A stretch of 63,571 nucleotides of DNA, filler included, from Octopus bimaculoides (taxonomy: Eukaryota): NCBI RefSeq assembly GCF_001194135.2. It is 5 parts of 5 records of this genome, joined end to end, with 100 filler letters (N's around TTAATTAATTAA, not from the genome) between each part and the next. Parts side by side here need not be neighbours in the genome. Positions count along the whole stretch, not along the records: positions 1 to 27,254 come from NC_068986.1; 4 more parts are not named here. One strand, given 5' to 3'. Below, in pieces: positions 1-63,571 of this stretch (positions are counted from its first letter, which is position 1; each line of letters opens with the position of its first letter). The notes below the pieces were generated by a model. That model was not told where the DNA came from, searched no databases, and worked only from the letters and a program-made list of their open reading frames with translations. The position numbers were made by a program, and so were the translations under genes.

Positions 1-46
<46 letters not shown>

Positions 47-607
47 TGTGTGTGTGTGTTTATTCATTGTGCGATTTTGTACACAAATACTCCTGAAATA
101 CACAAATTTTACCCTGCTTTTTTAATATATGTAGGAAAGTTTGCGTTAGTCTTGCTAACATCACAGACTGCTTCTTTTAATCATTGTCTTTATCGATTTC
201 TTTATTCATTTAGTTTCCTTTAAGATACTGGCGTACTGTCAAGGTAGGTCGAGTAGAACAAATCGATCCACGACTTAGTTTTTTAAACTTTGGGATTTAC
301 CTTTTCTGTTAGTGGGGCCCACTATGATATCGATTGGGTGGTGTGGTGACAAATACACACACACACAGACACGCATACAGACACACACGCTCACATACCC
401 TCACACACAGAAACAAACGCATGTACATGCATACACACAGACACGTGTATTCACATATATATTTATATACTTGTATCTAAATGAACTGTGCAATGGGATC
501 AGAAAGAAAACGCAATGTACATTCATAATTATGCAAAGAACATAAATTAAGATATACAACAAAGTAGATACTTACAGGATTGGAAAAATGCTCAAACAGC
601 GAGAGCT

Positions 608-1522
608 TTAATTTGATGTAGACTGTAATGAATATACTGTACTTCTACTCACGTATGTCTTTTTAGAACATATGTGTTTCAAATTGTGACGAAATGATTT
701 GCTAATCCCAACATACAAAATAAAGTTGATAACATTATTAATACAAGCTATACTATCCAAAAAAGTATACATGACCATATTACTTTCATTTTGGAGTGAC
801 AACACCAAGAAATAAATAGATGCAGGAAACGTTGTTACCAGAAACAGTAAGTTTATAGCGATGACGACATAAATGGTATTTCTGGACTGCTCAGATGGAT
901 TGCGTTGAACATGCTGGCCAAGGTCGGGTCGATGGAGTATTTTATACACCAATAAAATAGAACTGATTATTAAAATCACAGCTGGTAAGAAGGAATAAAT
1001 CAAGAGTGCTGCACACAGAGTATATAGTTCATTCTTTAAAAATACTGTGAGCATTGTATACGTAACAACAACACATACACAAAGCAAAAAGAGTACGATG
1101 TAAGGCTTATAACGTCCAGAAGAATGAAATCTGGAAAACGGCCAAAAAATTGCCAACAGACGTTCGAGAGATATGATAACGGTTATCCAGGAGGAATATA
1201 TATTTATGGAAAAACTGACGGCTCCATATATTTCACTGTTATAAATACCTGTAAGTGACATTATGTCAGAATGCAAAGTTGATGATTGCCATATGATCCT
1301 TACGTAATTTAGCCAAATAACAGTGAAATCCACAACAGACAAACAATGAAGATATGGAACGATTTTAGTCTGGCGCATTTTCTTCTTCAAAAATATTACA
1401 AAAACGGCAAAATTCCCAATAGATCCAAATATTAATAAAATAATTGAAACATACTGTATACTTCTACGGAAATGTATATTTGAATCACTATGTGTCCGGC
1501 TACTATTGGGCATTGGGTCCAT
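608..1522 (-). CDS. Intronless rhodopsin-like (class A) GPCR, FMRFamide-receptor-like/orphan type, 304 aa (copy 1)
   Basis: Uninterrupted ATG-to-stop ORF with seven hydrophobic segments. Class A motifs: GSIGN (TM1), LSVVD (TM2), SLERLLAI (TM3), FLP (TM5), TTFP (TM6), NNVINFILY (TM7), SKSFR (helix 8). Confidence 0.92.
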   Translation of the reverse strand: MDPMPNSSRTHSDSNIHFRRSIQYVSIILLIFGSIGNFAVFVIFLKKKMRQTKIVPYLHCLSVVDFTVIWLNYVRIIWQSSTLHSDIMSLTGIYNSEIYGAVSFSINIYSSWITVIISLERLLAIFWPFSRFHSSGRYKPYIVLFLLCVCVVVTYTMLTVFLKNELYTLCAALLIYSFLPAVILIISSILLVYKILHRPDLGQHVQRNPSEQSRNTIYVVIAINLLFLVTTFPASIYFLVLSLQNESNMVMYTFLDSIACINNVINFILYVGISKSFRHNLKHICSKKTYVSRSTVYSLQSTSN

Positions 1523-1711
1523 TTCGTTTCGGTACTATCTTTTTCCGATTAATCCACAGGTTAAGCAATCCTAATAGCTCGAATAAATAAATGCAACGAT
1601 TTCCTAATATAAAACAAATTTTAAAACTCCTCTTTCAAGTTCAGAGTTTTCCATGTTATACTGGCTGTGGATTTACTTCTAATATATAGGTATACACACA
1701 CACACACACAC

Positions 1712-1767
<56 letters not shown>

Positions 1768-2734
1768 GTATGTATGTAAGTATATAGAGATGTAGACATG
1801 GATTACGTATGTATGTTTACGTATTGAGATATGAGGTTGGACTAATTTTCATTGGTTGCGTTCTCCTACGGTTGTATGTAATATTATAATATAGTGTTTA
1901 AAATGATGATACAGTTGATGATAAAGATGATGCTGATCGTAATGGTGTTGGTGTTGGTAGTGGTATTGGTGGTGGTAGTTGTGTCGGGAAATGGGAGTGA
2001 AAATAAGGATGACTACTATTATAACCATTACATTGTAGTAATGAATATACACGTTGTTCGATGTTGGTGATGTAACGTTTTTTTAAAGATTATCAATATT
2101 GATATGCCATAAAGGTAGCAAGTCAATCAATATCCTTTTTGATGACAAATAACCGGAATGCTTCCAGTGAAATGCTTGACTACTGTTAAGTATCGGTTCA
2201 TGTTGCAGTGGTATCGTTCATTATGCTAATGCATGTCCAAACAAAAAAAGGTTGTTACATGTCAAATGAGTGCCTTGAAATATTGTTCATTTTGCCTTGA
2301 ATATATATATTTAAGAGATTAACGGATTTATATGATACGCTCCTCGGCAACCAAATCCACGTGGGAAATTTGAAATCTTGTATTATGACATTAGCTTGCA
2401 TGTATGGTGAGTTTGTCCATTGGATGTTGTTTCAAATTCAACTATCGGATACTTCTACGAGTTCATATGCTTAACAATAAACGTAAGTAAACTATATTAC
2501 AGAAATGACGTAGATATTTGTCTCATTCAATGTCAGTTTGTCACTGGACATTATATCATGTTCTGTAATTTTCTTTTCTACTGTATGATTATAGAGTATT
2601 TCTGGCAAAACGGAACCAAAATATTAATTCCTACAATTCAATATATTCCATAACTCACATATAATTGTGTGCTTTTGAAGTTAAATTGTAATGGCTGATA
2701 CTTTCTCACATAGATATGTATCTATACGCATGTG

Positions 2735-2784
<50 letters not shown>

Positions 2785-3585
2785 ATATGTAATATATATT
2801 AGACCTTAGCATTAGGTAATTTTACGAAAGTTAAAATGTTGCTGCTCCCAGCTCCTAATCCAGTTTTAATAGACAACAAAACGGGGTATGCAAAGTCTCA
2901 GCTTAAACGGACAACTATGAGGTGACCCTCAAACGCCTGGAAATTGGAACGTAGTATACGCAACTATTAATTCTGTTCAAAAGCAATATACTGTTCCCTT
3001 TCTTGACCATTATCTCTTTTCGCCTTAGAGAAATTTCTGTAGACACATCCAGGCAACCCCAACACATGTTTAAAAAACGTTCTGAATGAAACAATTTGAA
3101 AAACGTAAGAAATATTAGGTTTTCTTAATAAAACTCACAACCTATATTCGAGAAACGCATTTTCGTTTACAACAATAATTTCTATAGAATTAAAAACATA
3201 ATGTGAACACTGGTTACTGAATATTGAACATTATTTTTGCATAAGAGGTTTAGAGGTAGTTGCGTATGTTTTAAGGTTTTCGGTAACGATCTGTAAAACA
3301 AATTATTTCTCACATTCAACTTTGTGAGAATGTTATTGCAATCCTGAATGATTTTGACACCACTTTCTGCAACACCATTCTCAGCAACTGTCTACTCAAG
3401 ATTTTCAAGTCCTCTTTTATAACCAGGATCATCCTTCCATGTAGAATGGTCTCTGTTGATGAAATCACTGCTGATAGAAATTCTCGTGAAGAAAGTTTTT
3501 GTAGCAGGAGTTACAAAAGACCAAAACTCGATGTTTGTAAAGGAATAAAAGTCATTTTGGTGCAGAATGTACCTCTTTAGATGAT

Positions 3586-3711
3586 TTCTTCTTCTTCTTC
3601 TTCTTCTTCTTCTTCTTCTTCTTCTTCTTCTTCTTCTTCTTCTTCTTCTTCTTCTTCTTCTTCTTCTTCTTCTTCTTCTTCTTCTTCTTCTTCTTCTTCT
3701 TCTTCTTCTTC
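3586..3711. repeat. (TTC)n/(GAA)n microsatellite
   Basis: Pure trinucleotide run. It produces the poly-K and poly-E ORFs in the track. Confidence 0.98.
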
Positions 3712-4140
3712 ACCTTTGTCTGCTTCCAGCATAACTTGAGCAATATTTGCCTTCATCTTTGTTGGGACATTGCCATCAAATGTGGACAGAGCCACAATTT
3801 TGTTTGCTAAGTACCAGAGATAAATGGAATTTTTTTCGGAGAATGCTTACCGATTTGTGGATCAATTTCCTAATAATTTAACAGTTGATGCATGAATAGG
3901 AAATCGTTATAATGTGCTTTAATTGATTCTGATGACAGAATCCATGCTCGAACACCCTCCAGAAAATATACTGGTGCACCAGCATGACCGCAGCCACTTG
4001 GCTGAAACACATAAATAAATAAATTCCACTTAAGGGTTTTTTCTCCCCAGGAGATAACTGAAGTTGATCTTGAAACAAGTATATCCTGAATGCATAAATT
4101 GCTTTTGAAATCCACCTAGCATCACTTAAATCTCCTAGTG

Positions 4141-4523
4141 TTGTTGTTGGCACTCCGTCGCTTACGACGTCGAGGGTCCAGTTGATTCGATCAACGGAAC
4201 AGCCTGCTCGTGAAATTAATGTGCAAGTGGCTGAGCACTCCACAGACACGTGTACCCTTAACGTAGCTCTCGAGGATATTCAGCGTGACACAGTGTGACA
4301 AGGCTGACCCTTTGAATTACAGGCACAACAGAAACAGGAAGTAAGAGTGAGAGAAAGTTGTGGTGGAAGAGTACAGCAGGGTTCGCCACCATCCCCTGCC
4401 GGAGCCTCGTGTAGCTTTAGGTGTTTTCGTTCAATAAACACTCACAACGCCCAATCTGGGAATCGAAACCGCGATCCTATGACCGCGAGTCCACTGCCCT
4501 AACTACTGGGCCATTGCGCCTCC
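4141..4523 (-). mobile_element. Full-length tRNA-derived SINE (family A1)
   Basis: Minus-strand head GGAGGCGCAATGGCCCAGTAGTT (A box) and GGTTTCGATTCCC (B box); ends in a (CAA)n tail. The same head recurs at ~53210-53262 and the same 3' half at 36656-36840. Confidence 0.85.
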
Positions 4524-5931
4524 CAAGCTCCTAGTATATGAATGCATAAATTGCTTTTGACATCCGCCTAGCATGACTTAAAGCTCCTGGTGTACGAAAT
4601 GATATCCGGTTCTTCAGACATTTGCCATGAAAGATCATCGTTAACTCCAACAATTCTCGGTAATCATTTCGCTGTTGCTATTTCTGCGTAGGAAGATGGT
4701 ATTCAAGAAATCCAAGAATGGTAGAGTGAATATCATCAAGCACTTCACTGCCAGTAGTTATGTAAACCTTCCTACTGAGTTTCTTCCAGGTTTCTTTAAA
4801 TCTTTTGAAAAATGCTGTCTGGACAAGAAGTTGCGCCTATCAGAGACTCAAAACAGATCCTAAAAATTAACTCAAAAATATGATAACGGCAAGAGAAGTA
4901 CAATGGGTCGCAATTGAACAATTTTTCTAGATTTGCACAGGCGCCACTCACTCGGCCTATGTTGCTTGCTGTCGTGTCTGAATTTTGTCGGTTATACACT
5001 TACTTCTCCACGGCTTGTAAAATAGCCATGGCTTGCTATTCTTCTGAAGATGTTAGAATTTCAGGGACTCACAACATTTTCTCTTTGCCTTGAAAAGTTA
5101 ATATTATTGCCAATTTATCAACCTTTTCAACGCCTGTGAATCCTTGGAACAGCTTTCCATCCCAGTGCAGCACTAATTCTTGATAGTCGTTTAGGTTAAA
5201 TTTGTGCTGTATTTCTGTCTCACTTCTTTCGCTTTTGTTATAAGGCGTTGAAAATATGTATACAAAGCTCATAATATAAAAGAGGAGTTATGAACATGAT
5301 ATTACAACTTTGTTAGAGATAGCAAAACAACAGGGGAGGATCTATATCATAATGCCCCACAACAAAATCAATGAGTGCTTACAAGTTATTACAAATATAT
5401 TAACTTTTATTTACAGACGCTGACAAATATTAGTTCACTGTTCATCACTAACGTATATTTCTTAATATTCTATTTCTCAACACTACCATTAGGTGCAGTA
5501 CAGTTCTTTCAATGGACAAACGCAACTCACTCGCATACGGCCGAACACTGACTGGATGACAATGAAAAATAGGTGTTTGCTCAATACCTGTGCTCTGTCC
5601 CCAGCTTTGCAACTTGCCTTCCTCCCATTATATTTATTGTCACTTATCCTTCTATTACCAAGAATAAGTTTTTAATTTAAGAGAAAATTATATCAGATAA
5701 AAAAAAATCTGGGAAAATGACAAACTTCAAAATTTCATGGTTGACGAAGGTGACCTCGCATTTGTTCGATTAAGCTAAAATTGTGCATAGTTTGATATTT
5801 TGTTACTTGGAACAGGAGTAGGTGTGGAGTTAACATTTGAAAAATAAAGGCCACCCTGATACATATATATATATATATATATATTGTAAAAAAGAGAGAG
5901 TGAGTGAGAGAGAGGGCGACAGATTTATATT

Positions 5932-5996
<65 letters not shown>

Positions 5997-6325
5997 AATG
6001 CAGCCTCACTCGCCAGCAAATTGGAGGTGAACACATATCTCAATGTCATCGGCGTGAAAAATTATTAAGAAGCTAGGATATTTTCCTACTTTTCTTAGTG
6101 TGAAAACAATGGGAGCCATATTTCACAAATAAAGAAATTATAGTCACCAATGCGGTGTTGAGGACTCATTTTCATCGTTTGCCCTGATTGTCTTATTAAT
6201 ACTTACATGTACCACGTACTCGCGTCGTTGTTTTTTTATGTCCTTTTTCTCCGTTTTTTTATTAACTATATATATATACTTGTTTTGCAAGATTTTTTAT
6301 GTGAAATCGTGTGTTGAAACAGATG

Positions 6326-6598
6326 TTGTTGTACTTGGGGATGGTCATATTGCCAGTTTAGCCAATAAAAATACAAAATGGCTGATAGTTAGCAAGGTGA
6401 GACACACATAAGAAAGAAGGAAACAAAGGACCACTGATGAGGTCACAGAAGTGTGACGAAAGAACTCTGGCCGAAATAAGATTAAGATTAAGATTAATGT
6501 AATATAAAGCTGAAAAAAAAAAAAAATTAACACCAAATATACAGTGCGTGTGTTTTTATTGGCTAAACTGGCAATATGACCATCCCCAAGTACAACAA
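6326..6598 (+). mobile_element. Short Penelope-like non-autonomous element bounded by a perfect 46-bp inverted repeat
   Basis: 6326-6371 is the exact reverse complement of 6553-6598. Contains an internal hammerhead motif. The 3' end resembles 49870-49925. Confidence 0.65.
6428..6472 (+). ncRNA. Minimal type I hammerhead ribozyme motif
   Basis: GGACCA-CTGATGA-G-GTCACA(gaag)TGTGAC-GAAA-G(aa)C-TC-TGGCC. All core bases are present, with one extra nt after A9, a 6-bp stem II and a 5-bp stem I with one bulge. Confidence 0.72.
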
Positions 6599-7461
6599 TA
6601 TATATATATACACATATGTATATATTAGAAAAAAATAACGTACTTAGAGATCTCGATGGTTGTACATTTACAGATTTTTATTAATATGTCACATGTTTTT
6701 ATAAATCATAAATTAGCGCTTGCTTCTATTCTAGTAGAATCTCCACATTAAAATTTTTTTGAGGGGATTCGTCTCTTTTTATAGTANNNNNNNNNNNNNN
6801 NNNNNNNNNNNNNNNNNNNNNNNNNNNNNNNNNNNNNNNNNNNNNNNNNNNNNNNNNNNNNNNNNNNNNNNNNNNNNNNNNNNNNNNNNNNNNNNNNNNN
6901 NNNNNNNNNNNNNNNNNNNNNNNNNNNNNNNNNNNNNNNNNNNNNNNNNNNNNNNNNNNNNNNNNNNNNNNNNNNNNNNNNNNNNNNNNNNNNNNNNNNN
7001 NNNNNNNNNNNNNNNNNNNNNNNNNNNNNNNNNNNNNNNNNNNNNNNNNNNNNNNNNNNNNNNNNNNNNNNNNNNNNNNNNNNNNNNNNNNNNNNNNNNN
7101 NNNNNNNNNNNNNNNNNNNNNNNNNNNNNNNNNNNNNNNNNNNNNNNNNNNNNNNNNNNNNNNNNNNNNNNNNNNNNNNNNNNNNNNNNNNNNNNNNNNN
7201 NNNNNNNNNNNNNNNNNNNNNNNNNNNNNNNNNNNNNNNNNNNNNNNNNNNNNNNNNNNNNNNNNNNNNNNNNNNNNNNNNNNNNNNNNNNNNNNNNNNN
7301 NNNNNNNNNNNNNNNNNNNNNNNNNNNNNNNNNNNNNNGTACCAAATGAGAATGATTCTCTCCAGGCACAACAGTGTATTAATATAAATATATATATATG
7401 TTTGTATACACACTCACACACATATATATTCGGAGATGAAATGTGTGTAAAACAGCTACAA

Positions 7462-7493
<32 letters not shown>

Positions 7494-7759
7494 GGGGAGA
7501 GAGAGAGAGAGAGGGGGAGAGAGAGAGAGGGGGGGAGGGAGAGAGTATGTCATATGGGGAAAGTCACATGTAACACTGATGGGCCGTTTTTTCCCATTGG
7601 TATGTTTAATCGTCATAAAGATGATCGTGATGGAGAAGATCATAGTGAATATCAAGACGATGACATTCAGGAAAATGATGCCGATGCCGCCTTTGGTACG
7701 TGATGACAATGACCATATTGGTACTTACTAGGATGAAGATGGAAGTGTGTGTGTACTTT

Positions 7760-9830
7760 CTACATTGACCACAAAATGTTCGTATTTCCCACTTGAAATC
7801 GTCATATTTGTTTATTTTTCCTTCTTTCACAGTGATTCTGTTGTCGCCGTAGCACGCTACGTAGATTTCTCTTTAATCACCGGCTACCGAAGTCTGGTCG
7901 AGTTATCGTATTGGATCATTGCATCCCACAGGATTTTGCAATTTTAATTTTCTGTGACTCCTGGAGTTTACTCATACTACGCCTTTGCACTTTGAAGGAC
8001 CTGTTTGTCATAGCGACTTTGGTATTCGCATTGTGTCAATTTCGAACATTCGCTAACGATGTGCCATACCGCTTCACCCCTCTCACCACACATTCTGCAT
8101 TTTTCGCTTCGCCAAACCAATTACATTTGTATTTGATGTAACTAGTTCTTAATGTTTACTCTTGGGCAGCACAGATTAGAGCCACTGTTCCCGGTTTTAA
8201 ATCAATTTTAGTCATCCATAGTCAACATTTTTCTGTCGGTCTTATCTTCAACATCCCTATGAAATTGTCCATGCATTCTTTTCTTTATCCACTTAGTTTC
8301 AGTTTTATTCATTCTCAAGTGCCTGTAGAACGCATTATCTTTGTAATCGTCCATCCTACACGAGCCTGACATTCTGACTTCCAATAATAGTGGTTCTGTA
8401 GCATCTTTTACACATCATGCTATGTTGTTTTCTACTACTGTAATGCTGTGTTCGCATCCCATCAGCCCTCTTCCCCCTCTTTTTCTTCATACATACACTC
8501 TGCTTGTATCCTTTTTTGGATGGAGTATCCCATATCTATGCAGCAACTTCCCTGTCTTTCTGTCTAAGCTGTTTAGTTCTTCTACTGTTCATGCGATTAC
8601 CTCTGCTCCGTATCTAAGGAGTGAAACCGCTCAGGTGTTGATAGCTTTGATCTTATTCCGTCTGTTTAATTTCTTCTTAAGTATCAGTTTCAGTCTGCGG
8701 AAGTACTCCACCTTAAATTTTTCTGTCATTTCTTTCTCCACCAATTTATCCATTTCGAATGTCCCTGAGTACTTATAGCCCGTGTCTTCTATTTGTTTCA
8801 TAACTTCCCTCGATGGTATCGCTAGCGTGTCCATAAATTTCATTTTGCTTCTCTTTAAGTCTAACACACCACACGTTTTCAGTCCGAACTCCATTTTGAT
8901 ATCAGCAATGAAAGTATACACCATATCAACGAGGAAACTGATTTGGGATTCATGAATAATGTGTGGTTGACTTTCTGTTGGCGGCTTTTGAATTCATACC
9001 CAGCTTTTGTTTACTCAGAATCAGTGTTAGTATTATCATGCACAGTGCAAATATCAGTAGGGGCAGGTAGTCTCCCTGGAAGATGCCTCTCCAGATTTTT
9101 ATTGTCTCTAAACTTCTTCCATATGCTGTCAGTTCCGTCGTCCTCTTCCCAAGCAATCGTTCAACATTCGATGCAATACCAAACAGGTTCATATATTCCA
9201 TGATCCGAGAATGTGGGATCATATCGTATGCCTTACGATTATCAATCCATGACATGGCTAAGTTACTTTTCCTCCTCTTGCACTCTCTAAGTACAGTTTT
9301 GTCTTCCAGGAGTTGATCCTTGGTACCTCTGAACTTACGCTTGCACCACTTCTGCTCATGTAGCTTGACTCCATTTTTTTTTTTCAGATGTCCGTACATT
9401 GACTCTGTGACTATTTCAGTCAATAATTTCCACATAAGAGGAAAGCAGGATAATGACATGTGATTGCCTTTTTGAATGTTTTTCAAACACAGCACTGTCC
9501 TACTCATTGTCAATTTCTCTAGTGTTACTTCGTCGGCATTTAACATGGTGTTGAGTTTTGTAGCTATTCGTGCATGACACTCACCAGATAGCTTCATCCA
9601 GTAGTCTCAAACTCTATCTGGTCCCGGGGCCATCTAGTCGCCCATTTTTTGCTAATTTCCTTTACTTGCCTAACTGAAATGTGTAGTTCCGTCTGTTGTG
9701 GGCAGACGACTGTTTGTTTCAGTTCTTGCAACCATCCAGCATCCTTCTTGTGGTCCATGTCTTCGCTCCATAGATTCTGGACGCCTGTTTTGAAAGTTCT
9801 CAGAGCCCATCCAGCCATTCGCTTTCACTT
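7760..9830 (-). mobile_element. Decayed, 5'-truncated R4/Dong-clade non-LTR retrotransposon
   Basis: RT motifs WIDNRKAYDMIPHS, RGIFQGD.LPLLIF and KYSG; downstream CRMCGERGEAVWHIVSEC (CCHC knuckle) and KINKYDDFKWEI (restriction-like endonuclease region). Multiple stops. Confidence 0.85.
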
Positions 9831-9859
9831 TGCCACCATCTTGGTAGTAGGCAGTTGAA

Positions 9860-10451
9860 TCGAGGCGTTGTTCCTCATATATGAATACCCTGATCACGCA
9901 CTGTACTTGCGTACGGGACTGCCGTTCCATTTGGTCCAAAATACTGTTTTTTGCGGCATCCGGCCCTGACAAGCTGATAGCGGAAGGCTTGGAACTTACA
10001 GGCATCAAATTGCATGTTCTTTTCTTCAATCCATTTATACATGGAATCCAGGTCTTTCTTTAGAAGATCTGAAACAGAATGTTCCTTTTTTGCTTGTAGT
10101 ACTTGTGTCGTTGGCATAACTAGTAAGTGTATTTGTCTATGTAAGTAATGGCATGTCCGAGAGAGCCACCATAAACCTAAGCAGCCCCTAGACATTTCTC
10201 CGAGGCAATTCATTCGCTATTAATGCATCAAATCAAGGAATACACACCCAGGTTTGAGTGATTCATTAGTGGTTTCGTCACCCATCATAATACTGCAAAT
10301 GCTGTGTAAGGCAGCTATTCTCTGAGAGGAAACCATGCTAGGTGTCAAGGACCAAGACATTATCTTAGAGGAATACGATCGGTTTCTACCTCAAAATGCG
10401 TTCCATAAGTAGCTGACATGGGAGGTTAGAGAGAGAGAGAGTAAGAGAGAA

Positions 10452-10510
<59 letters not shown>

Positions 10511-11230
10511 TAGAGAGAGAGAGAGAGAGAAAGAGACAGACAGACAGATAGACAGAGAGAGAGTTCTATAACTTTTAGCATCTACGCTGCAAACCCCCTC
10601 ATGGATAAGACATATTATGCCTTCGTTTAACTTTCTGGAAATCCTCCCAGTTGCGAGGAGGCTCTGGAAGAGGATCTGAAGTAGTTTTGCTAGAGCCCCT
10701 TTGCATTTGTTTTGGAGTTTTCTGGGAATCTATCAGATTCTGTGGCTTAGTCTCAGCTCATTTCCTCAATGGCTGATATTATATCCGTTTTCTCTATGTC
10801 CATGCTATCACTAATCGCAATTAACTCGTTGTTTAGGGCAATCGTGTCAAAGAACTCATCATACATAGCTATATGTATCTGCCGCAATGGAGTTGTGAAA
10901 ACATTCTTTTATTGCACATTCATATTTCACTGATATTCTACGGGTCTACAGTCGGTGAGCCATTTTCTCTGAACAGTGTTCCTAGCCTCTACTGACGCAG
11001 GTTCTTTTGCAAATCTATAGAAGGCTTTACGATTTGTTTTTTTTTATATTCTACACAGCCCTCGCTTTTTTTCTTTGCCCTTTCCTTTTCATGGGAGTGT
11101 TTGAGTTCATTTTCGACCTCGGGCAATGTTTGTTTGAGAAAATCACCTTTGCTATCCATTATTGGCCCATTTAGAGATCTTTTGCTCGTAGCCTCGTTAA
11201 AATCTTCTATTCCCTGAGAATTCTATTTAT
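9860..11230 (-). mobile_element. Decayed CR1/L2/jockey-type LINE reverse transcriptase relic
   Basis: LAKLLQILFQSLLATG..DAKSYR (RT N-terminus, ~10570-10700) and LKKDLDSMYKWIEEKNMQFDACKFQ...VRDQGIHI (RT C-terminus). An (AG)n tract lies at ~10425-10563 between them. Confidence 0.75.
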
Positions 11231-13069
11231 ACGTATCTTATATATACTTGTATGGATATATACATTTATAGATGCATGCAAACAAACATCTATATGTACA
11301 CGGATATACATCTATACATATCCCGGCGTATGTGCACACAATTCTTTTTACATTCACACACACACACTTACGCTTGTTTGTGCATATGTATCAATATATA
11401 TATATGTTCATTCAAATTCACAAACAAATACATATGCCAAACATAACCAATAGGCACATACATCCATGCGTATATACACATATATATACTTACACATTGA
11501 AATATATCTGCACAAACATTGCCAGATACATATGATTTTCTATATACACGCACACCTATAAAAGCATACACATACATTCGAACTCATGTAAACATACATA
11601 TAACCGTAAACACAGTTAAACTCTAAATGGTTTCTCTCCTAGACCACACACGTACGTAAATCCCTACGCACGTACATAATATATCACCAATTATTATAAC
11701 ACTTTAAACTTAATTACTAACGTTAGAAAATGAGTAAAGAATAAATAAAGAGAATAAAGTGAGTAAAGAATATATTTTAAAAATGGTAACAAAAGGTAAA
11801 TATAATCGTTTGAATGTAAGTACTGATAATTCGATCCATATATGACGACAATTAAACAACATAAAGCCATTTACAAAGAAAAAAATTTAGTTCCGTAGAA
11901 AACGTTAAGAACAGAGCTTGTATAGGTTGACAGATTATAACTAATGAAACTTGCATGGCTGATACTATTATTGATTATTTAGTATAACGATTGTGGAGAA
12001 TATATATTGTTAAACAAACTTTAAATAACCACTCATATTACGCTTAGTTTGTACGCCGCCTCGTCAAATGAGTAAACCAATTATTAGATATTTATATGGC
12101 AACACTCTCTTTATAATATGCAGACATCTGATAATCACATCGAACAAGGATGCTTTTGCATTTTCTCATAGCAAGCGCCTCAAAGAAGCTTTGTGTGCAA
12201 ACTATAGTATTCTGCGTTTTCGTTCAAATGTCTTAATTAGACAATACCCTAGGACTATTGTAGGAAACTGTTTTGACTATAGAATTAATCATAGTCTTGG
12301 ATTAGTGGAATTTTTTTTTCACATAGTAGAAGCTTACGTTTGGCTTATGATATGTTCTATATAAACTAGTATTAATCACTAGCTTAAAATCAAATACATT
12401 AGTCACACTCTGTTCTTCCTCGATGGCTATAGATGTGCCCGTATTTTTAAAGAAATTTCCTAAGTCGTAATTCAGACTCTTACTTTTCTTCGTTGTAACG
12501 GTTCAAGGAAATGAACAGCCCGCCGTCCATCTTGCAGAGCACTCGTAGCCTCTTGAAAATAATTTTTAATTTAATGAAAATATAAATACTAATCTTGTAA
12601 CTCCTTATTGAATCTGTAATTTCCCATCGTCACATCCTCACACTCGACGGAATTTGAACCCAACACTTAAAGAGCGTTCAAGAAATGTCGTAAAGTCTCT
12701 ACTCAATTCCCTCCGACGCATGTACATATTGATTTTAAAAATATGATTTCCGTAGGATTTCACGTCTTCTGTAGACATGACAGTTGTGCTACCATTGAAC
12801 AAAAGACTGCATTTGTCATTTTTGCATCCCAGGGGAGAGAATAAGACGAATGGAGTTCAATATTTATTCACTAATATTTTTAGTTTCATCTGAACTATTT
12901 CTGTTTATGTATATTTGTGAATATGTGTGCGTGTGCGTGTGTGATTGCGTGTACACGTGTACATGTGTGTATGTGTATGGATGAATGTGTGCGTGTGTGT
13001 GCGTGCATATATAGTTACGCACGCACGCACAAACACAAACACAAAATGAATTGATATTACTTTTAAGTA

Positions 13070-13340
13070 ATAAAAGTTTAGAATAGGAGGCACGTAGATA
13101 TCATAGGAATTCGCATATCCACTGGGATAGCAGAGCTACTGGGTAAGATTTTAGAAGATACGATTCTTGGAGCGAAGAGAGCAGAGATAAGCGGTGATAT
13201 ACGTATGGAAGATCCTAGAGGGATTGGCACTAAACTTGTCATCGAAAGTCATACCAGCCTCGGGAAAGATGTCATTGTACTGTTCTAAGTTTCCGTCTAG
13301 TGTGCGGACCAGATACTGCAGTAGCTTGGGATTCAAATAT
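13070..13340 (-). mobile_element. Highly decayed LINE RT C-terminal fragment
   Basis: LDGNLEQ..IFPEAGMTFDDKFSAN...AY....KNRIF...YVPPILNFY resembles the DLGVTFDxKL...YVRPILEY pattern of CR1/L2/jockey RTs. Confidence 0.45.
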
Positions 13341-13689
13341 TCATTGTTATTTAATATCTTGCGAAAACATCCAAGAAGGCTGACAGGAGTAGTGGCAGAT
13401 GTTTTCATCAAATAACAATTTTATTTTCTGCTCTCCAAAATCCAGACGAACCTACATTTCGAAAGTGGAAAACTTGACTCATTGACCCGAAATTTTGGAG
13501 TTGTACTTTCCTAACAAGAAATTAGATTTAAGGCAGTGAATTATCATCAAGAAAACTATAGATGTTAGAAGTGTATTAATCACAAAAAAAAAGTATTTTA
13601 CGTGATTTTGGTTGGCTAATATGTATCTTCCACACTGTAATCATACATTCTTTTATCCTTTTAATTTTCTCAGTCATTTCACTGCGGCC

Positions 13690-14057
13690 ATGTTAATTCT
13701 CTAAATGAGGTATTAACAGTAACTGCACGATAAAGTGAAGTATATTGCCACTTAAATGTGGCTGACCCCTAGGGGTGGATGTTACTGTTGCTTTTAGCCC
13801 CAGGAGGACATCTCCTCCAGCTGGCTTATCGACACACTTCTGTGTCCTGTTTGTTTTGCCAAGGGAATTTATCCCTCTCATCATGATCTGTAGCACGAAC
13901 GGACCCGCGTTTCAGGGTTATTTCCCTTCGTCAGCGTCCGATAGCCACCGATCTGCGATGAGAGAGATAATTCTTGGCAACCTTATGTATCTTTTTCCAG
14001 TGAAATTATTCACTGATATCGAAAAAGTGAAAACAAGCAATGTTAATTCTCTAAATG
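13690..14057 (-). repeat. 350-bp hammerhead-containing unit plus the start of a second direct copy (retrozyme-like or Penelope pLTR-like)
   Basis: ATGTTAATTCTCTAAATG occurs at 13690-13707 and again at 14040-14057, where the sequence runs into a 740-N gap. Many internal hairpins. Confidence 0.7.
13896..13940 (-). ncRNA. Canonical type I hammerhead ribozyme; predicted GUC cleavage between 13902 and 13901
   Basis: Minus strand reads CGGACG-CTGACGA-AGGG(aaataa)CCCT-GAAA-C(gcgg)G-TC-CGTTCG. Core is complete; stem I has 6 bp (one G.U), stem II 4 bp, stem III 2 bp. Confidence 0.9.
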
Positions 14058-14805
14058 NNNNNNNNNNNNNNNNNNNNNNNNNNNNNNNNNNNNNNNNNNN
14101 NNNNNNNNNNNNNNNNNNNNNNNNNNNNNNNNNNNNNNNNNNNNNNNNNNNNNNNNNNNNNNNNNNNNNNNNNNNNNNNNNNNNNNNNNNNNNNNNNNNN
14201 NNNNNNNNNNNNNNNNNNNNNNNNNNNNNNNNNNNNNNNNNNNNNNNNNNNNNNNNNNNNNNNNNNNNNNNNNNNNNNNNNNNNNNNNNNNNNNNNNNNN
14301 NNNNNNNNNNNNNNNNNNNNNNNNNNNNNNNNNNNNNNNNNNNNNNNNNNNNNNNNNNNNNNNNNNNNNNNNNNNNNNNNNNNNNNNNNNNNNNNNNNNN
14401 NNNNNNNNNNNNNNNNNNNNNNNNNNNNNNNNNNNNNNNNNNNNNNNNNNNNNNNNNNNNNNNNNNNNNNNNNNNNNNNNNNNNNNNNNNNNNNNNNNNN
14501 NNNNNNNNNNNNNNNNNNNNNNNNNNNNNNNNNNNNNNNNNNNNNNNNNNNNNNNNNNNNNNNNNNNNNNNNNNNNNNNNNNNNNNNNNNNNNNNNNNNN
14601 NNNNNNNNNNNNNNNNNNNNNNNNNNNNNNNNNNNNNNNNNNNNNNNNNNNNNNNNNNNNNNNNNNNNNNNNNNNNNNNNNNNNNNNNNNNNNNNNNNNN
14701 NNNNNNNNNNNNNNNNNNNNNNNNNNNNNNNNNNNNNNNNNNNNNNNNNNNNNNNNNNNNNNNNNNNNNNNNNNNNNNNNNNNNNNNNNNNNNNNNNGCC
14801 CATCG

Positions 14806-14825
<20 letters not shown>

Positions 14826-14837
<12 letters not shown>

Positions 14838-14960
14838 TATATACGACGGGGTTCTTTCAGTTCTCGCCTGCCAAATCCACTCACAAGGCTTTAATCGGGC
14901 CGCGGCTAGAGTACAATACACTTTCGCAAGGTGCCACTATGTGTTTGGGAAGCATGCTTC
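14826..14960 (-). mobile_element. SINE fragment (family C)
   Basis: Matches 22110-22270 and 33085-33235 (GCACCTTG...GGCCGAT.AAAGCCTT.TGAGTGGATTTG). Confidence 0.7.
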
Positions 14961-15841
14961 GTCTCCAACAGCTTCGCCTGCGCCTTTAAATCTAAATCTT
15001 ATTGAAATCCACAAAGGTATGGATTTCAGTTATCATATTTGTGAAAACTTGGAGAAAGAGAACATGTTACGAAACGTCAATCAGAAACGTTTAAAAAGGC
15101 CCAAAATAGTTTCCTATGTCAACGGTTGTCTGTCAATTGGGGTCAATAATAGCTTTGGAGATATATGTAAGATTATTTGTTGATACAATTGATGTACAAT
15201 AAATTCGTTTTATTTCTACAATGCATAAAATTTTGTAACTATATTTTTATATAACTTCTAGTAATAATTAATTATAAAAAAAAATATAATAGGACATTTA
15301 AACATGAAATGGCTATGACGAAGCATCTAAATAAAATAGGGTTACAGAAATCTATAGATATTTTTGAAAAATGGCTGAGAAATATTGGCCGATGGGATAT
15401 TGATGAGCTTTCAACAACACATCGAAGACTCCCCGCTCTCTTTCGAAAATATGTCCGAACTCTCTCAGAAAATATGTCCGAAAGCTGTTTAGGAACAGGT
15501 AGAGAGTATGTTGCGCCCAGGCTATTAATTAGAAAATTATAAATGTGAAACCTCGACATATATCTTAATGCGTTTGAATATATTATAATTTATATATATA
15601 TATATATATATATAAGCAAACACACACGCACAGATACACATAAGCGAATGTGGAAGGATGAAAAGGAGTTCTCAACACCGCATTGATGGATATATATATA
15701 TATCAATTACGTACAGCATGTGGAATGATTGACAAGAAAATATACATTGATAATACATAAATGATAATTGTTAGGATAGCTAGATATATTTAGGTAGATA
15801 GATACTTACTGAACCGGTAAGTTACTCAAAAATGAAAAGAC

Positions 15842-16768
15842 TTATGTCGTTGAATTCTGCAGCGAATACACCACATTTCTGTTCACTGCAGTCACTTTAC
15901 AAAACATTTGTTTCAAATTGTCGCGAAATGATTTGCTTCCGACAACATACATCATAAAGTTGAATACGTTATTGATACAAGCTAACATGTCCAAAAATAG
16001 GTATAAAACCGTATTCATGTTGTTTAGTAGTGACATCACCACATAATAAATAGATGTAGGGAAAGTTGTTAGAAGAAAAAGCGAGTTTATAGCGATGACA
16101 ACATAAACGGTACTCTTTTTCTTCTCTGAGGAATTTCTTTGAAAATTTTGACCGAGGTATGGTCGATGCAGTAATTTGTGTAACATAAGAATGGAACTTA
16201 TGAACAATATCATAGCTGGTATGAATGCATAAATGAAGTGTACAATACACAAAGCATACACTTTATTGTTCAAAAATTCTGTCAACATTGTATACATAAC
16301 AGTAACACATACAAGAAGACAAAGCAGCACAATATAAGGTTTATAACTTCCAGAAGAATTAAATCTGGAAAATGGGGAAAAAATTGCCAAAAGACGTTCA
16401 ACAGATATGATAACAGTTATCCAGGAGGAATACATATATATACAAAAAGTGAATCCCACATATAATTTACTGTTGAATATACCTGCATATGACCTGTTAT
16501 ATTGAAAATTAGTTGATAGCCATATTAATTTTGGTAAATATATCGAAATAGCAATGAAATCCACTAGAGCCAAGCAATGAAGATATGGAACAATTTTAGT
16601 TTGACGCATTTTCTTCCTGAAAAAAATTACAAAAACGGCTAAATTTCCGATAGATCCAAGTATCAATAAAATTATTGAACCATATCGTATAGTTATAAGA
16701 AAATGTATATTCGTATAGTTTTCTGTCTGGTTACTGTTGGTCGATGTGTTCACTTCTGTTTTGTTCAT
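15842..16768 (-). CDS. Intronless class A GPCR, 308 aa (copy 2, paralogue of 608-1522)
   Basis: Intact ORF with the same motifs (GSIGN, KKMRQTKIVPYLHCL, SVERLLAI, TTFP, NNVFNFMMY, SKSFR). Colinear with copy 1 apart from the N-terminus and a 1-aa indel. Confidence 0.92.
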   Translation of the reverse strand: MNKTEVNTSTNSNQTENYTNIHFLITIRYGSIILLILGSIGNLAVFVIFFRKKMRQTKIVPYLHCLALVDFIAISIYLPKLIWLSTNFQYNRSYAGIFNSKLYVGFTFCIYMYSSWITVIISVERLLAIFSPFSRFNSSGSYKPYIVLLCLLVCVTVMYTMLTEFLNNKVYALCIVHFIYAFIPAMILFISSILMLHKLLHRPYLGQNFQRNSSEKKKSTVYVVIAINSLFLLTTFPTSIYYVVMSLLNNMNTVLYLFLDMLACINNVFNFMMYVVGSKSFRDNLKQMFCKVTAVNRNVVYSLQNSTT

Positions 16769-17736
16769 ATTTCCTTCTAATTCATCAACATGTCAGGTAT
16801 CCTGATAATGATAGCAAGAACGTAACAAATTAATATTATAAAATATATTATATTATAAAACATCCAGTAAAATTCCTCGTATAACCGGGTGATATCTGCT
16901 TCGTGCATAAATTTCTAATTTGTTTTAAATATTTTCATGTGAATATATTTATAGTAAAACATATAGGCAAATATCTAATGTAGGTGTATGTAAAGATACA
17001 TGAATAGTGAAGACTGGGAAGTTTTTATTTCTTTAACTTCTACCCGCTGCTAAAGAATATTGTCCTTACAGTGAAATTAATGATCATGCTGATAATTGTG
17101 ATGATGACGTCAACGACGACATTGGTGGAAATGCAGACAATATTTATGATGATGGTGATTCTGGTGCCTCAAAATGATGATGATTGGCTTGATGAATTTG
17201 TTGGAGTGCTGGGAAATATGAACTAAGGTGATAATGACTTCTACTGCAACGATAGAATAGTACGAACGATTGTGCTCGTTGGTTGATGAGGATGCTGTAT
17301 CAGTTTTAATTATACTTAAAGTGATTTGGTGCGAAACTTATAAATGAATCAATATTACATTCGATTATTAAAAGGCTAGAAAACCTACGAACAATTGTTT
17401 GAGGACGTTTAAGTGACGGTTAGCGTTACAGTTTATATCTTACATTATATCTTACAAAAACAACGTAGCAGGTCTAATGTATCTCCATAGAAATAATTGT
17501 GAATGTGTTGGATGTTTGTATTACTATATTAGTATATTATGTTTCCCCCGTAGGATCCGAATCCTCGGGGGAAACTTCAAATCTAGTATTAAAAAATCGA
17601 TAAGATCCGCGTGATGATTGGTTAGACGACGGAATGATGTTTTAAGACGGATGCTTCTAAGTGATGTTATACTACGTGAGAAACGGATTGACGAAGCGAT
17701 ATATGCAGTAATATAAAAGAAAACTCATTACATACA

Positions 17737-17774
<38 letters not shown>

Positions 17775-19035
17775 NNNNNNNNNNNNNNNNNNNNNNNNNN
17801 NNNNNNNNNNNNNNNNNNNNNNNNNNNNNNNNNNNNNNNNNNNNNNNNNNNNNNNNNNNNNNNNNNNNNNNNNNNNNNNNNNNNNNNNNNNNNNNNNNNN
17901 NNNNNNNNNNNNNNNNNNNNNNNNNNNNNNNNNNNNNNNNNNNNNNNNNNNNNNNNNNNNNNNNNNNNNNNNNNNNNNNNNNNNNNNNNNNNNNNNNNNN
18001 NNNNNNNNNNNNNNNNNNNNNNNNNNNNNNNNNNNNNNNNNNNNNNNNNNNNNNNNNNNNNNNNNNNNNNNNNNNNNNNNNNNNNNNNNNNNNNNNNNNN
18101 NNNNNNNNNNNNNNNNNNNNNNNNNNNNNNNNNNNNNNNNNNNNNNNNNNNNNNNNNNNNNNNNNNNNNNNNNNNNNNNNNNNNNNNNNNNNNNNNNNNN
18201 NNNNNNNNNNNNNNNNNNNNNNNNNNNNNNNNNNNNNNNNNNNNNNNNNNNNNNNNNNNNNNNNNNNNNNNNNNNNNNNNNNNNNNNNNNNNNNNNNNNN
18301 NNNNNNNNNNNNNNNNNNNNNNNNNNNNNNNNNNNNNNNNNNNNNNNNNNNNNNNNNNNNNNNNNNNNNNNNNNNNNNNNNNNNNNNNNNNNNNNNNNNN
18401 NNNNNNNNNNNNNNNNNNNNNNNNNNNNNNNNNNNNNNNNNNNNNNNNNNNNNNNNNNNNNNNNNNNNNNNNNNNNNNNNNNNNNNNNNNNNNNNNNNNN
18501 NNNNNNNNNNNNNNNNNNNNNNNNNNNNNNNNNNNNNNNNNNNNNNNNNNNNNTATATATAATATATATAGAGAGGGAGAGAGTGAGAGAGAGACCGACA
18601 GATAGTTGGATAGATAGAGAGATAAATAGATACATAGATTGATAGGTAGATACTACATGAGTATCCCGTCTTTGACAGGTAATTTTTAATAATACAATGC
18701 CCTGGCGGACTTTCGGTATCACACGCCAACATAAGGTTTATCACTTATTGTACAAGGATTTAAATTTGTTTTTCCACCACATCCTTGCAAATGAAAGTTG
18801 GAGAAGGGTTTTATGAAAAAAAATATTTGAAAATTCACGAATCCACCTCACTCCCTTGGGGACAGATTTGATCACTTTCATTTTGGAGTACTCACATTAA
18901 AAGTGTCTCGAGACACTTTTCTCTTCAGCTCTACCTCCCCTACTCAGTACTGACTTAATATTAATACACTAAACAATGGGAGAAGCTTTGAATTTTAAAA
19001 AGCGATTGGAAATCGGTTCTATATTTAAGAGATGA

Positions 19036-19393
19036 GGAATTATGTACATCATTTACATTATTTACATCTGACGGATATTTGTCCTCATCTTGTTTGTTAT
19101 TCATTACTATGCCATATGCCCACGGGCATATAGCGTAGTAGTTAAGCGCACGGTCTACTAACCCCAAGATTCCGGGTTCGATTCCAGGCAGTGAAGTGAA
19201 TAATAATATTAATAATAATAATAATAATAATAACGTTCAAAAATACCTTAGGAATGAGAAACAAGGTCCGAAAGTTTCCCAAGGTACCTGATGAAGGCTG
19301 GAAGGTATATCGGCCGAAGACTTGTGTTAACAATAAACAAGATGAGGACAAATATCCGTGAAATGTAAATAATGTAAATAATGTACAATTCCC
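19036..19393 (+). mobile_element. tRNA-headed element with an (AAT)n spacer, a degenerate hammerhead and terminal inverted repeats
   Basis: A box TAGCGTAGTAGTT (19131-19143) and B box GGTTCGATTCC (19175-19185). Arms ~19043-19100 and ~19329-19387 are reverse complements. CTGATGA-A-GGCTG..CGGCC-GAAGAC at 19288-19321. Confidence 0.7.
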
Positions 19394-20896
19394 ACTTTCA
19401 ATTTTTTGAAGCAGAAAATAAAACTCAATTTAAAAACGATAGTGAAAATTTAAAAATTTGTTTATTAACTTCCCCATCACTATAAATTCTAAAATTTCGG
19501 CTGTTTCGCAATTATTTCTTTTCTTTCAGCGTAGTTTTCAAAAAATAGGCAGTCCGAATCTTGAATATGCTTCTCTTTATAATTTCAAAATTATTTTTTG
19601 ATAAAAGGAAATGTAATTTAGCTTTTGTTTCTAGTCCCTCCCAAGATCACCTGGTACATTTCTCGTATCATTGTCATCTGTATTAAATATTTTCTCTGCA
19701 TATATACGCTTTGTGATATAATGATAGAACAGTGCTTAGATTTTAGAGACAGCAAATGTAAACTTGTAATCTAAAATTTGAACCCCCCCCCCCGCATATA
19801 GCGAACTCGTGTGTGTGCATGTGTATGTGTGCCTAGGTGTGTATGTGTGTGTTTGTGCATGCATTTGTGTCTATGTCTGTATGAGTGTAAGAAAAACATT
19901 TACTAACAAAAAGGTCTGATATAATTATATTTTACATACCTCTTTTAAATCACTTTGTCACCCTAGTAATGTCATTTATTCTCTCACTCTCTCTCCCTCC
20001 CCTCTCTCTCTCTCCCCCTCTGTCTGTCTCTCTCTCTCTTTTACACACACATACACACACACTGAAAAACATACTGAAAAACACATCTACAATCAATGTG
20101 AGCTATATACATGTATGTGCTGTGTGAGAGTGAACGAGAGTGAGATAATATATACGGAGAGAGGAAACGTTTACCACGAGAAAAGCAAAATAATAAATAA
20201 GATAGAGAGATTTTTCCGGTAGTGTCATAGATTTGGAATTATACACACACGAGAAAAATTTTCAAATGTGGTATATCTGGAAAATTCAGGATAATATTAA
20301 CATTTTGATCATTTTTACTCAATCAGATAACAGGATTTGGAAGCTAAGCATTTTGTTATGTAACATGAAATGAAAGTCGTGGAACATGAAATGAAAGTCG
20401 TGGAACATGAAATGAAAGTAAACAGAATACGAAGTATTAAACAAAATGTATGTACCTCGTGAGAGATAATATATATAAACAGACAAAGAATGATAAATAA
20501 AGAGTGCAGTAAGTAATAAAGAGTTATGAATTCGTGGTGCCTGATAAAGAATAGCAGGTTTGTAGATCGAAAAAATAGACTTATACATATACACACACAC
20601 ACACACACACANNNNNNNNNNNNNNNNNNNNNNNNNNNNNNNNNNNNNNNNNNNNNNNNNNNNNNNNNNNNNNNNNNNNNNNNNNNNNNNNNNNNNNNNN
20701 NNNNNNNNNNNNNNNNNNNNNNNNNNNNNNNNNNNNNNNNNNNNNNNNNNNNNNNNNNNNNNNNNNNNNNNNNNNNNNNNNNNNNNNNNNNNNNNNNNNN
20801 NNNNNNNNNNNNNNNNNNNNNNNNNNNNNNNNNNNNNNNNNNNNNNNNNNNNNNNNNNNNNNNNNNNNNNNNNNNNNNNNNNNNNNNNNNNNNNNN

Positions 20897-20929
<33 letters not shown>

Positions 20930-21671
20930 TTAATAAATGTATAGTAAGTGCACAAAACAAACGGAATGGTGACACTCAATGCTGACTTAGAAAAACTATA
21001 GTAGATACCCAGCAGGCCCCCATCTCCTTACCAGTTATCAGCCAGAGGGTGGCATGCAATTTCACGTCTTAACGATGATTTGAATCCCTTCTGGTGGTGA
21101 CCAGAAAAAAGGCTGCCGAGAAAATAGGGCCAAAACCTAACAGAACGAGAACGGATAAGCAATAAATGTATAAGCAAACAATACAGAAGTGGACATACAA
21201 AATTGAATAACTGTATATCCGAACGAGACACTTAGTGGATAGATAAGTGGCAAACACGAAATAACTAAACAAAGAGAATATAACTTTAGGGCTAGACGAA
21301 GACGAAAGTATTAGTAACGCTAAGGAAGAAATCCTAAATGAGTGGAAACAGAAGGGCAACAAGTTGAAAGGAAACAATTTCAAGTGGGGACTGGAGAAAT
21401 TGCCACCGCTTGCATAAGCAGACGGCATGAAACGGAAGGAGAAACAGAGCAAGAGAGAGAGAGAGGGAGAGAGAGAGAGGGAGAGAGAGAGAGAGAGAGA
21501 GAGAAAGATATATATATATANNNNNNNNNNAGAGAGAGAGAGAAAGAGATAGAGAAAGAGATAGAAAGACAGGGGAAGAGACCGAGGGTGAAAAAATGAA
21601 AAAGAACAAAGGGATGGAATTAGATATCGCACGAATACATAAACATCTTACCATAAGTAGTGTATATGTAG

Positions 21672-21707
<36 letters not shown>

Positions 21708-22109
21708 CCAGAATGGAATAATATTATTCTTTCACGTAAAGTATCTAAATATTCGTCGATGTGTATGCCTGTCAAGTGATTCGGTCTGAAATAGTATCAC
21801 CTAATTGAAAGTAGGAAGGCTGGTAAACCAATATTAGCCAATTCGAACCAGATTCTGCATATTTTTCATTTGCTAATATATGATTTCTAAAACTTAATTT
21901 TATAGATAAAAATTTTCTTGAATTTCACAATGGCCTGAATATCACTTTCTCTGATCTCTTTGTTTAAACGGGCAGAACAACAACGTGCTATGAAACTTCA
22001 ATCAGACAGTGACCCTGACAAAAGCCAACGTAATTGGCTGTAGTATATTGATGGGGTCTAACGCTGTTTAGGTATATTGCATCCGGGTGACTAATTGGAA
22101 ACAATCGTA

Positions 22110-22270
22110 AAAATTGCTGTGTGGTAAGAAACTTGCTTCCCAACCACATCGTTCCGGATTCCGTCTCACTGCATGGCACCTTGGGCAACACCTTGCACTA
22201 CAACCAAGGGCCGATCAAAGCCTTCTGAGTGGAATTGTTAGACAGAAGCTGAAAGAAGCCGGTCGTGCGT
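22110..22270 (+). mobile_element. tRNA-derived SINE (family C)
   Basis: TGCTGTGTGGTAAG (A box-like), GTTCCGGATTCCGTCTC (B box-like), GGCACCTTGGGCAA; ends in a (TA)-rich tail. Copies occur elsewhere in the window. Confidence 0.75.
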
Positions 22271-23096
22271 GTATATGTATATATATATATGCGAGTAAAA
22301 ATAAATACAAAAAAAAGGGGTTTTGTATGATTGTGTATAGAGGGATATATTATTTTGTTTAAAAGAGTTCCAACACTGTCTGTTTTTTATGTTTTATTTA
22401 TATTCCTGCAAAACCTATGTGGGATATAGAATATGGAATATACAATATATAATATAATATACAGTATATAACATAAAATAAAAATGGATGGTACAATGAA
22501 ATAAAGTATTGAATGTCTTATTGAATATATGGAATATGTCTTATTGAATAGATGAAATATTGAGTGTTCAATATAAAGGATTAAATATATAAAGGCGAAT
22601 ACGTATTTTCTATNNNNNNNNNNNNNNNNNNNNNNNNNNNNNNNNNNNNNNNNNNNNNNNNNNNNNNNNNNNNNNNNNNNNNNNNNNNNNNNNNNNNNNN
22701 NNNNNNNNNNNNNNNNNNNNNNNNNNNNNNNNNNNNNNNNNNNNNNNNNNNNNNNNNNNNNNNNNNNNNNNNNNNNNNNNNNNNNNNNNNNNNNNNNNNN
22801 NNNNNNNNNNNNNNNNNNNNNNNNNNNNNNNNNNNNNNNNNNNNNNNNNNNNNNNNNNNNNNNNNNNNNNNNNNNNNNNNNNNNNNNNNNNNNNNNNNNN
22901 NNNNNNNNNNNNNNNNNNNNNNNNNNNNNNNNNNNNNNNNNNNNNNNNNNNNNNNNNNNNNNNNNNNNNNNNNNNNNNNNNNNNNNNNNNNNNNNNNNNN
23001 NNNNNNNNNNNNNNNNNNNNNNNNNNNNNNNNNNNNNNNNNNNNNNNNNNNNNNNNNNNNNNNNNNNNNNNNNNNNNNNNNNNNNNNNNNNNNNNN

Positions 23097-23415
23097 CAAG
23101 AGTGGGTTTGAATTTCTTAATAAAGTCCTTTTCTTTGCATTTTCTCTCAATTTCATTTCGCTTGTAAAGTTTATGGAATGGAAATATAATAAAAGTTTGA
23201 TGACCACATGTTGCCAGATGGTTACTCAGTGGTATTTGGCGGACTTCTGGGTTTTTAATCTGTTGTCGATGCACCCGTGAGCGTTCCGATAGTGCATTAC
23301 CTGTCTGGCCAACGTACAGTTCTTCACAATTAGGGCATTTGATGCAGTAGATTAGATTTCTACTTTTGCAGTTCATGTTCACATTGGTGAATATTTTCCC
23401 TGTTTTTGTGTTCAT
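23097..23415 (-). mobile_element. Penelope-like element GIY-YIG endonuclease domain (3' end of the ORF)
   Basis: NCKSRNLIYCIKCPNCEELYVGQTGNALSERSRVHRQQI...LSNHLATCGH...ERKCKEKDFIKKFKPTL: GIY-YIG pattern with the Penelope-type CCHH. Runs into a gap. Confidence 0.9.
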
Positions 23416-23469
23416 ATATGGGCCGGTATGGATTGATCGGCATGTACCGCATCATCAGTATGTATTTCT

Positions 23470-23812
23470 GTGTCTGTGTTTCTCCGCAATCATCGCTTGA
23501 CAACCGATCTAGGTGTGTTTACGTCCCTGTAACATAGCGGTTCGGCAAAAGAAAATGAGAGAATAGGTACTAAAATTACAAAGAATACGTTCTGGGGTCG
23601 ATTTGCTCGATTAAAGGCGGTGCTCCACATGGACGCAGTCAAATAAGTGAATCAATTAACAGAGTAAAAGAATATATTGTAATGCGTTTTAAAATACTAT
23701 TTATGCAGAAGGAGAATTTGTCCTCAGCGGAATTTGTACTCAGAACGTAAAGACGGACGAAAGAACGATAAGCATTTTGTCCGGCGCGCACGCGATTCCG
23801 CCAGGTCGCTGT
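23470..23812. mobile_element. Two adjacent SINE fragments
   Basis: 23470-23675 ends in AAGGCGGTGCTCCA..CATGG.CGCAGTCAAA, also seen at 43612-43660. 23715-23812 matches the head of family B on the - strand. Confidence 0.6.
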
Positions 23813-23829
23813 ATTATCTTTGGGATCAG

Positions 23830-24534
23830 TTTTACCAAGTATTATTATTAGACGGAGAGAAACTGTGTTAGCAGAAAGAACGAGTTTATTGCAATGACTG
23901 CTTTGTTGAATTCTGTTGCAAATGTGACCGAGGTCGAGTCGATGGAATATTCATTATTAAATAAGGATAGAAGTCATTATTAAAAACACACCTGGTAGGA
24001 ATGAATAAATGAATTGTACATCACTCAAATTATACGTTCCATTTTTTAGAAAAGCCCTGCCAGCATTGTATACCTAACAGAAACACATGCATGAAGAAAG
24101 AGCAGTACAAGGTGAGACTTAAAACGTTGAAATGATTAAGGTCTGGACAAGGGAGGAAAACTTTCAACAAGAAAAAGGGGGTTCAAGAGATATGATAACA
24201 GCTATCCAGGAATAATATATACATACGGAAGAATTGAGGGACTCATATATTTCACAGTTTTAATCACCTGTATGAGCTATCTAAGCATTGCAAAATAGTT
24301 GACGGCCATATAATTGTTGTAAAAATATCGAAATAGCATTGAAATCTAGAAGAGCCAAACAATGAAGATACGCATCCGTTTCATGAAAAATAATTCAAAA
24401 ACTGTAAAATTCCTGATAGATCCAAAGGTCAATAAAATTACTGAAACATACCGTTTAGTTCTAAGAACATGAATATTTGTATCGTCTTCTATTTGGTTAC
24501 TGTTAGTCCGTACGTCCATTTCTGTTTTGTTCAT
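23830..24534 (-). pseudogene. GPCR pseudogene (copy 3, closest to copy 2)
   Basis: Starts MNKTEMDVRTNSNQIEDDTNIHV (copy 2: MNKTEVNTSTNSNQTENYTNIHF). A 19-nt deletion after ATGCGT shifts the frame. Nucleotide homology continues to the end of TM6, then SINE sequence begins. Confidence 0.88.
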
Positions 24535-25329
24535 ATTTTCTTCTACATCATCCACTGGACAGACGCTGTTGACAACAAAAATTGCTAAATGAATCTATTT
24601 TTTATTATATACTCTAAAAGACACCTTAAAATGCCACGCCTTGTTTACATATTTGCATAATACATCAAGCGTTATCATATATATATATGTCTTTCTATGT
24701 TATGTAGGTAAAAAGAAAGATATGCCTGTATGTATATACATGGCTATACGTGTATACAGGCATAGTTACAATGTGGCTTGCGTAGTTTCTACTGGCTGAG
24801 TATATAATGCTGTAGTTACTATAAACTTCTTAATGTTAATGAGATCGACAACGAGAACAATGACGATGATGATCTAGGTGAAGATTCTGACGATGATGAC
24901 ATGACAATGATGATCGTGATATGAATTGGAAGTGAAGTGAAGATCACCACTATAATTACGATTATGTTGTGAAGGTGATTATCTACGCTGGTTGATGGTG
25001 ATGCTGTAACTTTTATAATAGCATTTATATCGATTTGGCATGAAAAGCATAAATGAATCGATATCATGTTTTATTATAAAACTTACTAGACTACTTCCTG
25101 TCAAAGGTTTGATCACTGTTAAGTAACTGGAGCATTTCCGGTGTGGCCTTACTTAAAACTCTTCTGTAAGTTTTAACAAAATCAGTTACTTGCCTAAAGT
25201 ACATACCAGACCGTCATTTAATGAAATCATCATCATCAGATATAATTACTGCTTAATATGGCTTCTGAAAGAGTCAGTTAGTTTATCTTGTTTCTATTTG
25301 CGCATAATTTTTAATCATAGCAGACATCA

Positions 25330-25620
25330 ATAACTCCTTAGCATTGTAGGCATGCTTAATGGTTTCGCTCTCACCGATACCCTACACTGAGTAGTCCTGG
25401 TGGCTAAAATTAGAAGATTTTGGACGGCAAAGTTAATGGTAGCAAGATGGGGAACATATTTGGCCATCCGCTCCAGGTTCGTATAGGTTATGTGTGAATG
25501 AGCAGAATCATACTAGAGTACGTATGGCCTTCCACAATGTTTCTAATTTAAGCTGCGCCTCCATTGTTTCCATGTAAGCCATTTAATCGATACAAATGCA
25601 TTAGGGGAAGACGTGCGGTG
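25330..25620 (-). mobile_element. Very decayed pogo/Tigger-type DDE_1 transposase fragment
   Basis: Broken frames give ..YDSAHSHI..., LPSK..(Q)P.D and P.KHAYNA, matching the order LDxxxSH / LPP..LQPLD / PLKxxY. Confidence 0.4.
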
Positions 25621-26807
25621 GCATGGTATGAAATTCATTGCTCATGCGCTTCAAATCATGACAAAATATGGGAACTTGTTCATAATATTTCAGTGGGACT
25701 TGTGTAGAGACATCTGTCCTTTACCCCTGTTCAGTTTTTGAACATGGACAACTTTCTCGTCTGAGAAACAGAGCCTATCTAGTTCCTCGGTGTACTTCAG
25801 CTTGTTCAGTGTGTGCAGAGCTCCTGGTGTCTATTAAGTTAACATGTTACAAGAAAAACACATGTTATTTTCCAAGGGTTTAACATTATTATTTACATTT
25901 ACTTGAACTTGCTCCGGTAGTCTGCTTTCTAGCGGACTTTACGGATCCTGAATTTTATATCCAGTAAGACGGGACTTGTTCACAATCCTATAGTAACGAA
26001 ATATCTTATTTTGCAGACATTTTACCAATCAGGTGGATTAAATGAAGAGGTCCCTTTGAATAATTTTCACACTTGAACAAACCTAACAACGAAAGACATT
26101 TCTTATGGTGATATTTAAAAGCTAATTACCGAACTTCATCTTTCTTTATGTTCGCGATTCCTCTTTTCGCCTCATCTGCAATGTCCGGACGAGAACGCTC
26201 ACCAATTTGAAAGTAAGCATTCTGAATGTACTACATTCTTATTGAAGTTTTTGTTTTTAACCTTTTGAATTTTATTACAATATACAATATGACTTAGTTG
26301 TCCTTAACTTCGTTGCGCTTTCGACACTATTTATGTCGAAAATTAAGTGATTACTGCAGTACTAAATGTATTATGTAATACATCACTTTAATTTAAATCT
26401 GTTTTTATCATGAAAATAAAGACAACTAAACACCCAATGCTATAATGAAGTATTGACGCGGGTCGTATACACAGCAAAGATCTGATATATGCCAGAGGAA
26501 CCCTCACCTGCTACCTCTACAATTCCCCTTCAAGGGGCATATAAACCGGTGGAGGGGCAATAGGTTTAGCCATACACCAGATGATATTAAAATAGACAGC
26601 AATGGCAGTATGTTAAAGTACCCACATTCTGCAACCGAGGCCTTAAATGATATAGACACTAACGAACACATTGCGACACCATTCCTTGGGTGAAGGACAC
26701 GCCAAACATCATCAAACACAGTCGACTAGAGCACTCGCCAGTTTGAAAGTAAGTATTCTATTAGAAATGTATTGGTCCTCCAATTTCTATTTCTAATATG
26801 AAAATGA

Positions 26808-26843
<36 letters not shown>

Positions 26844-27204
26844 AATAAAGAAAGAAAGAAAGAAAGAAAGAAAGAACGAAAGAACGAAAGAAAGAAAGAA
26901 CGAAAGAACGAAAGGAAAAACAGAAAGAAAGAAAATACTGCATTCGAATGAACGTTATGACTAAGCTGCATGAAATTGACTTAACTATCAGTACTGTTGA
27001 CATTACAGAATAATACATTTGTATTCTACTAAATTTATTGAGGAGTACTTCAAGATAATTTAAAACTGCTTCTACTAATAAAATAAAACGAAACATCCGC
27101 ACACACACAGGCACAGGCACACACACGTACACACATACACACATAATTCGATGTTGAAAATATCCCTAAGTGCATATATATTTATAGGTTTATATTTATA
27201 GGTT

Positions 27205-27238
<34 letters not shown>

Positions 27239-27354
27239 TATGTATATATATATANNNNNNNNNNNNNNNNNNNNNNNNNNNNNNNNNNNNNNNNNNNNTT
27301 AATTAATTAANNNNNNNNNNNNNNNNNNNNNNNNNNNNNNNNNNNNNNNNNNNN

Positions 27355-27426
<72 letters not shown>

Positions 27427-27874
27427 GTAATACATATATCAGTGAAAAACACACGCGACATAAATTTGAGATTATCCCTTTTATTGAAATCTCAAATTTC
27501 ATTCAGTCGGTAAACGAAGTCTTCTGATCCTTGAAGGTTCAATGAGGCTATTATACAGAATTGAAATTATTAGCAAAGACAGTAATCGTATTATCAGTCG
27601 TAATGTCGTGTTATAGTTCTTAATTAAGTGTTGCATGTCAGCAATAATTACTGTTTTAATTAGGTTTCTCTGTAGAGGTGTGCTAAAAAGTTCAAAGGTA
27701 ACTAATACCCAGTTACAAGTGGGATTTTGTCTCCTTTGTAGACGGAAGAAACAAGAGATATTTCAAGCAAAATATAATTATTCTTATGTTAGTGTGCATA
27801 GATACATCCATCCGTAGATATTATGTTTGCGTGTTCGGATTGATGAATGGAAAAAAAGATGGATACGTATGTAT

Positions 27875-28577
27875 CAGGTACGTGCCGTCAGTAATTACTC
27901 AGGGTAGGCAGTTGGTGACATTTATGTAGAAATACAAAAAAATAAGCGAGACACAGACGCGCGACTGAGTTGAAGGCAGATTTATTTTTGCCTTTATAGC
28001 AAGTAAAAAAAATGGTGCTGTTGGAGTGTACGCAGTACATGTACTACAGCAGTACTATGCGTAGCTTAAATACTGAGATTGAAAAGCAGGAGCGAATTAT
28101 GCCTACCTAAATACAAAATAAAAGAGGAAAAAAGAAGGAAAAACTTAGAAGCAGCACTACAGATGTACCAACACACACGATATTGAGACATAGCCGACCT
28201 CATGCACTTCTCATGAGGAATTCCGGAAGGAGCTTCGTGAGACCACTATTGAGACGCCTCTGAATAAAGAAAAGCCGTTGGAAAACAGATTATAGCAGAG
28301 ACTCCATCTAAGAATATCTGAAGAAGGAATTGTATTCCGAAATATCATCGGAATATAGTCCATTTTTTGTATTATAGTGCATTGTTGTACTATCCAAAAC
28401 TTTTTATTCTTTACAAAAAAATAAAATATTTTGCATTTTATGCATAGTAATCAGAGTAACTTTCATAGTTTTATTGAATTTGGTACATATTTAGCCATAA
28501 AAGGAAGATATTACTATCAATCTATTTTATTCAGGGTAGGCACTGCCTACCTTGCCTACCTAGGCGGCATGTCCATG
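27875..28577. mobile_element. hAT-type MITE with imperfect TIRs
   Basis: Left end CAGGTACGTGCCG...CAGGGTAGGCAGT; right end (reverse complement) CATGGACATGCCG...CAAGGTAGGCAGT. GTATGTAT (8 bp) flanks both sides, but within a microsatellite context. Confidence 0.5.
28318..28348 (+). ncRNA. Hammerhead core motif with almost no stem I (probably inactive)
   Basis: CTGAAGA-A-GGAAT(tgt)ATTCC-GAAA-TA-TC with palindromic ATAT in stem III. Only 2 bp of stem I are possible. Confidence 0.5.
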
Positions 28578-28850
28578 GTATGTATGTATGTATGTATGTA
28601 TGTATGTATGTATGTATGTATGTATGTATGTATGTATGTTTGTTTTACGTAAATACGTATGTATGTATGTACGTAAATACGTATATATGTATTACGTAAA
28701 TACGTATGAATACGCACACACATACACACAAACGTACACATATTTGTCCGTCTGTTCGTCTGCCCTTCAGTCGTCCGACCATCAATCCATGTTTAATACT
28801 CAAATGGCGCTGCGTTCTAATTTAAGTGTTTTTACACCATTTATCTACAG

Positions 28851-28928
28851 CGAGAAATTTTCTCCATGGCAAAACACGGTGAATGGCTTGTTTACGAGTT
28901 CGAACTTCCCACTGATATATTTGAACTG
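28851..28928 (+). CDS. Candidate upstream exon of the DTHD1-like gene (REIFSMAKHGEWLVYEFELPTDIFEL)
   Basis: Pyrimidine-rich acceptor ...tatctacag, donor gtaata, phase 0/0. Only 39 nt from the next exon, so the boundaries are doubtful. Confidence 0.35.
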
Positions 28929-28967
28929 GTAATAACATTACATTAATATATATCTTTTATATGACAG

Positions 28968-29150
28968 GACATAAAATTTGCTCAAACTTTGCTGAAGGCT
29001 CCTGCCCAGTATGCTGTTGTAACTAGATTGAAACGAGACTATATCACTTTCACTACAATGCCAGCAAAAGTTGTGTCGTCCTATGACCAAAGGATTTCAT
29101 TCTCTACAGAAAGAAACTCTTTTTCACAGAATGAACACTTGCTTCTTTCG
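28968..29150 (+). CDS. DTHD1: DTHD1-like exon, ZU5 region (DIKFAQ...AVVTRLKRD...SSYDQRISF...EHLLLS)
   Basis: AG/GTAAGA boundaries, 61 codons, phase 0/0. Aligns by eye to recalled DTHD1 FSVVSCLKKES...SSMDSRISL. Confidence 0.8.
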
Positions 29151-29533
29151 GTAAGAACGTTTTAACAGTATCCATTACTTATAATGTTTATATTGCAGTC
29201 AGTTCTGCTGATGCGTTCATTCCATAGTTACGCCAATCCTTTTCTATGGAGGCTCTGAAAAACGACATAGTTTCGGCTCTTGGTTTTTTCTTAACCAATT
29301 AAAATAAAACTGACTATTTATTTACTCCGGTAATAGAATGTACGCTACCATATNNNNNNNNNNNNNNNNNNNNNNNNNNNNNNNNNNNNNNNNNNNNNNN
29401 NNNNNNNNNNNNNNNNNNNNNNNNNNNNNNNNNNNNNNNNNNNNNNNNNNNNNNNNNNNNNNNNNNNNNNNNNNNNNNNNNNNNNNNNNNNNNNNNNNNN
29501 NNNNNNNNNNNNNNNNNNNNNNNNNNNNNNNNN

Positions 29534-29564
<31 letters not shown>

Positions 29565-29565
29565 G

Positions 29566-29597
<32 letters not shown>

Positions 29598-29642
29598 TAT
29601 ATGTAATTTCACTGGGACCCTCGTCGTTGAAACAGACGGAGT

Positions 29643-29689
<47 letters not shown>

Positions 29690-29724
29690 ATATATATATA
29701 TACATATATATATATACATATAGG

Positions 29725-29905
29725 GGGAGAATTCACAAAAAGACGAAGACAGGCGGTGTAGACGACAAATAGATGTACTAGTTTAACGCTCGGGAAGTGA
29801 AAAAATCTTTAACGTTTCGAACCTACTTTCTTCCACGGAAAGGAACGCAGAAAGAAACAAGGAGAGAAAAAAAAATGTGTAGTGGCTAGCGATCTATCAT
29901 GGCGA
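29725..29905 (-). mobile_element. Penelope-like short repeat with a degenerate hammerhead-like motif (29807-29842)
   Basis: Minus strand CTTT-CCGTGGA-A-GAA(agtagg)TTC-GAAA-CG-TT-AAAG. Same family as ~62320-62445. Confidence 0.55.
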
Positions 29906-30103
29906 AAGCCGGACAGAGGGGTCATCCGCATTAATCGTTTATTTTTCTACCTGTTTTTTTTTTTTACGTATAATCCTTTGTCGTTCTCCTGTTTCCACAT
30001 TTTTGTCATTGTTTGTATTTTTTTTTTTAATTCTCAATGACTCAGTTTTCAATTATACAACAGCTCAAATAAAAGGTTTGAGAATCATTTTCCTTCTACT
30101 CAG

Positions 30104-30232
30104 GCCCAGCCAGTGGACAGCGCTTCGCTTGCAGAACTTCGTTCACACAAGAACTCATTCAAAGGGTTGCTATCTTGCAGTCCAATTATATTAACAGAAT
30201 GGGAAAGTACTGAGTTTCAGAAACCTATTTTG
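30104..30232 (+). CDS. DTHD1: DTHD1-like exon (AQPVDSASLAELRSHKNSFKGLLSCSPIILTEWESTEFQKPIL)
   Basis: ttccttctactcag acceptor, gtaagt donor, 43 codons. Matches recalled DTHD1 xQPVDPALVAHLK...STSPLI...FQKPV. Confidence 0.85.
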
Positions 30233-31042
30233 GTAAGTCAATTTGTCTTTGTGTCTGTTTTGATTTCCATGTCCAATCATACGTGGTTATGTAAATGCAT
30301 AGACATAAAAACAATGCTTAAACAAATGAGAAAAAAAAGACAAACATCTGCAATAACATAAACGGAATCTTAATTCCAGCATAGACTCTGCTGTGAGCTT
30401 TTTACTTCCATAGACAGTTTTTTTTTGTATTGGTTATTGTACGTTTTGCATTCGTTTTTTTCTGCTGTTTCTTTTCTTTTCTTTATTGTTCATTTTCTTT
30501 ATTGTTCCTTTTCCATTACCTTTTTTCTTCACAACTCGATTGGAAAGAGGCTGATATAACATTTGGATCCGAGCCTACAAATACGATTCATTTTAGCGCG
30601 AAAAGAACAGAGTGAATTCGGTCCTTGGTGGAGTTCACTCTTAAGTCGTAGCTATTCTCACAGCCACATATTCAACCTGGCGCGATTGATGAAGAAGCAT
30701 ACCACGACAACACGGTAACAAGAATATGCATTGATGTGTGTAACCAGCATAAATGTGAAATTCTGGTGGAGATTCCCCGCTCCTGTGATATACGTCGTTT
30801 CATATAAAATTTGCTCTTCTTGTATTAATGTAGCAACAAATGGTGTCTATAAACTGATAACAAGCTTTTCTTCAAGACCACACTACAGATACATACATAT
30901 ACATTCCGTTCACACTTACATACATACACAGATACTACGAAGTCTACAACTACCACTACCACTACTACTATTGCCACCACCACCACCACCACCACTACTA
31001 CTAATACTACTATTTTCTTCTCTCATTGTCTCTTTATCCCAG

Positions 31043-31316
31043 GTTACGCTCCCTTGCCCACCAAATCCGGCCAAAGTGAAGCGCCTGGCAGCTATCAGGG
31101 CCCAACGTGAAGAACGAGCAAAGAACCCGAAAAGGGCCATGCTAGAAGATGCTGGGCGAGAAAAGAAAAAGAGACAAAAGGAGTCGAATGGTGGATCGAA
31201 TACAGGGAGGGTATCTAGACAGGAGGGGTCAACACCAGAGGAACATTCTCCAACGCACGTGCATGACAGGAGACCGAATCAACGCTGGTATATGGGGATT
31301 TACGCAAGCAACGATG
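31043..31316 (+). CDS. DTHD1: DTHD1-like exon (VTLPCPPNPAKVKR...); 3' end uncertain (31210 or 31316)
   Basis: tctttatcccag acceptor. Continues the ZU5 motif FQKPIL|VTLPCPP, followed by a charged stretch. Two weak donor candidates. Confidence 0.75.
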
Positions 31317-31324
31317 GTTTTCTA

Positions 31325-31383
31325 TCAATCCTACCTACCTATCTACTTATCTATGTCTGTCTGTCTGTCTATCCATCTATCTA

Positions 31384-31428
<45 letters not shown>

Positions 31429-31566
31429 GTCTGTCTGTTTGTTTGTCCTCTCTCTCTCTCTCTCTCTCTGTTTATCTATCTATCTACCTACTTACCTGTC
31501 TGTCTGTCCGTCTGTCTGTCCGTCTGTCTGTCTGTCCGTCTGTTTCTGTCTGTCTGTCTCTCTTTT

Positions 31567-31607
<41 letters not shown>

Positions 31608-31707
31608 GTCTGTCTGTCTTTCTGTCTGTCTGTCTGTCTGTCCTCTCTCTATTTATCTACCTACTTACCTGTCTGTCTATCTGTCCGTCTGTCTCTCTGT
31701 CTACCTA

Positions 31708-31754
<47 letters not shown>

Positions 31755-31833
31755 GTCCGTCTGTCTGTCTGTCTGTCTGTCTATTTATCTGTATGTTTCT
31801 CTGCCTATACATCTACTTTTCTCTATGTCTACT

Positions 31834-31884
<51 letters not shown>

Positions 31885-31885
31885 C
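31325..31885. repeat. Compound (TCTG/TCTA/TC)n microsatellite field
   Basis: Direct reading. Accounts for most of the 413-aa and 283-aa ORFs. Confidence 0.95.
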
Positions 31886-32389
31886 TTTGTTTCTCTTTCG
31901 ATACAGCTACGTGTGTGTGTGCGTGTATCTATATATATATATGTGTGTACATATATGTGTGTGTATGTGTGAATGTATGTATATATATAGCTATACGTAA
32001 ATGTGTGTGCATGCGTGTGTATGTATGTATGAGTGTAATCACCTTCTTTCAATCATGTACCAAAAACACGATTGTGATTATATTAGTGTTTAATCATTTT
32101 ACGTTTTACATCAAGGAATTTTTCGTACATTCTTTTCATGATCAAACTAAATGTAAAAGACGAATAACGAAGTATGAATTTTTATTACGAAACGTTTGTA
32201 TTAGGCAGCGAGGGAACGTGGGAATAATGTAACTTATGAAGAAATCATCATCGCCTGATTTAAAATGTGTGAAACTGTTAATTGTTTTTAGTTTATTATT
32301 AGGCTTCTGTGACTGTATATGAATATGCGTGTGTACTTAGAATTAGCAAAGCAACCGCTACTAATTTTCTAGTTTTCTTTTCAATTTTA

Positions 32390-32760
32390 TGTAGGTTGTT
32401 AGTATTATTATCTAACGTACTTTTTCTCTTACTATTTTGTTTTGTGTTCTTTAATGTTATGTAATGTGATAGTCCTTTAACTCTGGCGATGCTAATTTTA
32501 CAGCTTACAGTGTTCATTCTGCGTGTATGATTTAGTAAAGTCTATTTCAGCTTGAAGCTTGTGAGAGTTTGTGTTTCATTGACCAAATGAACTTGGAGAA
32601 GTTGCTGTCTGTCTTTTTGTTGACGTTTAGGAGTGTGTAGAATGATCTAAACTGGATTTTAGTGTATTTTCACTTATTATGTTGGTATTTTCTTGTCTGT
32701 AGAACTATTGTTAGTAAAAAAACATCGTTATGTCACACAACAAATTTTGCAAAGTAAAAT
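32390..32760 (-). mobile_element. Decayed Penelope-like GIY-YIG fragment
   Basis: Broken frames give TNNSSTDKKI, ENTLKSSLDH and KKTDSNFSKFIWSMKHK, resembling the ..T.LSKYIW.LK.. segment of PLE endonucleases. Confidence 0.5.
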
Positions 32761-33084
32761 TCATTTAGAGGGCATCTTGCAGGACTAGCGCAATTACATG
32801 TCAAGTAAATGGGTAAGTTGACAGATTTTTAGCGCTAGTAGTAGGTCTTTATTTCATCATCCGAGGACGACAAAAACGAAAGTTGATCTCAAGGAAATTT
32901 CGTACTTAGCTCTCAGAACACAAACACAACTGGACGTAAGAAAATATCGCACGGCATTTTGTTCTGACGCTTCAACGATTAAGTCAAACCACCACCCTAA
33001 CGTAACAAATTATTGATTTCTGACACAAAGACAGGTCCTCAAATTCGGAGAGTTCAGGGTACACATGAATATATGCATATACTT

Positions 33085-33235
33085 ATACGACGCGCTTCTT
33101 TCAGTTTCCGTCTACTAAATCCACTCACAAAGCTCGATGCTATAGTAGAAAACATTTGCCCAAGGTTCCACACAGTGGGACTGAACCCAGAATCTTGTGG
33201 TTGGGAAGCAAATATCTTACCACAAAGTCACGCCT
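33085..33235 (-). mobile_element. SINE (family C)
   Basis: Reverse complement matches 22110-22270. Confidence 0.75.
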
Positions 33236-35999
33236 GCGCCTACATGTATATATATATATATATATATANNNNNNNNNNNNNNNNNNNNNNNNNNNNNNNN
33301 NNNNNNNNNNNNNNNNNNNNNNNNNNNNNNNNNNNNNNNNNNNNNNNNNNNNNNNNNNNNNNNNNNNNGTGTGTAACACTGGGGACTTCAGAGGGGCTGG
33401 TGCAGAGCAATCTGTCATTCCTCCTATTCGCTTTTTGATACTGGACAAAATTCTAATCTGAGAAGAACCAAAGCATATAGGATTCTTCAGGATGTTTGAA
33501 TTTGTTCAGCAAGCGCTTCGACCTGATCACACGCTTCTCCCCGGTTTTATCGATCATTAACTGCCCTCTATTGATAACGTAAGAACTGAGCAAAAATAAA
33601 GTAAAATGGTGCAGTGGTGCAAAAATTCAATAAACAAAAACAGACAATAACAACTACAAAAACAAATTAAATTTTTATTTTTATTTTCCCAATGATGAGA
33701 AAACTAGAAACCTGCTTAGCAATAGTTTACAGTTCTTATACAAATGGCCTTTTAGCGGTAGCTAGATAGTTGAATGATCTCCCTTGCAAGAAAGATTATA
33801 GAGTAACCTCCCTTCGTAAGTTTCTCGATGCATCTGTGTCATGAGACGTGATTTTTAATTATTCAAGAAGCTTAGCGTTTTTCTTAGAAGTTTCTAGAAT
33901 GTCTAGCGTTCCATTAATAAAAACAGCTTGCTAACCCTGCTCTTTGCTTCTTAATCGATGAAACTTAGAGCCATTCACGTCATTGCTATGACCGTCTATT
34001 TCTCTACGCCACATGACTGAAAACCAGCACTTAGCTGTTATTCCTACATTTACTATCTCTGAACTTTCTTGCATAGGTTACTTCATTCAACTAGATTCTA
34101 CATCTTAATTATGTATCATCATCGACCAGTAAATAAAATATATGTAGTAAATATATAGTTCTTGAATTTATTCTTCATCTCTATATGAACTCTTGTAATA
34201 ATATACACGCAGCCACATCAACGCATGGTACTGAATATGTATCCCCACTACACCTTTGAACAACTTACATAGAACCTTTGATACCAAAAATCGTTCAGGG
34301 AAATTCGTTTAAGCACAGCAAATAATTGTCCAGTGATTATTTAGTTTTCTCCTTCCTAACCGACATATTTAAGCCAAAGGTTCAATATTGGTTAATTGAT
34401 GTTCAAAGACACATTCTGTGATGTTAGAGGAATGCAGATTATTGGTGAATTGACTTTATTTTTCGCATAATTGGGAAAAGAATTTGAATACTGTTACTGT
34501 TTAGTTTCTTTGTTGTTTTTTGTACTGTTGAATTTTGTACATCACGATTACACTTTATTAACTGCTCTGACTATAATAGCCATCTCCCTCCCCCCACTCT
34601 CCCTCCCCCACTCTCCCTCCCNNNNNNNNNNNNNNNNNNNNNNNNNNNNNNNNNNNNNNNNNNNNNNNNNNNNNNNNNNNNNNNNNNNNNNNNNNNNNNN
34701 NNNNNNNNNNNNNNNNNNNNNNNNNNNNNNNNNNNNNNNNNNNNNNNNNNNNNNNNNNNNNNNNNNNNNNNNNNNNNNNNNNNNNNNNNNNNNNNNNNNN
34801 NNNNNNNNNNNNNNNNNNNNNNNNNNNNNNNNNNNNNNNNNNNNNNNNNNNNNNNNNNNNNNNNNNNNNNNNNNNNNNNNNNNNNNNNNNNNNNNNNNNN
34901 NNNNNNNNNNNNNNNNNNNNNNNNNNNNNNNNNNNNNNNNNNNNNNNNNNNNNNNNNNNNNNNNNNNNNNNNNNNNNNNNNNNNNNNNNNNNNNNNNNNN
35001 NNNNNNNNNNNNNNNNNNNNNNNNNNNNNNNNNNNNNNNNNNNNNNNNNNNNNNNNNNNNNNNNNNNNNNNNNNNNNNNNNNNNNNNNNNNNNNNNNNNN
35101 NNNNNNNNNNCAATCCTGTGCTGGAATTTCGTTAGTGACTGGCACCTTCTTTAGCTGTCCATAGAGACACTACTATTTCTAAAGGCCTCAGTAAATCGAA
35201 TAGACTGATTTGCATATGTAATGCATTCTTGGCAATTCGTTTAGTGAAATAAGTTGTTGATGCATTAACAGTGATTTCCTCCAATCTCAAAGTGAACAAC
35301 AGAATATGTTTATACTTTTTAGATAATTCTGTGCGTAATACGCAGATGCAAATATCTTGTCTTTATATATATAGTATATAATAACTATGTCTCCCTTCAT
35401 GTGTCATCCCTACAGACGTTGGTATTCATGGATCTTCATGCCAAAGACTGTAGACTCCTGCTCTCTGGGACTTACTTTTGTACCACAGACCCTATTTGAC
35501 ATTTTAGTTGAGGACTGGTTCATGTGACACCAGAGCAGTGGATTTGTGAGATATGTCTAGCGGGCCAAGCCGGTACCCATATAAGCTTGTGTATTGTAAT
35601 AGAATATTTAGTCATACTGTAATGCGGTACTGAAAAACTACTCATAATTATGTGTTAAAACCAAAATAAACAATTTTTTAAAATACTATTATTTCGACAA
35701 CCCTTATGAAAATCGGTGATCTGGCAGAATAATTAGCATGCCACACAAACATGTTTTGTAGCATTCGTCAGTCTTTAGCTCCGAGTTCGAATTTCGCCAA
35801 TGTCAACTTCGTCTTTTATCCTTTCAAGGTCGATGAAGTAATACTTGGTATTATATGTACTGGGCTCAATGTAATCGACTTAACAAATCCCTCAAAATTT
35901 CCGGCCTTATTACCAATTCTGCTTTTTATGTTGAGTACTACTTCTTTTTATATTTGTATACATAGAAATATAAATGTATATAATCTTTTCTACTATAGG

Positions 36000-36201
36000 C
36001 ACAAGGCCCCCAATTTTTTTTTTGGGGGGGGGGTCAGTCGATTAGATCGACCCCAGTACGCAACTGGTACTTAATTTATCGAACCCGAAAGGATGAAAGG
36101 CAAAGTCGACTTCGGCGGAATTTGAACTCAGAACATAAAAACAGACGAAATACCGCTAAGCATTTCGCCCGGCGTGCTAACGTTTCCGCCAGCTCGCCGC
36201 T
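36000..36201 (-). mobile_element. tRNA-derived SINE (family B)
   Basis: Minus strand GCGGCGAGCTGGCGGAAACGTTAGC...GAGTTCAAATTCC (B box)...GTCGACTTTGCCTTTCATCC. Copies at 37523, 43135, 47690 and 53270. Confidence 0.85.
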
Positions 36202-36425
36202 TCTAAATGTATATACTGTTACACAAATACATGTATATATATATCAACATTTATTATTATGTTCAGTTACGATAAAAACAATTTTACATTAATGTGATGA
36301 CTTACTCTATACTTTTCTTATACAAAAACGTTGTTGACAGTGACTTCGAAGTTTCGGCCAGCTAAGCCATACAAGCGCGCACACACATACACATAAATTC
36401 AAAGTGTTTTTTTCTCTCTGTTTAG

Positions 36426-36539
36426 ATTTATGGTTCTGCGTACAAGAGTAACGGTGGACGAGGAACAAGCAGCGAAAATGGCCATGAAATTAGAGAGACA
36501 CCTCGGAGAACGACTGGTACAAGTGATTGTCAAACAGAG
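36426..36539 (+). CDS. DTHD1: DTHD1-like exon (FMVLRTRVTVDEEQAAKMAMKLERHLGERLVQVIVKQ)
   Basis: tttttctctctgtttag acceptor, AG|gtaaga donor, 114 nt, phase 2/2. Matches recalled ERFIVL...LEE. Confidence 0.82.
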
Positions 36540-36655
36540 GTAAGAACCGTATGGGTTGTATATGAATTAGCTAATGTGGTAGGGAATTTACCCGCATGTG
36601 CATACACACACGCGCGCGTGCATGTAGATGCATAAGTGCAAACTCGCATATGTTT

Positions 36656-36980
36656 TAGCACTCCGTCGATTACAACGACGAAGGTCCCAGCTGATACGAT
36701 CAACGGAACAGCTTGCTCATGAAATTAGCGTGCAAGTGACTGAGCAATCGACAGACACGTGTACCCCTGGACGTAGTCCTCGGGGAGATTCAGCGTGACA
36801 CAGAGTGTGACAAGGCCGGCCCTTTGAAATACAGGTACTACTCATTTTTGCCAGCTGATTGGACTGGAGCAACGTGAAATAAAGTGTCTTGCTCAAGGAC
36901 ACAACGCGTCGCCGGGAATTGAACTCACGACCTTGCAATCGGGAACCGAATTCCCTAACCACTAAGCCACGCACCTTCAC
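36656..36980 (-). mobile_element. tRNA-derived SINE (family A2): different head, same 3' half as 4141-4523
   Basis: Head GTGAAGGTGCGTGGCTTAGTGGTT...GAGTTCAATTCCC, then GTGTCCTTGAGCAAGACACTT, then the shared tail. Confidence 0.85.
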
Positions 36981-37522
36981 CACTCACATGTACATACACA
37001 CACGCACGCACATATGTATGTATGCATTATACCTGTATGTATATATGTTTGTATGTGTGTATGCATGTATGCGTGTATGCATATATTCATGTATGTATGC
37101 CTGTATGTGTGCACGTGCAGATGTATGTATGTATATGTGTATGTATGTATACATGCATGTATGCATGTATGCGTATATGCATGTATATATGTATGTGTGC
37201 ATGTATGTATGCATATATGTGCATATGCGTGTATGTCTGTATGTGTGTATGCGTGTATGTATGCATTTATGTATGTTTGCATGTGCAGATGTCTATATGT
37301 ATGTATGCATGTATGTATGTATGTATGTGTGTATGTATGTATGTATGTATGTATAAGGTGCAGACATAAGTGTGTGATTAAGACATTCACTTCTCAACCG
37401 CATGTTTTCAGGTATTCTCGCACTGCCAGGTAGCATTAGATGAATGTCAACTAGTATAGCTCCAGGCTGACCAATGCACTTATGACTAGATGCGGTCAAC
37501 AGAAACTGTATGAAGCTGTATT

Positions 37523-37745
37523 AAGGCGGAAAGCTGGCAGAAACATTTGCACCCCGGACGAAATGCTTAACGGTATTTCATCTGCTCTGAGTTCAAATTC
37601 CGCCGGGGTCGACTTTGCCTTTCATCCTTTCGGGGTCGATAAATTAAGTACCAGTTACGCACTGGGATCGATGTAATCGACTTAATCCCTTTGTCTGTCC
37701 TTGTTTGTCCCCTCTATGTTTAGCCCCTTGTGGGCAGTAAAAAAA
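37523..37745 (+). mobile_element. SINE (family B) nested in an older family C SINE
   Basis: Complete B copy. AGAAACTGTATGAAGC is duplicated at 37501-37516 and 37748-37763. Confidence 0.8.
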
Positions 37746-37971
37746 TAAGAAACTGTATGAAGCCCATCGTATGGATATATACGACAGGCTTCATCCATCT
37801 ACCTTTCTACCTATCTACCTATCTGTCTGTCTGTCTGTCGCATTGCAACAACATAATTATCAAATATGCCTTAGGGGGATTCTATCCAAATTTTTTATAA
37901 TTAATTAAATAAATAAGATGCATAAATAACCCAATCCAAAACTGTATTAGTTTCCACGTTCTTATTTCCAG

Positions 37972-38401
37972 TATATGGAATCATCTTCAAGTTACTTTTC
38001 ACGTGGTTCCGGTCACCAAAGCCACTTGGACCATCAACAAACTAAATGAACTGGATTTCAGTAATGGTCCCGACAGTTCCCCAATTATTAGCGTTGAAGA
38101 AGGACAATTCATGGAAATCAACTTCCGAGGAAATTTAAGGAACTCAAGCCCTGAAAGTTATAGCTTCATATACAATTCCAACTTGAAGTCTTCGGTGGAC
38201 TTCACAATTCTTGAAGTAGACAGATATCTTCAGAGGAATTTCCCAGTTTTCAGAGGATTTCTAAGACTTTTCCGACGTAATCTGCTTCTTCCAGAAGTGA
38301 GGAAAAAAGTAAAGCCCGATGAAGAAAATCAAGAATTACCTGAGATTGAACCAGAAACTTCTTTGGAACTTCTCACCGAAATTCTGATGACTATTCCAAA
38401 A
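37972..38401 (+). CDS. DTHD1: DTHD1-like exon, UPA-like domain (IWNHLQVTFHVVP...GPDSSPIISVEEGQFMEINFRGN...EVDRYLQRNFPVFRG...IPK)
   Basis: cttatttccag acceptor in phase 2 (compatible with the previous exon), AAA|gtaatg donor. Matches recalled DTHD1 GPPEPS..V.EGEQL..RFTGN...EVDEF..Y.G. Confidence 0.88.
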
Positions 38402-38492
38402 GTAATGAAAATAGACGAATTTATGTGTGTATGTTAATATATACATATGCTTGCTAGTGTGCATGTATATGCTGTATGTGCATGCTGTATGT

Positions 38493-38555
<63 letters not shown>

Positions 38556-40062
38556 NNNNNNNNNNNNNNNNNNNNNNNNNNNNNNNNNNNNNNNNNNNNN
38601 NNNNNNNNNNNNNNNNNNNNNNNNNNNNNNNNNNNNNNNNNNNNNNNNNNNNNNNNNNNNNNNNNNNNNNNNNNNNNNNNNNNNNNNNNNNNNNNNNNNN
38701 NNNNNNNNNNNNNNNNNNNNNNNNNNNNNNNNNNNNNNNNNNNNNNNNNNNNNNNNNNNNNNNNNNNNNNNNNNNNNNNNNNNNNNNNNNNNNNNNNNNN
38801 NNNNNNNNNNNNNNNNNNNNNNNNNNNNNNNNNNNNNNNNNNNNNNNNNNNNNNNNNNNNNNNNNNNNNNNNNNNNNNNNNNNNNNNNNNNNNNNNNNNN
38901 NNNNNNNNNNNNNNNNNNNNNNNNNNNNNNNNNNNNNNNNNNNNNNNNNNNNNNNNNNNNNNNNNNNNNNNNNNNNNNNNNNNNNNNNNNNNNNNNNNNN
39001 NNNNNNNNNNNNNNNNNNNNNNNNNNNNNNNNNNNNNNNNNNNNNNNNNNNNNNNNNNNNNNNNNNNNNNNNNNNNNNNNNNNNNNNNNNNNNNNNNNNN
39101 NNNNNNNNNNNNNNNNNNNNNNNNNNNNNNNNNNNNNNNNNNNNNNNNNNNNNNNNNNNNNNNNNNNNNNNNNNNNNNNNNNNNNNNNNNNNNNNNNNNN
39201 NNNNNNNNNNNNNNNNNNNNNNNNNNNNNNNNNNNNNNNNNNNNNNNNNNNNNNNNNNNNNNNNNNNNNNNNNNNNNNNNNNNNNNNNNNNNNNNNNNNN
39301 NNNNNNNNNNNNNNNNNNNNNNNNNATATTTTGACAAATTAAATTTAAATGTTGAAGGGAATCTAACGGTTTTTGTGTGTTATTTTAAATGGCTTATAAA
39401 CACCTTCCACGCTGCAATTGTTTTCGTTCCCGCACACGATCTCAGATCAGGTCACTTGCTATGCAAGTACATCTCCGTTAGGGTTTTTATTACAGCGAAA
39501 ACGAGTAGTGTGCATATTCCTTTACCTCCTCCTTGTTCCTTTCCTCTCGTTCCAATGACTGTAAACGTCCTCCATAACGACTGGGCAGTGAATCTCCGGT
39601 CTCTGAGTTGTGTCCCTTGTACTAGATACATTGCTCGTTCATCAATTTACCCACTTCCTATTTCCACCACCACCACCTCACCACCACCTAACACTGCTAC
39701 TACCTCATCAAACTTTAGTAACGCTATAAATGTAATTAGGAGTTATTTCCCTTGAAACAAGGCGCATTACTCTATTGGCTTCATTCTTTTTTCTTCATTT
39801 CAGTAGAATGCAGCTGTCGTTTGATTAGCTAGAAATAGCATCAAAACTCCCTCGGATTACACTCTACAGCCTAATAAAATGATACATTCATTAGATAAAG
39901 TTGTCCAGAATACACAATTCCAGAAATATCTACTCTAACAGCATACCCACGTTTAAGTAGAGATAGATATTACCTCTCGGTATTAGTTCTCTCTCCGTCG
40001 CTAATATACACATTTTTAACAACCTCACTAGTTAATAGCGATATCAGCGCCTCTTCTGGAAC

Positions 40063-40095
<33 letters not shown>

Positions 40096-40342
40096 NNNNN
40101 NNNNNNNNNNNNNNNNNNNNNNNNNNNNNNNNNNNNNNNNNNNNNNNNNNNNNNNNNNNNNNNNNNNNNNNNNNNNNNNNNNNNNNNNNNNNNNNNNNNN
40201 NNNNNNNNNNNNNNNNNNNNNNNNNNNNNNNNNNNNNNNNNNNNNNNNNNNNNNNNNNNNNNNNNNNNNNNNNNNNNNNNNNNNNNNNNNNNNNNNNNNN
40301 NNNNNNNNNNNNNNNNNNNNNNNATATATATATATATATATA

Positions 40343-40469
40343 CAGGGTGTCTACAAAGCCTGGGTACATGGAGTACATAAAACCATAACATAAACAATTA
40401 AATATAAAAAATAATAATTTCTTAAAGTATGTGTTAATCCCCATGTACCCAAACTTTGTGGACACCCTG
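40343..40469. mobile_element. 127-bp Tc1/mariner-type MITE
   Basis: 29-bp TIRs CAGGGTGTCTACAAAGCCTGGGTACATGG / CAGGGTGTCCACAAAGTTTGGGTACATGG (26/29 identical), with TA on the left. Confidence 0.8.
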
Positions 40470-42036
40470 TGTATCGCTGGCGGAAAGATAAATCGCTGCT
40501 ATCTCTTGCGGTGGAGCGTCCAACATTGATGAGATTATAGAAGATCGAAATCACGTGAACTAGTGGTCTCGGCGTTGGAGATAGCGAGAATTTACCTCCC
40601 CGTTAATGACATGAACAAGAGTGCATCTTGCACCAAAAGCCAGTATGAGAGTTTCTCTCGTGCTATCTACTGCAGTGTAGTTTGTACTAACAGAACATTC
40701 ACGTTTAGGTGGAGATAAGTACTACCTCACGGTATTAATACTACCTCTCTCGCTAATACACATATCTGTCTGTCTGTCTGTCTAGTGTATGTGTGTTGTT
40801 AAACACTTTTTAGTCGTAATGGTTTGTCCCTTTAAAGACGAAGTATTTTGAAAACACAGCATAATCCAGAGTCTGGCAAAATAAATCGCCTCGGAGGTGA
40901 AGGAAAACGAGAGACATCGGTATTTCGCCTCGTCGGTTGCAGATCATTGATGAATCCAAATCGCTTACACGAAGTATACACACTTTTCACGTTGTATATA
41001 CTTCGGACCAACGATTTGAATTCGTGTTGAGGTCGAATCGAGTATAAGGCACGAGTGAGCTGAAATAGCAGTGAAATGTCGATACCTGTCGTTTTCGTTC
41101 ACCTCTGGAACGACTCGTTTCGCCTACTTTCAATTAAACTGTGTTCTTCAATGCACTCCGTCCTTAAAGAGTTTCTCCATGGACGAAATACCGCAAGCAA
41201 AAAGCTTTTAACAATGCAGATACAGTGAGTATGTGGCATCGATGATGTTTATATTACAGAGCTGCTTCTAACAGTGTGTGTGTGTATTAGTTGGCATGCA
41301 TGTATGTATTTATGCACGCGCACACACGCACACATGTATATTATACATGTAGGGCTGTATGTATGGGTGTGTGTATGTATGTGTGTGCATGAATATATGT
41401 CTGTATATAAGTGTGTATGTGTATATGTATGTATATATACGTATGTATGTATGCGTGAAAGCCTGTATGTAAGTTTGGTTGCATGTATGTATCTCTATGT
41501 ATGTATGTATGTATGTATGTATGCATGTATGTATGTGTGTATGCATATATATATATATATATATATNNNNNNNNNNNNNNNNNNNNNNNNNNNNNNNNNN
41601 NNNNNNNNNNNNNNNNNNNNNNNNNNNNNNNNNNNNNNNNNNNNNNNNNNNNNNNNNNNNNNNNNNNNNNNNNNNNNNNNNNNNNNNNNNNNNNNNNNNN
41701 NNNNNNNNNNNNNNNNNNNNNNNNNNNNNNNNNNNNNNNNNNNNNNNNNNNNNNNNNNNNNNNNNNNNNNNNNNNNNNNNNNNNNNNNNNNNNNNNNNNN
41801 NNNNNNNNNNNNNNNNNNNNNNNNNNNNNNNNNNNNNNNNNNNNNNNNNNNNNNNNNNNNNNNNNNNNNNNNNNNNNNNNNNNNNNNNNNNNNNNNNNNN
41901 NNNNNNNNNNNNNNNNNNNNNNNNNNNNNNNNNNNNNNNNNNNNNNNNNNNNNNNNNNNNNNNNNNNNNNNNNNNNNNNNNNNNNNNNNNNNNNNNNNNN
42001 NNNNNNNNNNNNNNNNNNNNNNNNNNNNNNNNNNNN

Positions 42037-42061
42037 GACATTACCTAAGTGTGTTGATAAG
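42037..42061 (+). CDS. DTHD1: 3' end of the DTHD1-like death-domain exon (TLPKCVDK); the rest lies in the gap
   Basis: AAG|gtaggc donor, phase 0. Joins the last exon to give TLPKCVDK|ISVLCGALNRCGRPDL, compared with recalled [24 protein letters not shown]. Confidence 0.7.
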
Positions 42062-42308
42062 GTAGGCCTTTTGCCGAATATTTTACAAAATCAAATATTT
42101 ATGACGTATTTATCTCACACTGTCAGTTTTCCAGCTACCCCAAGTGATGCCACAAGGTATGCCTGGACAATTGAACAGAATTACCATTATATAGAACAGC
42201 ATTTTTAAGACAACGAATATTATCACTTATTGACAGTTACATTTTTCAGTTATATATGTGAAATAATAGATATCAAGACAAGCAGGAAGACAAACAAATA
42301 GATAGACC

Positions 42309-42363
<55 letters not shown>

Positions 42364-42484
42364 GCACGCATATATGCATACATTCACAATGAATACACAC
42401 GCAAACACATACATACATGCACACGCGCGCAAATATGTGGTAGTACTGAGATTAATAGGAGTATGGATATAAGTATGTCTGTAT

Positions 42485-42524
<40 letters not shown>

Positions 42525-42739
42525 CTATGTATATAAATGTATGTATATATAAACATATACATACATATATGCATGTTTATTTGTGTGTGTACACACATAT
42601 ATATATATACATATACATATGTGTGTGTATACAGACACACGCACGCACATACATACATACATACATAGTACTTTAGTGATTTCATAAAGAGAATTTCTAG
42701 GTATTTCTATATATAGTTTTTATTTTTTTATTTTTGTAG

Positions 42740-42874
42740 ATCTCTGTTCTTTGCGGTGCCTTAAACAGATGTGGACGGCCAGATCTCACAACAGACCTCC
42801 GGATGAAAAACGTTGTGTTTCAACAACAGAAAGAACACAGGAGACAAGAAATGTTCAGAGAAACATATTCGTGA
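42740..42874 (+). CDS. DTHD1: DTHD1-like terminal coding exon (ISVLCGALNRCGRPDLTTDLRMKN...ETYS*)
   Basis: ttttttatttttgtag acceptor, death-domain helix 5/6 pattern L..L...GR.DL...L, TGA at 42872-42874. Confidence 0.8.
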   Translation: MSVLCGALNRCGRPDLTTDLRMKNVVFQQQKEHRRQEMFRETYS

Positions 42875-43061
42875 CTGTTTATAAGCATCATTTCCCAACA
42901 TCTTCAGACTGCAAGAGAAATAAAATTTAAAACACACAGATGTTTTCTTTAGTACTGATGCAGGGCAAAATATCGGGTCTCCGCAAACTGATTTGGTGTG
43001 TCTGGTCTTATGTGCTTAGTGAATGAATGTTAACTTTACATTTAGCCATTCCATTGTTTTT

Positions 43062-43110
<49 letters not shown>

Positions 43111-43134
43111 TGATGATGATTATGATGATGATGA

Positions 43135-43336
43135 TAATGGTTTCAAATTTTGCCACAACGGCAGTTCTTCGGGGGAGAGGGGATGAGTCGATTACATCGA
43201 CCCAATGTTCAACTGGTACCTATTTTATCGACCCCTTCCCCCCCAAAAGGATGAAAGGCAAAGTCGAGCACAGCAGAATTTCAACTCAGAAAGTAAAGAC
43301 GGACGAAGCGTCGCTAAAAATTTTGTCCGGCGTCCT
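43135..43336 (-). mobile_element. SINE (family B)
   Basis: Matches 36000-36201. Confidence 0.75.
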
Positions 43337-43661
43337 AACGATTTTATCAGCTTGCCNNNNNNNNNNNNNNNNNNNNNNNNNNNNNNNNNNNNNNNNNNNN
43401 NNNNNNNNNNNNNNNNNNNNNNNNNNNNNNNNNNNNNNNNNNNNNNNNNNNNNNNNNNNNNNNNNNNNNNNNNNNNNNNNNNNNNNNNNNNNNNNNNNNN
43501 NNNNNNNNNNNNNNNNNNNNNNNNNNNNNNNNNNNNNNNNNNNNNNNNNNNNNNNNNNNNNNNNNNNNNNNNNNNNNNNNNNNNNNNNNNNNNNNNNNNN
43601 NNNNNNNNNNNCTCCAGCATGGCCGCAGTCAAAAATGACTGAAACAAGTAAGTGAATAAAA

Positions 43662-43742
<81 letters not shown>

Positions 43743-44544
43743 GGGGGAGGGGCTATGTTTGTAAAAAAACAGGTTTTCTCCTTGAGGTTATAGCATAGAC
43801 TTTGCATGGCAGGTAGATAGGATTAGTAGACAAAGGAATTGTCAAGACTAGTAAGAAATGAAGCGAGAATGTTCCGCTGGATATCTAATATTAGTGTATA
43901 TGGACGAGGGAAACGAGCTTAGAGTAAAACTGAACGTAAGGCGGAATCAGACATATAACGCACTTGAAGATGACAGCTGTATTACCTCCCTTACATCCTA
44001 AGAGTTTCTCTGCATTACGTCCCTTGAAAACATTCATCTCGCTGCCTATCAGTTCTATGCTTTCAGAAATCTTGTCTTAGCATTCATTCTGAAGGGCCAC
44101 CCACAGTTAATGAACTGTAACTCTTTCGTCCGTAAATCCCTATCTTTCTTTGCAGTTTCCCCTATACCGAATATTACCAGTAGAACATGTGAATCAACAA
44201 GAATTATTTTAATTCGACTCTGGATGACAAAAAGTTACTCGAAAAGAATATTACGCACCATAAAAATACCATAAATAATTGTGATAGTAATTAAACAAAT
44301 CATATTTTAAGTTGCATATTAACTTATAATGCACGGTTTATACTCACTAATACTTCATATCATAGAATTGCACGTACGTGTGATACCATTATAGATATGC
44401 ATGTATCAATAAAAGTTATAATTACATTATAACGACATTATAATTTATATCATGGTATTACATGTTAGATAAACTCATTCATTTTTTCCTACTTATTCAC
44501 TTATTTCCTACTTATTCACTCAAATTTCAAAGACGATGGTATTC

Positions 44545-45260
44545 CTACATATGTTTCTTCGCTCCGAATTTGTTTCGTCATAACTTCCAGAAAAATAGGT
44601 ATTTCTTAATGAAATTTTCTACAATTATGCTTCAGATATTGTAGTTTACGACTATTTCGGAATTTCTATTGAAAACAAAATTCTGTGGACTGGAAGGAGT
44701 TTCGGAAAATTCACAAAAGTTGGTTTTGTTTCCTCATAACTTTCAGAAAAATGGGTAGTTTTTGATGAAATGTTTTATAAATACCTTTCAGAGAGTGTAA
44801 ACTATGATTATATCGGAATTTGATGCGAAAAGAAAAAACAGTGAGCACACACACACATACTGACACATAACACAATTTTTTTTTTCGTAATTTTCAGTTT
44901 CATTTTGTAGATATATGTGACCTTTATCAGTATATATGCGTACGATTCAACCAAATTTGTTTCTTCGTATCAAATTCCGATATAATCGCAAATCTACTCA
45001 CTCTGAAGAGAATTTATAGAAAATTTCATAAAACATTACTCGTTTTTCTGAAAGTTATGAGAAAGCAAAACCGACTCGTGTGGTTTTTCCGAAACTCCCC
45101 ACCTCACACTCGGGAAAATTTCTTCACCACATATGCCCTAAAATAATCAGATTCTACACTATTTTAAGCGTATTTATACAAAATTTCATCAAAAAAATAT
45201 TCAACATCCTGGAAGTTATGAGGGAACGAAATCGGGTGGGGACACACATGTATAGGAATG
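44545..45260. mobile_element. Foldback-like element with ~290-bp modular inverted arms
   Basis: ~44545-44835 and ~44955-45260 are imperfect reverse complements. Each arm contains the module CATAACTT(C/T)CAGAAAAAT...ATGAAAT twice. Confidence 0.7.
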
Positions 45261-47689
45261 CCAAGATGATAAACAAAATCTGTAGAGGAAGAATAGAGCT
45301 GTAATATACCATAAAAAGAAAACTACAATCAAAATATTTTCTGCTTTAATTCAAATTACATTGAAAAGGATTAAAATAAATGGAAAAATATGACGAACGA
45401 ATTAAACTTGCAATCCAATAAATCAATGAAACAACATTAAATCAGTCGTTTTTGTATTTTTAAGCTTCCTTTTGATATGACCAGTAACTTTTCACTGTAA
45501 CTTTTCTTCCAGCATATGAATATTCTGGAAATTTACACTTATCTATCCTCTCTCTCTCTGCCTCCCTCTCTGCCTCCCTCTCTCCCTCCTTCCCCCTCCC
45601 TCGCTGTGATTGGTGGCGGTGGGTTTATACGCCTGCCCTGCGAAGGTATATTGGCAGCTAGGGCGCCAATTGAAAGTGGGTGGATGCACCANNNNNNNNN
45701 NNNNNNNNNNNNNNNNNNNNNNNNNNNNNNNNNNNTTAATTAATTAANNNNNNNNNNNNNNNNNNNNNNNNNNNNNNNNNNNNNNNNNNNNTATCAAGCG
45801 AAGGAAGACAACTCGCCTTTTTAAAGAGGATTATTTCTTGAACTATCACCGGCGTTCTTTTGTTTTAAAATAGACATTCTTTGCAGAGAACGGTTACTAT
45901 TTAGAGAAACTGAAGAGATGTCTAGTTCACGCTAGATATGAAACCAATGGGGGTTTTTTTCTAAACTTACGTTACACATACACAAATAAATAACTGCTCT
46001 ATAATTTATAGGGTATGCACTGCTCCTGAATTATGATATTGTAACGAAGATATATATATATATATATATATATGTATAATGTATATGCGCGTGTGCGTAT
46101 GTTTGTGAGTGCGCACACGTAAATAATATGTATGTCTACATATCTCACCAACCAAATCTAGAAAACCGCGTGACTCTGTATTTTTTTAGTCATCTCACTC
46201 CATTAACAAATTTCACCCTTTCACTTTTTAACTTAATTTTCTTTTACCAGTCTTACATCGTTATTATTTCATATTTTACTTTTCAGATTTCACGAATATA
46301 AAATAGCCCACGCTGCTAATTGTTTGAATCTCTTTTAATCGACAAATATTTAATCAATCCATTCTTTTACCTACGTTTTAATAATAGATTAATATATATT
46401 CAATTTACTCGCAAATTATATAAAATAAATATTTCGATTCACACAGTTTTTGTTATAAAATTGACAGAAAGACGTTTGTTCTTAATGGGAAATGATCGCC
46501 ATGCTGGCAACGTTTGAATGACTAAAAGATGGAAAGATCATGAAAGCCAAATTTTGATTCAGAGAAGTTTGTTTGAATTACATTTTTAACTGTATATTTA
46601 ATCAATCAAGATCATATTTTTTAAAAAAATACTCAAAACTGTTTTCGTAATAATGTTCAATTCACTTTTAAACTATATCAATAATATTTGAATTCACATA
46701 GGTTAGGCTTTGATGTTCATGGAGGGAGGCCGTTTCAATGGATTTACAATGAGTTACTATAACATTATCATATGTATTGCCAAAGAATAGTTGAATATTT
46801 CGTAACGACTGATTTTAAAAGTAATTGGTGGTGAGTTCATATTTAATACACGTTATGTTGATGACATTTTAAATTATTAGCAGTGCTATAAGGAAAAACG
46901 AGAACAAAAATCGTACAACGACAGTTTGGCGTTATAAATCGCGAAAATAAGATGTGTACTCTAAGGTGGAAATAAATATGTGGAATCCCTTAGTGGATAG
47001 TTAATACAAGGGAGATAAGCATTTCTTCATAATTTCTAGTGAGATAAGGTATATGAATTTGAAATTAAGAAAGAAGTATAACATATACCTATCATTTTAT
47101 TTATTCACTTTTCTGTTTTCTTATTACGAATTCCTTAAAATTTCTACTCGGTGTTAATCATGTATAGCACTATTTCATTATTTTTAGAAATCTTCAGCAT
47201 GACATAACCCGAGGTATATTAATTAAACATATTCGTATGGTGGTGGTGGTGGTGGTGGCGGTCGTCGTCGTCGTCGTCGTCGTCGTTTGAGCCCGCGTAA
47301 ACTTAATATTTGTCGGCACGAACATCGACCAGAAAGGTAAAATTTGACTTTTGGACTATAAGTTTTAGAGGCACAAATTCAGTACTATCATTGCGGGTGC
47401 CTCAAGCTGGTTACGTACATTTAATACCAGATACTTCATCAGAAGACGAAGGGAAAGTACACATTTAATCAACACAATGTTGATACAAAAATCAAGTAAT
47501 GTTCAGACTTCAAAGATTTCATCGTGCTATGTGTACCATAGAGCTGTTATAAGCTATTAATATGACTTAAATCATTCGGTTATTCAATTAAGCATTGAAC
47601 GAGAATTTCTGCTCACATTTCTGCCTCCAGCAGATATTAGGTTAGTATTTATAAATATGCCTATATAATATAATATTTATTTCTTTATT

Positions 47690-47906
47690 GCCCACAAGGG
47701 GCTAAACATAGAATGGACAGACAAGAACAAAGGGATTAAGTCGATTAGAACGACTCCAGTGCGTAACTGGTACTTATTTAATCGACCCCAAAAGGATGAA
47801 AGGCAAAGTCGAGCTCGGGGGAATTTGAATTCAGAACGTAGCGGCAGACGAAATACCGCTAAACATTTCGCCCGGAGTGCTAACCTTTCTGCGAGCTTGC
47901 CGCCTT
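47690..47906 (-). mobile_element. SINE (family B)
   Basis: Matches 36000-36201 and 37523-37745. Confidence 0.8.
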
Positions 47907-49586
47907 ATATATAATATAATATTGAAACAGTGAGGTTTAAAAAAAGAAGTATATAAAACATATATTTATATATTTTTCAAAGCNNNNNNNNNNNNNNNNN
48001 NNNNNNNNNNNNNNNNNNNNNNNNNNNNNNNNNNNNNNNNNNNNNNNNNNNNNNNNNNNNNNNNNNNNNNNNNNNNNNNNNNNNNNNNNNNNNNNNNNNN
48101 NNNNNNNNNNNNNNNNNNNNNNNNNNNNNNNNNNNNNNNNNNNNNNNNNNNNNNNNNNNNNNNNNNNNNNNNNNNNNNNNNNNNNNNNNNNNNNNNNNNN
48201 NNNNNNNNNNNNNNNNNNNNNNNNNNNNNNNNNNNNNNNNNNNNNNNNNNNNNNNNNNNNNNNNNNNNNNNNNNNNNNNNNNNNNNNNNNNNNNNNNNNN
48301 NNNNNNNNNNNNNNNNNNNNNNNNNNNNNNNNNNNNNNNNNNNNNNNNNNNNNNNNNNNNNNNNNNNNNNNNNNNNNNNNNNNNNNNNNNNNNNNNNNNN
48401 NNNNNNNNNNNNNNNNNNNNNNNNNNNNNNNNNNNNNNNNNNNNNNNNNNNNNNNNNNNNNNNNNNNNNNNNNNNNNNNNNNNNNNNNNNNNNNNNNNNN
48501 NNNNNNNNNNNNNNNNNNNNNNNNNNNNNNNNNNNNNNNNNNNNNNNNNNNNNNNNNNNNNNNNNNNNNNNNNNNNNNNNNNNNNNNNNNNNNNNNNNNN
48601 NNNNNNNNNNNNNNNNNNNNNNNNNNNNNNNNNNNNNNNNNNNNNNNNNNNNNNNNNNNNNNNNNNNNNNNNNNNNNNNNNNNNNNNNNNNNNNNNNNNN
48701 NNNNNNNNNNNNNNNNNNNNNNNNNNNNNNNNNNNNNNNNNNNNNNNNNNNNNNNNNNNNNNNNNNNNNNNNNNNNNNNNNNNNNNNNNNNNNNNNNNNN
48801 NNNNNNNNNNNNNNNNNNNNNNNNNNNNNNNNNNNNNNNNNNNNNNNNNNNNNNNNNNNNNNNNNNNNNNNNTATATATATATATATATATTCAACCAGG
48901 TTTGGTGGTGTAGTTGTTGAGGAACGGTGTGTTCTGTAATTCTATAATACAGAATGTCTGATTATTCTTCCAGTGTATTTTTCAACTCTCTTATACATAT
49001 ATTATTGTTTGCAGAGCCTCTTAAAGCGTTTATAACGAATCGTTGAAGGAGCATTAAAAACGGCAACCTGGCTCGAATACAACAAACCTAAGGGTGTTCT
49101 ATGATATTAAGGACAAGAATTCACCTGCCTACCAAATATTAATTAATGCAGAACTTAATTCTTGTATATTACCTAGAGATCCTCATTTGTATATTGCCTA
49201 TAGATCCTGACATTAACATAGCTGCACTAGGCTATACAACAACAGATTTTCAAAAAATATCTGGAAATGCTGGGATTTTCCAAGAAAAGATAAGTTGACA
49301 GGTTCACGTTTTTCAGATCCAGTCAATTAGTGGTTTAGTGGTACAGGGGAGATTTGCAAAATATTCCCGTGATTTTCCGTTCGAATATCCCGAAATAAAC
49401 ATAAAGATGCAATCACGAGCGCACAGGCATACTAAAGAGATATGCATCCATAATATAGGTGCACACAGATACATAGAATAACTCACATGGTCACCTAGAA
49501 CTGTCTTGGCTCAGAAAAAGAAGAACTGTAACTTGTTAGCCACTGGTTTAAACTAAATGAAGAAGAATTTGGATAAATATTGTTAC

Positions 49587-49925
49587 ATTCACTTCAGATT
49601 TATTATTATTCTTATTTTAATGTCTTTTGTCAGAAATCTTTCATCACACATCCTGTGACCTCTTCAATAACTTTCCATCCGACCTATGTGTCTCTTCCTG
49701 TCCTGTTTAGTCCATTCTGTCTTCACAGAAGAAAACAGGACAGGGGGAGACACGTTGGTATGATGAAGAGTCGTTGAAGAGGTCACAGAATGTGTGACAA
49801 AAGATTTCACACAAAGGACACTAAAAAAGGAATAATAATAATAAAGATGAAGTGAAGACTAAAGACCAAGTATATGGTGTGTGTGGTTAATTGGCAAAAA
49901 AATACATGACCATCCCCAAATATAG
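49587..49925. mobile_element. Penelope-like element forming a ~120-bp-arm hairpin with a degenerate hammerhead in each arm
   Basis: 49587-49708 and ~49733-49856 are imperfect reverse complements. TTGAAGA-G-GTCACA..TGTGA(C/T)-(G/A)AAA-GATTTC at 49629-49671 (-) and 49770-49812 (+). The tail resembles 6540-6598. Confidence 0.62.
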
Positions 49926-50054
49926 CACTATCTGTTTCAACATACGATTTTACATCAGGAATCTTGCAACACAATTACATAAACGTAATTTTGGTAAATC
50001 TTTTTCAAAGAAAACATGGTGCAACAACAACAAAAACACACAATCACATATGTA

Positions 50055-50114
<60 letters not shown>

Positions 50115-50816
50115 CATATGTATCGACATAGATANNNNNNNNNNNNNNNNNNNNNNNNNNNNNNNNNNNNNNNNNNNNNNNNNNNNNNNNNNNNNNNNNN
50201 NNNNNNNNNNNNNNNNNNNNNNNNNNNNNNNNNNNNNNNNNNNNNNNNNNNNNNNNNNNNNNNNNNNNNNNNNNNNNNNNNNNNNNNNNNNNNNNNNNNN
50301 NNNNNNNNNNNNNNNNNNNNNNNNNNNNNNNNNNNNNNNNNNNNNNNNNNNNNNNNNNNNNNNNNNNNNNNNNNNNNNNNNNNNNNNNNNNNNNNNNNNN
50401 NNNNNNNNNNNNNNNNNNNNNNNNNNNNNNNNNNNNNNNNNNNNNNNNNNNNNNNNNNNNNNNNNNNNNNNNNNNNNNNNNNNNNNNNNNNNNNNNNNNN
50501 NNNNNNNNNNNNNNNNNNNNNNNNNNNNNNNNNNNNNNNNNNNNNNNNNNNNNNNNNNNNNNNNNNNNNNNNNNNNNNNNNNNNNNNNNNNNNNNNNNNN
50601 NNNNNNNNNNNNNNNNNNNNNNNNNNNNNNNNTAGGTCTATTTATTTGTTATTATTATTGTTATTGTTGTTGTAATAAAGTATTTTCAACGGATCAATTT
50701 TGAGCTCTATTTAAAGTTGATATATATTCAAAAACTCAACTGTGAGTTTTTTGCTAAGATTGTTAACAGATACTATATTTTTTACCAAATTTTTTGGTGA
50801 AAAAGAATATATATTT

Positions 50817-50859
<43 letters not shown>

Positions 50860-51483
50860 TATATATAATATAAATATATGTGTGGGTGTGGTTGTGTGAG
50901 TGTACATATACATATATAAATATCAATATAATATGTGTGTCTGTGTTTTATGTTTGTATATGATTCACAAACAAGTACATATGTATGCATTTATTCTTTA
51001 TTGAACACAGACACAAATTCTCGACACGCATATGCAGACACACACACACACTCACACATACACACACACTTACACACTTGCACACATACACACACACACC
51101 ACACGAGCGCGCATACACATACTCACACACCCACACATACAACCACTACCATCATTGTCAAGTCCCCGTAGATTTTTACGTAATTTAGCGAGACAAAACG
51201 AACACTAACTCTGTTTGAGGTAAAATAGAATTACCTCCCTTGTAGGTATGACTTGTTTACTTATATTTCTTTTATTTTCGCTTTTAATTTCTAATATAAT
51301 TTGTATCGATTTAAGAATTTTTTCATTTTCTTCTCTTTTTTTGTTCTACTTGTAATGAAATCTTTCAAACAGGAAGTGTTCTTCTGCTTTACCTCCCCCC
51401 TCTTATTCACCCATTTTACCAGCCGCTCGTTCAATGATAGCGACTAACTAGCTCGATCACAACCTCGTCTTTCTTTAACTTAC

Positions 51484-51557
51484 CTCAGGCTTTTCAGTGC
51501 ATGTATCAAATATATTCTCGGTTAAAGATACGACGACGTCGACGTCGGCGACTCCCA
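51484..51557 (-). CDS. Exon of an unidentified minus-strand gene (xGVADVDVVVSLTENIFDTCTEKPE)
   Basis: ttatttccaattcttcacatcccag acceptor, GAG|gtaagt donor. Only one frame is open (phase 1/0). Confidence 0.6.
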
Positions 51558-51678
51558 CTGGGATGTGAAGAATTGGAAATAAGTTATTAATGTAATTAAT
51601 TGTATGTTCTCACAGTGAGACTGAGAATTGGCTATGGCGGTGGTGGTGTTTCAGTTGAGATTTAGATGGCAGGCAGAT

Positions 51679-51766
<88 letters not shown>

Positions 51767-52307
51767 AACGAACGAACGAACGAACGAAAGAAGGAAAGAG
51801 AGAATAGAAGGAAGATTCGGAATGGTATAATTAAAATAAATGGAAAGAAAAGGGGAAAAGCAGAACTGCGAGAGAAGGAGAGACTGAACGACGAAAGAGA
51901 GATTAAGAGAAACGATACAACGTTATAAAATAGATATCCTTGAACACCGCCATTCGCCCACACCAATGTCTGAGTGAGCCTCTATGTGGTCGCTCAAAAT
52001 GCAAGAAATAGCAGCCACATTTCCCTCATACTCTACGATCTGAGGAAAGCACATTGGATAATGTGGTTTTGGCTTCTCTCCACATAGGAACAAGCAGGGA
52101 TGGTCATAGTGTAATGACTTTTATCTGAGGGTTGTTCGATAAGGTATTAAGCAACAACACAGAACAACCAAATAGTATCACTAGAAAACAACACGTCATT
52201 CTAACACACTCAGAGTTCAGTATTCACCGCTACCCGCGGGCTGACAAATTAGCTCCTTCCGAGGTGGACAAGAACAAAACATTTGAAATTACATATCCAG
52301 AACCATC

Positions 52308-52527
52308 TTAGCAGTGATTTGCCGCCGTCTTAACAGTCATTTGCTGCCGTCTCAGCAGCGATTTGCTGCCGTCTTAACAGTAATTTGCCGCTGTCTTAGC
52401 AGTGATTTGCGGCCGTCTTAGCAATGATTTGTCGCCGTCTTAGCAATGGTTTTCAGCCGTCTTAACAGTGATTTACTGCTGGCTCAGCAGTGATTTGCCG
52501 CCGTCTTAGCAGCGATTTGCCGCCGAG
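52308..52527. repeat. 22-bp minisatellite, 10 copies (consensus TTAGCAGTGATTTGCCGCCGTC)
   Basis: Ten contiguous 22-nt units with no indels and no unique spacers. Confidence 0.95.
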
Positions 52528-52579
52528 CAAATCAATCCATTGAGCCCTATAGTAATTATTCATTGCCAGCAAAGCAACG

Positions 52580-53180
52580 GCATAGATTAGAATCGGGTTC
52601 CTAGACCCTTGAGGCCCCCAGTTAACTGCCCAGTGTACCCATGCCTTAAGACAGTACTCAACATCAGTTAATGGATTACTGAAAACTTCGTTTACAACTC
52701 TCTTCGAGCGATACCTGAACGACATTTTCTCACTGCCATTTGTAGATGACCACCTGGGCATGCAACGGATACTGTTTATTGCCACAGCAAGCGTCAACCC
52801 CGAAAGTCCCTGCTACTACATGAAAAAAAAACCCTTCTACATATGATTTCCTTAAAAAGTCTATTCCAACACGACCTTACCACACTTTCGCAGAACATAC
52901 AGACATCCTCTAACGCACATGACGTCACACATATCCTCTTATCATTCGCCAGACAGTTGCACAACTACTCTAACCCGACATAAACCACTTAGAAATCAAG
53001 GTTCACAACATCTGAATTAATGTAAGCAACTACCGAATTCACTGTCTCTTCTTTTCTTACCAACAACACAAGAGAGCCTCCAGTACAATCAACCATCACA
53101 CTCATCAACATACTACACATGTACACGAAGAGGACAAAACTACTAGGAGTTACGTACAACTCCAAATATTCACGACACAC
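52580..53180 (+). mobile_element. Possible very decayed LINE RT fragment
   Basis: YLNDIFSLPFVDD and TKLLGVTYNSK resemble YINDL..FADD and KILGVTFD. Confidence 0.35.
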
Positions 53181-53269
53181 ATAGACGTCATCGCAAAGAA
53201 AGCAAAACGACGTACTTATGATCGCGAGTCCGCTGCCCTAACCACTGGGCCATTGCGCCTCCACAACTG

Positions 53270-53495
53270 CTTTTTATAGGCATGATTTCAGATTTTGGCA
53301 CAAAGCCAGCAGTTTTGTGGGATGGGCCAAGTCGTCTAAATCGACCCCAGTGCTCAAATGGTACTTATTTTACCAACCCCAAAAGGATGAAAGGCAAAGT
53401 CGACCCCGGCGGAATTTAAACTCAGAACGTTAAGACGGATGAAATGCCACTAAGTGATTTGTCTGGCGCGGTAACGATTCTGTTAGCTCGCCGCT
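53270..53495 (-). mobile_element. SINE (family B)
   Basis: Matches the other family B copies. Confidence 0.8.
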
Positions 53496-56399
53496 TTCTT
53501 CTGTGTATTAGTATTGATTTCTGAAGGAAATCTTATAGGAAAAATGGTTTCTGATTTTGGCATGAGACTAACAGTTTTGGAAGGAGGGTTTTAGTTGATA
53601 ACATCGACTGGTACTTTAGTTTATCAATATCTGAAAGATGAACGGCGAAGAAGACCTTAGTGGAGAATGAGAGCGTGTATCGGCGAGATAACTGAAGTAA
53701 AGTATATTTGACTGGGAACTGAAAATAAAAGGTATGGGGTAGACATAATGGAGTACAGATAAAAGGAAGCAAGTGGTGTTACTTGATTGGGCAAGTAACA
53801 CCATTTTCATTTCACATTTTTTTCATCTTTCACTATATCATATGTTTTATTATTTTTTTTTTTTTTCAATTGTTTTATGTCCCCAATGTGATGTATGTCC
53901 CCCTTTGTTGGCCTGTCATGGGTAATAAAAAAAACCATCCGCGATGTACTGAGTGCGCGATAGGTGAACCGCGATTTGGCGAGGGATTATTGTATTCTAA
54001 GTAAAGCATAAGACTTCATATTGATTTCTAACATTGGCAAAGGCCAGAGATTTAGACGAAAGGTAGAGTCGATTATATCGATCTCAGTACTTAAGTGGGT
54101 TTTTATTTTTTATTTTATCAACTTCAGTAGAATGAAACGCAAATTGAAGTTTGGTAGAATTTAAACTCAGCATTTAGTAAATGCTGTTAGTAAATACTGC
54201 AACGCTTACGGACTCGAATACTGAAGAAAAAATGTTGAAATTGAAAAAACAAGAGATTTGGTCATGAACTGTTATTGGCATTTATTTATTCCATCCCACA
54301 AAAGCCACAGACACACAAAAATCAAAAGGTAAAATCGATCCCCATTGCATTTGAACTCAGGACATAGAATGATAAAATTTAGTATTAGTCCGTTCGGCCT
54401 TCTCTGTCGTATTTCTATTAAGAAATTCCCGAGTTGTTTTGATTCAAGTTCAATTCTGAAAGAAATAATTAAACTATGTTTTGAAATGTCAAAAGACAAT
54501 ACTACAAAAAAACATAAATAATAAACAGTGTCTCGGTGAATTGAAAAATAAAATTATTAGGTTTTGTCTGAAAACTTTGCTTAAATAAATATAGCAAATT
54601 GAAAATTAAAAAAAAAAAATGAAGATTTCTTTTATCTTTGTATTATATTTTTTTAAGAACATCGAAAAGTTTACTTAATATTGAAAGTTCATATTTACCA
54701 CTTTGTACACAAAACACGATTCACAAAAGAAACTTTCAGATTTTAAAACTTTTCGGATTTTAAAACCATTGATAAGAGATTATGAAACACTGTTGCTTTT
54801 ATGTTCAAAACAAGAAAAAAAATTGTGTGAAGAAAGTAATTCGTACAGAATGCTACAAGTTTAATGTAATAGTTAAGCAGGATTTTCGTTGTGAATCGAA
54901 ATGTATTATTTTTTTCTTAGTCAGTGGAGGAGGGACAGCGCTCGTAACTACTTTACATTCACTTCTGAAAGTGGCAGGAGTTAGAGAGGACAAAACTATG
55001 GATCTATTCCATTTCTGATACTTACAACACAGTGGGCTCTGCTAAAGATACCCCACAGTCAAGTATAGGTGTTAAATATCTACTATCCCTCTGACAGTCT
55101 TACTTAAAGTTTCCACCCACTCAAATTCTCTAATAAGGCTTGATCAAACTGAAACTACGATGAAAGATGCTTGCCCATGGTACCGCGCAAGGGGATCGAA
55201 CATGGAAAAACAAGACTGCAAAGCAAACTTATTAACCAAATGGTCATACTCGCGGATTTTGTAAAGCGGTGGTATTTAGTTAGTCTCCATTCGGTTCTAT
55301 ATTCACTTCTCGCAAGAACTAATTTTGTTTTCATTCTTCCAGAGTTTATAAAAATAAGTCCAAATCGAATATTGAAGTCAACTTAATCCCCACTCTACTC
55401 CCACCCCACCCTACTAGTCTTGTACCAATGTTAAAGATTATTGTTGTTGCTGCTGTTGCTAGGTCGTTGAGTAAAATGTAAGCATCCAGAGAACAGAGTC
55501 GATGAGCTAGCTTCGGCTCTCACTTGTAGCTAATTCACTTCATTCATGCAGCTAATGTCGTGCAGAAATGCATGAACAACGTACATATCTATAAATTAGT
55601 CACACGGAGTTCGAGAAATAAATAATGGTGCATTTATGTCGTTAATGATGTCGGATGGGCTTGAATTTGTTCTTTTTTAATGTTTTCAATAAGTGGACGA
55701 CTGACTAGCTGCCTGGATCGTGAGAAGGATTAATGGACTGCGAGAGGGGGGGGGGGCAAGGAAGGGATAGGATGGTTGACAAAGAACTAGGAGGAAAAAA
55801 AACTGGAAATGAAAAGAGTTAGTCACTTTGAAGCCTATAACGTATATAATGAGTAATTAAGATATTAATTTATTAACCTGTAGATTAGTAGAATTTGTTA
55901 TTGGCCTTTCATCAAGTAGGGAGGCAGAAAGCACCTGTGTATTATTATGAGTGTCAAGAAATACATTCAAGTGTACAGCCATTTTATTGATCATTATCTA
56001 CCCAGTTAGATTGCCGTACTGTCTAAAATGTATGACAATAGTATGGCAAGTTTGTTGCTATGATGACCTTCTCTGATAGAAAATTTCTATATCGACTTAT
56101 TTTTAGAGTGTGATTCAAAGCAAGACTTAGTAGCAAAGCATCAAACATCAGATCAGCGACGTGGCTAGAATTAATCTCGCTCAGAACAAGTCAATAAACG
56201 GCACCCATAAAGTCGGTGTCCTTCCCAATTCTACTTAATTCATATTAATTCAAAGTTGTTATTCAAAACAATAACTTTAATATACTTTTAGGAAGTTTAT
56301 TTTATGACAAATGGAAAACAGTTAAACATAAAATATACATTAAGTAATTATTAATATATTTACAAGTAAAGCAATACAAAAATGTATGAACACTTACTG

Positions 56400-58460
56400 A
56401 AGTGAAATCATTCTATGTTACTTTAAAAGAATTGTCGTGTTTATACCAATGTTTGACTATTTCTAAGAATAACTATGAACTTCGTTTTAAAGTTTGACAT
56501 TTCTTACTTTTATCAATGCAAATGCATCAGTAATATCATCATAATTTGTTTTTAGTTTCTTCACATACACTACTGAGTTAGGTTAAAGCCAAGTCTTTCT
56601 TGATGCATTGAAGTTCTCAAATATGATAACATCAAATATAAATTGCTGAAAGATCACAACCTGCGGCTGACAATTGAAATTGCAATAGTGAGCACTACCT
56701 GAATAGCAACTCACAAATTTGAAAAACATTTTCATTTCCATATTGAACAATAACCTTGAGGAGTTTCTAATTTCTACAACTATAAACGTCTTGTTAACTT
56801 TTCAGACCGTCTTACAATCCAATAATTCTGCATAAAATTCAAATCCGTTTATATCGGTGTCATATAAAACTATACGAGATTGAGACAAGATACTATGTGA
56901 ATGCTTCTGTTTACATTTGAATCAAGCAGTAATTCTGTGTCAGCTAAGAGAAATCCAAATTCTGGAACCAAGTCGTAGTGATGAGTAAATATTTCATACT
57001 TTTCATTGTATAGACGATCAATTGTAATTTCATTATTCTCATCATTTCTCGTTTTGAAGTTAACCGCCATCACTGACTCTTTCACAAATAATTAACTCCT
57101 TCTTTTGAAGCGTCTTTATATTTGACTATTCCATTCATCATATACTCCAGTTCAAATGAATAGCTGGTCAATAGTTCTTAACTGTTTAAAAGTTTATCTT
57201 GAAGGATCTCATCATAGTTCATAATATGACCTTGGAATTTGTTTTTAAATATGGACAATCTCCATAAGAATTTTATTCCAACAGTTAAGCAAATCCAGGA
57301 AATTAGAAGTTAGAATTTTATTTCATATTTGCCTCTTTTATGGGGAATTTAATTTTGATCATCAACCATGCTTTCAAAAAATCACTAAGACATTAAATTA
57401 TTCATGAACTGGCTTTGCAGTTTCGGTTTTGGAACGCCGTCGAATCTCAGATTCACATTTGTCAATTATTGGTACGGCATCTTTCAGCTTTTGCTGATTG
57501 AGAGTTGAACAGGAAAAGAATAAAGCGACTGACCTGTACTAAAAAATTTACCATAAATACATCATGGCTTCTAGCACGGACTCCAACCAAATTGAGAGAA
57601 TGATTATCGCAATTTACAAAAATAGCTCTGCAATGCTTTTTCATTAAATCTCTGTTGAACATCACTTTTATAGCCAGCTACAACTGCATCATTGTCATAG
57701 TAATGAGATCGACAGTCTTCTAATGACATTTCGTCTTTTACATGTTGTTACTTCCACCCTGTTTGCAGCATCCTTTCGTTTTAATTGAATATACCAAAGA
57801 AAAAAAAAACCTCGCTTGTAAAAATAGTTTTCTCCTTAGAATCAATATCAACAAAACAAATCGTTTCTACTATTTTCTCTTGATGTGCTTGATCTGAAGT
57901 ATAATCAAAGATGAGGCGAAAATATTTAGCCTCATAAATGTTGTGTAGCAGTTTCTAGTAAACAGAAGCCATCATTTGAGTACATTAATTCTGCTCCAAT
58001 GGAAATAAATATGCTATTCTTTCGGGTTTGTTTTCCACATTACTAGTATGTTCGTTCATAACAGGATCAAAGCTTGCCAACAATTTTAATAACCCCTAAA
58101 ACATTCCGGAAAAATTGCTTTCCTCTTCTCGACTATGGATTTCCTCCTGTCAACGCAAAGGTTGCTTTTGAGTTGCTAAAAAATTTATGCAATAAAGAAT
58201 TCTATGTAGAACATCCCGCCATTTTCGTTTTTTCTTTGGATCTCTATGTCCTCTATTTTCTAAAACATTTCTTTGCATTTCTTTACATTGGATTAAGCAG
58301 TATCGATGAGGCTTTTTATTTTGTTTCGGTTTTTTTTGTTGTTATTTTTTTTAACTTTTTCGTGGATGCTAAACCTTTCCGGTGCATTCCAATGTTCGAA
58401 TCCAATTTTTTTTTTAGGCTGAAATGGTATTTTGTGAGAATAGCAAACAACAAAAGCTAA
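56400..58460 (-). mobile_element. Decayed hAT transposase (ZMYM1-like/hAT dimerisation type)
   Basis: In order: EAKYFRLIFDYTSDQAHQEK, DCRSHYYDNDAVVAG, AIFVNCDNHSLNLVG, FGFLL and C-terminal VAIQVVLTIAISI...SFSNL.L.LSYLRTSMHQERL. Many stops. Confidence 0.87.
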
Positions 58461-58916
58461 AAAAGCTACTTTCTTCTCACGAGAATAAACAAGTTATGAA
58501 CACCAAACTTCTCCACATCCAATTCCTAACATTCTTTGAAACCATCTTTCATTCTTTTATCGGTTTTGTATGAGAAATCCTTTATTATTCCTATAATACT
58601 TCGAACCGTTATAACTATTTCTGCTTGTAGAACGTGTTTATTTATATTCTCGCGCGCGTGTGTATGTGAGAGTTTGTGCATGCATGCATGTGTCTGTGTG
58701 TGTGGTGCAATTTTATTAAATACGAAGTAACCTACATTGCGATACTGACTTGCAGGCACTCTATGTAGGATGTGCTGCCTGTTTTAGTATCTTCTACATC
58801 TTGAAAGACATTATATTTCCCTTCTGATGGATTGATATCTAAGTCTACATTCAATTTTGATGCAATGAATCTTAGTGAAAGACTAAAGTGATCAAGAAAC
58901 AAATTTGTAAACTTAC

Positions 58917-59022
58917 TAAAAATGATTTAATTCCTTCTTCTAGCGCTTTTTGTATTTTCAACATTCTGATCCAGTCCGCTTCATTTTCACTACAGGCGAT
59001 GTTCGCCATATGATTGAATATT
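58917..59022 (-). CDS. Exon of the unidentified minus-strand gene (IFNHMANIACSENEADWIRMLKIQKALEEGIKSFL)
   Basis: ttactttcattag acceptor, TTA|gtaagt donor, phase 2/0, non-repetitive protein-like sequence. Confidence 0.68.
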
Positions 59023-60845
59023 CTAATGAAAGTAACACACCTGCACTCACACACCCATTTATACACACATAATAGATGCACAAACACAAATATATACACA
59101 CATAGCTACATATGTATACAGACACACACATACACACACACACACACAAACATATATATATATATATATNNNNNNNNNNNNNNNNNNNNNNNNNNNNNNN
59201 NNNNNNNNNNNNNTTAATTAATTAANNNNNNNNNNNNNNNNNNNNNNNNNNNNNNNNNNNNNNNNNNNNCAAATAATATATGAATATATGCATATATACG
59301 TACATGTATGTACATACCTGCGTCTACATGTATATATAGATGCATATCTGGGTACAGGACGTAGCAAAGTAACGTGGACAAAATGATAAACAGAGTACAG
59401 AAAACACACAGGCCACATAGAGAACATTTCCTTCATCGGCTGCCATACATATATACATACATACATACATACATACATACATACATACACACATACATAC
59501 ATATACTTGCATATGTTTAGGCAGAAATAGGTATCGGGATGTATTTACATATACGTGCAAGTATGTGTACACACAAACACACACACACACACGCACACAC
59601 ATATACATTGGCATTGGTTGGGTTTTCTTCGTGGGTAATCTTATTAGGCATAGATAACGCTTAAATACTGGTGTCTAGTTTAAGGAGTTCTTATATATAT
59701 ACATACATGCATACATACATATATGCACAGGTATCATTATACTTACAAATTTACAATAAAGCGAACATATGTGCATGCACTTGTACGTGCATATGTATAT
59801 ATGTGAGCGTGTGTATATGTGTATCTATGTGTGTGTGTGTTTGTATATATATTTATATATATATATATATATNNNNNNNNNNNNNNNNNNNNNNNNNNNN
59901 NNNNNNNNNNNNNNNNNNNNNNNNNNNNNNNNNNNNNNNNNNNNNNNNNNNNNNNNNNNNNNNNNNNNNNNNNNNNNNNNNNNNNNNNNNNNNNNNNNNN
60001 NNNNNNNNNNNNNNNNNNNNNNNNNNNNNNNNNNNNNNNNNNNNNNNNNNNNNNNNNNNNNNNNNNNNNNNNNNNNNNNNNNNNNNNNNNNNNNNNNNNN
60101 NNNNNNNNNNNNNNNNNNNNNNNNNNNNNNNNNNNNNNNNNNNNNNNNNNNNNNNNNNNNNNNNNNNNNNNNNNNNNNNNNNNNNNNNNNNNNNNNNNNN
60201 NNNNNNNNNNNNNNNNNNNNNNNNNNNNNNNNNNNNNNNNNNNNNNNNNNNNNNNNNNNNNNNNNNNNNNNNNNNNNNNNNNNNNNNNNNNNNNNNNNNN
60301 NNNNNNNNNNNNNNNNNNNNNNNNNNNNNNNNNNNNNNNNNNNNNNNNNNNNNNNNNNNNNNNNNNNNNNNNNNNNNNNNNNNNNNNNNNNNNNNNNNNN
60401 NNNNNNNNNNNNNNNNNNNNNNNNNNNNNNNNNNNNNNNNNNNNNNNNNNNNNNNNNNNNNNNNNNNNNNNNNNNNNNNNNNNNNNNNNNNNNNNNNNNN
60501 NNNNNNNNNNNNNNNNNNNNNNNNNNNNNNNNNNNNNNNNNNNNNNNNNNNNNNNNNNNNNNNNNNNNNNNNNNNNNNNNNNNNNNNNNNNNNNNNNNNN
60601 NNNNNNNNNNNNNNNNNNNNNNNNNNNNNNNNNNNNNNNNNNNNNNNNNNATATCAGATTTGCGTATATGGATGTACACAACAGCGCCCATGTTTTCATA
60701 CAAACACAGGCACAATACACAGACCCACATACATACATACATACATACATACATACATACATACATTCACACATACACATATGCATACAGACGCACATAC
60801 ATAGATACTCATACACAGACTTATATAAATATAAATATGTGTATG

Positions 60846-60884
<39 letters not shown>

Positions 60885-60894
60885 NNNNNNNNNN

Positions 60895-60928
<34 letters not shown>

Positions 60929-62342
60929 GCTTAAAGGCACCCGCTCTCACCAGAGTAATCACACCACATACACGTACACATGTAAACACTCAGAGGCATT
61001 CGCAGATACAACCCCGCACGTGAGTTACACACAATAATAAAATAATCACACATGTACACATACCCTCACCTACAAGGACACATATACACGCACACACACT
61101 TTGTCACAGAAACACACGCACACACAGACACGTCTATGCCTTTATATGGAGTTAAACACTCCATAAATGCTAACGTAAAAGTAGCATGCGAACACATAAG
61201 CATACATACACACACACTCACACATAAACTCACACACATACACACACACGCACACATACGCACACGGCCACACAAGCACATCTACACACAGACACTGTTC
61301 ACACATTATATGCAGTTAAACACTTCATAAATATTACCATAAAAGAATCACACACACNNNNNNNNNNAGGTTGTTTTTTTTTATGGGAGGAGATCTCATT
61401 TTATCCCGCATCGAGTTCTCCTGTATTCTCTCAGACTTTTTTTTTCATTTTTCTATCTTTCTTTCTTTCGATATTTTCTCAGTGTATGTTTGCACATACA
61501 TACACATACAAAGACATACATACGTACGTGCATAAATATGTATAAAATACAAACACACACACACACACACTTACGTATACGTAGGTATATAAATATATGT
61601 AGATGTATGCATATACCTACATATTTACATACATGCATACATGCATGGACACACACACACTCTCGCGCACATTTATATCTGTATATTTGAATGTATTTGT
61701 ATATATAAACATGTATGACTACGTATGTGTATTAAATATATATATATATATATANNNNNNNNNNNNNNNNNNNNNNNNNNNNNNNNNNNNNNNNNNNNTT
61801 AATTAATTAANNNNNNNNNNNNNNNNNNNNNNNNNNNNNNNNNNNNNNNNNNNNAATTGATATTAATCAATTAAAACCAGTGGCTTAGCATATTTAAAAA
61901 AATCGAAGATTAAAAATTATATTACATACAATATTAAGTGGAATGACCAACAGGGTGGACTCCTAATATGCTAAAGATAAACGTCAAATCGCCTTACCAC
62001 GAAGAGTGTGTTCTCAAGAAAAATTTCAGCAAAACGCCGTAATGTAAAAACGAGCAAGACAATTTAAAATGTACGAAATAAAAAAGACGTTTCAACGATT
62101 TCGCTGCGGAGGGGCGATAAAAGTAACACAATAGTTAACCAATAGCCGTAAAGGATTCATTGTGTCATAACGACTTCGGAGTCACTGTCAAGAATATTCT
62201 TGTTTAAGAAGAATAAATTTTTTACTCTACAAAAGTATAAAGTAATGCGTCAGTTTAAAGTAAAATTGTTTATAACTGAAAATATAAGAACAAACACACA
62301 TACGTTTATTTTTCGTTCTCTCCATTATTTTTTCTCTCAATC

Positions 62343-62378
62343 CTTTCTGCCGAAGAGCGAAGGCTCGAAATGTCAAAG
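62343..62378 (+). ncRNA. Hammerhead-like motif with C at core position 6
   Basis: CTTT-CTGCCGA-A-GAGC(gaag)GCTC-GAAA-TG-TC-AAAG. Stems I and II are perfect, inside a repeat shared with 29725-29905. Confidence 0.6.
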
Positions 62379-62585
62379 ACTTTTTCATGCTTTCCGAGCA
62401 TTAAACTAATATACCTGCTTGTTCTTCCCTTACCTGTCTTCATCTTTTGTTTTCTGTAAATTTCAACTATACGTGTGTATGTATGTATGTATGTATATAT
62501 GTATATGTGTATGTGTGTGTGTGTATGTGAAAGAGAGAGAGACAGGGAGTGTGTGTACTATAGATATGTATATTATATGTATATA

Positions 62586-62618
<33 letters not shown>

Positions 62619-63357
62619 TAGCATTCACCTCTGTGACTGAAACGTCTTGATATTCATCTCACTTTTCGCTAATAAACACTGACGTTTGACCTACATTTGA
62701 TAGACGTGTAACCTATTCTAAATATATAAGCGGTAGTATATCGTTTGAAAAACTCCCTTTACACTTTATATTAATAGGATTAAATAATAAATCATATGAT
62801 GGAATGATACGTATAACTTTAAAAGAATCATGATAGCATATTTCTTAAAAGAAACAACAGAACTAAATCGGAAAAATGTCTTAAGAATTATATCGGTAAA
62901 ACGTTATAGAATATTTAAGATGAATAATGTGCATAATCTTCTTTCAATGCCCGTGTATTAAAGATATCAGCCATATTGACGTCAGAATTATTCAGGGATA
63001 GATCATTGGCTTTCGTAGTGGAATTTAAAAGACGGCAGCATCTAATATCGGAAATATATGAAAACGAGCATGTTATTAGATTTAGAACGTCTCTTATGCT
63101 ACTATAAATATAATAGTGTTGGAAAATCTAGATAAATAAACGATTACATAGGCAGTATTAAATTGATAGAATAAGCTTATTAATACATTATTGTATCAAT
63201 CACGGCGATATATTTTATTTTAGGAAATAATTCTTCATAAAGTGGCTAATAGAATGAATATCTATTGACTAAAAGGAGTAAAGTTGAAGAAGATTGTTTT
63301 TCTGAATACAATCAATGATTTATATTAACGCTATAGAGATGAGTGAATGTCGCTTAC

Positions 63358-63430
63358 TTATAATCGAGATGAGTGTGGAAAAAATATAACTTAGGAGGCC
63401 GAATGCTTATATATTTCTTATAATAAATGT
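63358..63430 (-). CDS. Exon of the unidentified minus-strand gene (xIYYKKYISIRPPKLYFFHTHLDY)
   Basis: cctgctttgcttctactacag acceptor, AA|gtaagc donor. Phase 1/2 joins 59022 in frame (AA+A = Lys). Confidence 0.65.
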
Positions 63431-63571
63431 CTGTAGTAGAAGCAAAGCAGGAAATCGTTCAAAATTAAAACTCATCTGTGGTTATCATTATGAAGATTCA
63501 TGTGAAAATTGCGCATGCGTCTCTGTTTGTCTGTTGCTTTTCTTTCAAAGAATATATATATACGAGTATAT

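What the first reader, a model, noticed from the sequence alone, without database searches (positions are those of the whole stretch)
13896..13940. Fully canonical type I hammerhead ribozyme on the minus strand
Seen: CUGACGA and GAAA cores, a GUC cleavage triplet, a 6-bp stem I, a 4-bp stem II and a 2-bp stem III capped by GCGG (near-palindromic ACGCGGGU). Known: hammerheads with such short stem III usually cleave as dimers. Inference: probably still active.
Basis: partly seen in the sequence, partly recalled or inferred. Interest (0 to 1): 0.85.

Follow-up and report, generated by a model that had tools for sequence, protein, structure and literature searches.

The report
Hammerhead ribozyme in a 350-bp repeat
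A small self-cutting RNA motif (a type I hammerhead ribozyme) really is encoded here, inside a 350-bp repeated, strongly folded non-coding element of an animal (cephalopod-like) genome; elements of this kind are already well known in animals, so this is an ordinary new example.

Summary
The minus strand 13940..13896 carries every conserved hammerhead core nucleotide, a GUC cleavage site (cut between 13902 and 13901), and helices of 6, 4 and 2 bp. A descriptor scan finds it once; shuffled windows give 0.001-0.011 hits.

The window is animal DNA, probably cephalopod. It has microsatellites, assembly gaps, intronless GPCR genes closest to Octopus, a LINE RT fragment and a GIY-YIG fragment.

The ribozyme caps a ~125-nt hairpin inside a 350-bp unit (13690-14039). 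That unit restarts at 14040 and then runs into a 740-N gap. As a circle it is far more structured than shuffles (z -7.5) and is 43% GC.

Twelve hammerheads from animal-derived metagenome contigs share its helix lengths, its AAAUAA loop 2 and its UAY/U loop 1, and their stems covary.

This matches the canonical metazoan type I hammerhead of tandem-repeat "non-LTR retrozymes" and satellite DNAs.

"Fully canonical" is overstated. The 10.1-11.1 pair is A-U rather than G-C. Loop 3 is not palindromic. Rfam's Hammerhead_1 model does not detect it, although it detects the relatives. Activity and tandem arrangement remain untested.

Verdict: new member of a known kind, of low to moderate interest.

The parts
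13896..13940 (-). Type I hammerhead ribozyme motif, 45 nt: helix I 13935-13940/13896-13901; core CUGACGA 13928-13934; helix II 13924-13927/13914-13917 with loop AAAUAA 13918-13923; GAAA 13910-13913; helix III A13910-U13903 and C13909-G13904 with loop GCGG 13905-13908; C17 = 13902
   Evidence: Sequence; descriptor scan gives this site only, apart from an alternative register of the same locus under looser settings; shuffles give 0.001-0.011 per window; CM R1 scores 47.1 bits
13901..13902 (-). Predicted self-cleavage site, 3' of C17 (13902). The downstream product would start with a 5'-OH at 13901
   Evidence: Position follows from hammerhead numbering applied to the sequence. The chemistry is established knowledge and was not tested here
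13890..13948 (-). Extended hammerhead: distal helix I (13944-13948 with 13890-13894) and internal loop 1 (UAU 13941-13943 opposite U 13895), the expected partner of loop 2
   Evidence: Full-length match to the model built from environmental hammerheads, with all 17 pairs standard. Loop 1 consensus is UAY/U in the relatives and in the Schistosoma-derived N79 sequence (PMC12550524)
13855..13980 (-). Imperfect hairpin of about 125 nt with the hammerhead at its tip (a long extension of helix I)
   Evidence: MFE -59.8 kcal/mol, z -7.3, 0 of 200 shuffles as stable
13690..14039 (-). One complete 350-bp repeat unit, non-coding, 43% GC. It corresponds to the predicted monomer RNA (circle) after cleavage at two successive ribozymes
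   Evidence: Direct repeat 13690-13707 = 14040-14057. Circular fold -122 kcal/mol, z -7.5. Its longest ORF has no homologues
14040..14057 (-). Start of a second copy of the unit: 18 nt identical to 13690-13707, or 21 nt with one mismatch counting from 14037/13687. It is cut off by the assembly gap
14058..14797 (.). Assembly gap of 740 N that hides the rest of the presumed array. A (TA)n microsatellite follows at about 14806-14845

Best explanation
This is a genuine, evolutionarily derived type I hammerhead ribozyme. It belongs to a short, non-coding, mobile repeat of an animal (probably cephalopod) genome, of the kind described as metazoan non-LTR retrozymes or hammerhead-bearing satellite DNA.

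Proposed mechanism:
1. The repeat is transcribed on the minus strand (inferred).
2. The nascent RNA folds into the hammerhead, helped by contacts between loop 1 (UAU/U) and loop 2 (AAAUAA). This could happen in a single copy, or by two neighbouring copies pairing their ACGCGGGU segments into a longer helix III (inferred from the literature).
3. The RNA cuts itself after C13902, leaving a 2',3'-cyclic phosphate and a 5'-OH (established hammerhead chemistry, not tested here).
4. Cutting at two successive copies releases a 350-nt monomer.
5. A host RNA ligase can close the monomer into a highly base-paired circular RNA, in which the ribozyme core is locked in an inactive rod-like fold (inferred).
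6. That RNA is thought to be copied back into DNA by reverse transcriptases of Penelope-like elements (literature hypothesis).

Shown here: the motif, its non-random nature, the shared class features with covarying relatives, the long hairpin, the 350-bp repeat unit, its strong predicted structure, and the animal genomic context with Penelope-type remnants.

Not shown: transcription, cleavage, circularisation, mobility, and how many copies the array holds.
For: Motif:
- All core nucleotides and three helices are present in the type I arrangement.
- It is the only descriptor site in the window with helix I of at least 4 bp; shuffles give 0.001-0.011 per window.
- The architecture equals the published canonical metazoan type I: helix I 6 bp, helix II 4 bp, helix III 1-2 bp with a 2-4 nt loop (PMC4209133).
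- It has the same 45-nt layout as the Rfam RF00163 consensus. That consensus also has C at position 7, and its helix III ACGcgCGU differs from the window's ACGCGGGU by one base.

Relatives:
- A metagenome scan with only the core, the loop 2 sequence and the spacings fixed returned 13 loci.
- Twelve of them have paired stems and lie on animal-type contigs carrying KLHL, LARP, piggyBac and GH20 sequences.
- In the joint alignment helices I and II covary. 77.5% of cells are paired, against 27-41% with slid partners, and 0 of 500 shuffles reach the observed value.
- The unconstrained loop 1 positions are UAY/U, as in the window and in the Schistosoma Sm1-derived N79 ribozyme.
- A covariance model built without the window sequence matches 13890-13948(-) end to end at 47.1 bits. 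The next best hit in the window scores 12 bits.

Context:
- The hammerhead caps a hairpin with z -7.3.
- The unit is 350 bp, its start is repeated directly after its end, and it then runs into a gap.
- The unit is 43% GC, and its circular fold has z -7.5.
- It is non-coding.
- These values match non-LTR retrozymes: 150-450 bp tandem units (~300 bp typical), low GC (<45% in Figure 1C of PMC7229834, <50% in its text), circRNAs of ~170-400 nt, highly self-paired, and 350-390 bp in mussel.
- The window also holds a GIY-YIG fragment and a Penelope-type minimal hammerhead at 6434-6467. This fits the reported co-occurrence of retrozymes and Penelope-like elements.
Against: - Rfam finds no hammerhead family here, even at E<=10 in a 66-nt search. 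The same tool scores the relatives at 31-43 bits. This copy is therefore divergent from the curated model.
- The likely causes are A10.1-U11.1, G-C instead of C-G at the top of helix II, and a G.G mismatch in the palindromic helix III.
- Only one full unit plus 18-21 nt of a second is visible, so tandem organisation is inferred, not seen.
- No other copy was found in the window, in the public collections by exact pattern or by an ORF-based protein search. No eukaryotic genome collection was available to search.
- The hammerhead fold is 7-8 kcal/mol less stable than a competing fold that pairs the core.
- The environmental relatives were retrieved with a pattern taken from this very sequence. 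The 47-bit model score is therefore largely by construction, and only the stem pairing and loop 1 are independent evidence.
- There are no expression or cleavage data.
Confidence: 0.7

Rival explanations
1. It is a hammerhead-derived relic: a real retrozyme or satellite copy that has decayed and no longer cleaves efficiently.
For: - A10.1-U11.1 occurs only in the window among the 12 distinct class members, 10 of which have G-C.
- Loop 3 (GCGG) breaks the palindrome that most relatives have (ACAGCUGU).
- There is no Rfam signal, although relatives score 31-43 bits.
- A competing fold is about 7 kcal/mol more stable.
- It is the only copy in 27 kb.
Against: - Every invariant core nucleotide is intact and all 17 pairs are standard.
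- Axolotl HHR_Amex2, which has a U.U mismatch at the base of helix II and a 2-bp helix III with a tetraloop, still cleaves: 22% as a monomer and much better as a dimer (PMC7229834).
- An inactive rod-like ground state is normal for ribozyme-bearing circular RNAs.
Confidence: 0.3
2. It is a single dispersed insertion of a short hammerhead-bearing retroelement (332 bp, 13708-14039) flanked by an 18-bp target-site duplication, not a tandem array.
For: - Only 18-21 nt of repeat are visible.
- The gap could instead be caused by the (TA)n tract on its far side.
- All environmental relatives are single dispersed copies. L009, L011 and L014 share a common 3' end and have variable 5' ends, as expected of retrotransposed copies.
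- Retrozyme families can be largely monomeric, with a monomer proportion from 0 to 1.
- Target-site duplications in metazoan retrozymes are longer than 4 bp.
Against: - The contig would have to end exactly at the last base of the duplication, which is unlikely. A break inside a repeated unit is what short-read assemblers produce.
- There is no A-rich tail. The A-rich tract at 14020-14039 is part of a predicted hairpin.
Confidence: 0.35
3. It is a chance match to the hammerhead consensus in non-functional DNA.
For: - The motif is short.
- A genome scan over very many windows will meet chance hits at 0.001-0.011 per window.
- There is no Rfam hit.
- No homologous copy could be retrieved.
Against: Several independent features are not required by the descriptor:
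- a helix I extension with a UAU/U internal loop exactly 6 bp from the core, and an AAAUAA hexaloop on a 4-bp helix II, as in natural relatives and in Sm1;
- a position at the tip of a hairpin with z -7.3;
- location inside a 350-bp repeated, highly structured unit;
- a second, Penelope-type hammerhead and a GIY-YIG fragment in the same window.
Confidence: 0.04
4. It is a domesticated cis-acting ribozyme in the 3' region of the GPCR gene at 15842-16768, which lies on the same strand with its stop codon 1.9 kb upstream. It would control mRNA stability, as in the rodent Clec2 3'-UTR hammerheads.
For: - It is on the same strand as, and downstream of, an intact intronless GPCR ORF.
- 3'-UTR hammerheads exist in mammals (PMC6155905).
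Against: - It lies 1.9 kb from the stop codon, with an assembly gap in between.
- The paralogous GPCR copies share similarity only to about 43 nt beyond the stop codon, so the ribozyme is not part of the duplicated gene unit.
- Its position inside a repeated unit points to a mobile element.
Confidence: 0.03

Closest known systems
Canonical metazoan type I hammerheads (Rfam RF00163 Hammerhead_1: Schistosoma Sm-alpha/Sm1, newt satellite 2 and similar)
   Same: - The same 45-nt layout and type I topology.
- Helix I 6 bp, helix II 4 bp with a hexaloop containing AAAUA, and a very short helix III with a tetraloop.
- C at position 7.
- UAY immediately 5' and U immediately 3' of helix I, as in the Sm1-derived N79 sequence.
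   Different: - The stem sequences are unrelated.
- The 10.1-11.1 pair is A-U instead of the conserved G-C.
- The loop 2 register is AAAUAA rather than CAAAUA.
- Helix III/loop 3 (ACGCGGGU) is one substitution away from a palindrome.
- It scores below anything Rfam reports.
Metazoan non-LTR retrozymes (Cervera and de la Pena 2020, PMC7229834), for example the mussel 350-390 bp and axolotl 330/350 bp repeats
   Same: - A type I hammerhead in a non-coding unit of 350 bp.
- GC of 43%.
- A strongly self-paired predicted circle (z -7.5).
- Penelope-type remnants in the same genome region.
[quoted passage not shown]
   Different: - Only 1.05 copies are visible before an assembly gap.
- There is no evidence of circular RNA.
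- No sequence similarity to any described family could be tested.
- I found no paper reporting such elements in cephalopods.
Environmental animal-contig hammerheads L002-L012 and L014
   Same: - The same spacing and the same AAAUAA loop 2.
- UAY/U loop 1, in particular L009/L011/L014: GGC UAU N6 CUGACGA N4 AAAUAA N4 GAAAC N4 GUC N6 U GC.
- Covarying helices I and II.
   Different: - No similarity outside the ribozyme.
- The relatives have G10.1-C11.1, and most have the palindromic ACAGCUGU.
- They occur as single dispersed copies.
Minimal hammerheads of Penelope-like element pseudo-LTRs (PMC4209133)
   Same: - Type I hammerheads carried by retroelements and thought to act as dimers.
- One such motif is present in this window at 6434-6467.
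   Different: - The 13.9-kb ribozyme has canonical 6/4 helices and loop-loop partner nucleotides.
- It has no unpaired base between A9 and 10.1.
- It has no adjacent Penelope ORF. The nearest RT, at 8950-9597, matches Pfam RVT_1; I read it as LINE-type from its motifs, which was not tested.

Membership tests
Hammerhead ribozyme (motif definition) | Conserved core nucleotides C3 U4 G5 A6 N7 G8 A9, G12 A13 A14, the A15.1-U16.1 pair, and H17 (not G) at the cleavage site | tested here: met
   CUGACGA, GAAA, A13910-U13903 and C17 = 13902 are read directly from the sequence
Hammerhead ribozyme (motif definition) | Three helices around the core. For type I, helix I is the open one | tested here: met
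   Helices of 6, 4 and 2 bp, with helix I open and extended by a further 5 bp
Hammerhead ribozyme (motif definition) | Highly conserved G10.1-C11.1 pair at the base of helix II | tested here: not met
   The window has A-U. Ten of the 12 distinct aligned sequences have G-C. PMC4209133 calls this pair typical of canonical hammerheads. It is a strong preference rather than an absolute requirement: axolotl Amex2 has U.U there and still cleaves
Hammerhead ribozyme (motif definition) | Mg2+-dependent site-specific self-cleavage | not testable with these tools
   Needs in vitro transcription of monomer and dimer
Canonical metazoan type I hammerhead | Helix I 6 bp and helix II 4 bp with loop nucleotides able to interact; helix III 1-2 bp with a 2-4 nt, usually palindromic, loop | tested here: met
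   Helix lengths and the loop 1 UAU/U and loop 2 AAAUAA match the relatives and Sm1/N79. Exception: loop 3 GCGG is not palindromic. The tertiary contacts themselves are inferred
Canonical metazoan type I hammerhead | Covariation of the helices among homologues | tested here: inconclusive
   Helices I and II covary across the class. However, the set was retrieved with a pattern taken from this sequence, and no true homologues of this element (same family, same genome) were available
Rfam RF00163 Hammerhead_1 | Covariance-model score at or above the gathering threshold (34 bits) | tested here: not met
   No match at gathering or at E<=10. Positive controls: L002/L012 42.8 bits, L010 39.2 bits, L009 31.2 bits. 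The model is narrow, because well-formed relatives such as L009 also fall below 34 bits
Metazoan non-LTR retrozyme | Type I hammerhead within tandem repeats of about 150-450 bp (dimers to multimers) | tested here: inconclusive
   One 350-bp unit plus the first 18-21 nt of a second, then a 740-N gap. An 18-bp target-site duplication is not excluded
Metazoan non-LTR retrozyme | Low GC (<45% in Figure 1C of PMC7229834, <50% in its text), non-coding, no LTR/PBS/PPT, and a highly self-paired monomer RNA | tested here: met
   GC 43%; circular MFE -122 kcal/mol, z -7.5; no homologue of the longest ORF; no terminal repeats within the unit
Metazoan non-LTR retrozyme | Expression as linear and circular RNAs of unit length | not testable with these tools
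   Needs RNA-seq, northern blots, or RT-PCR with divergent primers
Metazoan non-LTR retrozyme | Co-occurrence with Penelope-like elements in the genome | tested here: met
   GIY-YIG domain fragment at 23098-23415(-) and a Penelope-type minimal hammerhead at 6434-6467(+). No intact Penelope element is seen in the window
Penelope-like element pLTR minimal hammerhead | Helix II 6-8 bp, helix I 4-5 bp, an unpaired base between A9 and 10.1, helix III absent or minimal, no loop-loop partners, and a location in the pLTR next to the RT-EN ORF | tested here: not met
   The 13.9-kb ribozyme has a 6/4 architecture, no extra base after A9, and no adjacent Penelope ORF. The 6434 motif, by contrast, fits these features

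The most novel reading that the evidence does not exclude
The unit could belong to an active retrozyme family in a cephalopod. That lineage has no reports of hammerhead circular RNAs in the literature I could search. The family would produce abundant 350-nt circular RNAs.

A bolder variant: the copy lies on the same strand 1.9 kb downstream of an intronless chemoreceptor-like GPCR gene, so it could have been co-opted to cleave that gene's transcript.
Probability: 0.1. Interest if true: 0.5.

Novelty: new member of a known kind. Interest (0 to 1): 0.25.

Why it matters
If it is active, it adds cephalopod molluscs to the animal lineages that carry self-cleaving, circle-forming retrozyme RNAs.

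It would also provide a natural hammerhead variant with A10.1-U11.1 and an imperfect dimer helix III. Such a variant could show how much deviation the canonical type I scaffold tolerates.

The case also shows that the curated Rfam type I model misses well-formed members of the class whose stems differ from the Schistosoma/newt sequences. That matters for genome annotation.

It does not change what is known about hammerhead biology.

Tried and rejected
Searches that led nowhere:
- Bacterial, phage or plasmid origin: no megablast hit of the region around the finding (13000-15000 or 12000-16000) in E. coli genomes, plasmids or phages and no tRNA in the window. The window is eukaryotic.
- Rfam at gathering and at E<=10, three times over this site: nothing relevant.
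- Other copies of the unit in the window: none.
- Exact-pattern scans for the specific ribozyme in metagenome and viral contigs: none.
- Reaching other genomic copies through the unit's longest ORF as a 'protein' query: no hits.
- Exact look-ups of the unit's 67-aa ORF and of the GPCRs, to identify the source assembly: not on record. One Logan contig for a GPCR paralogue gave no useful context.

Ideas considered and rejected:
- Poly-A tail or SINE reading of the A-rich tract 14020-14039: rejected, because the tract pairs with a U-rich tract in a predicted hairpin.
- The hairpin at 13829-13848 as a relic of a second, Penelope-type hammerhead homologous to 6434-6467: the similarity is limited to about 20 nt (E 0.03) and does not extend in a pairwise alignment.
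- RNAcofold of two copies, to show the dimeric helix III: the program preferred an unrelated intermolecular duplex, so the result is uninformative.

Correction: I first measured the period as 351 bp. It is 350 bp.

Full report
**What is at the coordinates**

Read on the minus strand, 13940 to 13896 is CGGACG-CUGACGA-AGGG-AAAUAA-CCCU-GAAA-C-GCGG-G-U-C-CGUUCG. In hammerhead numbering:
- C3 U4 G5 A6 C7 G8 A9 are present.
- Helix II is 10.1-10.4 AGGG paired with 11.4-11.1 CCCU, closed by a six-base loop.
- G12 A13 A14 are present.
- Helix III is A15.1-U16.1 and C15.2-G16.2, closed by GCGG.
- C17 is at 13902.
- Helix I has six pairs, one of them G-U.

Helix I is the open helix, so the topology is type I. 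The predicted cut lies between 13902 and 13901.

**Is it more than chance?**

- A descriptor scan of both strands (core, then helices I, II and III) finds this site as the only one in the window with helix I of at least 4 bp; looser settings add only an alternative register of the same locus.
- In 2000 dinucleotide-preserving shuffles of the non-N segments, the expectation is 0.011 per window for a loose descriptor and 0.001 for the observed 6/4/2 helix lengths.
- That would not be decisive across a whole genome scan. Several features that the descriptor does not ask for add independent weight; they are described below.

**What the window is**

- It is not prokaryotic. There is no match of the region around the finding (13000-15000 or 12000-16000) to E. 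coli genomes, plasmids or phages and no tRNA in the window.
- It has about 33% GC, many CA, GA and TA microsatellites, and several runs of N that are assembly gaps.
- It encodes two intact intronless rhodopsin-type GPCRs, at 608-1522(-) and 15842-16768(-), plus a fragment of a third. It also carries a reverse-transcriptase fragment matching Pfam RVT_1 (LINE-type by my reading of its motifs) at 8950-9597(-) and a GIY-YIG endonuclease fragment at 23098-23415(-).
- The only named homologue of the GPCR is an Octopus sinensis protein at 41% identity.
- I conclude that this is a draft animal genome, probably a cephalopod. The species could not be identified.

**Anatomy around the ribozyme**

- Helix I continues beyond the six proximal pairs. 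There is an internal loop (UAU at 13941-13943 opposite U at 13895), then five more pairs (13944-13948 with 13890-13894), and then a long imperfect stem.
- The whole 13855-13980 region folds as a hairpin with the ribozyme at its tip: -59.8 kcal/mol, z -7.3.
- The 18 bases at 13690-13707 recur exactly at 14040-14057, or 21 bases with one mismatch counting from 13687/14037. The sequence then runs into 740 N.
- This defines a 350-bp unit (13690-14039) whose second copy starts immediately after the first.
- The unit is 43% GC. Its longest ORF has no homologue among 5.8 billion proteins.
- As a 350-nt circle on the minus strand it folds to -122 kcal/mol, against -81 +/- 5.5 for shuffles (z -7.5).

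**Comparative evidence**

No eukaryotic genome collection was available, and no second copy exists in the window.

- I scanned the metagenome contigs with a pattern that fixed only the core, the loop 2 sequence, GAAAC, GUC and the spacings, leaving all stems as N.
- Thirteen loci matched. In twelve of them the unconstrained stems pair.
- The contigs carry animal genes: a BTB-BACK-Kelch protein, a La/SUZ-C protein, a piggyBac-type transposase fragment and a hexosaminidase exon.
- In the joint alignment helices I and II covary. 77.5% of cells form standard pairs, against 27-41% when partners are slid, and 0 of 500 shuffles reach the observed values.
- The positions flanking helix I, which were also unconstrained, are UAY on the 5' side and U on the 3' side in most sequences. 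The window has UAU and U.
- Three contigs (L009, L011, L014) read GGC-UAU-N6-CUGACGA-N4-AAAUAA-N4-GAAAC-N4-GUC-N6-U-GC. This is the window's pattern with entirely different but complementary stems.
- The Schistosoma Sm1-derived N79 ribozyme printed in PMC12550524 has the same plan: UAC, a 6-bp helix I, CUGAUGA, GUCC-CAAAUA-GGAC, GAAAC, then GUC, 6 bp and U.
- A covariance model built from ten environmental sequences, without the window, matches 13890-13948(-) end to end at 47.1 bits with every pair standard. The next best hit in the window scores 12 bits.
- Most of that score is by construction, because the retrieval pattern came from this sequence. The independent parts are the stem pairing and loop 1.

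**The Rfam result**

- Rfam reports no hammerhead family at this site, at the gathering threshold or at E<=10 in 451-nt and 66-nt searches.
- As a control I ran the same tool on the relatives. RF00163 Hammerhead_1 hits L002 and L012 at 42.8 bits and L010 at 39.2 bits. It scores L009 at 31.2 bits, just below the 34-bit threshold.
- The printed consensus (aUccagCUGAcGAGUCCCAAAUAGGACGAAACGcgCGUCcuggAu) has exactly the 45-nt layout of the finding. It treats helix III as a four-pair palindrome.
- So the model can see this class, but it is strongly tied to the GUCC/GGAC stem.
- The window's copy loses score in three places: A-U instead of G-C at 10.1-11.1; G-C instead of C-G at the top of helix II; and ACGCGGGU, where the consensus palindrome is ACGCGCGU.
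- I therefore record the curated-threshold test as not met, and 'fully canonical' as overstated.
- The G10.1-C11.1 pair is described as highly conserved (PMC4209133). It is G-C in 10 of the 12 distinct sequences aligned, and the window is the only A-U.

**Comparison with what is known**

- PMC4209133 describes the canonical metazoan type I hammerhead: helix I 6 bp, helix II 4 bp, interacting loops, and helix III of 1-2 bp with a 2-4 nt, usually palindromic, loop. Such ribozymes cleave poorly alone and well as dimers in tandem repeats.
- PMC7229834 shows that most such ribozymes sit in tandem repeats of about 150-450 bp with low GC (<45% in its Figure 1C, <50% in its text). These are the non-LTR retrozymes, expressed as highly self-paired circular RNAs of 170-400 nt. 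The mussel units are 350-390 bp.
- The same paper shows that axolotl HHR_Amex2, with a two-pair helix III, a tetraloop and a weak base of helix II, cleaves 22% as a monomer and much better as a dimer.
- Retrozymes co-occur with Penelope-like elements and, in Xenopus, derive from their pseudo-LTRs. Families vary from fully tandem to fully monomeric.
- The element here fits this description on the ribozyme type, unit length, GC, predicted structure, absence of coding capacity, and Penelope-type remnants nearby.
- I found no paper reporting hammerheads or retrozymes in cephalopods. Only Penelope-like elements are reported there.

**Most likely mechanism**

1. The unit or units are transcribed on the minus strand (inferred).
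2. The nascent RNA transiently forms the hammerhead. It is stabilised by loop 1-loop 2 contacts, or by two copies pairing their ACGCGGGU segments. That dimer helix would have six Watson-Crick pairs and two G.G mismatches.
3. The RNA cleaves after C13902.
4. Two cuts release a 350-nt RNA with 5'-OH and cyclic-phosphate ends.
5. A host ligase can circularise it.
6. The mature RNA adopts the more stable rod-like fold, in which CGGAC pairs with GUCCG and parts of the core are paired. In nearest-neighbour terms this fold is -15.8 against -8.1 kcal/mol for the 45-mer, and -59.8 against -52.7 kcal/mol in the 136-nt context. It keeps the ribozyme off.
7. Copying back into DNA by Penelope-type reverse transcriptase is a literature hypothesis.

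Steps 1 to 7 are inferred. Only the sequence features are shown here.

**Rivals**

- (a) A decayed copy that no longer cleaves. The deviations listed above make this a real possibility (about 0.3).
- (b) A single dispersed insertion flanked by an 18-bp target-site duplication rather than an array (about 0.35 as an alternative to the tandem reading).
  - For: the relatives are dispersed single copies, and the gap may be due to the (TA)n tract beyond it.
  - Against: the contig would then have to end exactly at the last duplicated base.
- (c) Pure chance (about 0.04).
- (d) A co-opted ribozyme in the 3' region of the upstream GPCR gene (about 0.03). The paralogues share similarity only to about 43 nt past the stop codon.

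**Verdict**

This is a real type I hammerhead motif in a retrozyme- or satellite-type repeat of an animal genome. It is a new member of a well-known kind, and a slightly divergent copy whose activity and tandem state need the experiments listed. Interest is low to moderate.

Noticed in passing
window 6434-6467 (+), within 6310-6614: A second hammerhead-like motif: CCA CUGAUGA G GUCACA GAAG UGUGAC GAAA GAAC U C UGG. It fits the published Penelope-type minimal hammerhead: an unpaired base after A9, a 6-bp helix II with G10.1-C11.1, a short bulged helix I, and a one-pair helix III. A descriptor tailored to it gives 0.002 hits per shuffled window. It lies between the arms of a 66-nt, 89% inverted repeat (6310-6375 / 6549-6614; the whole region has fold z -11.8), next to (GATTAA)3 and an A14 tract. 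Rfam does not report it.
   Followed up: partly
window 23098-23415 (-): An ORF starting at 23415 encodes a GIY-YIG endonuclease domain (Pfam E 8e-7) with Cys/His-rich flanks, as in Penelope-like element endonucleases. It is cut off by an N gap. No reverse-transcriptase ORF was seen next to it.
   Followed up: partly
window 608-1522 (-), 15842-16768 (-), ~24181-24562 (-): Three paralogous intronless rhodopsin/Srw-type GPCR copies, two intact and one fragment, 70-80% identical at the DNA level and spaced about 15.2 and 7.8 kb apart. The best named homologue is an uncharacterised Octopus sinensis protein at 41% identity. This looks like a lineage-specific receptor cluster.
   Followed up: partly
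window 8950-9597 (-) and 9670-10213 (-): A fragment of a non-LTR (LINE-type, by my reading of its motifs) reverse transcriptase (RVT_1, E 6.5e-9), with further broken ORFs upstream on the same strand. These are remains of another retroelement.
   Followed up: no
window 13829-13848 (-) versus 6440-6459 (+): Inside the 350-bp unit, the hairpin GACACA-GAAG-UGUGUC resembles helix II of the minimal hammerhead (GUCACA-GAAG-UGUGAC), with a compensatory A-U/U-A swap (blastn E 0.03). The similarity does not extend beyond about 20 nt, so shared origin is unproven.
   Followed up: yes
loci L009 1632-1704, L011 1319-1391, L014 6678-6750 (and L002-L012): Twelve canonical type I hammerheads with loop 2 AAAUAA lie on animal-derived metagenome contigs, one per contig. 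L009, L011 and L014 share a 160-220 bp element that ends about 55 nt after the ribozyme and has variable 5' ends, like 5'-truncated retrotransposed copies. Only those with the GUCC/GGAC stem pass Rfam's threshold for RF00163. The model therefore misses well-formed members of the class.
   Followed up: partly
window 13584-13592: A run of nine A on the plus strand, which is T9 on the ribozyme strand, lies about 100 nt downstream of the end of the unit. It could act as an RNA polymerase III terminator if the unit is transcribed by that enzyme. This is pure speculation.
   Followed up: no
window 19043-19101 / 19329-19387: An inverted repeat of 59 nt, 92% complementary, with arms 227 nt apart. It looks like a MITE or a foldback element.
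   Followed up: no

What the first reader, a model, noticed from the sequence alone, without database searches (positions are those of the whole stretch)
13690..14057. 350-bp unit repeating into a gap: candidate octopus retrozyme or circRNA source
Seen: an 18-nt exact direct repeat with a 350-nt period brackets a unit holding one intact hammerhead, and the second copy runs straight into a 740-N gap. No meaningful ORF. Known: metazoan non-LTR retrozymes are tandem units of a few hundred bp with one type I hammerhead each; transcripts self-cleave to monomers that circularise. Inference: a tandem array here would release a 350-nt monomer, possibly a family not described in cephalopods. A Penelope pLTR direct repeat or a simple 18-bp TSD are the alternatives.
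Basis: partly seen in the sequence, partly recalled or inferred. Interest (0 to 1): 0.92.

Follow-up and report, generated by a model that had tools for sequence, protein, structure and literature searches.

The report
Hammerhead-ribozyme repeat unit beside assembly gap
A 350-bp non-coding insert carrying one well-formed self-cleaving hammerhead ribozyme starts a second copy of itself just before an assembly gap; it looks like an ordinary animal "retrozyme" (a known small circular-RNA retroelement), here apparently in a cephalopod, but a true tandem array could not be shown.

Summary
ATGTTAATTCTCTAAATG occurs exactly twice (13690-13707 and 14040-14057, period 350), and the second copy abuts a 740-N gap. 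This is far beyond chance.

A complete type I hammerhead lies on the MINUS strand (13940->13896). Helix I is 6 bp, helix II 4 bp, and helix III 2 bp with a tetraloop. That is the architecture published for invertebrate non-LTR retrozymes. No Rfam model detects it.

The 350-nt unit is 43% GC, has no ORF with any relative, and folds as a circle far better than shuffles (z = -7.7).

New context: the unit is an insertion into a SINE-like repeat. The repeat's 5' arm ends at 13693 and its 3' arm resumes after the gap. The self-repeat begins at that junction, with 4 nt of microhomology. This fits target-primed reverse transcription of a circular or multimeric RNA that ran more than one lap. It argues against an 18-bp TSD and against an ORF-flanking Penelope pLTR.

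A second hammerhead in the gap, other genomic copies and a circRNA remain untested. Every route to other assemblies or copies failed.

Verdict: probable new member of a known kind (metazoan non-LTR retrozyme). Interest is modest.

The parts
13643..13693 (+). 5' arm of a SINE-like repeat, the target that was interrupted. Its homology to the other copy in the window stops exactly at ...CCATGT (13693).
   Evidence: blastn and local alignment to 23677-23627: 51 nt, 78% identity, E about 1e-6. The reference copy continues GGAGCACC, whereas this locus continues TAATTCTC.
13690..13693 (.). ATGT microhomology at the target/insert junction (6 of 7 nt if GCNATGT is counted). It is shared by the SINE arm and by the unit's own sequence at 14040-14043.
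   Evidence: Direct reading. 13687-13693 is GCCATGT and 14037-14043 is GCAATGT.
13690..14039 (-). One complete 350-nt unit (ribozyme sense is the minus strand). GC is 43%, and no ORF has relatives. The predicted circular RNA is strongly structured.
   Evidence: Circular MFE is -122.0 kcal/mol against -80.4 +/- 5.4 for 200 dinucleotide shuffles, z = -7.7. There are no protein relatives in any frame and no tRNA-like part.
13896..13940 (-). Type I hammerhead ribozyme.
- Helix I: 13940-13935 pairs with 13901-13896 (6 bp).
- Core CUGACGA: 13934-13928.
- Helix II: AGGG (13927-13924) pairs with CCCU (13917-13914), with loop AAAUAA.
- GAA: 13913-13911.
- Helix III: A-U and C-G (13910-13909 with 13904-13903), with loop GCGG.
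- C17 is at 13902. The predicted cleavage lies between 13902 and 13901.
   Evidence: Descriptor scan and shuffles. The enforced hammerhead fold is feasible at -43.8 kcal/mol, against an MFE of -50.9 for the 116-nt context. It is not detected by Rfam.
13867..13972 (-). Long imperfect hairpin that carries the hammerhead at its tip. Helix I is extended by 5 + 4 + about 14 bp, interrupted by internal loops. The first internal loop (UAU/U) comes after 6 bp, where loop 1 of canonical type I hammerheads lies.
   Evidence: Fold. The inverted repeat is visible.
14040..14057 (-). Start of a second lap of the unit (head-to-tail junction ...AACAAGCA|ATGTTAATT...). It is cut off by the gap.
14058..14797 (.). 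Assembly gap (740 N). It must hold the missing roughly 169 nt of the SINE-like repeat. If the gap size is a real estimate, it also holds about 500-570 nt more of insert, which is about 1.5 units.
   Evidence: Gap lengths in the window vary (552, 740, 779, 285, 10, 483), so they look like estimates rather than a fixed placeholder. The missing SINE length comes from copy 2. The unit count is inference only.
14798..14990 (+). Microsatellite (TA)n at 14806-14843 and the 3' arm of the same SINE-like repeat, in the same orientation as the 5' arm.
   Evidence: blastn of 14819-14936 to 22290-22174: 76% over 119 nt, E about 1e-17. TRF result.

Best explanation
The feature is a copy of a metazoan non-LTR retrozyme-type element. 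It is a small non-coding retroelement whose RNA carries a type I hammerhead ribozyme.

Shown here:
- One full 350-nt unit with one hammerhead on the minus strand.
- The first 18-21 nt of the next unit.
- The whole thing sits inside a SINE-like repeat.

Inferred mechanism:
1. Ribozyme-sense RNA from a source array is cut at GUC|C by its hammerheads into 350-nt monomers.
2. Host tRNA ligase circularises the monomers, as published for other animals.
3. A reverse transcriptase from an autonomous element, most likely a Penelope-like element, uses such a circle or an uncut multimer as template.
4. At this locus the nicked plus strand ending ...GCCATGT-3' paired with ...ACAUUGC... in the RNA.
5. The cDNA, which is the plus strand, was extended rightwards from 13694 through the whole unit.
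6. At 14040 it re-entered the point where it had started. This requires a template longer than one unit, either circular or multimeric.

Whether this locus holds a second hammerhead, and so can itself release a monomer, depends on what is in the gap.
For: - The repeat is real and far beyond chance.
- The hammerhead has every invariant core nucleotide. Its helices are 6 bp, 4 bp and 2 bp with a tetraloop. PMC4209133 gives helix I 6 bp, helix II 4 bp and helix III 1-2 bp with a 2-4 nt loop for canonical metazoan type I hammerheads. [quoted passage not shown]
- The unit size of 350 bp lies in the published 150-450 bp range and matches the mussel repeats of 350-390 bp. GC of 43% is below 50%.
- There is no ORF with relatives and no tRNA-like head.
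- The predicted circle is unusually stable, z = -7.7. Retrozyme circRNAs are described as highly self-paired.
- The unit is an insertion in a SINE-like repeat, and the self-repeat starts within 4-7 nt of that junction, with microhomology. This is expected if the insert starts there and runs more than one lap. It would be a coincidence under a TSD model.
- A Penelope-like GIY-YIG fragment is in the same window. Retrozymes co-occur with PLEs.
Against: - Only 18-21 nt of a second unit are visible, and 4 of them could belong to the target.
- No Rfam hammerhead model scores the motif, even at E<=10 on 116 nt.
- The closing pair of helix II is A10.1-U11.1 rather than the usual G-C. From my own knowledge, this may lower activity.
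- The nearest-neighbour MFE of the local region is an alternative fold 7 kcal/mol below the hammerhead fold.
- There is no second copy of the unit in the 27-kb window. None was found in any reachable collection, so a multicopy family is not shown.
- No expression data were available.
- Short-read contig ends next to gaps can be unreliable.
Confidence: 0.6

Rival explanations
1. A solitary hammerhead-bearing retroposon of about 332 nt (13708-14039), flanked by an 18-21-nt target-site duplication. There is one ribozyme only, so no monomer or circle is produced from this locus.
For: - The duplication length is in the range of TPRT-type TSDs.
- The plus-strand end next to the second copy is A-rich (GAAAAAGTGAAAACAAGCA).
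- Monomeric retrozyme derivatives are common in other animals.
- Another insert in this window, at about 4142-4538, is flanked by a 55-nt direct repeat.
Against: - Fourteen of the 18 nt are not SINE sequence. The SINE arm stops at 13693, and the reference copy continues GGAGCACC.
- The model therefore needs an earlier, unrelated break of the SINE that happens to lie inside the 18-21-nt duplication. That is roughly a 2% coincidence over a 1-kb neighbourhood.
- The A-rich end would make the ribozyme antisense to the retroposed RNA.
Confidence: 0.15
2. The unit is a pseudo-LTR of a Penelope-like element whose ORF lies in the gap, or it is a partial tandem of 5'-truncated PLE copies.
For: PLE pLTRs carry hammerheads, and PLEs insert as partial tandems. 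A PLE endonuclease fragment is present 9 kb away, also inside a copy of the same SINE-like repeat. Retrozymes are proposed to derive from pLTRs.
Against: - The repeat period is 350 nt with no ORF between copies.
- There is no RT or GIY-YIG similarity in or next to the unit.
- The nominal gap (740 N, minus about 170 nt of SINE) cannot hold a 2.5-3 kb ORF.
- The hammerhead has the canonical 6/4-bp shape. It lacks the PLE min-HHR shape of helix II 7-8 bp and helix I 4-5 bp.
- There is no similarity between the unit and the PLE fragment's 3' region in the window.
Confidence: 0.08
3. Assembly artefact. The last 18 nt of the contig come from mis-extension or gap-closing with reads from other copies, or from a collapsed repeat, so the local head-to-tail junction does not exist at this locus.
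For: The junction lies at the very end of a contig next to a gap in what looks like a short-read scaffold with many estimated gaps. Repeats are a common cause of such breaks.
Against: Reads reading ...AACAAGCA|ATGTTAATTCTCTAAATG must exist somewhere, so a unit-to-unit junction exists in the genome even if not here. A contig break at the start of a second identical unit is what tandem repeats cause.
Confidence: 0.1

Closest known systems
Metazoan non-LTR retrozymes (Cervera & de la Pena 2020, PMC7229834), especially the Mytilus galloprovincialis repeats of about 350-390 bp
   Same: - Type I hammerhead with helix III of 2 bp plus a tetraloop.
- Unit of about 350 bp, GC below 50%.
- No ORF, LTR, PBS or PPT.
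- Strongly self-paired predicted circle.
- Co-occurrence with PLEs.
- Mollusc host.
   Different: - Only 1.05 units are visible, against dimers to 62-mers described.
- Copy number and circRNA expression are unknown.
- Helix II closes with A-U.
- The host appears to be a cephalopod. The best named relative of a neighbouring GPCR is from Octopus sinensis. I found no retrozyme report for cephalopods in the library.
Newt/axolotl satellite 2 repeats (330-350 bp) with type I hammerheads
   Same: Unit length is the same, the type I hammerhead has a short helix III, and the logic of tandem transcripts to monomers to circles is the same.
   Different: The amphibian HHR_Amex1 has a 1-bp helix III and needs dimers. 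The motif here has 2 bp plus a tetraloop, like invertebrate motifs and HHR_Amex2. No sequence relationship was tested.
Penelope-like element pLTR min-hammerheads (Cervera & de la Pena 2014, PMC4209133)
   Same: A hammerhead in a repeated non-coding terminal region of a TPRT-type retroelement, with tandem or partial-tandem insertion.
   Different: PLE min-HHRs have a long helix II (7-8 bp), a short helix I (4-5 bp) and no defined helix III, and their repeats flank an RT-EN ORF. None of this is seen here.
Schistosoma Sm-alpha SINE-like hammerhead elements (about 335 bp; size from my own knowledge, not from a tool)
   Same: A non-coding repeat of about 330-350 bp with a canonical type I hammerhead that has tandem and dispersed forms.
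   Different: Sm-alpha has a Pol III/tRNA-like head. No tRNA-like part was found here.

Membership tests
Hammerhead ribozyme, type I | Invariant core: C3 U4 G5 A6 N7 G8 A9, G12 A13 A14, A15.1-U16.1, H17 not G | tested here: met
   CUGACGA ... GAA-A ... U-C at 13934-13902 on the minus strand.
Hammerhead ribozyme, type I | Three helices around the core, with helix I open and helices II and III closed by loops. Canonical metazoan sizes are I 6 bp, II 4 bp, and III 1-2 bp with a 2-4 nt loop (PMC4209133). | tested here: met
   Helices are 6 bp, 4 bp (loop AAAUAA) and 2 bp (loop GCGG). There were 0 such motifs in 300 simulated windows. The enforced fold is feasible.
Hammerhead ribozyme, type I | Match to the curated Rfam covariance models (Hammerhead_1 and relatives) | tested here: not met
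   No hammerhead family is listed at gathering score or at E<=10 on 761-nt and 116-nt slices. I did not establish the reason.
Hammerhead ribozyme, type I | Self-cleavage 3' of H17 | not testable with these tools
   This needs in vitro transcription of the monomer and dimer.
Metazoan non-LTR retrozyme | Repeat unit of about 150-450 bp with GC below 50% | tested here: met
   Period 350; GC 43%.
Metazoan non-LTR retrozyme | Head-to-tail tandem of two or more units, each with a type I hammerhead | tested here: inconclusive
   One unit plus 18-21 nt of the next, then 740 N. The nominal gap budget allows about 1.5 more units, which is inference.
Metazoan non-LTR retrozyme | No ORF, LTR, PBS or PPT | tested here: met
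   No frame has any relative and no tRNA-like part was found. PBS and PPT were not searched for specifically.
Metazoan non-LTR retrozyme | Monomer predicted to form a stable, highly self-paired circle | tested here: met
   Circular MFE of -122 against -80 +/- 5 for shuffles, z = -7.7, with 60% of bases paired.
Metazoan non-LTR retrozyme | Multicopy family in the genome | not testable with these tools
   There is one copy in the 27-kb window. No eukaryotic genome collection can be searched by DNA. Protein-word and pattern scans found nothing.
Metazoan non-LTR retrozyme | Expressed as linear and circular RNA of unit length | not testable with these tools
   No RNA data were available.
Metazoan non-LTR retrozyme | Co-occurrence with autonomous PLEs in the genome | tested here: met
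   GIY-YIG domain fragment at 23097-23450 on the minus strand, Pfam PF01541, E 1.1e-6. It is 5'-truncated, so autonomy is not shown.
Penelope-like element pseudo-LTR | Direct repeats flanking a single RT + GIY-YIG ORF | tested here: not met
   The repeat copies are adjacent (period 350) with no ORF between them. There is no RT/EN similarity in or beside the unit.
Penelope-like element pseudo-LTR | min-HHR architecture (helix II 7-8 bp, helix I 4-5 bp, little or no helix III) | tested here: not met
   Helix II is 4 bp, helix I is 6 bp, and helix III is 2 bp with a tetraloop.
Simple target-site duplication of a solo insert | The duplicated sequence is pre-existing target sequence | tested here: not met
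   The target is a SINE-like repeat whose homology ends at 13693. The remaining 14 nt do not match its continuation GGAGCACCGCC. The test rests on a single reference copy.

The most novel reading that the evidence does not exclude
This would be a previously undescribed cephalopod family of non-LTR retrozymes whose 350-nt RNA circularises. The locus would preserve the start point of target-primed, rolling-circle reverse transcription: a primer ...GCCATGT-3' annealed to ...ACAUUGC... in the circle, with the cDNA running more than one lap. It would therefore be direct genomic evidence for the proposed circRNA-templated mobilisation of animal retrozymes.
Probability: 0.4. Interest if true: 0.45.

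Novelty: new member of a known kind. Interest (0 to 1): 0.3.

Why it matters
If confirmed, it would extend hammerhead retrozymes and their abundant small circRNAs to cephalopods, a lineage with unusual RNA biology. It would also give a clean insertion junction (target, microhomology, more than one lap) that supports mobilisation from circular or multimeric RNA by a TPRT-type reverse transcriptase. It would not change the picture of what retrozymes are. The class, its size range, its ribozyme shape and its presence in molluscs are already published.

Tried and rejected
- **Rfam.** Three cmscan runs listed no hammerhead. Weak hits to snoRNA, miRNA and RT-4 models are all far below gathering score and were treated as chance.
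- **Crossing the gap through another assembly.** Exact-protein look-ups of the neighbouring GPCR ORF and of its 255-aa form P0001 returned nothing on record. Homologues of the GPCR are at most 60% identical and on contigs of about 1-1.5 kb, apart from a 41% paralogue in Octopus sinensis. No orthologous locus could be reached.
- **Finding other copies through called ORFs.** The 94-aa plus-strand ORF and a 705-aa query covering all six frames of a unit trimer found nothing.
- **DNA pattern scans.** The 26-nt hammerhead pattern gave 0 hits in metagenome, viral and prokaryote genome contigs. A looser hammerhead pattern gave two metagenome hits (L001, L002). Neither has a credible helix I, so I judged them chance.
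- **Extension of the repeat to the left.** An apparent similarity of 13610-13640 to 13975-14005, seen by eye, was not supported by blastn and was dropped.
- **The 86-aa ORF at 13151-13411 (minus).** I tested whether it is a PLE ORF downstream of the unit. It has no Pfam hit. Its only library hits are two long proteins, the better one matched in 17 separate stretches, whose Pfam rows show no stretch that passes on its own. It is also separated from the unit by the SINE arm. I rejected it as part of the element.
- **TSD of the SINE-like repeat itself.** None was found. That the two arms belong to one SINE copy therefore rests on order, orientation and spacing only.
- **tRNA-like head.** None was found.
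- **Literature.** The held library has no paper on retrozymes or hammerheads in cephalopods (one search was uninformative).

Full report
**Observation.** ATGTTAATTCTCTAAATG occurs at 13690-13707 and again at 14040-14057. With one mismatch the match is 21 nt (13687-13707 and 14037-14057), spaced 350 nt. The second copy ends at the first N of a 740-N run, 14058-14797.

The 18-mer has two matches in the window against none in 100 shuffles, even with two mismatches allowed. In simulated sequence of the same dinucleotide make-up, no window contained an exact 18-mer direct repeat spaced 50-1000 nt. A contig-end 14-mer recurs in the preceding 1 kb with probability of about 5e-5. The repeat is not chance.

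**The hammerhead.** Rfam gave no hammerhead at gathering score over the whole piece. It gave none at E<=10 on 761 nt or on a 116-nt slice. Reading the sequence shows a complete motif on the minus strand, 13940->13896: CGGACG / CUGACGA / AGGG-AAAUAA-CCCU / GAA / AC-GCGG-GU / C | CGUUCG.

All invariant core positions are canonical. Helix I has 6 bp, helix II 4 bp with a 6-nt loop, and helix III 2 bp with a tetraloop. Cleavage would fall between 13902 and 13901.

A helix-aware descriptor that I wrote finds this and nothing else on either strand of the window. It found nothing in 300 simulated windows at this stringency, and hits in about 1% of windows at a relaxed one. The core-only scan also finds only this site.

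The shape is the one published for canonical metazoan type I hammerheads: helix I 6 bp, helix II 4 bp, helix III 1-2 bp with a 2-4 nt loop (PMC4209133). [quoted passage not shown] It is not the Penelope min-HHR shape of helix II 7-8 bp and helix I 4-5 bp.

Three reservations apply:
- The Rfam miss is unexplained.
- Helix II closes with A-U instead of the usual G-C.
- In a 116-nt context the thermodynamic optimum is an alternative pairing 7 kcal/mol below the enforced hammerhead fold. Nearest-neighbour models ignore the tertiary contacts of the core.

The motif sits at the tip of a long imperfect hairpin (13867-13972). An internal loop follows the sixth pair of helix I, where loop 1 of canonical type I motifs lies.

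**The unit.**
- The 350 nt from 13690 to 14039 are 43% GC.
- Folded as a circle in ribozyme polarity, the MFE is -122.0 kcal/mol against -80.4 +/- 5.4 for 200 dinucleotide shuffles (z = -7.7). The other polarity gives z = -6.2.
- The longest reading frame has no relative, and neither does any of the six frames of a unit trimer.
- No tRNA-like part is present.
- The unit occurs only once in the 27-kb piece.

**Context: the unit is an insertion in a SINE-like repeat.** 13643-13693 matches 23677-23627 (51 nt, 78%, E about 1e-6). 14819-14936, just after the gap, matches 22290-22174 (76% over 119 nt, E about 1e-17).

Those two targets are the 5' and 3' parts of a second copy of one repeat, on the minus strand. 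That copy is itself split, near its internal microsatellite, by a 5'-truncated Penelope-like element fragment with a GIY-YIG domain. From my own memory the repeat resembles an abundant octopus SINE. That is a lead, not a test.

The reference copy reads ...GCGTCCATGT|GGAGCACCGCC. The locus here reads ...GCGGCCATGT|TAATTCTCTAAATG, and the alignment ends exactly at 13693. So the insert begins at 13694, or at 13690 if the shared ATGT is assigned to it. The self-repeat begins at the same place.

About 169 nt of the SINE-like repeat, plus microsatellite, are missing between the arms and must lie in the gap. Gap lengths in the piece vary (552, 740, 779, 285, 10, 483), so they look like estimates. Taken at face value, the gap has room for a further 500-570 nt of insert, about 1.5 units. 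This is inference only.

**What the junction implies.**

A simple TSD would be made of target sequence. Fourteen of the 18 nt are not SINE sequence. The TSD reading therefore needs an earlier, unrelated break of the SINE that happens to lie inside the 18-21-nt duplication.

The retrozyme reading explains the coincidence directly. The plus strand is the cDNA of ribozyme-sense RNA. A plus-strand 3' end ...GCCATGT can pair with ...ACAUUGC... in that RNA, with 4 contiguous matches and 6 of 7 overall. Extension from there gives TAATTCTC... at 13694 and runs rightwards through the unit. After ...AACAAGCA (14039) it meets ATGTTAATT... again. The template was therefore longer than one unit, either a circle or a multimer.

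This is the mobilisation scheme proposed for animal retrozymes: primed circRNA giving tandem cDNA copies, with PLEs as the likely source of the enzyme (PMC7229834 discussion; bioRxiv 10.64898/2026.07.22.740005). A purified PLE protein starts reverse transcription at internal sites of its RNA (PMC11167929). That shows internal starts are within the repertoire of these enzymes, although that paper reports no homology to the target at the start site.

A pLTR-ORF-pLTR layout is not compatible with two copies that touch each other at a 350-nt period without an ORF. No RT or EN similarity lies in or beside the unit.

**What is not shown.** I could not obtain sequence across the gap, other copies of the unit, or RNA evidence.
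- Exact-protein look-ups for the neighbouring GPCR gave nothing.
- Its homologues are paralogues or lie on very short contigs.
- Pattern scans of the three DNA collections found nothing relevant.

The existence of a second hammerhead at this locus, the copy number of the family and the circular RNA all remain predictions. An assembly artefact at the contig end cannot be excluded. Even then, reads with a unit-to-unit junction must exist somewhere in the genome.

**Comparison and novelty.** The element works like, and on the features testable here fits, the metazoan non-LTR retrozymes. The closest described case is the mussel family of 350-390 bp. The defining tandem arrangement is inconclusive, so I file it as a probable member, not a proven one.

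The held literature has no report of retrozymes or hammerheads in cephalopods. PMC8557442 discusses PLEs in cephalopods only as old Naiad remnants.

The finding is therefore a new member of a known kind.

**Scores.**
- 0.9 that the hammerhead motif is a real type I motif.
- 0.6 that the locus is a retrozyme-type insertion of more than unit length.
- About 0.5 that the gap holds a second hammerhead.
- Interest 0.3. The mechanism and class are known and a mollusc precedent exists. The junction is a neat but single example.

Noticed in passing
window 23097-23458 (-), with 22300-22613 (-) beyond the gap 22614-23096: A 5'-truncated Penelope-like element fragment. Its ORF ends in a CxxC...GIY-YIG endonuclease domain (Pfam PF01541, E 1.1e-6). 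It is inserted near the internal microsatellite of a second copy of the SINE-like repeat (5' part 23677->23458, 3' part 22290->22130). No hammerhead core was found in its visible AT-rich 3' region.
   Followed up: partly
window 608-1522 (-), 15842-16768 (-), about 24100-24650 (-): Two intact paralogous rhodopsin-type/Srw-like GPCR ORFs (304 and 308 aa; Pfam 7tm_1 and 7TM_GPCR_Srw), plus a third copy with stops and frameshifts. This is a tandem GPCR cluster on the same strand as the hammerhead. The best named relative, from Octopus sinensis, is only 41% identical.
   Followed up: partly
window 4087-4141 and 4539-4593: A 55-nt direct repeat (about 89% identical, 22 nt exact) flanks a roughly 400-bp insert. 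By eye the right end of the insert looks tRNA-derived on the minus strand, but ARAGORN finds no tRNA. It may be a SINE with an unusually long target duplication, or an insertion into a local duplication.
   Followed up: partly
window 8950-9597 (-), neighbouring ORFs to about 10213: A fragmented non-LTR (LINE-type) reverse transcriptase (Pfam RVT_1, E 6.5e-9), with adjacent broken ORFs on the same strand.
   Followed up: no
window 13151-13411 (-): An 86-aa ORF 230 nt beyond the SINE arm. It has no Pfam hit. Its only library matches are two long proteins (1903 and 1199 aa), the better one matched in 17 separate stretches, whose Pfam rows show no stretch that passes on its own. It is probably not a gene and not part of the element.
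   Followed up: yes
window 3586-3711: A perfect (TTC)42 microsatellite, read as a poly-Glu run in a minus-strand ORF. The piece contains many other di- and tetranucleotide arrays and six N gaps of varying, estimated length.
   Followed up: no
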